Part shown: positions 1 through 64,000 of the stretch, piece by piece
Layout: every line of letters begins with the position of its first letter
Numbering within the stretch: the first letter of the stretch is position 1
Assembly (NCBI RefSeq): GCF_964204865.1
Contig: NC_135254.1
Span: 12,958,001-13,022,000, forward strand
DNA: 64,000 nt
DNA from: Styela clava
Lineage: Eukaryota
Reading direction: 5' to 3'
The notes under the pieces: generated by a model
The model's input: the letters and a program-made list of their open reading frames with translations, nothing else
The model's database searches: none
What the model was told of the DNA's origin: nothing
Made by a program: the position numbers and the translations under genes

Positions 1-1
1 A

Positions 2-988
2 GGATCCATTGTACGGCTGGCCGGAATTCGTGGTCTGGAGATGATAACACTAGAAATAGTTCAAAAGGATAAATCCATTTTAAACAAAGAAATCATTCGA
101 AAGTTGATGTGTTCTGTGCTACAACAATCAGGTGAAAAAATTCATAAAGTTCGTGATGGAGCCAGAGATGCTTTATTCTCACTTCTCCACAACAATCCTA
201 AAGTTCCGTTTATACCACATCATGATGAACTTGTACCCATATTCATCAACAGAGGTTACATGCCTCGTATGAAAGGCTTATACCGAATGACAAGCAAAGT
301 ATTGATGTTCGACACGTATCTGTATAACATGCTTCTCGGATTGGTAGTATCTGTTGGGGATCTCACCCAATCACTAGCTGATGCAAGCGGGGAAGCTCTT
401 TTCGCTCATTTGGATAGCATTCACAGAAATGAAGAGCAAATGGAAAAATTTATTGACGCATTTATAAAAATATTTGAAAATCATTTGAAAGTTACAAGAG
501 TGAGCATGCCTTTACTGAAAACGTTACAGCTTATTTTGCAGAGAGGATACTTTTCTGGTATCGCAGATGTCATGCAAGACCCTAAGAAGAAAGATTCACC
601 ACTTTCGCAAACACCCACCAAGATATTCTCACTAGTGAAGCAGGAGATTGCTAGGACAAAAGATGCCCAACGACTTTTAACAAGTATCGAAGTATTTTGT
701 GGATTTCTACAGTTACCATCTGATGATCTTCGAAAATGTACTATTTCGCAACTTCTACGAATGCTTTGTCATGTTTATCCGAAGGTCCGACGTTCAACTG
801 CAACTCAACTTTATGAATCTGTACTAACTTACGATGATTTGGTGTCTGACATGGACAACTTGGAAACAGTCATGACTATATTGAGTGAAACCGTTTGGGA
901 TAGTCCAGTTGATGCTCTACGTCCGATACGAAATGAACTCTGTCCATACTTTTCTGTAGCTGTTCCGAAACTAGTTTCAAAAAAATGA
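2..988 (+). CDS. TBCD: Tubulin-specific chaperone D, C-terminal part (5'-partial, uninterrupted to stop)
   Basis: Frame open from nt 2 (GSIVRLAGIRGLEM...) to TGA at 986-988. Motifs QQSGEKIHKVR, LLGLVVSVGDLTQSL, RVSMPLLKTL, LCHVYPKVRRSTATQLYE and ILSETVWD match the recalled TBCD C-terminus. Confidence 0.93.
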   Translation, partial: GSIVRLAGIRGLEMITLEIVQKDKSILNKEIIRKLMCSVLQQSGEKIHKVRDGARDALFSLLHNNPKVPFIPHHDELVPIFINRGYMPRMKGLYRMTSKVLMFDTYLYNMLLGLVVSVGDLTQSLADASGEALFAHLDSIHRNEEQMEKFIDAFIKIFENHLKVTRVSMPLLKTLQLILQRGYFSGIADVMQDPKKKDSPLSQTPTKIFSLVKQEIARTKDAQRLLTSIEVFCGFLQLPSDDLRKCTISQLLRMLCHVYPKVRRSTATQLYESVLTYDDLVSDMDNLETVMTILSETVWDSPVDALRPIRNELCPYFSVAVPKLVSKK

Positions 989-2095
989 TAAACTTTTAGT
1001 ACGCACTGACGTTACCTAGAGTATAATTTAAAAAATAATTTTGCACCCAATGTGATATAGAACGTTTGATATTCTTCAGTTGTTCCTTCCAGCTCATTTT
1101 AATTCCATATTCCAAGAATTGTTCCACTGTGTGTCCCGTTATTCGCTTGGTATACATGTTGTTGATGCAATGAGGGAAACTTTTATGGTTACTAATTTCA
1201 GTTATATATTTTTCTTGTGATTGAGCAATGTTTTGTACATTTCTATTTGTAGCCTGACATAGTTTGTTCTAATTGTTGTCCACCTCAATAATTTTTTCAG
1301 TTAGAGACCTTTATCAACCATGATCAGCAATTTGACATAGAAATTTGATTAATTGCTTTGGCAATTCTCTTTTATTTAGCATGTACTGAATATTTTGTAA
1401 ACACTAGCTATGAGTAGTATCCAATTCATGTATTCGTTGTTCAATTATTTTCACCTAACGTAATGTTGCTAATTAATAACTAAATGTTCACTGTTGTCAT
1501 CAATTAAAATGTTTGAAATGAATGAAATTCCAGGATAGTTAGTCACATACCTGGGGCTTCATACAGGGAAATGAAATCCCTGCTTAACTTGACATTACAA
1601 TTAGCAAAGTTTGTTTCTGCAGTATCGGGTTGACATATATATATAGGGTTACCATATTTTTTTGACTTCAAAGCGGGACGCCTACATTTAAAGCCATCAT
1701 GGCTGTCTTCATTGACCATATTGTCATCAAAAGTTCATGCGCATATTCTCTGTCTAAATATCGGGTTCAGTTCGAAAAATAGAAAGGAATAGACGCTAAC
1801 GATACAAATGGTCCGAATTTAAAAAAATTTAAGGACAGCAAAGAGAATAATGGAATAGTCTGCCGTTTTCAAGCATTGGGATTTACTTATTCGAGGTTTA
1901 CCAAGCATGCTTTTCTGTAGATAATACCTTGGAAAAGACGTTGTTCGATGTTACATTCACGTGAACGTGCGAACAGGACCAATTAGAATTGATTTCACAT
2001 GTGATACGTTCGCTAACAATGTTAGCGGAAACCAACAAAATAACGCATTCGCCTTCAGTAAGTAGGCCAGCGTTGCGCTACACAGCAACAACAGT

Positions 2096-2994
2096 TGTAG
2101 CCAATTAGTTGTTATGTAACTACAAAACTACACCAAATTGGCCCAATTCGTGAGAAACTCATTAAAAACAGAATTATTCCCGTTATAGCAATTATCATTT
2201 TCTAAAAATCCAATTTCAAGTTTTTTTAAGATTGATTTTAGAGACAAACCAAATATAGTGATTAGGTATCACTACATGGAGATTTTTAACGCATCTTCAT
2301 TCACGTGGGCGTTGAAGATCGAAGGGTGAACGGGTGACTTGCAAACCAGACCAATCTACAAACAATCTATGTGATAGATAGATAGATAGTTTATTTCGAA
2401 AACTCCATATAACAAACCTAAATTAAAAATGGAGAATTCTGGAGGGCAAGCAAAACCTACAAAAAAGTTTAAAACATGAAGTATCTTATGTGCCTGCCCA
2501 CCAGCACGCACACAAAAACACAAGCCCAATTAAATGAGGCTTGGGCCAAACTTAACAAACAAAATACACGATAGTAATAAACTTTCGGGCTGTTGTACTC
2601 TCTTCCAACAATTACGTTGATAATGACCAATACCTACAACCTCATGCAAAGATAATGTGGGGAGTGGAATGTAATAAAGTTGCGACGATAGTCATACTCA
2701 TGAAGCCATGAAAGCTTTAAGAAAAACCAAGCCATGAAAAACTACACTGATTGCTAGATTGGGCATTGCGGAAAAGGTGATAAGTGGTTTAATATACAAA
2801 CAAACGCAGTGTAGTGATAACTAATCACTATATTTGGTTTGTCTATAAAATGCAATCTTAGAAAACTTGAAATTGGATTTTTAGAAATTGATAATTGCTA
2901 TAACGGGAATAATTAATTCTGTTTTTCATGAGTTTCTCACGAATTGGGCCTATTTGGTGTAGTTTTGTAGTTACATAACAACTAATTGGCTACA
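2096..2994. mobile_element. Non-autonomous Ginger-like element with ~180-bp terminal inverted repeats
   Basis: Arms 2096-2276 and 2810-2994 are near-perfect reverse complements. Termini TGT...ACA; exact 4-bp TSD CAGT at 2092-2095 and 2995-2998. Confidence 0.7.
2373..2560 (-). mobile_element. Possible 3' tail fragment of a CR1/L2-type LINE
   Basis: Minus strand reads AATAAA followed by (CTAT)4, a typical LINE 3' end. The inner boundary is a guess. Confidence 0.3.
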
Positions 2995-5512
2995 CAGTAA
3001 CGAGTACATGTTCGCGTATTATTCTGGATGGCTTAACGCCAAGCGGGAATCTTGGCTGATATGTCGGGACAGCGGGACAAGACGCTAAAAAGCGGGACGT
3101 ATGGTAAGCCTACATATATACCTATATATATATATATGGGAACTAGAATCATTTGCTGTAGGAAAAATTTTTGAATTCTTTAACAATAAAAACATGAAAG
3201 CCCAAAAATGACCTTGCGGCTGGCATTTCCGCACCAAGTGTGACTGAGATGTTTTTGTGAATCCGACCAGGCAATGTGTGGGTTTTAATCACGTACTCGG
3301 AAGGCTATAAAGCAAAATAAATAAAAATCACATATCCAAGAATCCCTTTTACAATTTAGAATAACTTTGCAAAAGGGACACTATGAACACCCTAAGAAGA
3401 CAACAAGATTTCTCTGGATCACATACTCTAATTATTCGCTTTTATTCCCACCAAATGCAACATGATTTCTGATTTAGAAAAACCGAGGTGTTAAAAATAA
3501 CAAATATCACTCTTCACCATTTGTATTGGCGTTGATGCATAGGAGATCATTGAAGAACTTTCAGAAATTCATTTTCATTCAAAGTCGAAACGACTTGTGA
3601 CATGATGCCCGATCTTAGCCAAGGTGGTCAACATACAAATCCAACAGTGAAAAGCTTTGTTTTATCAATTTTATTAAAGTACTGTACAGAAGAAAAAACA
3701 TGTACCTACAAAATTTTCACAGTTGTACACTTCTACAAGCAATGTGGTAGGTTTCTATGTAAAACACAAAGCTGCGACAAACATAACATGTTCATCAATT
3801 TGAAGTGAACATTTCCTAAAATTCAGAGAGTTTAGACAGCAAGTCCTGCATGCCTACTTTAAAATTCAAAATGAGAACGATACTGCACACCAAAAGAATA
3901 CACTTGTGCGTTTAAGTCCTCATACAACAATTTTACCTTACCTATCACAGCTAAAGTGATGTTTTGCTACCATGCTCTTTATCAGTTCAAGATATTATTG
4001 AAAAAAATTAATTATGGTGTTAAGATACAAAAAACAACCCATAACCTCCCAAATAGGTATGGACACTGGCATGTCAACTGTAATTTATTTTTCAACGAAA
4101 ATTAGCGCATTGAAGTGGATGCATCGAGCACCTTTTAATGGTTTCATGAGAAGACTAAAAAATTGCTAGACAGGGTACACTATTTAGGTAGACTGCAAAA
4201 TAATTTATTCTACATTTTTCAGTAGGAGTTGATAGTATACATTATATAAGAATTTTGGGTAAGAAATTTTGCCTTTAAAATAAAAATAGGTTAGCAAATT
4301 CAATTGTAAATCATAATTGGCATTAACGGCAACGCAATCACCTAGTCATAAAAACAACTGCATTTATCAGCTGCAATAAAACTGTTCATGAGACTGTGAC
4401 ATACTTTGTGGAGCGTTTCAATAAAAAAAAAACTAATGCTCCCATCTATATATTCTTCTGGATAAAGTCGCTGAAATGTAAAGAAACTATAAATACCAGG
4501 TTATCAATGTTAAGTGATATGTTATGTATAAATATATCCATAAGCCACTCAAACACTCCTGAACGAGATATCTTGGCTACGACTGGATTCAAAATAAAAA
4601 CTTGCAAAACGAAACAACAGTTATCAGGTCCTGTACATGGAGTATACACAATAATGTAATTCATGATAAAACAACAACATGATGCTTCTCATTGTTTTTC
4701 AATGTCAATGTACAGACAAGCATTGGGATAGTTACTGAAAGCATTTCTGTGAAATTATGGGGAGAAATAGAAGAACTTCACAATCAGCTTTAAGACAGGC
4801 AGCAGAAACTTTCCAAAAAATCCAATGAAATCATTTATATGAAACAACACAATATTGTCATAACTAAGTCATTTTCTTCGAAAATTTTTAGATTTGTGTG
4901 AATCAGAAAAACCATCCATAATTGAACTATTCGAGACTCTACGATGAGGAAGTAGATCCATCGAATAGATAGTAGTATATATTAAAAGCGAGAGGTACAA
5001 AACTTTACAAATATCTATGGACAATCAGACGAAGAATAATAAAACATGTATATAACGAATAAATACAGGCTAAAGAGGAAAAAATATATAAAGATGTAGC
5101 AAAGTTTCATTTTGCCACTGGAGAATGTGACGCACCAATTAATGAATCTCACGCAGTCAAAATGTCCGCTGATCAATGCGATGCTCGGATTCAATTTCGC
5201 AACTACTATACACACTAAAGCGGAATGTGCACATTTCACTACTAGCATAACTGTACTGCTTAACCACATCAGAATAATATTACAAACAAATTTGAAAGAC
5301 CAATCTTTATGTAACATTTGGTGTTAAAAAATCGACTTTCGAATAAAAAAAATCGTAAACGAAACTTGAGTTTTCAAGTTAAGTGCACACAAGAAGTAAA
5401 GGCTGTTGTTTCAATTATGAGACAGCGCACCAAACATGGAAGAGATGAATTTGAGGGAAAATATATCGGGGTTTGCTATAAAATTCAAAAATCCCGATTT
5501 TGATTGGCACTT

Positions 5513-5605
5513 TCATTTCTTGTGTAAGGATCTTGCACTGACCATTCCTCCATCATCTGCTCTTCTCATGTTGCTTCCTGTCAGAGTTGCAGATTGCATA
5601 TGATG
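5513..5605 (-). CDS. CSNK1D/E: CK1 delta/epsilon coding exon 9 (terminal)
   Basis: tttgaacag|CAT; [30 protein letters not shown]; phase 0 fits exon 8. Confidence 0.7.
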   Translation of the reverse strand, partial: HHMQSATLTGSNMRRADDGGMVSARSLHKK

Positions 5606-8600
5606 CTGTTCAAATAGAATTTTGTACATAAAAATCTGGACTACTCAAAAACAAAATTTACCGTGAGATTCCTTCAAGTCATCAGTTGAGCAAATGACAT
5701 CATAATAAGGTTTGTGGGCAAGATTGTCAAGTTGTTTAAACAATAAACTTAACCCATGTTGGCATTGCAGATAAAATGGCCACCTCCTCACTCAGAGTGT
5801 AATAAATTGAGTATGAATGCTGAAGCGGAGAGATTCAGGTCTTTCTAACATCTGCCAGTGACACACCCCTGGTACAAAGCCTTGTTTAGGGGAAAAGGCA
5901 TAAAAAAAGATAACCAAGGGAATTCCTGAAAATTTTTCAAGATTCAGAAGCCTAACAAATATCCAAGAGTTCTCTCTCTACAGAGTTCCGTTATCAATTT
6001 GGCATGCATTGTCATACTTTTGAAAGAAGAAATGCCATTCATCAGTGGAAAATCTAACAATAAAATGTCAAAAGCTTATTCGAGATAAAATGAAAACCGA
6101 CCATTCTTCCTGGGTTAGGTTCAGGCGCCACATTGGCTGAAGCTCCACGATGTAATCTGTTACTGACATGTCTTTCTCTTTCGGCACGAGACATAGGCCT
6201 TGAAGAGGATGACGCTGAAATACATTACAAAATTTTTTAAAATTTTTAAAAAACCAATTTACATTTATCCAGCAAAATAGAATATGGAAATAATATAACT
6301 ACATAAATAAAGATTCTATGTCTATGTTCTGATATGATTGATAAAATGTAAAAGATTGCCTGCTTTTTTGAAGTTTTCTAGTCTGATCTGATTCTTCTGC
6401 AAATTTTTCTCAATTTTTCATCTTTTCTATACGTTATGCTGAACTAATGAGACTTCTTCAATCGCAAAACCGAAGAAACTCTTTTTTTCATTTCTTTTTT
6501 ATTTTATTAAAAATATTAACAGTTGCTTAAAAGCAAAAGGCTATTGCACTTAAATAATATAAATAAACTATAATATGTGTTACTATAAAATAAATGGAGA
6601 CTAACTAAGGAGATTTATTTCTCAAGTATTCCTTTATTTGATATTTGACAGGAAAAGTTTTTGCGGATGCGAAAGGCGTAGCAAAAGATCTACGATTTTT
6701 TCCAGGTGATCGCACTTGCGAAGTGTCCTTTTTAAACCATGGTGTTTGCTTCACTAAGTCGGTTGCATCAGCCCCACCTTGTGTCTCCAACGATTTTCGT
6801 TGTTTCAATGAAGTAGAAGAATCCATGCAATCTCCTACTTCGTTTTTCAATTTCATTCCATGGTGTAACTTAAAAAGTAACGAACGGATAACCATTTCTT
6901 TTTCTATCGGTGAAATTCCTCTCTTGTCTGTTAATCTTCCTCTAGATCCAAGTGAAATATGCTTACTTTTGTCTCCGCTTAATTTGCGACATGTATGATT
7001 ACTCGAGTAATTTTTTGAAGTTTCTGTGTAACTGATATCCTTTTTTGGGCTTGGTGATGTTGTAATATTATCGACTGCGTCTAATTTCGCAATTTTTTTC
7101 TTTTGTTTCAAACCTACAGGAAGCTTTGCTTTTGGCCATGCATCTGCGTAAAATATGTGGCCTTTACCCACAGACGTGCTTTCAGAAGGTATGCGAGGTA
7201 TACTGTGTTCTTTTTTTATTTCTTCTGCTTGTTTGGCATCTTGATTCTCTTTGACTTTCAGTCTCACGGAAGGTTGAATTTTTTTGGCTTTTACTTTGCA
7301 TTCTCTGCGTTCTTTCTTAGTCGAAGTGGATCGACTACTTTCCACTACTCTTTTCTTCTCTGCAACTTTTGGCTCCTCAAAAACAACTTTTTGCTGTTTT
7401 GCAACCTTTGGATTTCTACTGAGAAAAATTGGACGATTTTTTGAAATATTACCAGATTTTAAAAACCCCATATAAGCTTTCAACGAGTTTTCTGCTGGAC
7501 TACGTACTTTTGGGGACCTTCGCTCTGGGCTGATAGCTTTATACGACTCTTGACCTTTGGGGCTTGAAATTTTAAAAGAATCACGACCAGGGCTGGAAAC
7601 TTCACGAGTTTGAAGACCAACACCTTTTGAAGTTTTTTTTCTAGCGTTCCGAGCCATGTTTGAAAAATCCGCCACTCGTACAGTCGAGTACGGCATGTTG
7701 GAATCATCACAATTAGGAGAGACCGATTTCATCAAAACTCTTTTCCGCATAGTGATATCCTCTCTTGACGGACTTTTCCTCATTTTTGATTTGTTCGATT
7801 TACGAAACAACTTAGGTGCTGTTGGTACTTTAGGAAAATCTTCTAACGTTAAATCAATTTCATATCGAATGCTTTTAGGTCTTGCACGAATATGCCATCT
7901 ATTGGACAGAGGCGATTCCAAAACTTCAACATTTGCGTTTGGAGTGTGTGATCCAGCACTAGCCATATCTCCTTCACTTTTAGTAGGTACACAAGATCTT
8001 TTATTGGAATGTTTATTCTTCTTTCCACTCCCAACTGAAAATAAAGCAATTTAATGGTCAGTTTGAAAATTCTGAGAAAGAGACAAATATACCGATTCTA
8101 ACCTTTACTCCTTGGTTCAACTGATTTGCACCTCTGGCTTTTTGAAATCTCATCCTGTTTTTGACCTGATAATTTCTTAGTTGATATCTAAACATGGAAG
8201 AAGTTGTCAGTCATGTTCCTTGGATTGGAATTGAGGGAAGAAGCCTCTTATATCAATCAGCAATTAAAAATATTCCACTGCATAAAATTCCGACGTTAAT
8301 GTATTTTCACAGCTTGTTACAGATATAAATGATCAACATGAATCTATTATTCTATTTCTTTCTATATGCTCAATTTACACTATGTATGAGTGAACATCCT
8401 AACTCTAATGAGTAAACATCCTAATTTTTAAGAGTTACCTTACTTTACATTCAATTCTAAAATACATTCTCAACCACAAACAACACAGATGCCAAAAACT
8501 ATTAAAACACAATGATTCCTGACAACTAACTTTGCTTTTGAGGTTATTCTGATCCGTTTCCGATTTATACATTATATAATTGACGAGACCACCATGATGT

Positions 8601-11600
8601 ATGGCAAGCTTTTGTTGTAAGGCTTCATCGTTTTGAGAGAATAAATAGGCTGCTTTATTTTCCCAATTCTGCATATAACTTTTCCTGCTGTCTCCTTTCG
8701 AATACGACACATACTCCAATGATTTTTTCTGCGCTGCTTTCGTCAACGATGATTCAACATAAGGAATCGTGTCCATGCTTTGAATAGATGCACAATCGCT
8801 TACAAGCCAACCAAGAACTTTACTTTTTGATCGTAGCGTATGCTCTGCACTAATCTGTTTCATAACTGGATGAATTTCAACTTTTAATTCAAGATCTTTG
8901 TACATTTCTTTTGTGCTAAATAATTTATTTCTGCTTTGATCTTTTAGCATCAGTAGTTTTGACTTTCTACCTGAAGAAAAAAGTAATCTAATTGATTAAG
9001 TTTACTTATAACAGTTGTAATGTAAGAAGTTGTTGGAAAAATGGCTAATGGGCAAAAAAAATCTAATTTTTTTTCGTCTCACACTGGATTGAAATATCCA
9101 GGAATGCCATACCAAACAGTACAGCTAATAATAGAATTTATACTTCAAATGTGTTATATACTGGATTAACTTTTTACAGAATCAAGTGCAAAAACTTCAC
9201 ATTTATTCAAAATTCATATTGAAATTTTGATTTTAGTCGAAGATGATTTTGTAACAAATTCTGCTCATGTCTAATTTTTAACAATGATAGGAGCATAAAA
9301 AAAAAACATAGTTTGAAAAAATACCTTCAAGAAATAGAAATGTTTGAATGGTTTTTTTATTGTATATGAGAATTGTTTGATGTTAGCTAGTTTGTATTTT
9401 TTTTTCTATTCTTAAATTGAGGACAAAAATAATTCAGTTTTCCAAGAGAAGAAAAAACAGAATTTCAAGATTACCATCAAATAATTGGCATATAGAGACA
9501 ATCAAACAAAGGCTACCAAAGAAAAAAACTGTAATTGTATAAAAATCTATGTTATTAATGCTAATTAATGAAATGTCAATGAGCTGATCTAGACAAGTGA
9601 GATGTCATGTAGGTTCAACCATAAAACCTATATGATCCCATTATGATTGCCGGTGAATCAGGAAATCCCAGATCAATGTCAGAGACATCACAAGGTTAGG
9701 GCACTGCCTTGTTTTCATGGCACAAACTAAAATTTTCTGCTCTGCTATATAAATATGACATATTTCGTGAGTTATTGAGTTATTCTAAATCAAAAAAGGA
9801 GTATTTAAAGAGTTCTAACAGCCAATATTACTTTCTATATGCAAATTATAAATGAGATTATAAAACGAAATAATAATACAAAATGGATAAAAAGATTTTG
9901 ATTATTCGAAAAACTGTGCATCAAGCATCAAAACTGTGCGCCACTGATATAATACAGATAAAAAGGATCAAGTATGATCCAGACATCAAGTACACTGTTT
10001 AAAACACTGCGTGACCCGACACAGAAACCAAAACTGATCGACCGAAAGTTACTTCGTTGTATAGTGTGACGTCAATATGACAACATCCAATAGTCTAATT
10101 GTTTTTATGGTGGTATGACAACCAATCAGCAACTATACATAAATGTAAATTAGCTTGTTAATTGACATGACACATAGAAGTACATGCACCAAAGCTCACC
10201 TCCTAATGATTATTAACTGTGTGGTAACAGAAAACCACATTATGTAGGATTGAAACTGTTAACCAAGACTGACCAAATAGTTGGAATACAGTAGACCAAA
10301 ATCAAGATGAGCATCATATATTTATATATATATTACTAATTGAAGTATTATTTTTCAAGAATGGCTCCATTCAATAAAGAATATATTACATCATGTTATA
10401 AACTATAATCTTTCAAGTTGAAAACCTACTTTAATAACTGTGGCAACATGAGTACACAATCAACATTATACTAAGATAATATGAAAAAATTTCCCATACC
10501 TTAGATTGGACAAATTTTGACATAAAAATATATATTGCTATTGAAAGACCTCATCCACATACAGCTATTGCTCTCTAGAGACACTAATTTTGACAAAGGA
10601 TGAAATTGAAATGTGAGCAGACACAATGGACACAAGAAAGTAATGTATATAGTTTGCATCGATTCATAGTCATTCGCTACTGAGCTTGAAGTATTCTAAT
10701 TTTAGCTATTTAATAATGCTTCCTCACAAAAAAATCTAAATCTACCTCTGGCTTGAACCTAAACATTTCTGAAATCTAGAACACCTTTCTGTATCATATG
10801 AAATCAATACTCCCTGAGTTTCCTAATAAATCCCTAATTTTCTAAAAAAAAAAAAAATCAGAAATAATACTTTGTCCATGATGAGCAGCAGATCCCTGTA
10901 ACTGTCGACCTCCAGTTGTGTTTGTTCCACCAAGTGCTCTAGTTGTTGATGATCGAGTATGTTGCGTTCTGTCTTCTCTTTCCTTCCTCTCTTTGTCTGC
11001 ACTATCTGCATTGCTTCTATTACTCTATATTGATGGAATGTATAAATATCACCAATGATTAGACAGAGAACCAGAAGTTGAGGTAATACATAATTAGATG
11101 ATCATTGGAACATTATAAATGTATGGACCCTGATCAAGTAGTTCTCAGCCGAAGGTCCGTAGATGTAATGTAAACAAATGATTTACAACGAAACATTCAG
11201 TTTCTGGAAGAGGATATCGTAAATCACCCTTCGAATTCAAGGCGAGTTTCGAGGTGTGTTTGATGACAGGCGTCTGGTAGAGACAATGTGTGCATAACAG
11301 TATTGACTGGCTTCATTTTAAGGAGTCCTCAGTTTTCAGTCAAATTATTGAAAGGATTCATGGTATCAAAAAGGTTAGAGCAGTGGTTCCCAAACTTTTT
11401 AGAGTTGGGACCCACTATTTATTACCACAGCTTATGGCGACCCACTTAACTTTAATTCAATTTTTTTTTTTTTTATGACATAACACAGAACACAGCAATG
11501 GCTAATCATCGCAAAGCTACCGTGTTTCCTCGAAAAGAGGACTTCGCCTGAAAATAAGATGATAATTTGAATTTTCAAAATGATTTTAATTAAACCCTAC

Positions 11601-14600
11601 TCTTGAAATAAATTTAAATGTGTGGAAGAGGAAAGGTTCATTGGCCTGAGGTAAGGTGAAGATCACACCACTATTCAAGATTGTGTGATATCACAATTGT
11701 GATATTTGTCACTTGATTTTTGTATATGAAATATAAATAAAAAAAATGGATGTCGGTTTTTATATAATGTTTGATAAAGAATTTTGTGATTTTCTATAAT
11801 GTAATTTTATTTTTGATAAATGAACACAAAAGACCTCTTTCAAAAAAAAAACCATACTGTTATTCTTCAAAAGAAATAAATCTAAATCCTGTCTAAATTT
11901 CGGGGAAACGCGGTAAGAAGTGCTTGTACAGTGTACAAAACTGCTATGCGTAAAAAAGCCACATGGTCATTCTTTGTGTAGCAAATTTTTGTTGCTTTGA
12001 GAAGATGTAAAAAGAAACTTCAATTTCAACTTAGAATTTCAATTCAATTTAATTTATTTTTTGAAGATTTACGTATTCGAGTCGCCATCGATCCTAATAA
12101 CCAGTATAATTAACTAAAACTTTTCACGACCAACTAGGATTCCTTTTGCGACCCACCAGTGGGTCGCGACCCATAGTTTGGGAACCGCTGGGTTAGAGAA
12201 GCCACTGGTCTAATATATGGCTCTTGAACGATTCGAGCCGTCTTCACACATTCAAGATTCCATTAAAATTAGGAAGAGATTTGGTGCTAGAAATGTGTCG
12301 AAGTATTTTTATATCATTCAAATATATCATTTTTTTCATTTTGCCCAATTGAATTGCAAATATATTGTGTAGTATAAAGTAGAAAATGTTGTACCCATAT
12401 GATGGAGATGGTATGGGACTAATGGGAGTATGCAAATTGGTTAATAAACGGTAATAATAAGTCTAGTATCATCAGCAAACATATTAGCAATCACTTCCGG
12501 TTACTTTTACGTGTCGTTGTTATGATTCATGCAATATCAATGACTAAACTGTTGCTTGCTAGTTAGTCACGTCATTCAGTTAAAAGGCTTGCAACAAAAA
12601 TGTTGCAAAGTTTATTATAAAACCAACAATTTAAATGAATGACAAAGACGGCCCCAACCTTTTAAAATGAACAAAACTGATATTAAAATATTATCTTATT
12701 TCGTAATTACTGCATGATGACAGTAATTATATTTTAAAAAATTCGGCCCGAGGTCCCTTCGATCAAGCATAAATAGTGACAAACCATGGAAAAATATTAT
12801 GACGATAACGACAACACTAAATAAAATCACAGTTTGAAAACACAAAGAAATACAGACTGAATACACATTTCAACACATGTTGATGAAAGTCCCCTAAATC
12901 AACGTAATTCACAAGTCATGACTGTTTGAAGTTAGTATTAACATTATACAGGTGGGTTGAGGGATGTTTTCAAAAAGATTCCAGACTGGCTTTGAGACAT
13001 TGATATTTATAAAGATTGGTCTGTACTTTCATTGTTATTATTATTATTTTAGACCGCTATATATATATATATATATCATCAAGAGCTTTGTTCAATCACA
13101 GTCCCAATTTTTATTGATCAAGATTTTATTTAAATACACTAATTTAAAGGGAACCACCCATGCATGGTGAATAAGAAAAAATTTATTTTGAACAATTTTT
13201 TCTTGAGAAACGAGATTTCAGTATTTATTTCAGTAAATTTTGTTATTTTCACAATAAATCATTTGCATCAATCATAAAAATATCACAAATCTTGATTTTA
13301 CTGCAAAACAGATAAGATTTAGAATTTGTAGTTGAAATTCATTTAGACAACAATTTTAAAGTTCAAATTATTCAAATATGGCATTAAAGTCGGTTTGTAG
13401 GCAAAAAAAAATGTGAAAAGCATCAGAAAGACATGGCAGAAGGAAGTATTACCAAGTATGCCATAATGTGCCCTATTAGGTCTTTTCTCCAACTAGGTCA
13501 ACCGAGTAGTACGAAACTAGGACGACCAAGGTAATTTTAACTATTGTCTATTCCGTACTCCCGTAGTGTGTGTACCAGGTTACGGTTATGCCATAATTTT
13601 ATTCCGATTTTCCCTATTTTGATTCTATTACGAGTGTGTTAGCCAAGTGAATATACCCCCGCACAACTTGATATGAAGTAGGCGAACAAAATTAGTTACC
13701 TCCATATTGGTACTCTCACTTCTGGAGCACCCCCTTTCCACTCCTATAACTCTCACAATAATCAACCCCATCCCCAGTCATGCTAAATATATATTGTGAC
13801 ACATAAATCTGGAACATAATGTGACAAAGTGTCAAATGATAGAGCAATTTAACAAATAACTTACAAATTTTAACATATTCCAATCGAAGACGTAATCGTA
13901 TGAAAATCCTTGCCTATGGAATAAATTTCGAAATAATTGTCTCAAGTAAGAATAATCTGGTTTATCATCAAATCGAAGAGATCGACAGTAGTTCAAGTAT
14001 GTTGCAAATTCCGCTTTAAAAGAAAATAAATGTGAATTAATAAATATAAAGGTTAGAAGTTTCAATAAATGTATAAATACCTATAAGTGGATGTCACATT
14101 AAATTGATTAAAAATATACTAAGTATTGCGATAATTTGAAAAGTGTTATTCCCGCATATTCCCTCTTTGTCAAGATAAGCATTGAACAATGTTGATAGAG
14201 CTCGAGTAATTGACTCAACTGGAGTAGAACTCGAGTCACTATTTATCAAAGACTCCAAGCGACTCGAAGCATCTAAATCAGGGGACATTTTTTGTCGGTG
14301 GGCTAATTAACCAACTTTTGACAAGAGCCACACTAAATGGCTTGGGGGACTGCGTTGTGGCCCACCGGCCGCCTGTTTCACACCCCTGGTCTAAATGAAA
14401 TGAGTAGGGCTCATACTCAATTAATTGCCAAACGTATCTCAGCGATTGACTCGACTCTTGGATAACCCGCGACTCCACTTGCCTTGCAACTTTAGGGACC
14501 TGGCATTTAATGCCCGGACTCGTACATATAAACAAATGAGTATGTTGCAGTAAGAAAACTGACTTTTGTTTTTTCCAAATAAAAATTTTTTTTTTTTTTA

Positions 14601-17600
14601 AAAATTGCCAAACAGCAGAATTTACAAATTCTTACTCTTTGTCGAACACATAAAACTGATATAAAACATGCATGATAAAGATAAAGGTAGCTATATGTTC
14701 AGCTTTAGTACCAGAATGGGAGGAAATCAGAACATACTAATATGGAGTAAAAATACTAACATGGAAATCCCTTGCATAACATTTCGATAGGTGTCGACAT
14801 TTTCTTTTCGCTGATCCTCTCATATTTCTGTCTTTTTGTTGCTGCTTTCAATCCTTGCCACGGTAAATTACCAAGATTGAAATACATAAGAACATATCCG
14901 AGTGATTCCAGATCATCTCGCCGACTTTGTTCTGGGAAGAAAAACAATTGGTGTTATGATTATTGAAAATTTAATGAGAGTGTCTCGAAAAAATATGAAC
15001 ATTCTAAAGCCTTGAAAAAACGTTCATGATATTTTGAAAAAAATTGTAAATCAAGTAAAAGAATGACGAAAAAATGTCAGATTTTTTTACATTCTGTAAT
15101 TGTTCTTCTGTGCTACGAAAACCTACAACAATCCACCACGTTCTATCCACACTTTTATACGATTAATTCGAGTGTAAAAATTTGATGAAAAAAGAATTTT
15201 CAACCAACTTCTCACATCTACAGTATTATGACCTAGAAAAATGAGTAAAAACAACGATGCCATTTTAAGAAAAAAATAATTCACACAATTTTCAAAGAAT
15301 GGAACTTATGAAAGTATCAGAAAAATTGAGTATGTGTACGGTTTTGTTGACCATAGACAGATGCCTTGATAATACTGTATCAGCATTTGAACAAATTGTG
15401 CGATGCTCTGAAAATGTTACATACCAGAAAATGTTTACAGGCATAATTGAACAATTTCATTTAAAAGGGAACATTACAATAGAGAATAATTTAACTACGG
15501 GCAACAAGTGGTCAACTTTAACTAAATGTCCGAAATATCCACCTTTGTCATAATAAGCTCAAGTGTGCCAAAGAGTCAAATCATATCTTTGTAAAAATAT
15601 TTATAGCCTATGAAACTGATGGTACTTATAACCTTGCGAGACATCTCATAAAAAACTTAAGCCCTTGAGTGAGCAATAGAGCATGTTCGTAGTTCCAAGT
15701 CCAGTATAATTGAAAGTACTGAAAGTATTTAAAGGTTGGATGATTAATAATGCACAATTTTGATTTTGTCTAATTGGCTTCTAACTTGAAAACCATTTTG
15801 GCTGTTTTTTAATCATCAGTGATCACAACAATTCCGTAGTTGGTATCCATTCATTTAGAATATGATGAACATTTATAATAAATACAATATGTACATGATT
15901 AACTCATATTTTAGTTATGTCTGACACAATTCCGTTAATTTCAGCGGCACACTTAGCAACTCGCCATGACCCACTCTTTGGAAACCGCTGTAATTTTGTA
16001 AAATATTCAATATTTTCTTTTCTTCTTATCTAGGGTCTTGTGTGAAGCATAATTAAATATGAAATAACTTGTTTAGAAAATAATTTTAGGATATACCTAT
16101 TGATACGGAATACCATGCTTTCATTGTGATTTGGAGTTGTCATAATATAATTAAATTTATGGAATGACATTACCATAAAACTGTTTCCTTATTAACCATA
16201 TAGACATCCTTTACTAAGACAGCCGTTACTTAATTAAATACGCATTATCATGTCTCTCACAACATGTTGGATTAGAAATTCTACATTATAAACCAAACAT
16301 TCTTTGTTAAATTACAATTTATAACAGAGGTAACAAATGTCCTAATTAAATTTGATGTATTCCCTTCTGCTACCTGTTTCATTATTAATAAGACAACTCA
16401 GATCAAATCAAAGTTCATTGATCAGTGAATTGTAACTTGTAAGAGAACTGACTGACAACATCTGGATTGATTTCTACATAAAATTAGCAAATTAAAATTC
16501 CCAGCTAAGTAGGATGTTTAGTAAATTGCTTATAATGTAATGAAAAGATGACCATGGTTCAAATACATCGCTGGCTGATAACTGGTGGATATAAAAAAAT
16601 GAAATTCTTATGAAAAGTGTGAAATTATGTGAAAAAAAATCGTGAATCAAATTCATAAAAATTGTTTAGGCATTTGCACCCCTAGTTGTGTTGTCAAAGA
16701 GGGTATTTGTGTTAGACCCGTACATAAGTCACAATATAATATAAGAACGAAAAAATAAAAAATTTTGATATCGACATTTCTATCTACTATTATTCATCCT
16801 AAGTGGACCGAAGGATTTCACTAAGCAAACAAAACTGGACAGACAATAATGTCTAGTACTCGTCAGGTCATTTCAGAACATCAATTACTTGACAAAGAAT
16901 GTTGTATCAATTCATTGAACAAAAAGTAGAAATTAGGAGATACCTAGTTGGCAAGGAGATACCCATTGTATTAGTTGACCGCCTAGAAATAAAATCTACA
17001 ATCACATAAATAGGTTTAGGAAAACTTAATGGGAATTACGATTCAAAATAATCAAAAAGTTGCTGTTCAACAAGAATATTGAGATTCATTTTCTTCAGGA
17101 AAATATTATAAATTTTGTTTTTAACATTTCTCTTTTATTAAAGAGATTTATCCAAAGTCAAGTCCGCACACTCACTCAAAAATAAAGAAAACTCATCTCA
17201 GTGTGAATTTGTTGAGACCACAAAAATGCCAAGAACAATTGAAACATTATAGTGTTAGTGCATTACACACTAGTAAAGAATGATTCACTAGAATTTTGGA
17301 GTTATTCAAGTCAAATTGAGAAATATTATAAAATATACAATGGCATCATTTTAGGAACAAAATGATGAAATTATATTACAAATTATTTGAAGTTTGTTCA
17401 TCAAAACTTGACAGATTATATTACATTATATTGGGTCTACAAAAAGTCAGTAATGGTGTAAAAAAAAATTCTACAAGACTAAACTCATTAAAGCACATTG
17501 TGTAACTTAGGATATCAAATGAGGTTGTTTTCTGTTGTATGAGGTAATCTAATGAATTTAATTCAAATCAACAAATTCAAACAATCAAATCAAATTCAAA

Positions 17601-20600
17601 GTCGAGGCAGAGGTACAGATTTTAACTTACTCTTATATAACAAATTTACATAAAACAAGACATAACAAAAAAAATTTCAAAAATTATGCTAAATCAAAAT
17701 TATTCAATACTTATGCTTTTCAACAAAATTATTCGAATTAGCAGTCTATGTTTTAAACCTATTATAACATCCCAGCATAGTTATATTGACGTCACTGGCA
17801 ATCATAGGTCAGCCTTTAGTCATTTGTAAGTATAAACAAACTGATTTTATTGACAAGAACACCACAATTCATGACGTAAATCAGGCTATACAATGATGAT
17901 TTATATACAGTAGCACCATAATATAAAACATCTAAATGATTCAAACCAAACATAATTTATTCGGTCATCATGCAGATGTAGAAAATGGCGTATATGCCCA
18001 CATATGAAATCGCATGTAAATTTTTTAAAGAAAATGGGAAATGAGAAAACAACTACCAAGTAAGCAAACTCCAGTTAACAGGCAAATTCAAACAACAACC
18101 ATATTATTATTATTTTGAATGTTATAATCACCATGTTATTGTTATGAGGAAGATAGTCCTGATAACCAATTTTATTTCAATGAAAACACTGATAAGAACC
18201 CAGGAAATTATATTCCATATAATTATCACAACTAAAGCATACTTATTCTTACTTTTACAGTTTTAGTAGGCTTCAAAAAAATTCATTGAAAATGACACAC
18301 CTTAGTGTTTTCATATATTCTATGTCTAACACACTGTAGAAACCATTGTCAACATTGTTTTGTTTAGAATTCAGTCATAATAAAATACTGTCATAATGGT
18401 TGTCCTTGAATTACTGGTTTTAACCAAGACATTGTAAAGAAAACAGAAAGTCTCATATATGATTTGCATGCCTAATAATAAATAATAAAGAATTGTCTTC
18501 AGTACAATGTGGATTATCTTCCATAAGGATGAATAAAACATCATGATTTTCGATTCATTCTCTACATTATACCTCCTGGCCTTTGATTTAAAGATTTCAT
18601 GTTTAGAGTATTTGAATGTCAAAATGAAAACAAAATTCATGAAATTACAGAATACCACTAATGCTAAATGGAAGTGATTGTGGTTTCGAAAGCACTTGTT
18701 GGTGGCTTCATTAGATTTGATATCGCTGATAACATTTCCGGTGGTTCAAAAGCTAATTCTATGATGTTATCAACTAAATGCCTTTTATGATTTTCCATTT
18801 TACTCTGATTTGCAGTGCACAGTTAGGATACCGCATTTTACAGGCCATAAGACACTCTTCAAATACCCTTTTTCTCAAAAATTGTTCGCTAATGTATGGA
18901 TCATGAGGTGCTGTGCTTCATTGCCTACAATCAAAACCAGCAGTACCAGTATTTTTACTCTGGTTTGCATTGCACAGTTCGGATACCGCATTTTACAGGC
19001 CATAAGGCTTGCTTCAAATACCCTTCCTCCCAAAAATTGTTCGCTAATGTATGGATCATGAGGTGCTGTGCTTTATTGCCTACAATCAAAACCAGCAGTA
19101 CCAGTATTTTTACTCTGGTTTGCATTGCACAGTTCGGATACCGCATTTTACAGGCCATAAGGCTTGCTTCAAATACCCTTCCTCCCAAAAATTGTTCGCT
19201 AATGTATGGATCATGAGGTGCTGTGCTTTATTGCCTACAATCAAAACCAGCAGTACCAGTATTTTTACTCTGGTTTGCATTGCACAGTTAGGATACCGCA
19301 TTTTACAGTCCATAAGGCACTCTTCACATACGGTACCCTTTTTCTCAAAAATTGTTCGCTAATGTATGGACCATGAAGTGCCCTGTGCTTTATTGCCTGC
19401 ACTCAAAACCAGCAGTACCAGTACCGCCATATAGCCCTGTGTGCTTTATGTATGAATAAAAAACCCATCTGAGTAATTTATTGACATCGTTCTAATCGAA
19501 GTGCACACCGAATAATCGACTTACTTTGCACAAAAATGTTTTTTAGTTGGGATTGGCTTGTCTAAACAGTTTAGAATAAATATGTGATTGTTGTTAAAAT
19601 GAAAACACTACATCTACCAGGGTTTGTTATTATTCTAAATAGTGGACAGCGATGGAGACAAACAGACAGCATTTGGCTATTTAACATCATCAAACCATTT
19701 ACAAAAATTGCAGTTTCGAGCAACAGAAATTCTCATAAATATGATATCCAATTATGTAAAACATTGAACCTAAAGTCAATCACAGCCTGAAGCAATACAA
19801 ATGAGCTGTTGAAAGTAATCCTTGGTAGAGTTAATCAAATTACCAACATGTTATTAGGTTCCCGTTACAGAAGAATGAAAATGATAAAACCACAACCATT
19901 GACTGCCAATGTCTTTATAATCATGGTACCCCGATTTTTTCACCGAATATATTATGTATATCAGCATAATGCCCATCTGTATATGTGTTTATATTGAATT
20001 ACTGAAAAGTGAAATAAATTTCATGTTTTTAAACTAGACTACACTGGAATGGCACTTTAATTAGCCCTTTAGCAGAGTAATAAAACAAAATTCAGGGTTG
20101 TAAAATTTTACAGCCAGAGGCTATTGAGGTTGCAATGCAAGAATTAAATTCAAGAACACTTCTGATAAAAAGACATTCTATGAAAATAAATTTAAATATT
20201 CTATATTATTCCAAGTTATACAATTTCATCTTTTATCACAGCCTAATAAAATATATTCTTTTTTACTAATTTTATTCATCTAGTTAAATCTTGGGAGTAT
20301 TGCGTTTAAAATCTTATTCATATTCATGAATAATTGCCCCCTGAGTGCGGATAGACCAGCACCAGCGTTTCTGGCTAACGTACCCATAATAAAAACGCTA
20401 GAATTGTTTCAAAAATTGTCATCTAGTATGTCACCATAGACATTCCTTGTCATTATGTTGATTTTAAAAATATGCCGATATCTTTTGTTCTATTATAAGT
20501 GTTTGAAATAAATTATCTATCCTTTTATCATGTCATAGATAAACACTTGAGAAGTGTAAATATTAACAGATATGTCATAAGATTTTTAATTGATTGAAAC

Positions 20601-23600
20601 ATGAAATGTCAATAGGAAATTATTTGATAAAATGAATAGTCCTGCCAAACACATTAATAGATAATAATACCTTTGGATAAAGCGAATTGTGATAAATGTA
20701 AATGTTTATGTATTTTCTCTTCAAATTTTTCTTATTGTATTAAATATGAAAAGATTTGGCTATCTATTGAATTCACAGTTGAGCATTCTTTCAAAAAATA
20801 TCCTATAATATAATAACAATTAAAGGATTATCTTTTTGGTCTGTGAGAATATAGCTTCTGGTGTGCAGATTATCACATTTAAACATAATGCCAGATATGA
20901 GAATTAAATAGGCATATCATTCTAATGTCACAAATTGTTTTCTTCGAACTATGACTCTTTGAAAAACAGTGCCCTATTTGCTCTATTAGCACAGTGTTTG
21001 GAGGCATATAATATTATTTATGAACAAAATTAAACATAATCCACTATATTGAAAGCATTGGTAAAGGTATCAATACAGAAATCTTAGTTCTCTAAAAATT
21101 TACAAAAACAAAATTTTTCTACTTCACTTCACAGCTTTCATCACCAAAAATACAATGAAGTAAAATTCAAGTTTACCCACCTATACCAAGATGTGTGTTG
21201 ATAGAGGCGTATCGTGCCGTGCCTGTGAGGTTTTTGTTTTCCCTATAAGGAATGTGCTGGTGTGTCCTCGCGTCTCTGTATTTCTTAGCAAGACCAAAAT
21301 CGATGATATAAACGAGATTTCCTTTCTTGCCAAGTCCCATTAGAAAATTATCCGGCTTTACGTCTCGATGAATAAAATTCTTGCTGTGAATGTATTCGAT
21401 CCGACTGATCTGAAATAGAGAATTTCAATAACAATTAGAAAAAAATTTTTTCTTAACACAGAATATAAATACCACATCTGTATTTCTCGAAAGTTAACTT
21501 ATTACTTATTCACTTCAAAATTCAAAATATAAAAGTGACTATAATAAGCAATTAGGAAAGATTAAGAAAAAATTGAATTGAAGTTTTCTCCTGTGTTGGT
21601 ACATAATTACACAAAAACTACTGCATTGTGCTGCTGTGCCGAATATCCAAATAAAATAGTTGGTTAATTTGATTAAATTTAGAAAAATTGGGATTTGACA
21701 GATTTCAAAACAAAATATAAAACAAAAACTAACACTCGTTTTAATATTTTAAAAACCTTTTTTCTCATATTGAATTGATTTTAAATTTTCATTCTAATGA
21801 ATGATTCTTTCGGAAATTCCATGAGGTAGTAATTTATGCCACAACGCAATATGATTCCACATAACGTTAAATTAATCCAACAATAGTTGGATGTAAAATA
21901 ATGACAAACGAAACTCTGCTTTAGATAAGGCCAATTCAAGAGCAAAGTAATACTTTCAATCACAAGTGAGTATCTAAATCCAGTAACAAAAACAATTATT
22001 GCAGATGTAAAATGTTATTCATCTTATTGCACACATTATGCACAGCACACATCCCTATATTGAATAAGTAGTCTCAAGAGAGATTTGCTATGAATCATAT
22101 TTTCAATAATAATTATATGTGTGGAGGGAAAAACATAATTCCACAATGATATAAAGGACAAAAGAATATTAGAGAGGGCTGTGATGATTCACGAAATAAT
22201 ATTGTTACCAGCAAATTCATGTCACATTTCAATAATACAAAAATGAATTATATTGTAAAAATTTTCAAATTATCATAATATAGTAGCGTTAATAGCATTT
22301 TCTAATGGATAGGCACAGGCTATCAAAAACTGAATATAGGCGCAAAATTTTTTCTATTGATATATGTCTTAGACTGACTATCTTGAAGTAAAGACATCCA
22401 TTCCTTTAGATGTTATAATTGCTCTGGGCACAAATCAAAATGGCACGTTTACTTTAATAACTGTTATGGAGAGGATATCAATAAACCATAAATTGTTTAC
22501 CAAACTACAATAATGAGATGTTGGAGTAAATAAAAAAACAAATTATGACAGTTAAAAGTTTTACCTGTAAACCTACATACATACTACACCCAAGATTAAA
22601 TGACCATAGTGTTTCATTTTTTTACAGATAAATTATGGAAAGCTTTGTATAATGAATTTTAATTAGTGTACAAAATATTTTGAGAGTGCCAAAAGTGACC
22701 AAAAATAAATCTCGAAACATGAAAAGTTATTTGTAAATCATAAATAGTAGGCTAACAATTTCTCAAAACCAGAACAAACTAAAAATTTATAATTATCTGA
22801 GGAAACCTACTAAGTTGTACCATGATATTTAAGATGATTTTTCATGATGTGTTGGTCCGCTTTCAAAGACTCCTATTAACACTTGTTATCTAGTTTTACT
22901 TTTAAAACGTTTCAATCAGTTATTTTATGTGTCATCTTTAATAATAAAACAGTCAATAAACAGAGCGAAAGAATAAATACAGTCAAAGAATTGAATAAAT
23001 CACAGTCATGCTAGTTTAAATTCACGAATCACGAATGGTACTTTGTGATGACCTTTGCTCGTATCCCTTACAAATCCGCGGTGTGTTCCCTTTGGGGGGT
23101 TAGGGGCCCAGTTCAAGGATCCCTGGTCTACACAATTCAGGACTAATTTAATACAATAAAATGAATTGGCTGCGTTAAAAATTTTCCTTGTATGGTAAAT
23201 ATACAAACTCCTGATTTTTCAGTGACTAAAAGAAATATAAACAAGGATAATATCATCTTTTCCCTTGAAACGTTAAATGTATTTGTAAGTGTATTTTACC
23301 AGAAGGAAGGACTGTCAGTTCAATACACATTGCTCTGTTATCCTCTGTTTATCAGCAAATAAAAATATGAGAAAGCAATATTTATGCAAACAATACAGTT
23401 TTATAATGTCATAAATGGTGATGACACAAAAAATAAACAAAAATTTGAGTAGTTGTTGTAATGCGCTAGTAATGTTCATTAAAATACGATATAAAATATT
23501 CCACAATCTTGTGGGTGCCAGTATAATACTATTTAAGCCTTGTAATCTATAAATACGAAAAATTATATTAAAACAAAAATTTTAAATTCTAAGAAAATAA

Positions 23601-26600
23601 CAAGGTTATACAAGAGCAATTGTGATATTTAAAATTTAACAAAGAAAAGAGCAAATAACACAGAACTACTGTATATGCAATTCTAAGTAACCATATTCGT
23701 AAAAATATTTTTTAATCCAGAAATTACAAAATTAATTCAGATAGAATTGTATGCATCTAGTAATCAAACGTTTAAATGACCAAATAATGAAGGAAACATA
23801 ATAAAATCATGACTAACCAGTTGATCAGCTAGAAGTAAGACTGTTTTTAAACTGAATTTCCTTGAACAGAAATTGAATAAATCTTCAAGACTTGGTCCCA
23901 GTAATTCCATCACCAGTACGTTATAATCTCCTTCAGCACCGCACCACTTCACAGTGGGTATCCCAACTGTAAAATTTGAAAATATTACTGACCGTTATTG
24001 ACCAATAGTACCCAATTGAAAGCTTAGGCCTATTGTTGTGAGTAATTTTGAACAGAAAATTATTTGAGCCTGAACGCTTGACATTGGGAGACAGATTTCA
24101 GAAAGTTCTCCAAACATACAGTCGCCGTTGCTCCCGAAGTATGCGAACCAAGATGGCGGACATCGGAACGTAACATGGGTAACAGGTTATGGTTAGGCGA
24201 TCATTTTTTTTTTTCAATTTTCTTTATTTTAGTCCTATTATCAGTTCGAAGACTAGCCAAGAGCCTCCCGTAGTATTTATACCTAAAATTATGGCCTAAC
24301 CCTAACTTAGTACACATATTACATTCCGATGTCCGCCATCTTGGTTCGCATACTTCGGGAGCCCCCAGTCGCCATTGTAAAACACAAAAATTAATAGGCC
24401 TAGTAGGATAGTTGATTCCATTAATGAAAAACACAAACACAACACACAGAAATCAGCTATGTACATGATGTTTTGAAAAATAATTGAATAATTTTTTTGA
24501 AAATAAATTGAAAAAGTCTGGAGAATACTAATGGTTTGGTGTCATGATCCCTAAAGAGAGAAGTTTCAGTTCAATGTGAAAGCACTTGATCACATATCTG
24601 CTTTGGAATCGAAGGTAAAAATTCAAATTTCTCAATTTTTCGTAATGTGATTGGAATGACTTCCACTATAGTCAAGTAAAAATACATTCTGAAAAGCATT
24701 GCAATTTTGTTGTTTTCAAAGCTAGTAGTACATTACAAAAGATAGGTTGCAATTGGGTAGATAAGATCACCCGACCTCAAAAATCAATTGATAACAGTGA
24801 TAACAAAACCATCAACAGCATGTTGTTAACATCTGTCATTCTTTCACACAGCCCAAATGGCTTGCGATTTATTGGAACAAAACAAATCTTTGTTTTCGTC
24901 AATTGTTTATTTATATGGAATTTAAAAATTCAACAAATCAGTTTTAAAAAGCAAATTATCGATTTCATGTTCAATTAAGAGTGGAAATCTGTTATGAAAC
25001 ATTTTAGTGATAAATGTGAGAAACAACATGTTTTATTCTGGGTTATATGCTGCGCCTCCTTATCTGAATTACAAAATATTGCCACATTTTAGTTAGTTTA
25101 GTACTATTAATTTAAATTTGATAAAAAAAAAAAATTCAGACTAATAGGCAGCATTAGCAAATGGTTTGATTCATTCATTCAAATTTTCTGGTTGAACTTA
25201 GAGGGGGCAATGGGTGAAAAAAGTGTTGAGACCCATTGACCCAAATGTAATTTATTTTTCTCTTCCAACAAAAGTGGGTTCAAATTGTGGTAAAAATGAA
25301 TCGATCGAGGACAATGTGATTCTTAATTCTGTGAATAAAAATTTCCTGTTTACTTTAACCCTAAATTGATTCTAATCCATAAAGGCTTATGTTTAAAATC
25401 CTCAAAACAATTCCACAAGGGAATACAATGAACCCAAATTGTACACAATGTCTCGTATGACAATATGACAGCAGGATTAGTGGGGTCATCAGGTTTGTGC
25501 TGTGTCATTTGCTTTCGTCTTATGAATTGTTAACAACCTAATCCTTTTCTACTTTCTACGTGACTTCAAGTCAAATATAGAGGCATTGTTTAAAACTGAT
25601 ACATTTTGGGATATTATAAATTACAATTTACACAGTCCAATACAAATGGCTATTCATTGCAACACGGCATCAAAGACAGGACATAGCATAATAAAATCTA
25701 AATGAGTAGCCTACTTTAAAAATAACTTTGAATGGTTGAAACTTGAAAGATTAGGTTATTTCTGCACACAAGTATCCGTATAAATTGTAAATTGAAAAAC
25801 TAAACTACCGTAGGTATGACTAACTAGAAGGACGATAAATCATAAATTATCCCCTTATTGAAGATGTAAATAGACCACCAATCAGAATGAAATTGTTTCG
25901 CAACTTTTTACCTCAAAGTCACAACTCTGTGTTAGTTTCTCCTCTACTACATAAAAGCGAATTTCAAAATATGTTATTTAAAAATATGGAATTCTTACGC
26001 TTGGCAATTCTTGACTTTGATATTGAATAGTATGAATAACATTTATTTTGCCAAATAACAAAGCCAATTGAATTATTCACAGGTATATGACAATTGACAA
26101 CATTAATCAAAGTTGAAACATTGTACGTGAACAATGCACACTTCTCATATTATCAATAAACAAACTTGACAATACCAGATAAGGTCATCCCAAACAATGA
26201 TAAAGACTTACTCAAGGGAAATCACTCGTTTCAATTTATTATTAGGAAACACATTAGACACAGGAAGTACTCGACTGCTTTAACCAACTGAAAATCTACT
26301 CTATTTATGTTCAGTGAGCCATATGTCTGTCTCCGATAAAATTTTCTGTTTAAGTGTGTAACAAACATGGCATCTACTTGGTAGAAATAATTTCATATCC
26401 GACTGGGTCAAAAGTTATTTTGGGGGTATAGAAAGCCCTTTTATTACCCCTCTGTTAGACAAACTATTAAAATATTATTTCGAAACCAAGCAAACCCAAC
26501 ATAAATACAATACAACAATTTTGATTTCATAATCAAATTCATACATGCTTTGCCGCATGCTACCAAACTTATCTCAGATTTGTAACTTTTTTAACACATT

Positions 26601-27602
26601 TTGAGGGATCCGTGAGAGTATTCAAAAGAGATTTAACGCCTCTGGCTTTGAAATAAACAGTGCCTCTCTAACAATTACCGGTACCATAATAATAAAACTA
26701 ATAAAATCCTTAATAAGCGATGAGAGTATTAGATGACATAAGAAACAATAAAAACACTAGATTGAAGAAACTTGATATCACCTCCTCCTTGCATCATTTT
26801 ATAAAACTTGCTTTCTATGTGAAGTTGTGGATGTTTGGTCTTCACACATTCTAATTTGATGGCTACTTCCTCTCCAGTGGAAATATTCGTACCTGATAAA
26901 GTATGGATATATTATAAAGTCACACAATCACAGAAAGCAAGCAAGATTTAAGTTCACCTCACAAGTGTCTACAGAAGGAAAGACAAATAGTGACATTTTT
27001 CTAATCACGGTTTAGTAAATTATAATAGAATTTGCATATTTCCAGTTATATTTGGCTCTCTAACTTTCCTCAAGTACAACTCAAACATAAGGCGGGATCG
27101 AATCAAGATAACATGACAGACAAACAAAACCATTTTTAGATATTGGTGTCCAATACTTTATTGCCCCGTCTAGTCAATTTGTATTATTTATGCCAAACTT
27201 CAACAATAAAATTTCCTTTCACAACATTTTTCTATTGTACTTTTAGATGATCTATCTAGTATCCGAACTAGCTATATCTGTCTCAGTGATGGAAAGGATC
27301 TGGTAGCAGCATAAAAAACATTAAAAAAAATGGTGTTTTAATTTTGTCCAAAAAAAGTTTATCGAAACAGGAATGTTCCATGCAAATGGATTGCGAAATT
27401 ATGGAAAATACTCAGGTCTATCATTTCCATTAATCTCCATAATATTCTAAAGGACTATGAAAATCGCTCAATTGAAATATACTGATAGTAAATAGGTTCA
27501 ACATAATCATAACAATAGTATCATACCGAGGTAGATGTCGCCGAAAGATCCACTCCCAATCTTCCGTCCCAGTCTGTATTTATTTCCCACTCTTAGTTCC
27601 AT
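5513..27602 (-). CDS. CSNK1D/E: Casein kinase I delta/epsilon, canonical isoform, ~414 aa, 9 coding exons
   Basis: Exons 27602-27527, 26892-26782, 23966-23818, 21409-21181, 14931-14761, 14013-13865, 11024-10871, 6214-6102, 5605-5513. All are GT-AG and phase-compatible (1245 nt). Kinase motifs [30 protein letters not shown] and EQSRRDDLE present. Confidence 0.95.
6102..6214 (-). CDS. CSNK1D/E: CK1 delta/epsilon coding exon 8
   Basis: [28 protein letters not shown] resembles the vertebrate tail [25 protein letters not shown]; tttcag acceptor, phase 1. Confidence 0.85.
6605..8034 (-). CDS. Alternative terminal exon of CK1 (or nested gene), basic Lys/Ser/Arg-rich low-complexity polypeptide
   Basis: Contains the 453-aa ORF 7966-6605. 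Acceptor ctttattttcag at 8035-8036 opens the same frame in phase 1. AATAAA on minus at about 6498-6508. Confidence 0.75.
8103..8187 (-). CDS. Middle exon of the alternative CK1 tail cassette
   Basis: ttccatgtttag|ATA...AAAG|gttaga; 85 nt open ([28 protein letters not shown]); links phase 0 to phase 1. Confidence 0.65.
8531..8970 (-). CDS. First exon of the alternative CK1 tail cassette
   Basis: tttttcttcag acceptor in phase 1 (matches exon 7 end), in frame with ORF 8950-8435; donor AAA|gttagt. Confidence 0.65.
10871..11024 (-). CDS. CSNK1D/E: CK1 delta/epsilon coding exon 7
   Basis: [31 protein letters not shown] resembles vertebrate [28 protein letters not shown]/GT bounded. Confidence 0.85.
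11381..12190. mobile_element. hAT Charlie-like non-autonomous element
   Basis: TIRs CAGTGGTTCCCAAAC / GTTTGGGAACCGCTG; exact 8-bp TSD GGTTAGAG. Confidence 0.9.
11520..11913. mobile_element. Tc1/mariner (Tc2/pogo-like) MITE nested in the hAT element
   Basis: TIRs CCGTGTTTCCTCGAAA / TTTCGGGGAAACGCGG flanked by TA on both sides. Confidence 0.8.
13554..13731. mobile_element. MITE with GGT(A/G)CTCC termini, subfamily A
   Basis: Reverse-complement homolog of 40842-41031; short TIRs; no clear TSD. Confidence 0.75.
13865..14013 (-). CDS. CSNK1D/E: CK1 delta/epsilon coding exon 6
   Basis: [49 protein letters not shown]; 149 nt. Confidence 0.96.
14279..14388. mobile_element. Short hAT Charlie-like MITE
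   Basis: CAGGGG...CCCCTG termini; TSD ATCTAAAT / GTCTAAAT (7/8). Confidence 0.65.
14761..14931 (-). CDS. CSNK1D/E: CK1 delta/epsilon coding exon 5
   Basis: [57 protein letters not shown]; 171 nt. Confidence 0.96.
18797..19423. repeat. Tandem array, 4 copies of a ~155-bp unit
   Basis: Units start near 18797, 18952, 19107 and 19262; the middle copies are near-identical; ORF track repeats with a 155-nt offset. Confidence 0.95.
21181..21409 (-). CDS. CSNK1D/E: CK1 delta/epsilon coding exon 4
   Basis: [76 protein letters not shown]; 229 nt. Confidence 0.97.
23818..23966 (-). CDS. CSNK1D/E: CK1 delta/epsilon coding exon 3
   Basis: [50 protein letters not shown]; 149 nt. Confidence 0.97.
24127..24365. 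mobile_element. MITE with long TIRs and 8-bp TSD, subfamily B (Merlin-like)
   Basis: ~40-bp TIR GCTCCCGAAGTATGCGAACCAAGATGGCGGACATCGGAA; exact TSD CAGTCGCC (24119-24126, 24366-24373); homolog at 34630-34865. Confidence 0.88.
26782..26892 (-). CDS. CSNK1D/E: CK1 delta/epsilon coding exon 2
   Basis: [36 protein letters not shown]; 111 nt. Confidence 0.97.
27527..27602 (-). CDS. CSNK1D/E: CK1 delta/epsilon coding exon 1
   Basis: ATG at 27602; [25 protein letters not shown]; G|gtatga donor; upstream acceptor tttcaatttcag at 27739-27740. Confidence 0.97.
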
Positions 27603-28018
27603 CTTATATTCTGGGAGTATTGAATTACTTGTAATACTTTATTTCACTCCATGTATTAACAATTTCTACTTTTATTATACAAAACTGGAATAGTGATCAG
27701 AAAAATTTCATTGTTAGAGTGATATAGAAATTATGAAGCTGAAATTGAAAACAGAAATTGGGTTAAATATATCTATATAGGCATGAATAGCCTACCAAAT
27801 TATGTTGGAATTACATATCTCGGACTCTAGCTTACCACAGTGTGCCAAAGTATGTAGGTTACGGTATGTCTTTCAAGCCTTTCATTGTGAATTTAAATAG
27901 GCACAATATTTTTTTCATTATGTAATCAGTAAAACTTAACTGAAGTTATTATTTCTATCGAATTCCATAGAGTATATTTTTGGGTTTAATATGATTTTAA
28001 TAAGGAATAACAAAATAG

Positions 28019-28351
28019 CAGGGCTGTGGAATTTTTTAATAGACTCTATATTGAGAAAAATTTTGACTTATTCTTGATGGAAATTTTGATTCCAACTCCA
28101 GCTCTAAATTTCCGAGGAAATCAAATTTCATCAATAAAACTTTGTGGCATATTCATAAACTGTTAGAAACGCCTTTTTTTAGTTTTTGTAGAAAAAATTG
28201 GCTTCGGCTGTCACCCTTAAAGTCTGAAATTCTGACTCAAACGAATTCAAAATTTTGACTCTGACACCCAACTCCCACAGAGTGTTTTAAAATGTAGCTC
28301 CGACTCAATACCGACAATGAAAACACGCCAAACTCAGACTCCATAGTCCTG
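28019..28351. mobile_element. Degenerate hAT-like MITE with GACTCC subterminal repeats
   Basis: CAGGGCTGTGGA...TCCATAGTCCTG termini; repeated (C/G)ACTC motifs; TSD not conserved. Confidence 0.45.
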
Positions 28352-28958
28352 CTCTATATCAAAAAAAAATTTGATTGTAAATTTTGGATCATCATCCTTT
28401 TTTCAACCCAAGCTATAGAAACATATATTAAGGTATCAAAATGACTTTTTATTGAGATAATCGATCACAGGCATGATTAATTAAATTATATCATCATCAT
28501 GGAGTTGCCTAAAAAATAATATCTAACGAAAGGGCGCTATTTATGCCATCTTTTCTTATTATATAAATCAATTAAATTAATAATCACCATCCATCTGTCA
28601 TAATTTACATATACAAATTATTATTCTTTCTCTAATGAAGTAATACAACAACACCACTACAAGGAATAATTTCTGAGCTTTTATTATTTTGACTTGATAT
28701 GAACTTGTTGAAGTTTACTAGTTCTGATCCCTATATAGAAAGCAATTAAACCAAAGGCATAATGGATTGACACTTCATCAATGACATCAAGAAAATTACA
28801 TTGAATCAAGTTTTAACATACAGGTATGAGTTTTAATGAATGAAAAAAAAGATCCAAGAGACATAAGATCCAGACATTCAGACATTACCGTACTATGCAA
28901 AAAATGATTTGGCTAGGAAAATAGGACAAGGAGAATATGCAGATACGGTACCGGTATT

Positions 28959-29262
28959 TAGGATTTACATATTTATCCCGGGGGAGAGGAAAGCCGATAA
29001 GACGGCTTATCCATATGCCGAACCACGGCCTCTCGTCCGGTTACCATTCCAAGTCGGGTATGGGATTAGTTATATTGTTTGTTTTCGGAGGCATGGACTT
29101 GGTGGTGGAGGAAGCCGTAACCGACCAGCGATTACGTGAACCACCCAACGACGGCGAGGAGTCCAGCAATCCTCTCGCACATAACCATCCCTGCATGGGT
29201 TCGAACCTGCGAACCCACGCAGAGTAATTAGAGGTGCGGTGGCGGTGGTATTCAATACACTG
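28959..29262 (-). mobile_element. tRNA-derived SINE copy (5' end damaged)
   Basis: Reverse-complement homolog of 39326-39653; B box GGTTCGAACCC on minus. Confidence 0.8.
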
Positions 29263-29312
29263 ATACCTGGATACAGTACGGCAATACCCAAACCTTTCAA
29301 TTAATACTGTAA

Positions 29313-29376
29313 TAATGCTGTAATGCATGTAATGCTGTAATGCATGTAATGCTGTAATGCATGTAATGCTGTAATG
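29313..29376. repeat. Minisatellite (TAATGCTGTAATGCATG) x ~3.7
   Basis: Directly visible 17-bp period. Confidence 0.9.
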
Positions 29377-29639
29377 ATAGATCAAAAAATTAAATTTCTA
29401 TTTGAGATTTCGGGACCTTTTCGTTTAGGCCCATTGCTATATGCAGGCACCGGTATATCTGTAAAACGGTAATTAAAACTCAGAAACCGTAAAACTCATT
29501 TACAAAGATCAGAAAATTGAAAACCAGCTGTTCGTCTCCACTGACATACAGACATTATAAGTACGGTACCTGTACCGTCACCATATTTCTCGTTACGCTA
29601 AGCACATCTAATAGTATCGTAACTTATAATGTTATACTT

Positions 29640-29950
29640 TACCGTAGCAAAGCCAGCAATAAACGATTGAACCATTTTAAAGACACTACATAGTACAGAC
29701 AGCACTGCCAGACTGTAGGAAGCTTTAGCATTGCGAATAAATCGCACAAAGACCATTCGACCACCCGGCTCTCGTTAGGGTGGGTTGCTAGACAAAACGA
29801 GAATTTTCGCAGGATGGCGCTGCATGTATGAACGACACGGATCTACCGGCAGTCGATCGACTGCCCAGTGCCCACGTACAATCCTTTAAGTTGTATCTAT
29901 TTTAGTGATACCTGGCCTTATGCCGGTGTATGGTGGCGAAGATATACATG
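29640..29950 (-). promoter_or_regulatory. Candidate CK1 promoter / non-coding first exon
   Basis: Local GC/CpG rise, YY1-like GATGGCG at ~29813, minus-strand donor ACG|gtaaag at ~29642. Inference only. Confidence 0.35.
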
Positions 29951-30149
29951 GATTCTTTCATCTAACAATTATACAAAGGTTCGCTAAGGAATATTCCTAT
30001 CAGCTATGAAATTATCCGCGATTCAAGATTACATAAAATAAGGTTTCAATCATCAATGAACAAAATTCCAGTGACCAGGTACCGGTATGTGATTTTAGAA
30101 ATTATTATGGAAGAGCGAATCTGATGGAAATACGGAGCACCACAACCAC

Positions 30150-30300
30150 TTTATTCATAGACACTTGAGGGCGGAGGAAGTGGTAACCAATTATGCGAAC
30201 CACCCGTGAAAAAGGTCCCGCAAACTTCTAGCTCATAATTATTCCTCGGCTATTTCGAACAGATGAATCCACGCAGATAGGAAAGAGATTGTTCGTGATG
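30150..30300 (-). mobile_element. Degraded SINE fragment
   Basis: GGAGGAAGTGGTAACC...GAACCACCC...TCGAAC resembles 29105-29220. Confidence 0.5.
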
Positions 30301-31281
30301 TTTAGCAGGTTTTCAATAAACTTACTCCTAACCACCTGTTCATATCAATGGTATACTTAACTTCCCAAAGGTGAAATGAAATTTTGATATTTTTCTCATG
30401 GACTGTTATTTTTCCAACCAAAGCAGCTCAAACATAATATGGTAAACGCCCTTCATTCGGCGAATAAGACCAGGATTGTGAAATACATGAAAGACTTATG
30501 TGAACCACCTTGCAATAGCGAACCACAGTAATGTCCCAGCCTTCTCTTCCATCCACACACATCACAATTTCAATAAACATTCAACTACCCTCATTGATCC
30601 TTGCCATTAAAACAATAAACAGCAAGTTATGTAATAGCATTTTATACAATTGAATGGCATAAAAGAATTGCAACAGCATAAGAAAAATTCAAAATTTCAT
30701 TAATGTGGAACTTTTCATGATAATAAAAATTCAATAAAAGCTTCGAAAATATACGATACATGAAAAATGGGTGAGTGCTGGTGAATATACAAATAAGCAA
30801 AGTGACAAAAATACAATGAATGCGTGTTAGTACTAGATTAAGTAATCAATAAAGAAGCATAGATAAAACTGTCAGTAAGTAATATACAGTAAAAGCAAAT
30901 ATTTATACTTTAGTACGACAGTACATGATAAAACTATTCACAAAATGTGCGGTATACGTGAGTAGTGCAACTAGAAAAGGAGTTCAAACACAAAAACGAA
31001 TAGCAACAATAACGCCTTATGAAAGTGAGATCGAAATACATAAAAACAATACCCTATTATTAATCACAACTTTGTGGGTGACAAGTGATAACCATTCTTC
31101 TCAAAAGAGATATGCAAAAAAATTTCATAGCAACATTATCAACAGTACAAATTTGATATTCCAAAACTCGAAAACCTGTTGTATCCATCCCAGATAAGGC
31201 TAAACAGAACAAAAATTAGCACAGTTCAAGCACATGAACTGTACAGAATAAAGTCATAATCATAAAATCTACAGAAATGTT

Positions 31282-57069
<25,788 letters not shown>

Positions 57070-58587
57070 ACAGGATTAGTTTACAGTTTAGGTCGCCAAT
57101 ACGTCAAGCCTACTTAATAAAACAGCATCCATTTTCATTGAGGTCTATTTACACAAAAACATTCATCTGATGTGAAAATAGATTTTATTATTGGTTATTT
57201 AATGTTCTGTAAGTCTGTAAGCAAACACAAAATGGAGGACAGAAAATCTGGTGTCCCACTGATTTTATGTTTATAAATAGTTTACTACACATCAAATTCT
57301 ATAGAAATTATTGCCTAAATTGAAATGTTTTGAAAGTGTTTACATGACTATAATGTACAAACTACAGACATATTAAAATTTAGGATATGAATTCTCAAAA
57401 TAGTATATTACGCATTTGCCCGGTAATGAGTCATGTGACAATTACAATGTTTCATTCATTTCCATACATAATAAAAGAGTGACAAAAAGTTTCTGAAATC
57501 AATGGCCAATTATGTATCAGTTTTTGAATTTCTATAAGTTAGCTATAACGCCATTATATATAATATACAGATATATATAAAGTTATAAATTGCATTTAAT
57601 GACATTTAATAATATTCTCTATTATCAATGATAAAAAAGTGTAAATTGAGGCATCAAATTTAAAATTAATTTCAAAATCAAAGCTATTACTAACTCCAAG
57701 CAAAATCACTATTATGAATATATTTGTAATGTGTTACTAACAAACGCTGTTTCCATCCGCCTTTGAATAACAATCCACCATTTTGGTAATGTTACATTTA
57801 TATATTTGAACATTGAAATATCTCTTATTCTGCAAATTTTACCTACATGTTCAAAACTAAGCAATAAAACTCTTCTAACTTACAAGTATACAATACAACA
57901 AACTTTTAAACCATTAGGCTCGCAAGTAACAATCGTTATTTAATTTCACAATGAATGTATCATTTTACTTTATAGGTAAAAAATAATTTTTGTCTTTTAA
58001 ATTCAGACTTCAGCCCAATATTTATTAGGATATATAAATATTTCGAGAAAGTTATGGCAAAATTGGACTAAAAACTCATGAAATGGTCATTTCAAATGGC
58101 ACTTGGATTCTGAGAAATACGAACTTGCATTGATATATGCCATAAAATGAAGACATTCACAGTGCAGTCCTTATCCCAATATTGCCCCTTTTTGCTGTCG
58201 GCCATTTTGTTTTTTTAGCAAAATCATTTAGTGTGTAATTTTTAGGCTGTTGTGTATAATAACAAAAATAAAAACAAAAATATTCTAAAACTTCAGATGA
58301 ATTTAAACCATCAAATCAATTTTCATAAACAACATTATTTTTCACTTTTAGAGTCAAGTACTATGATTTTTTCGGCATTGTTTTGAGTAGCAAGTCAACT
58401 CTCTGAAATATTTTCACAATTCAAATTTTGAGTGCAAAAATTTTGAACGGGGCATTTTTGTTTGAAACAAATACAATATTTTTTAATATCTAAAATATGA
58501 TACCTATTTAAAATAAGAAATCAAAACAAAATGGCTGATCATATTGTAGATTTCATCCAAGATATTCAAGAAAACAAGTTTCTAGAG

Positions 58588-58840
58588 CCACAACCCACAA
58601 GGAAAGGGGGGTGCGAAGTTTATTAACAATAAAAACATGTATTAGATTTGATCTTGCATGACTTATTTTGGATATTTAGTATCATCCACATATTTTCAAT
58701 GTGTTTTTTGAATGAATCATACTTTCGCCATGATATCTGTTATTTGTAGCTTATTGATAGCTAGTTATTTTTGAGGTAGGGAGACGAGACTCGTCAAATT
58801 CTAAAAAGGGGGTACAGCTTGAAAAGTTTGAGAACCACTG
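58588..58840. mobile_element. hAT Charlie-like MITE, left TIR partly deleted
   Basis: Right TIR GTTTGAGAACCACTG; exact TSD TTCTAGAG at 58580-58587 and 58841-58848. Confidence 0.7.
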
Positions 58841-59003
58841 TTCTAGAGGGTGAGTAGGAATGTCCGGCACATTTTGGAAAGCAGACCTCCCCAAATGTAT
58901 AAAGTTTATAAATAATAAGGAAAAGGGCATAATAATATGATCAGATAATTTTCAAATTTTCATAGTTCAGTAGTTGGACACTGATATGATCCTAATACAG
59001 TAA

Positions 59004-62000
59004 GGGTGGAGATCAAAAACCTCACTTAACTTAAACTTGGATTAAAACTAATCTCGGGTTAGTTAAACTCGGTTCAACTTCGATAGTTAACCGGAGATCA
59101 AAAACCTAGTTTAGCGGTTACTTAACTAATCCTGGTTTAAGTCCGACGCCACGAGGCATTTCTTTAAAACGTCGTGGCATGTTGCTCTTTGGCCCCGTAT
59201 TCCCATGGCGATGACAACGCGAACCCAATTTTGTTGTAATTTGCTGTCCTTGCAAAGTCGGTTTTTGATGTATTTCGTTGATTTTGCCGAAGCAAAACAA
59301 GCTGGGCGGTAGAACTACGAAGAGCTGACGCGCATTACACGAAATATCGAAATAATAACACTTTATCATAAATAGAATTCTTCCCACTACTGGTACAGTC
59401 TACAACTACAACAGGGTCGGCTAACCTTTTTGGTCTAAGGGCCACATGTAATTCATTAATAATTGCGCGGGTCAATTGACATGGTAGTTATGATCTAGTT
59501 TTGCTACACTACCACAGGTTAATAATAAAAAAATACCCTCACATCAATTTTTCACAATTATTAGAACAATAAAACTGTTGTTTTCCAACCATTGAGGGGT
59601 CGCCATCAGTGGTTATTCCCGAAAGTTTAGCCAAAGACAAGATCACAGCTGTCGAAAAATCAATGCCTCTAGTCAAACCCTTAACAGGGGCAATGGCTGC
59701 GGTCTCCGCGGTAATTTTATATCATCATTAACTACCCGCAAAAAGATAGCAAGTCACCAACTGAGCAGTAAACTTAATGTCAGCGCTTCCTCAAGCGCCA
59801 AGGAATACAATAAAAAATATCCCGCTTTTGCGATTAAAATTCTCGCAACAGAATTCCCAAGCTCTTCAACAAGACGAGTTATGGTCTGTCTTGACAGGCT
59901 ATTTTTGCAAACACCTAGAAATGCTTCTACATATGGCCTGAGGGCCACGAGTTGGACGACCCTGGTCTACAACACCAATTGAATCTAATATTTTCTCCCT
60001 AAACCTCAGCGTAACAACAAACAGACTTCAATTATAGAACCCACATCCTACTTAGAGTGAAAACAGACGAAATGAACACACTTCAGCTGAAAACCTATCC
60101 TTGGCAAGTTCTGGGCCATAGGCTTCTACATATTTAACATTATATTATTTTGAAAATTTGTATTGCAAAAATAACTAATATTCATTTGTTCAAATGACTG
60201 CTAAAATGTACTGACATTCAAGAAATGGAAAAAGTATGGCATCAATTCGGAAGAGGTGCTAAATTTTATCCTGGCTCTACAGCTTTGAGACAGATGCACA
60301 CAGACACAGGTGCAATCATAGTTGTTGCTTTCGTTGCTATTTGAAAGTTTTATTTATTTCTTCTGCGAAAGACTCGCCAAGTGACGAAAAATCGACATAA
60401 CTACGTTTGCTTCAAATGTTTTAGCATGCAAGAATTATTTGTTTGTTAAGCTTAAGTTAACCGGGTTCCACATATTTGTTGGACACAAAGGCGGGTGTTC
60501 CACATATTTGTTGGACACGAAGTCGTAAAATAAAGCACTGCTGCAACCTTGACTTGACAACACTTTAACTATAATCCTATCCATAACAGTTGTTTGTCTT
60601 CATGACCTGAACAGTATAAATGAAAATACAGGGTTAAAGATAGTATATTGATGAAGTGCGCTAGATATTGAAGAAGCAAATTCGACCTAGGCAATGACTA
60701 AAACCGAATAATTTGTATTCGAATTTGTACAGATTTTTTTGTATTCTGAAATGATATTTTTGAATTATATAAAATCCAATGTATATTTAATTATATGAAT
60801 TTGGAGAAGTAAAACAGTAGAGTATTTTTAGTTTTCAGATATTAAATGAAGGCTCTTTTGTCTTCGATTGTGAATGCATGTCGAACAACTTTGCTCTACT
60901 CTAAAATCATGTGACACTAGTTTTGCCTGCATGTAACAAGAAATGACTAATGGGAATGATTTTGAAAAGTTTGTCACATCTCGGTTACTTGAACATATCT
61001 GGGACAATACCAATAAGAAATTTACCTTGATAAAAGTATCCTCACATTATACGAATAATACAGATTATACACACAAACTAAAAATAATTTTCATTTAACA
61101 GCTGATACTAAAGAGGCTGATTCTCCTATTTTTACTGAAAATTGCGAACATGAATTTAGGACAGTTTACATACAAATAATATGACATTTAAATAGTGACA
61201 AACTCACAAATTTGCTTTTCAATAGAGCTGATGAAATTGATCATCATCATGGCACTCAGACAGTTTACTTGATTTGAAACAGCTGTAGAAATGAAAAATC
61301 AGAAAACAATGTTACATTAAAGAAATGTTATGATAGCATGAACCATTGCATTCATGATAAGTTATTGGCAATATATAGTTATCAATATACTCATTCCTGC
61401 AATCTAGCATTTGGTGAAATTCATGGTCACGGTACTACAATATTCTAGTTTCATTTTATATAGCAAGAGTCAGAATCATTAATACCATAAATATCGTACA
61501 TCTGTGCAAACAGCATACCAATAACATGCAATATGATTTTACATTGGTGTACATCAAAATATCCAGTCAACCTTCTGCTATCTACTCCAAGAACTTGCAG
61601 ACTTGTGAATTAGCCGATGACAGGATACATACACCGGGGCACAGTGCAGTAGTGATACATGGATATCGTAGGTAAATCTCAGTTCTGCTCATACACAACA
61701 TATAAATAAAAGGAATCTTTTGGGCACTGGTAGATCTAAATATCTGAAAATATATCATTTTTGTTAAAACATTTTGAAGTTCATATTACTGTATTAGGAC
61801 TGTTCGACGGTACCACTGCGCAACTGCTTATCAACGAAACTATACTAAAATACTGGGCCCTATGTCTGTTTATGACAAGAACCCATATAGCAATAGGCTA
61901 CTGGTATAACTGTAGTCTACAATCTAAGCTAAAATAAATCTTCACAAAAACTGCTAAGAAAATTAAAAAACGCAAATACAGAAATGTATCAATACGCTGG

Positions 62001-62444
62001 GTACGGTATGTATTTACCCTACTGGATTTATTATAGTATAGCCCAATTCCACGTTGTAAATAATTTTGTTCGGGCGTAGTACGGTAGGTACTAGGTACAG
62101 CACAGGTACCACCGCAAATGCTACATATCGCAGCCTCGTGGTACAGGTATACAATTATTCATTCGTCGTGACGCTTGTACAGAGCTCCCTGCTACTCCTT
62201 TTGTCGCCCCAGAATACAATATAGATTGTACGGTAAGCGATAACATCCAACACGACAAGCGCCGCAATCCAAATGCACTCGACAAACCGAGTTAAACCAC
62301 CTCCAGACCAGGTTTAAAAAATCGCCGATTTTAAGTCGAGATTTACGTCACAGAAAGTTAAACCACCTTTTTGATCCGGACTTAAACCGCCGATCCAAAG
62401 TTAAACTCCGATTCGAGGTTAAACTACATTTTTGATCTCCACCC
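59004..62444. mobile_element. PIF/Harbinger-like non-autonomous transposon, 3.4 kb
   Basis: Perfect 16-bp TIR GGGTGGAGATCAAAAA / TTTTTGATCTCCACCC; TAA TSD on both sides; repeated GTTAAAC and GATCAAAAA subterminal motifs. Confidence 0.85.
59412..59964. mobile_element. hAT Charlie-like element nested in the Harbinger-like element
   Basis: TIRs CAGGGTCGGCTAAC / GTTGGACGACCCTG; flanks gtctacaactacaa / gtctacaa. Confidence 0.78.
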
Positions 62445-63479
62445 TAAATATGTAATGTATAACAAAAATACATTGTTTAGAATTGACTGATATTATTTCA
62501 GTTTGACTTTGAATGCCACAATGGGTTTCAAAAACAGAGATAGTCAAATCCTGTTCGCGTGAAATTTCATTTTATTCAATCCAAGTACAGAGGTATCATA
62601 TTGAACTTTTCATAACAAAATTCTGAATTCTGAATATAAATTAAAATTGACTTCTTATTTTGTGAATATTTTATTTTCCAAGCAAACACAAAGTAAACTC
62701 ACATCTGCCATGTGTTGCCTGATAGCTGTTATATATATGCTATTACTGTATTATCAGCAATCACTACATATTTCCAAAACATTCCCCAAATATTCATATT
62801 ATATCCAATAAGTGCTGATTCATTTCCAGATTTTTTCCACTACACACAGACGACAGCAAAAATTTGATATTATATAATTTCAGTATTTATGATATACTTC
62901 CCAGTATGTCACACTCATGTGAATGAAGTATCCAGTTTGTTTGGTATTGGAAACCACCAACATGAACAAAAATTCTGAAATTTGACTATTTTAATTTTCA
63001 GTTTGTCAGTTATAATTTTTCCAACAGTCATATAAAGTTAATTCTGTGATTCTAACAATCAGATTGCTTTCCATACAGCCATATGCCATAAGCAGACAAA
63101 CTCATACCGATTGTAAATAGCTTAATCAATACAGTAATAATATTAATATAGATTAATATATGGACAGTTTTACAGTAATAATCTTACAACCCAGCAATAT
63201 TCTTTCGAGACTCAACTTACAGTCATGTCTTTCAAGTTTCAACTTATATAGTCTAGCAGTATTGGGCTATTCAACTAAGGCCTTCAACTAACAACTTTTA
63301 CCCATGATTTGTAGGAAACGATTGTTTTAGTACAGTATTCTAGTATTCCAGTATTCTGAAAGATATTTTCAATTCACTGTATCATACAACCAGTACAACT
63401 GTGACTGTGTAAACTTTGCTACACATGGGCTGTTAAACGAATATTTTTCGACTGTTTTGTTGGCGGAAATCTGAAATGA

Positions 63480-63960
63480 TATGAGTCGACTGTACGTCTG
63501 TAGTACAGTACTGTAGTATCAGTGTTTTGAGGGCGATCGGGTACTGCAGACTAGCATCGCCATTTTGTTCACTTATCGCCCCAGTAAACGTGTAATTCGC
63601 TCAAACCAAAAATAAAGAATATACTAAATAAATTAGGCTATTCTCTATTTTTCCTTTCCAAATAAATGTCAAGGCGACCAGATAAATACATCGTGCGTAA
63701 CAGATACATCATTTGCCCGCATTTACGCTGAAACATCTACTCGCCGAGGGGTAGGAGGAAGTTGAGTCGGCCAATTTGCAATATGAACCTCGGCCTTTTA
63801 TGCGGAGTATATTTTATTTCTCGCCCAAAGATTATATTCATACGCAAAGGGTATGTAATTATTTAAAAATATTCGATTTCGCATTGGTGAAAACAACTAA
63901 ATTGCCCGAAAAGCGCCCGGCCAACGCACTCAACAACTGTACACTGCACGAGCGTCACAT
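63480..63960 (-). promoter_or_regulatory. Candidate promoter region for the BAHCC1/TNRC18 gene
   Basis: Local CpG enrichment; YY1-like CAAAATGGCG on minus at 63558-63567. Inference. Confidence 0.35.
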
Positions 63961-64000
63961 TATCAAGACACTACACGAAATATGCCATGAATATCTGTAG

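What the first reader, a model, noticed from the sequence alone, without database searches (positions are those of the whole stretch)
6605..11024. Hidden three-exon cassette giving CK1 delta/epsilon a swappable ~650-aa basic tail
Seen: CK1 intron 7 holds three same-strand exons (8970-8531, 8187-8103, 8034-6605) with pyrimidine-AG acceptors and GT donors. Their phases (1-0, 0-1, 1-stop) chain exactly from exon 7, which ends in phase 1. The cassette has its own AATAAA about 100 nt past the stop. The spliced product is 2994 nt (997 aa) versus 414 aa for the canonical form. Known: the CK1 delta/epsilon tail is autoinhibitory, and small alternative-splicing changes in it tune activity in mammals. 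I know of no isoform swapping in a tail this large. Inference: an alternative-last-exon switch yielding a giant, differently targeted kinase. About 2 kb of open frame in AT-rich DNA is unlikely by chance.
Basis: partly seen in the sequence, partly recalled or inferred. Interest (0 to 1): 0.9.

Follow-up and report, generated by a model that had tools for sequence, protein, structure and literature searches.

The report
Conserved orphan gene inside CK1 intron
Three real coding exons for a basic, disordered 650-residue protein sit inside intron 7 of a casein kinase 1 delta/epsilon gene and could join the kinase in frame, but they are more likely a separate gene nested in the intron, and the RNA test that would decide could not be run.

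Summary
Exons at 8970-8531, 8187-8103 and 8034-6605 (minus strand) lie in intron 7 of a CK1 delta/epsilon gene. They have AG acceptors and GT donors, and their phases chain from exon 7. An AATAAA lies 97 nt past the stop. The lengths are as stated: canonical 414 aa, fusion 2994 nt and 997 aa.

The exons are coding. The 481-codon frame exceeds every shuffle, and exons A and B have exon-like codon usage only in the proposed frame. The cassette is single copy and has no Pfam, PDB or transposon relatives. Exon C has three homologues (E 1e-23 to 1e-26), each an ORF of 415-468 aa. Two start with Met at the position where exon C begins.

The strong acceptor at 8970 lies 20 nt before the first ATG (8950), which fits an independent nested gene of 644 aa.

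My odds are about 55% for a nested independent gene and about 25% for a functional 997-aa CK1 fusion. The same scan refuted a similar in-frame joining idea for the ADAR intron of this genome.

The parts
10871..11024 (-). CK1 delta/epsilon coding exon 7, the first tail exon. It ends one base into a codon. Its donor is AAA|gtatta.
   Evidence: the reading frame gives [15 protein letters not shown]...AAHHGQ
10030..10081 (-). Candidate internal promoter in intron 7, inferred only. It has a CRE palindrome TGACGTCA (10074-10067), a TATA-like CTATACAA (10064-10057) and an Inr-like TCAGTT (10037-10032), within a local CpG cluster.
   Evidence: there are only two CRE palindromes in the 64-kb window; not tested
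8531..8970 (-). Cassette exon A, 440 nt. Its acceptor is ttttttcttcag|G and the first ATG is at 8950-8948. Its donor is AAA|gttagt.
   Evidence: acceptors of this strength occur 0.28 times per kb; codon score +0.26 against an intron maximum of -0.09
8103..8187 (-). Cassette exon B, 85 nt, phase 0 to 1. It has no in-frame ATG.
   Evidence: codon score +0.22, reached by 0.75% of intron windows; it is the only in-frame path I found from A to C
6605..8034 (-). Cassette exon C, 475 codons plus the stop. This is the conserved core of the protein: basic (pI 10.3), 16 Ser/Thr-Pro sites, mostly disordered.
6503..6508 (-). AATAAA poly(A) signal of the cassette, followed by a U/GU-rich stretch. It lies about 290 nt upstream of the CK1 exon 8 acceptor.
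6102..6214 (-). Canonical CK1 exon 8, the conserved tail ([24 protein letters not shown]...).
   Evidence: it aligns to human CK1 delta residues 355-389
5513..5605 (-). Canonical CK1 exon 9, coding part: 30 codons plus the stop.

Best explanation
The cassette is a separate protein-coding gene nested on the same strand in intron 7 of the CK1 delta/epsilon gene.

Its mRNA starts at or just upstream of the acceptor at 8970. The most likely route is transcription from a promoter inside the intron, followed by spliced-leader trans-splicing onto 8970, or splicing from a short non-coding 5' exon. Translation starts at ATG 8950 and runs through exons A, B and C to give a 644-aa protein. The mRNA ends at the AATAAA at 6508.

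The protein is basic, largely disordered and rich in Ser/Thr-Pro sites. It carries a few short conserved motifs: [19 protein letters not shown], EKExxIRSLLFK and FATPFxSAK. It is probably a nuclear or cytoskeleton-bound phosphoprotein of a family restricted to this lineage.

CK1 transcripts normally splice exon 7 to exon 8 across it. Any exon 7 to exon A chimeras would be minor by-products.

Shown: the exons, their coding character, single-copy status, homologues, phases and the poly(A) signal. Inferred: the transcript start, trans-splicing, independence from CK1 and the function.
For: - The ORF is complete within the intron. ATG 8950 is the first ATG after the acceptor, 20 nt downstream, and the frame stays open to the stop at 6605.
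- The cassette has its own AATAAA.
- Exon C has no ATG near its start, yet its first 22 residues align with the homologues (KKNK, KSEG). Upstream coding exons are therefore needed, and exon A supplies the start.
- The homologues P0002 (437 aa) and P0003 (468 aa) begin with Met within 0-3 residues of the exon C start. None of the three homologues reaches CK1-fusion length.
- The CK1 gene's own first coding exon has the same layout, with an acceptor-like cccag 8 nt before the ATG.
- In Ciona about half or more of genes are trans-spliced at the first functional acceptor (PMC11155486; PMC1488885).
- CRE, TATA-like and Inr-like elements lie 1.1 kb upstream, inside the intron.
Against: - No RNA evidence was obtained.
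- The 8970 acceptor has a better pyrimidine tract (10 of 11) than those of CK1 exons 7, 8 and 9 (6-7 of 11), and it lies downstream of the exon 7 donor. The literature read here says that an acceptor paired with an upstream donor is preferentially cis-spliced. CK1 transcripts should therefore use it at some rate.
- The phase matches exon 7, and no stop lies between the acceptor and the ATG.
- ATG 8950 has C at -3, a poor context.
- I could not learn whether the homologues come from transcript or genomic contigs, so their Met starts are weak evidence.
- The promoter elements are consensus matches only.
- I did not verify the taxon. The spliced-leader-like array I found lacks a GT directly after the 16-mer.
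Confidence: 0.55

Rival explanations
1. Exon 7 of CK1 is alternatively spliced to exon A, and the transcript ends at the cassette's own poly(A) site. The product is a functional 997-aa kinase whose conserved autoinhibitory tail (exons 8-9) is replaced by the basic disordered protein. This form may exist alone or beside an independent cassette mRNA, as a gene capture in progress.
For: - The phases chain exactly, and no stop lies between the acceptor and the first ATG.
- A very strong acceptor is the first one met after the exon 7 donor.
- The cassette has its own poly(A) signal upstream of exon 8.
- Paired acceptors are preferentially cis-spliced (PMC1488885).
- The stop lies in the last exon, so the chimera would escape nonsense-mediated decay (inference).
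Against: - Phase agreement has a one-in-three chance.
- An ATG lies 20 nt into exon A.
- The homologues are ORFs of 415-468 aa with Met starts.
- The canonical tail exons are conserved with human CK1 delta, so they must be used widely. That requires the stronger 8970 acceptor to be skipped most of the time.
- A comparable in-frame proposal in this genome failed its RNA test.
- The Botryllus fuhc locus was first described as one alternatively spliced gene. It proved to be two genes with rare chimeric transcripts (PMC3691228).
Confidence: 0.25
2. Only exon C is the gene. A single-exon (or 5'-UTR-spliced) mRNA is translated from ATG 7966 into a 453-aa protein, the size of the homologues. Under this model exons A and B are untranslated or belong to something else.
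For: - The homologues are 415-468 aa and cover only exon C.
- Exon A has no detectable homologue.
Against: - The 22 residues before Met 7966 align with the homologues.
- Exons A and B show exon-like codon usage in exactly the chaining frame, and the score drops to intron level past the exon A donor.
- If exon A is in the mRNA, its ATG 8950 comes first and is in frame.
Confidence: 0.08
3. The cassette is a chance open frame, a decayed pseudogene or a transposon relic, and it has no product.
For: No relative in Pfam, the PDB or the Atlas.
Against: - The 481-codon frame is never reached in shuffles.
- The three homologues have conserved motifs.
- The cassette is single copy in the 377-Mb genome.
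Confidence: 0.02

Closest known systems
Mammalian CK1 delta1/delta2 (and epsilon) C-terminal splice isoforms
   Same: The host gene and the region are the same: the regulatory tail after the kinase domain.
   Different: The mammalian isoforms differ by about 16 residues at the extreme C-terminus. Here about 68 conserved tail residues would be replaced by 651 residues of an unrelated protein that has standalone-sized homologues. No junction has been shown here.
Same-strand nested genes, such as the vesicular acetylcholine transporter gene inside the first intron of the choline acetyltransferase gene
   Same: A complete gene lies on the same strand inside a host intron, with scope for shared 5' exons through alternative splicing (my own knowledge).
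   Different: At the cholinergic locus the shared exon is non-coding and the two proteins stay separate. Here the possible joint is coding to coding and in frame.
Botryllus schlosseri fuhc locus (PMC3691228)
   Same: It is an ascidian locus first read as one alternatively spliced gene. It proved to be two genes with rare spliced chimeras, attributed to read-through.
   Different: The fuhc genes are tandem and 227 bp apart, not nested in an intron.
Spliced-leader trans-spliced ascidian genes and operons (PMC1488885, PMC11155486)
   Same: A strong 3' splice site lies shortly before the start codon, and the mRNA 5' end is made by trans-splicing at the first functional acceptor.
   Different: Trans-splicing at 8970 has not been shown. 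An acceptor inside a host intron also has an upstream donor, unlike a classical outron.
ORF nested in the ADAR intron of this same genome (earlier finding s1-817516)
   Different: That case was settled by RNA as an independent gene. This one has not been tested.

Membership tests
Alternative-last-exon isoform of CK1 delta/epsilon | Spliced RNA that joins a kinase exon (10871) to the alternative exon (8970) | not testable with these tools
Alternative-last-exon isoform of CK1 delta/epsilon | Reading frame continuous from the upstream exon to a stop in the alternative terminal exon | tested here: met
   the phases are 1-0, 0-1 and 1-stop, giving 2994 nt and 997 aa
Alternative-last-exon isoform of CK1 delta/epsilon | Own poly(A) signal inside the intron, upstream of the canonical next exon | tested here: met
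   AATAAA at 6508-6503; the exon 8 acceptor is at 6215
Independent nested (intronic) gene | Complete ORF with its own start and stop inside the host intron | tested here: met
   ATG 8950 to the stop at 6605 through exons A, B and C, 644 codons
Independent nested (intronic) gene | Own transcription start or trans-splice site, independent of the host promoter | not testable with these tools
   Only consensus matches were found: CRE, TATA-like and Inr-like elements at 10074-10032
Independent nested (intronic) gene | Homologues exist as standalone proteins elsewhere | tested here: inconclusive
   P0001, P0002 and P0003 are ORFs of 415-468 aa with Met starts on Logan contigs of 3.0-4.3 kb.
Transposon-encoded protein | Multiple copies in the genome, or a transposase, reverse transcriptase or integrase domain | tested here: not met
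   One match each for exon C, exon A and the upstream intron in the 377-Mb assembly. No Pfam domain.
CK1 delta/epsilon (host gene) | Kinase exons and tail exon match CK1 delta/epsilon better than the alpha or gamma isoforms | tested here: met
   Exon 4 against CK1 delta/epsilon gives E 6.5e-48, against 1e-38 for alpha and 1e-29 for gamma. Exon 8 aligns to the CK1 delta tail, residues 355-389.

The most novel reading that the evidence does not exclude
A formerly standalone gene for a basic disordered phosphoprotein has been captured inside the CK1 delta/epsilon gene. The host pre-mRNA is then processed in two exclusive ways.

- Exon 7 to exon 8 gives the classical autoinhibited 414-aa kinase.
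- Exon 7 to exon A, with intronic polyadenylation, gives a 997-aa kinase that lacks the autoinhibitory tail and is tethered to a new targeting module.

A variant I rate at about 0.15: the nested mRNA is cut out of the host pre-mRNA itself by spliced-leader trans-splicing at 8970. That would be an operon-like gene inside an intron.
Probability: 0.25. Interest if true: 0.75.

Novelty: new member of a known kind. Interest (0 to 1): 0.4.

Why it matters
If the cassette is a nested gene, this is an unannotated, lineage-restricted protein family with only three detectable relatives among about 15 billion predicted proteins. It sits inside an essential and highly conserved kinase gene. It is also a clean case for asking how a host transcript skips three strong acceptors and a poly(A) site.

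If the in-frame joint is used, it would be the largest known tail swap in a CK1 delta/epsilon kinase, a family whose tail controls activity and clock timing. It would also show gene fusion through intronic capture in progress. A single RNA-seq junction count decides between the two.

Tried and rejected
I did not resend or trim the stretch, so read laying was never used.

**Searches that found nothing**
- Pfam on each exon and on all homologues.
- A PDB profile search.
- The ESM Atlas for exon C (best score 0.78, not usable) and for exon A.
- The search for homologous proteins with exon A and with exon C. The profile search added only P0003.
- A metagenome contig scan with the family profile.

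**Structure models**
- Exon A as a single sequence gave pLDDT 37.
- Exon C with four sequences gave pLDDT 40.
- Both were too poor for a fold search, so none was run.

**Spliced-leader RNA gene**
- The Ciona leader has only two exact matches, and neither is followed by GT.
- An array of about 85 copies carries a 15-of-16 variant next to a tRNA. The 16-mer is followed by TT, so I do not claim it as the spliced-leader gene.

**Readings rejected**
- A transposon origin, because the cassette is single copy.
- A direct A-to-C splice, because it runs into a stop.
- The acceptor-like site at 8071, which gives a stop or a 31-nt intron.

- The exons were searched one by one, by reference.
Full report
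**What is there**

The window is G000:C5:12958001-13022000 of a 377-Mb assembly. On the minus strand it carries a CK1 delta/epsilon gene with nine coding exons:

| Exon | Coordinates |
|---|---|
| E1 | 27602-27527 |
| E2 | 26892-26782 |
| E3 | 23966-23818 |
| E4 | 21409-21181 |
| E5 | 14931-14761 |
| E6 | 14013-13865 |
| E7 | 11024-10871 |
| E8 | 6214-6102 |
| E9 | 5605-5513 |

Exon 4 matches CK1 delta/epsilon at E 6.5e-48, better than the alpha or gamma isoforms. Exon 8 aligns to residues 355-389 of human CK1 delta, the regulatory tail.

- A, 8970-8531
- B, 8187-8103
- C, 8034-6605

Exon 7 ends one base into a codon. A+GT gives Ser and the frame then runs through A, B and C to TAG at 6607-6605. 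That adds 651 residues, for 2994 nt and 997 aa in all. AATAAA lies 97 nt after the stop, followed by a U/GU-rich stretch, about 290 nt before the exon 8 acceptor.

**Is it more than chance?**

- In 200 block shuffles of the window the longest open frame averaged 130 codons and never exceeded 201. Exon C's frame has 481 codons.
- Exon A's 186-codon frame alone would not be decisive, since frames of 146 codons or more arise 0.235 times per shuffled window.
- A codon-usage log-odds score settles it. I trained it on exon C, the CK1 exons and other long exons of the window, against intron sequence.
  - Exon A scores +0.26 bits per codon in the proposed frame. None of 2000 intron windows reached that (their maximum was -0.09).
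  - The other two frames of exon A are negative.
  - The part of the open frame beyond the proposed donor at 8531 drops to -0.39, like intron.
  - Exon B scores +0.22, reached by 0.75% of intron windows.
- The donors of A and B (gttagt, gttaga) match the local donor type seen in CK1 exons 3 and 5.
- A direct A-to-C splice runs into a stop, so exon B is needed.

**What the protein is**

- Pfam finds nothing in any exon or homologue. The PDB profile search and the ESM Atlas give nothing usable.
- An exhaustive phmmer search of 1.84 billion cluster representatives with exon C found two relatives. P0001 is 415 aa (E 1.4e-26) and P0002 is 437 aa (E 2.8e-23). A profile search added P0003, 468 aa. 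All three come from Logan contigs of 3.0-4.3 kb and carry no names.
- The alignment shows short invariant motifs in an otherwise fast-evolving sequence: LKSVSPNC..LPYS.VRVA.F, R.PK, EC.V..KKIEPS.R, YADAWPK, EK...(I/V)RS(I/L)LFK.H and FATPF.SAK.
- Exon C is basic (pI 10.3, 22% Lys+Arg). It has 16 Ser/Thr-Pro sites, five of them in a 38-residue insert that the homologues lack.
- It is predicted to be disordered apart from helices at residues 179-192 and 375-390, in a low-confidence model.
No specific function can be assigned.

**Fused to CK1, or a gene of its own?**

What follows is therefore indirect.

For a fusion:
- The phase fits, although that has a one-in-three chance.
- No stop lies in the 20 nt between the acceptor and the first ATG.
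- The 8970 acceptor belongs to a class found only 0.28 times per kb. It has a better pyrimidine tract than the acceptors of CK1 exons 7-9.
- It is the first acceptor after the exon 7 donor.
- The ascidian literature states that acceptors paired with an upstream donor are preferentially cis-spliced (PMC1488885).

For an independent gene:
- The first ATG after the acceptor (8950) is in frame and opens a complete 644-aa ORF.
- Exon C has no ATG near its start, but its first 22 residues align with the homologues. The start must therefore lie upstream, and exon A supplies it.
- P0002 and P0003 begin with Met within three residues of the exon C boundary. None of the three homologues reaches fusion length. 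This is weak evidence, because I cannot tell whether those contigs are genomic or transcript.
- An earlier follow-up on this genome calls it a sea squirt. It found a similar intron ORF in ADAR that is transcribed on its own.
- In Ciona half or more of genes receive a spliced leader at the first functional acceptor (PMC11155486). A strong acceptor a few bases before an ATG is the expected start of such an mRNA.
- The CK1 gene's own first coding exon has the same layout, with cccag 8 nt before the ATG.
- A CRE palindrome (one of two in the window), a TATA-like box and an Inr-like TCAGTT at the right spacing lie 1.1 kb upstream, inside the intron. These are consensus matches only.
- The Botryllus fuhc locus is a precedent. 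It was read as one alternatively spliced gene and proved to be two genes with rare chimeras (PMC3691228).

**Weighing**

- About 55%: an independent nested gene, with chimeras absent or incidental.
- About 25%: a functional 997-aa isoform, alone or beside the independent mRNA.
- About 8%: only exon C is translated, from ATG 7966.
- About 2%: no product.
- The rest is unassigned.

Because the 8970 acceptor is strong and in phase, I put close to even odds on at least some 10871>8970 reads existing. Their share is what matters.

**Limits**

- I did not verify the taxon. The Ciona leader sequence is confirmed in the literature, but it has only two exact matches in this genome, neither followed by GT.
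- An array of about 85 copies on contig C3 carries a 15-of-16 variant about 45 nt upstream of a tRNA gene. It is followed by TT, so it is not shown to be the spliced-leader RNA gene.
- The exons were searched separately, by reference.

**Verdict**

The giant-kinase reading is possible but is not the favoured one. A junction count on RNA reads would settle it.

Noticed in passing
window 2-985 (+), 34932-35582 (-), with CK1 at 5513-27602 (-): The neighbours are the C-terminal part of a tubulin folding cofactor D gene, converging on the CK1 3' end (Pfam TFCD_C, E 9e-40), and a gene with a BAHCC1/TNRC18-like Tudor domain upstream. From memory, BAHCC1, CSNK1D and TBCD all lie on human 17q25.3. If so, this looks like conserved chordate microsynteny and supports delta orthology.
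   Followed up: partly
window 5606-5619 (-), just before CK1 exon 9: The intron ends attctatttgaacag. Its first 12 bases equal the first 12 of the 16-nt Ciona spliced leader ATTCTATTTGAATAAG (leader sequence confirmed in PMC1488885 and PMC7986045). This may be coincidence or a trace of leader-related sequence at an acceptor. It is unexplained.
   Followed up: no
G000:C3:24847565-24961794 (loci L010, L011): A tandem array of about 85 units, spaced 0.5-1.8 kb. Each unit carries ATTCTATTTGCATAAG, a 15-of-16 match to the Ciona spliced leader. The 16-mer forms the 5' arm of a 9-bp hairpin and lies about 45 nt upstream of a tRNA gene (Rfam tRNA, 58.9 bits). It is followed by TT, not GT, so the link to a spliced-leader RNA gene is unclear.
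   Followed up: partly
window 18798-19423: A 155-bp tandem repeat of 4.0 copies with 93% matches, inside CK1 intron 4. It produces repeated spurious open frames on both strands.
   Followed up: no
window 24204-24452 (-) and 34605-34928 (-): Two copies of a dispersed element whose translation shares ...RWRT..(R/C)(R/N)MCT(R/K)[13 protein letters not shown].... One copy is in a CK1 intron and the other in the upstream gene. It is probably a short interspersed repeat.
   Followed up: no
window 10030-10081 (-): A CRE palindrome TGACGTCA, a TATA-like box 28 nt before an Inr-like TCAGTT, and a local CpG cluster lie inside CK1 intron 7. A GTTAGA donor-like site lies at 9819 downstream. This is a candidate promoter and 5' exon for the nested gene.
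   Followed up: partly
window 8388-8435: A 22-bp unit repeated 2.2 times in the intron between cassette exons A and B.
   Followed up: no
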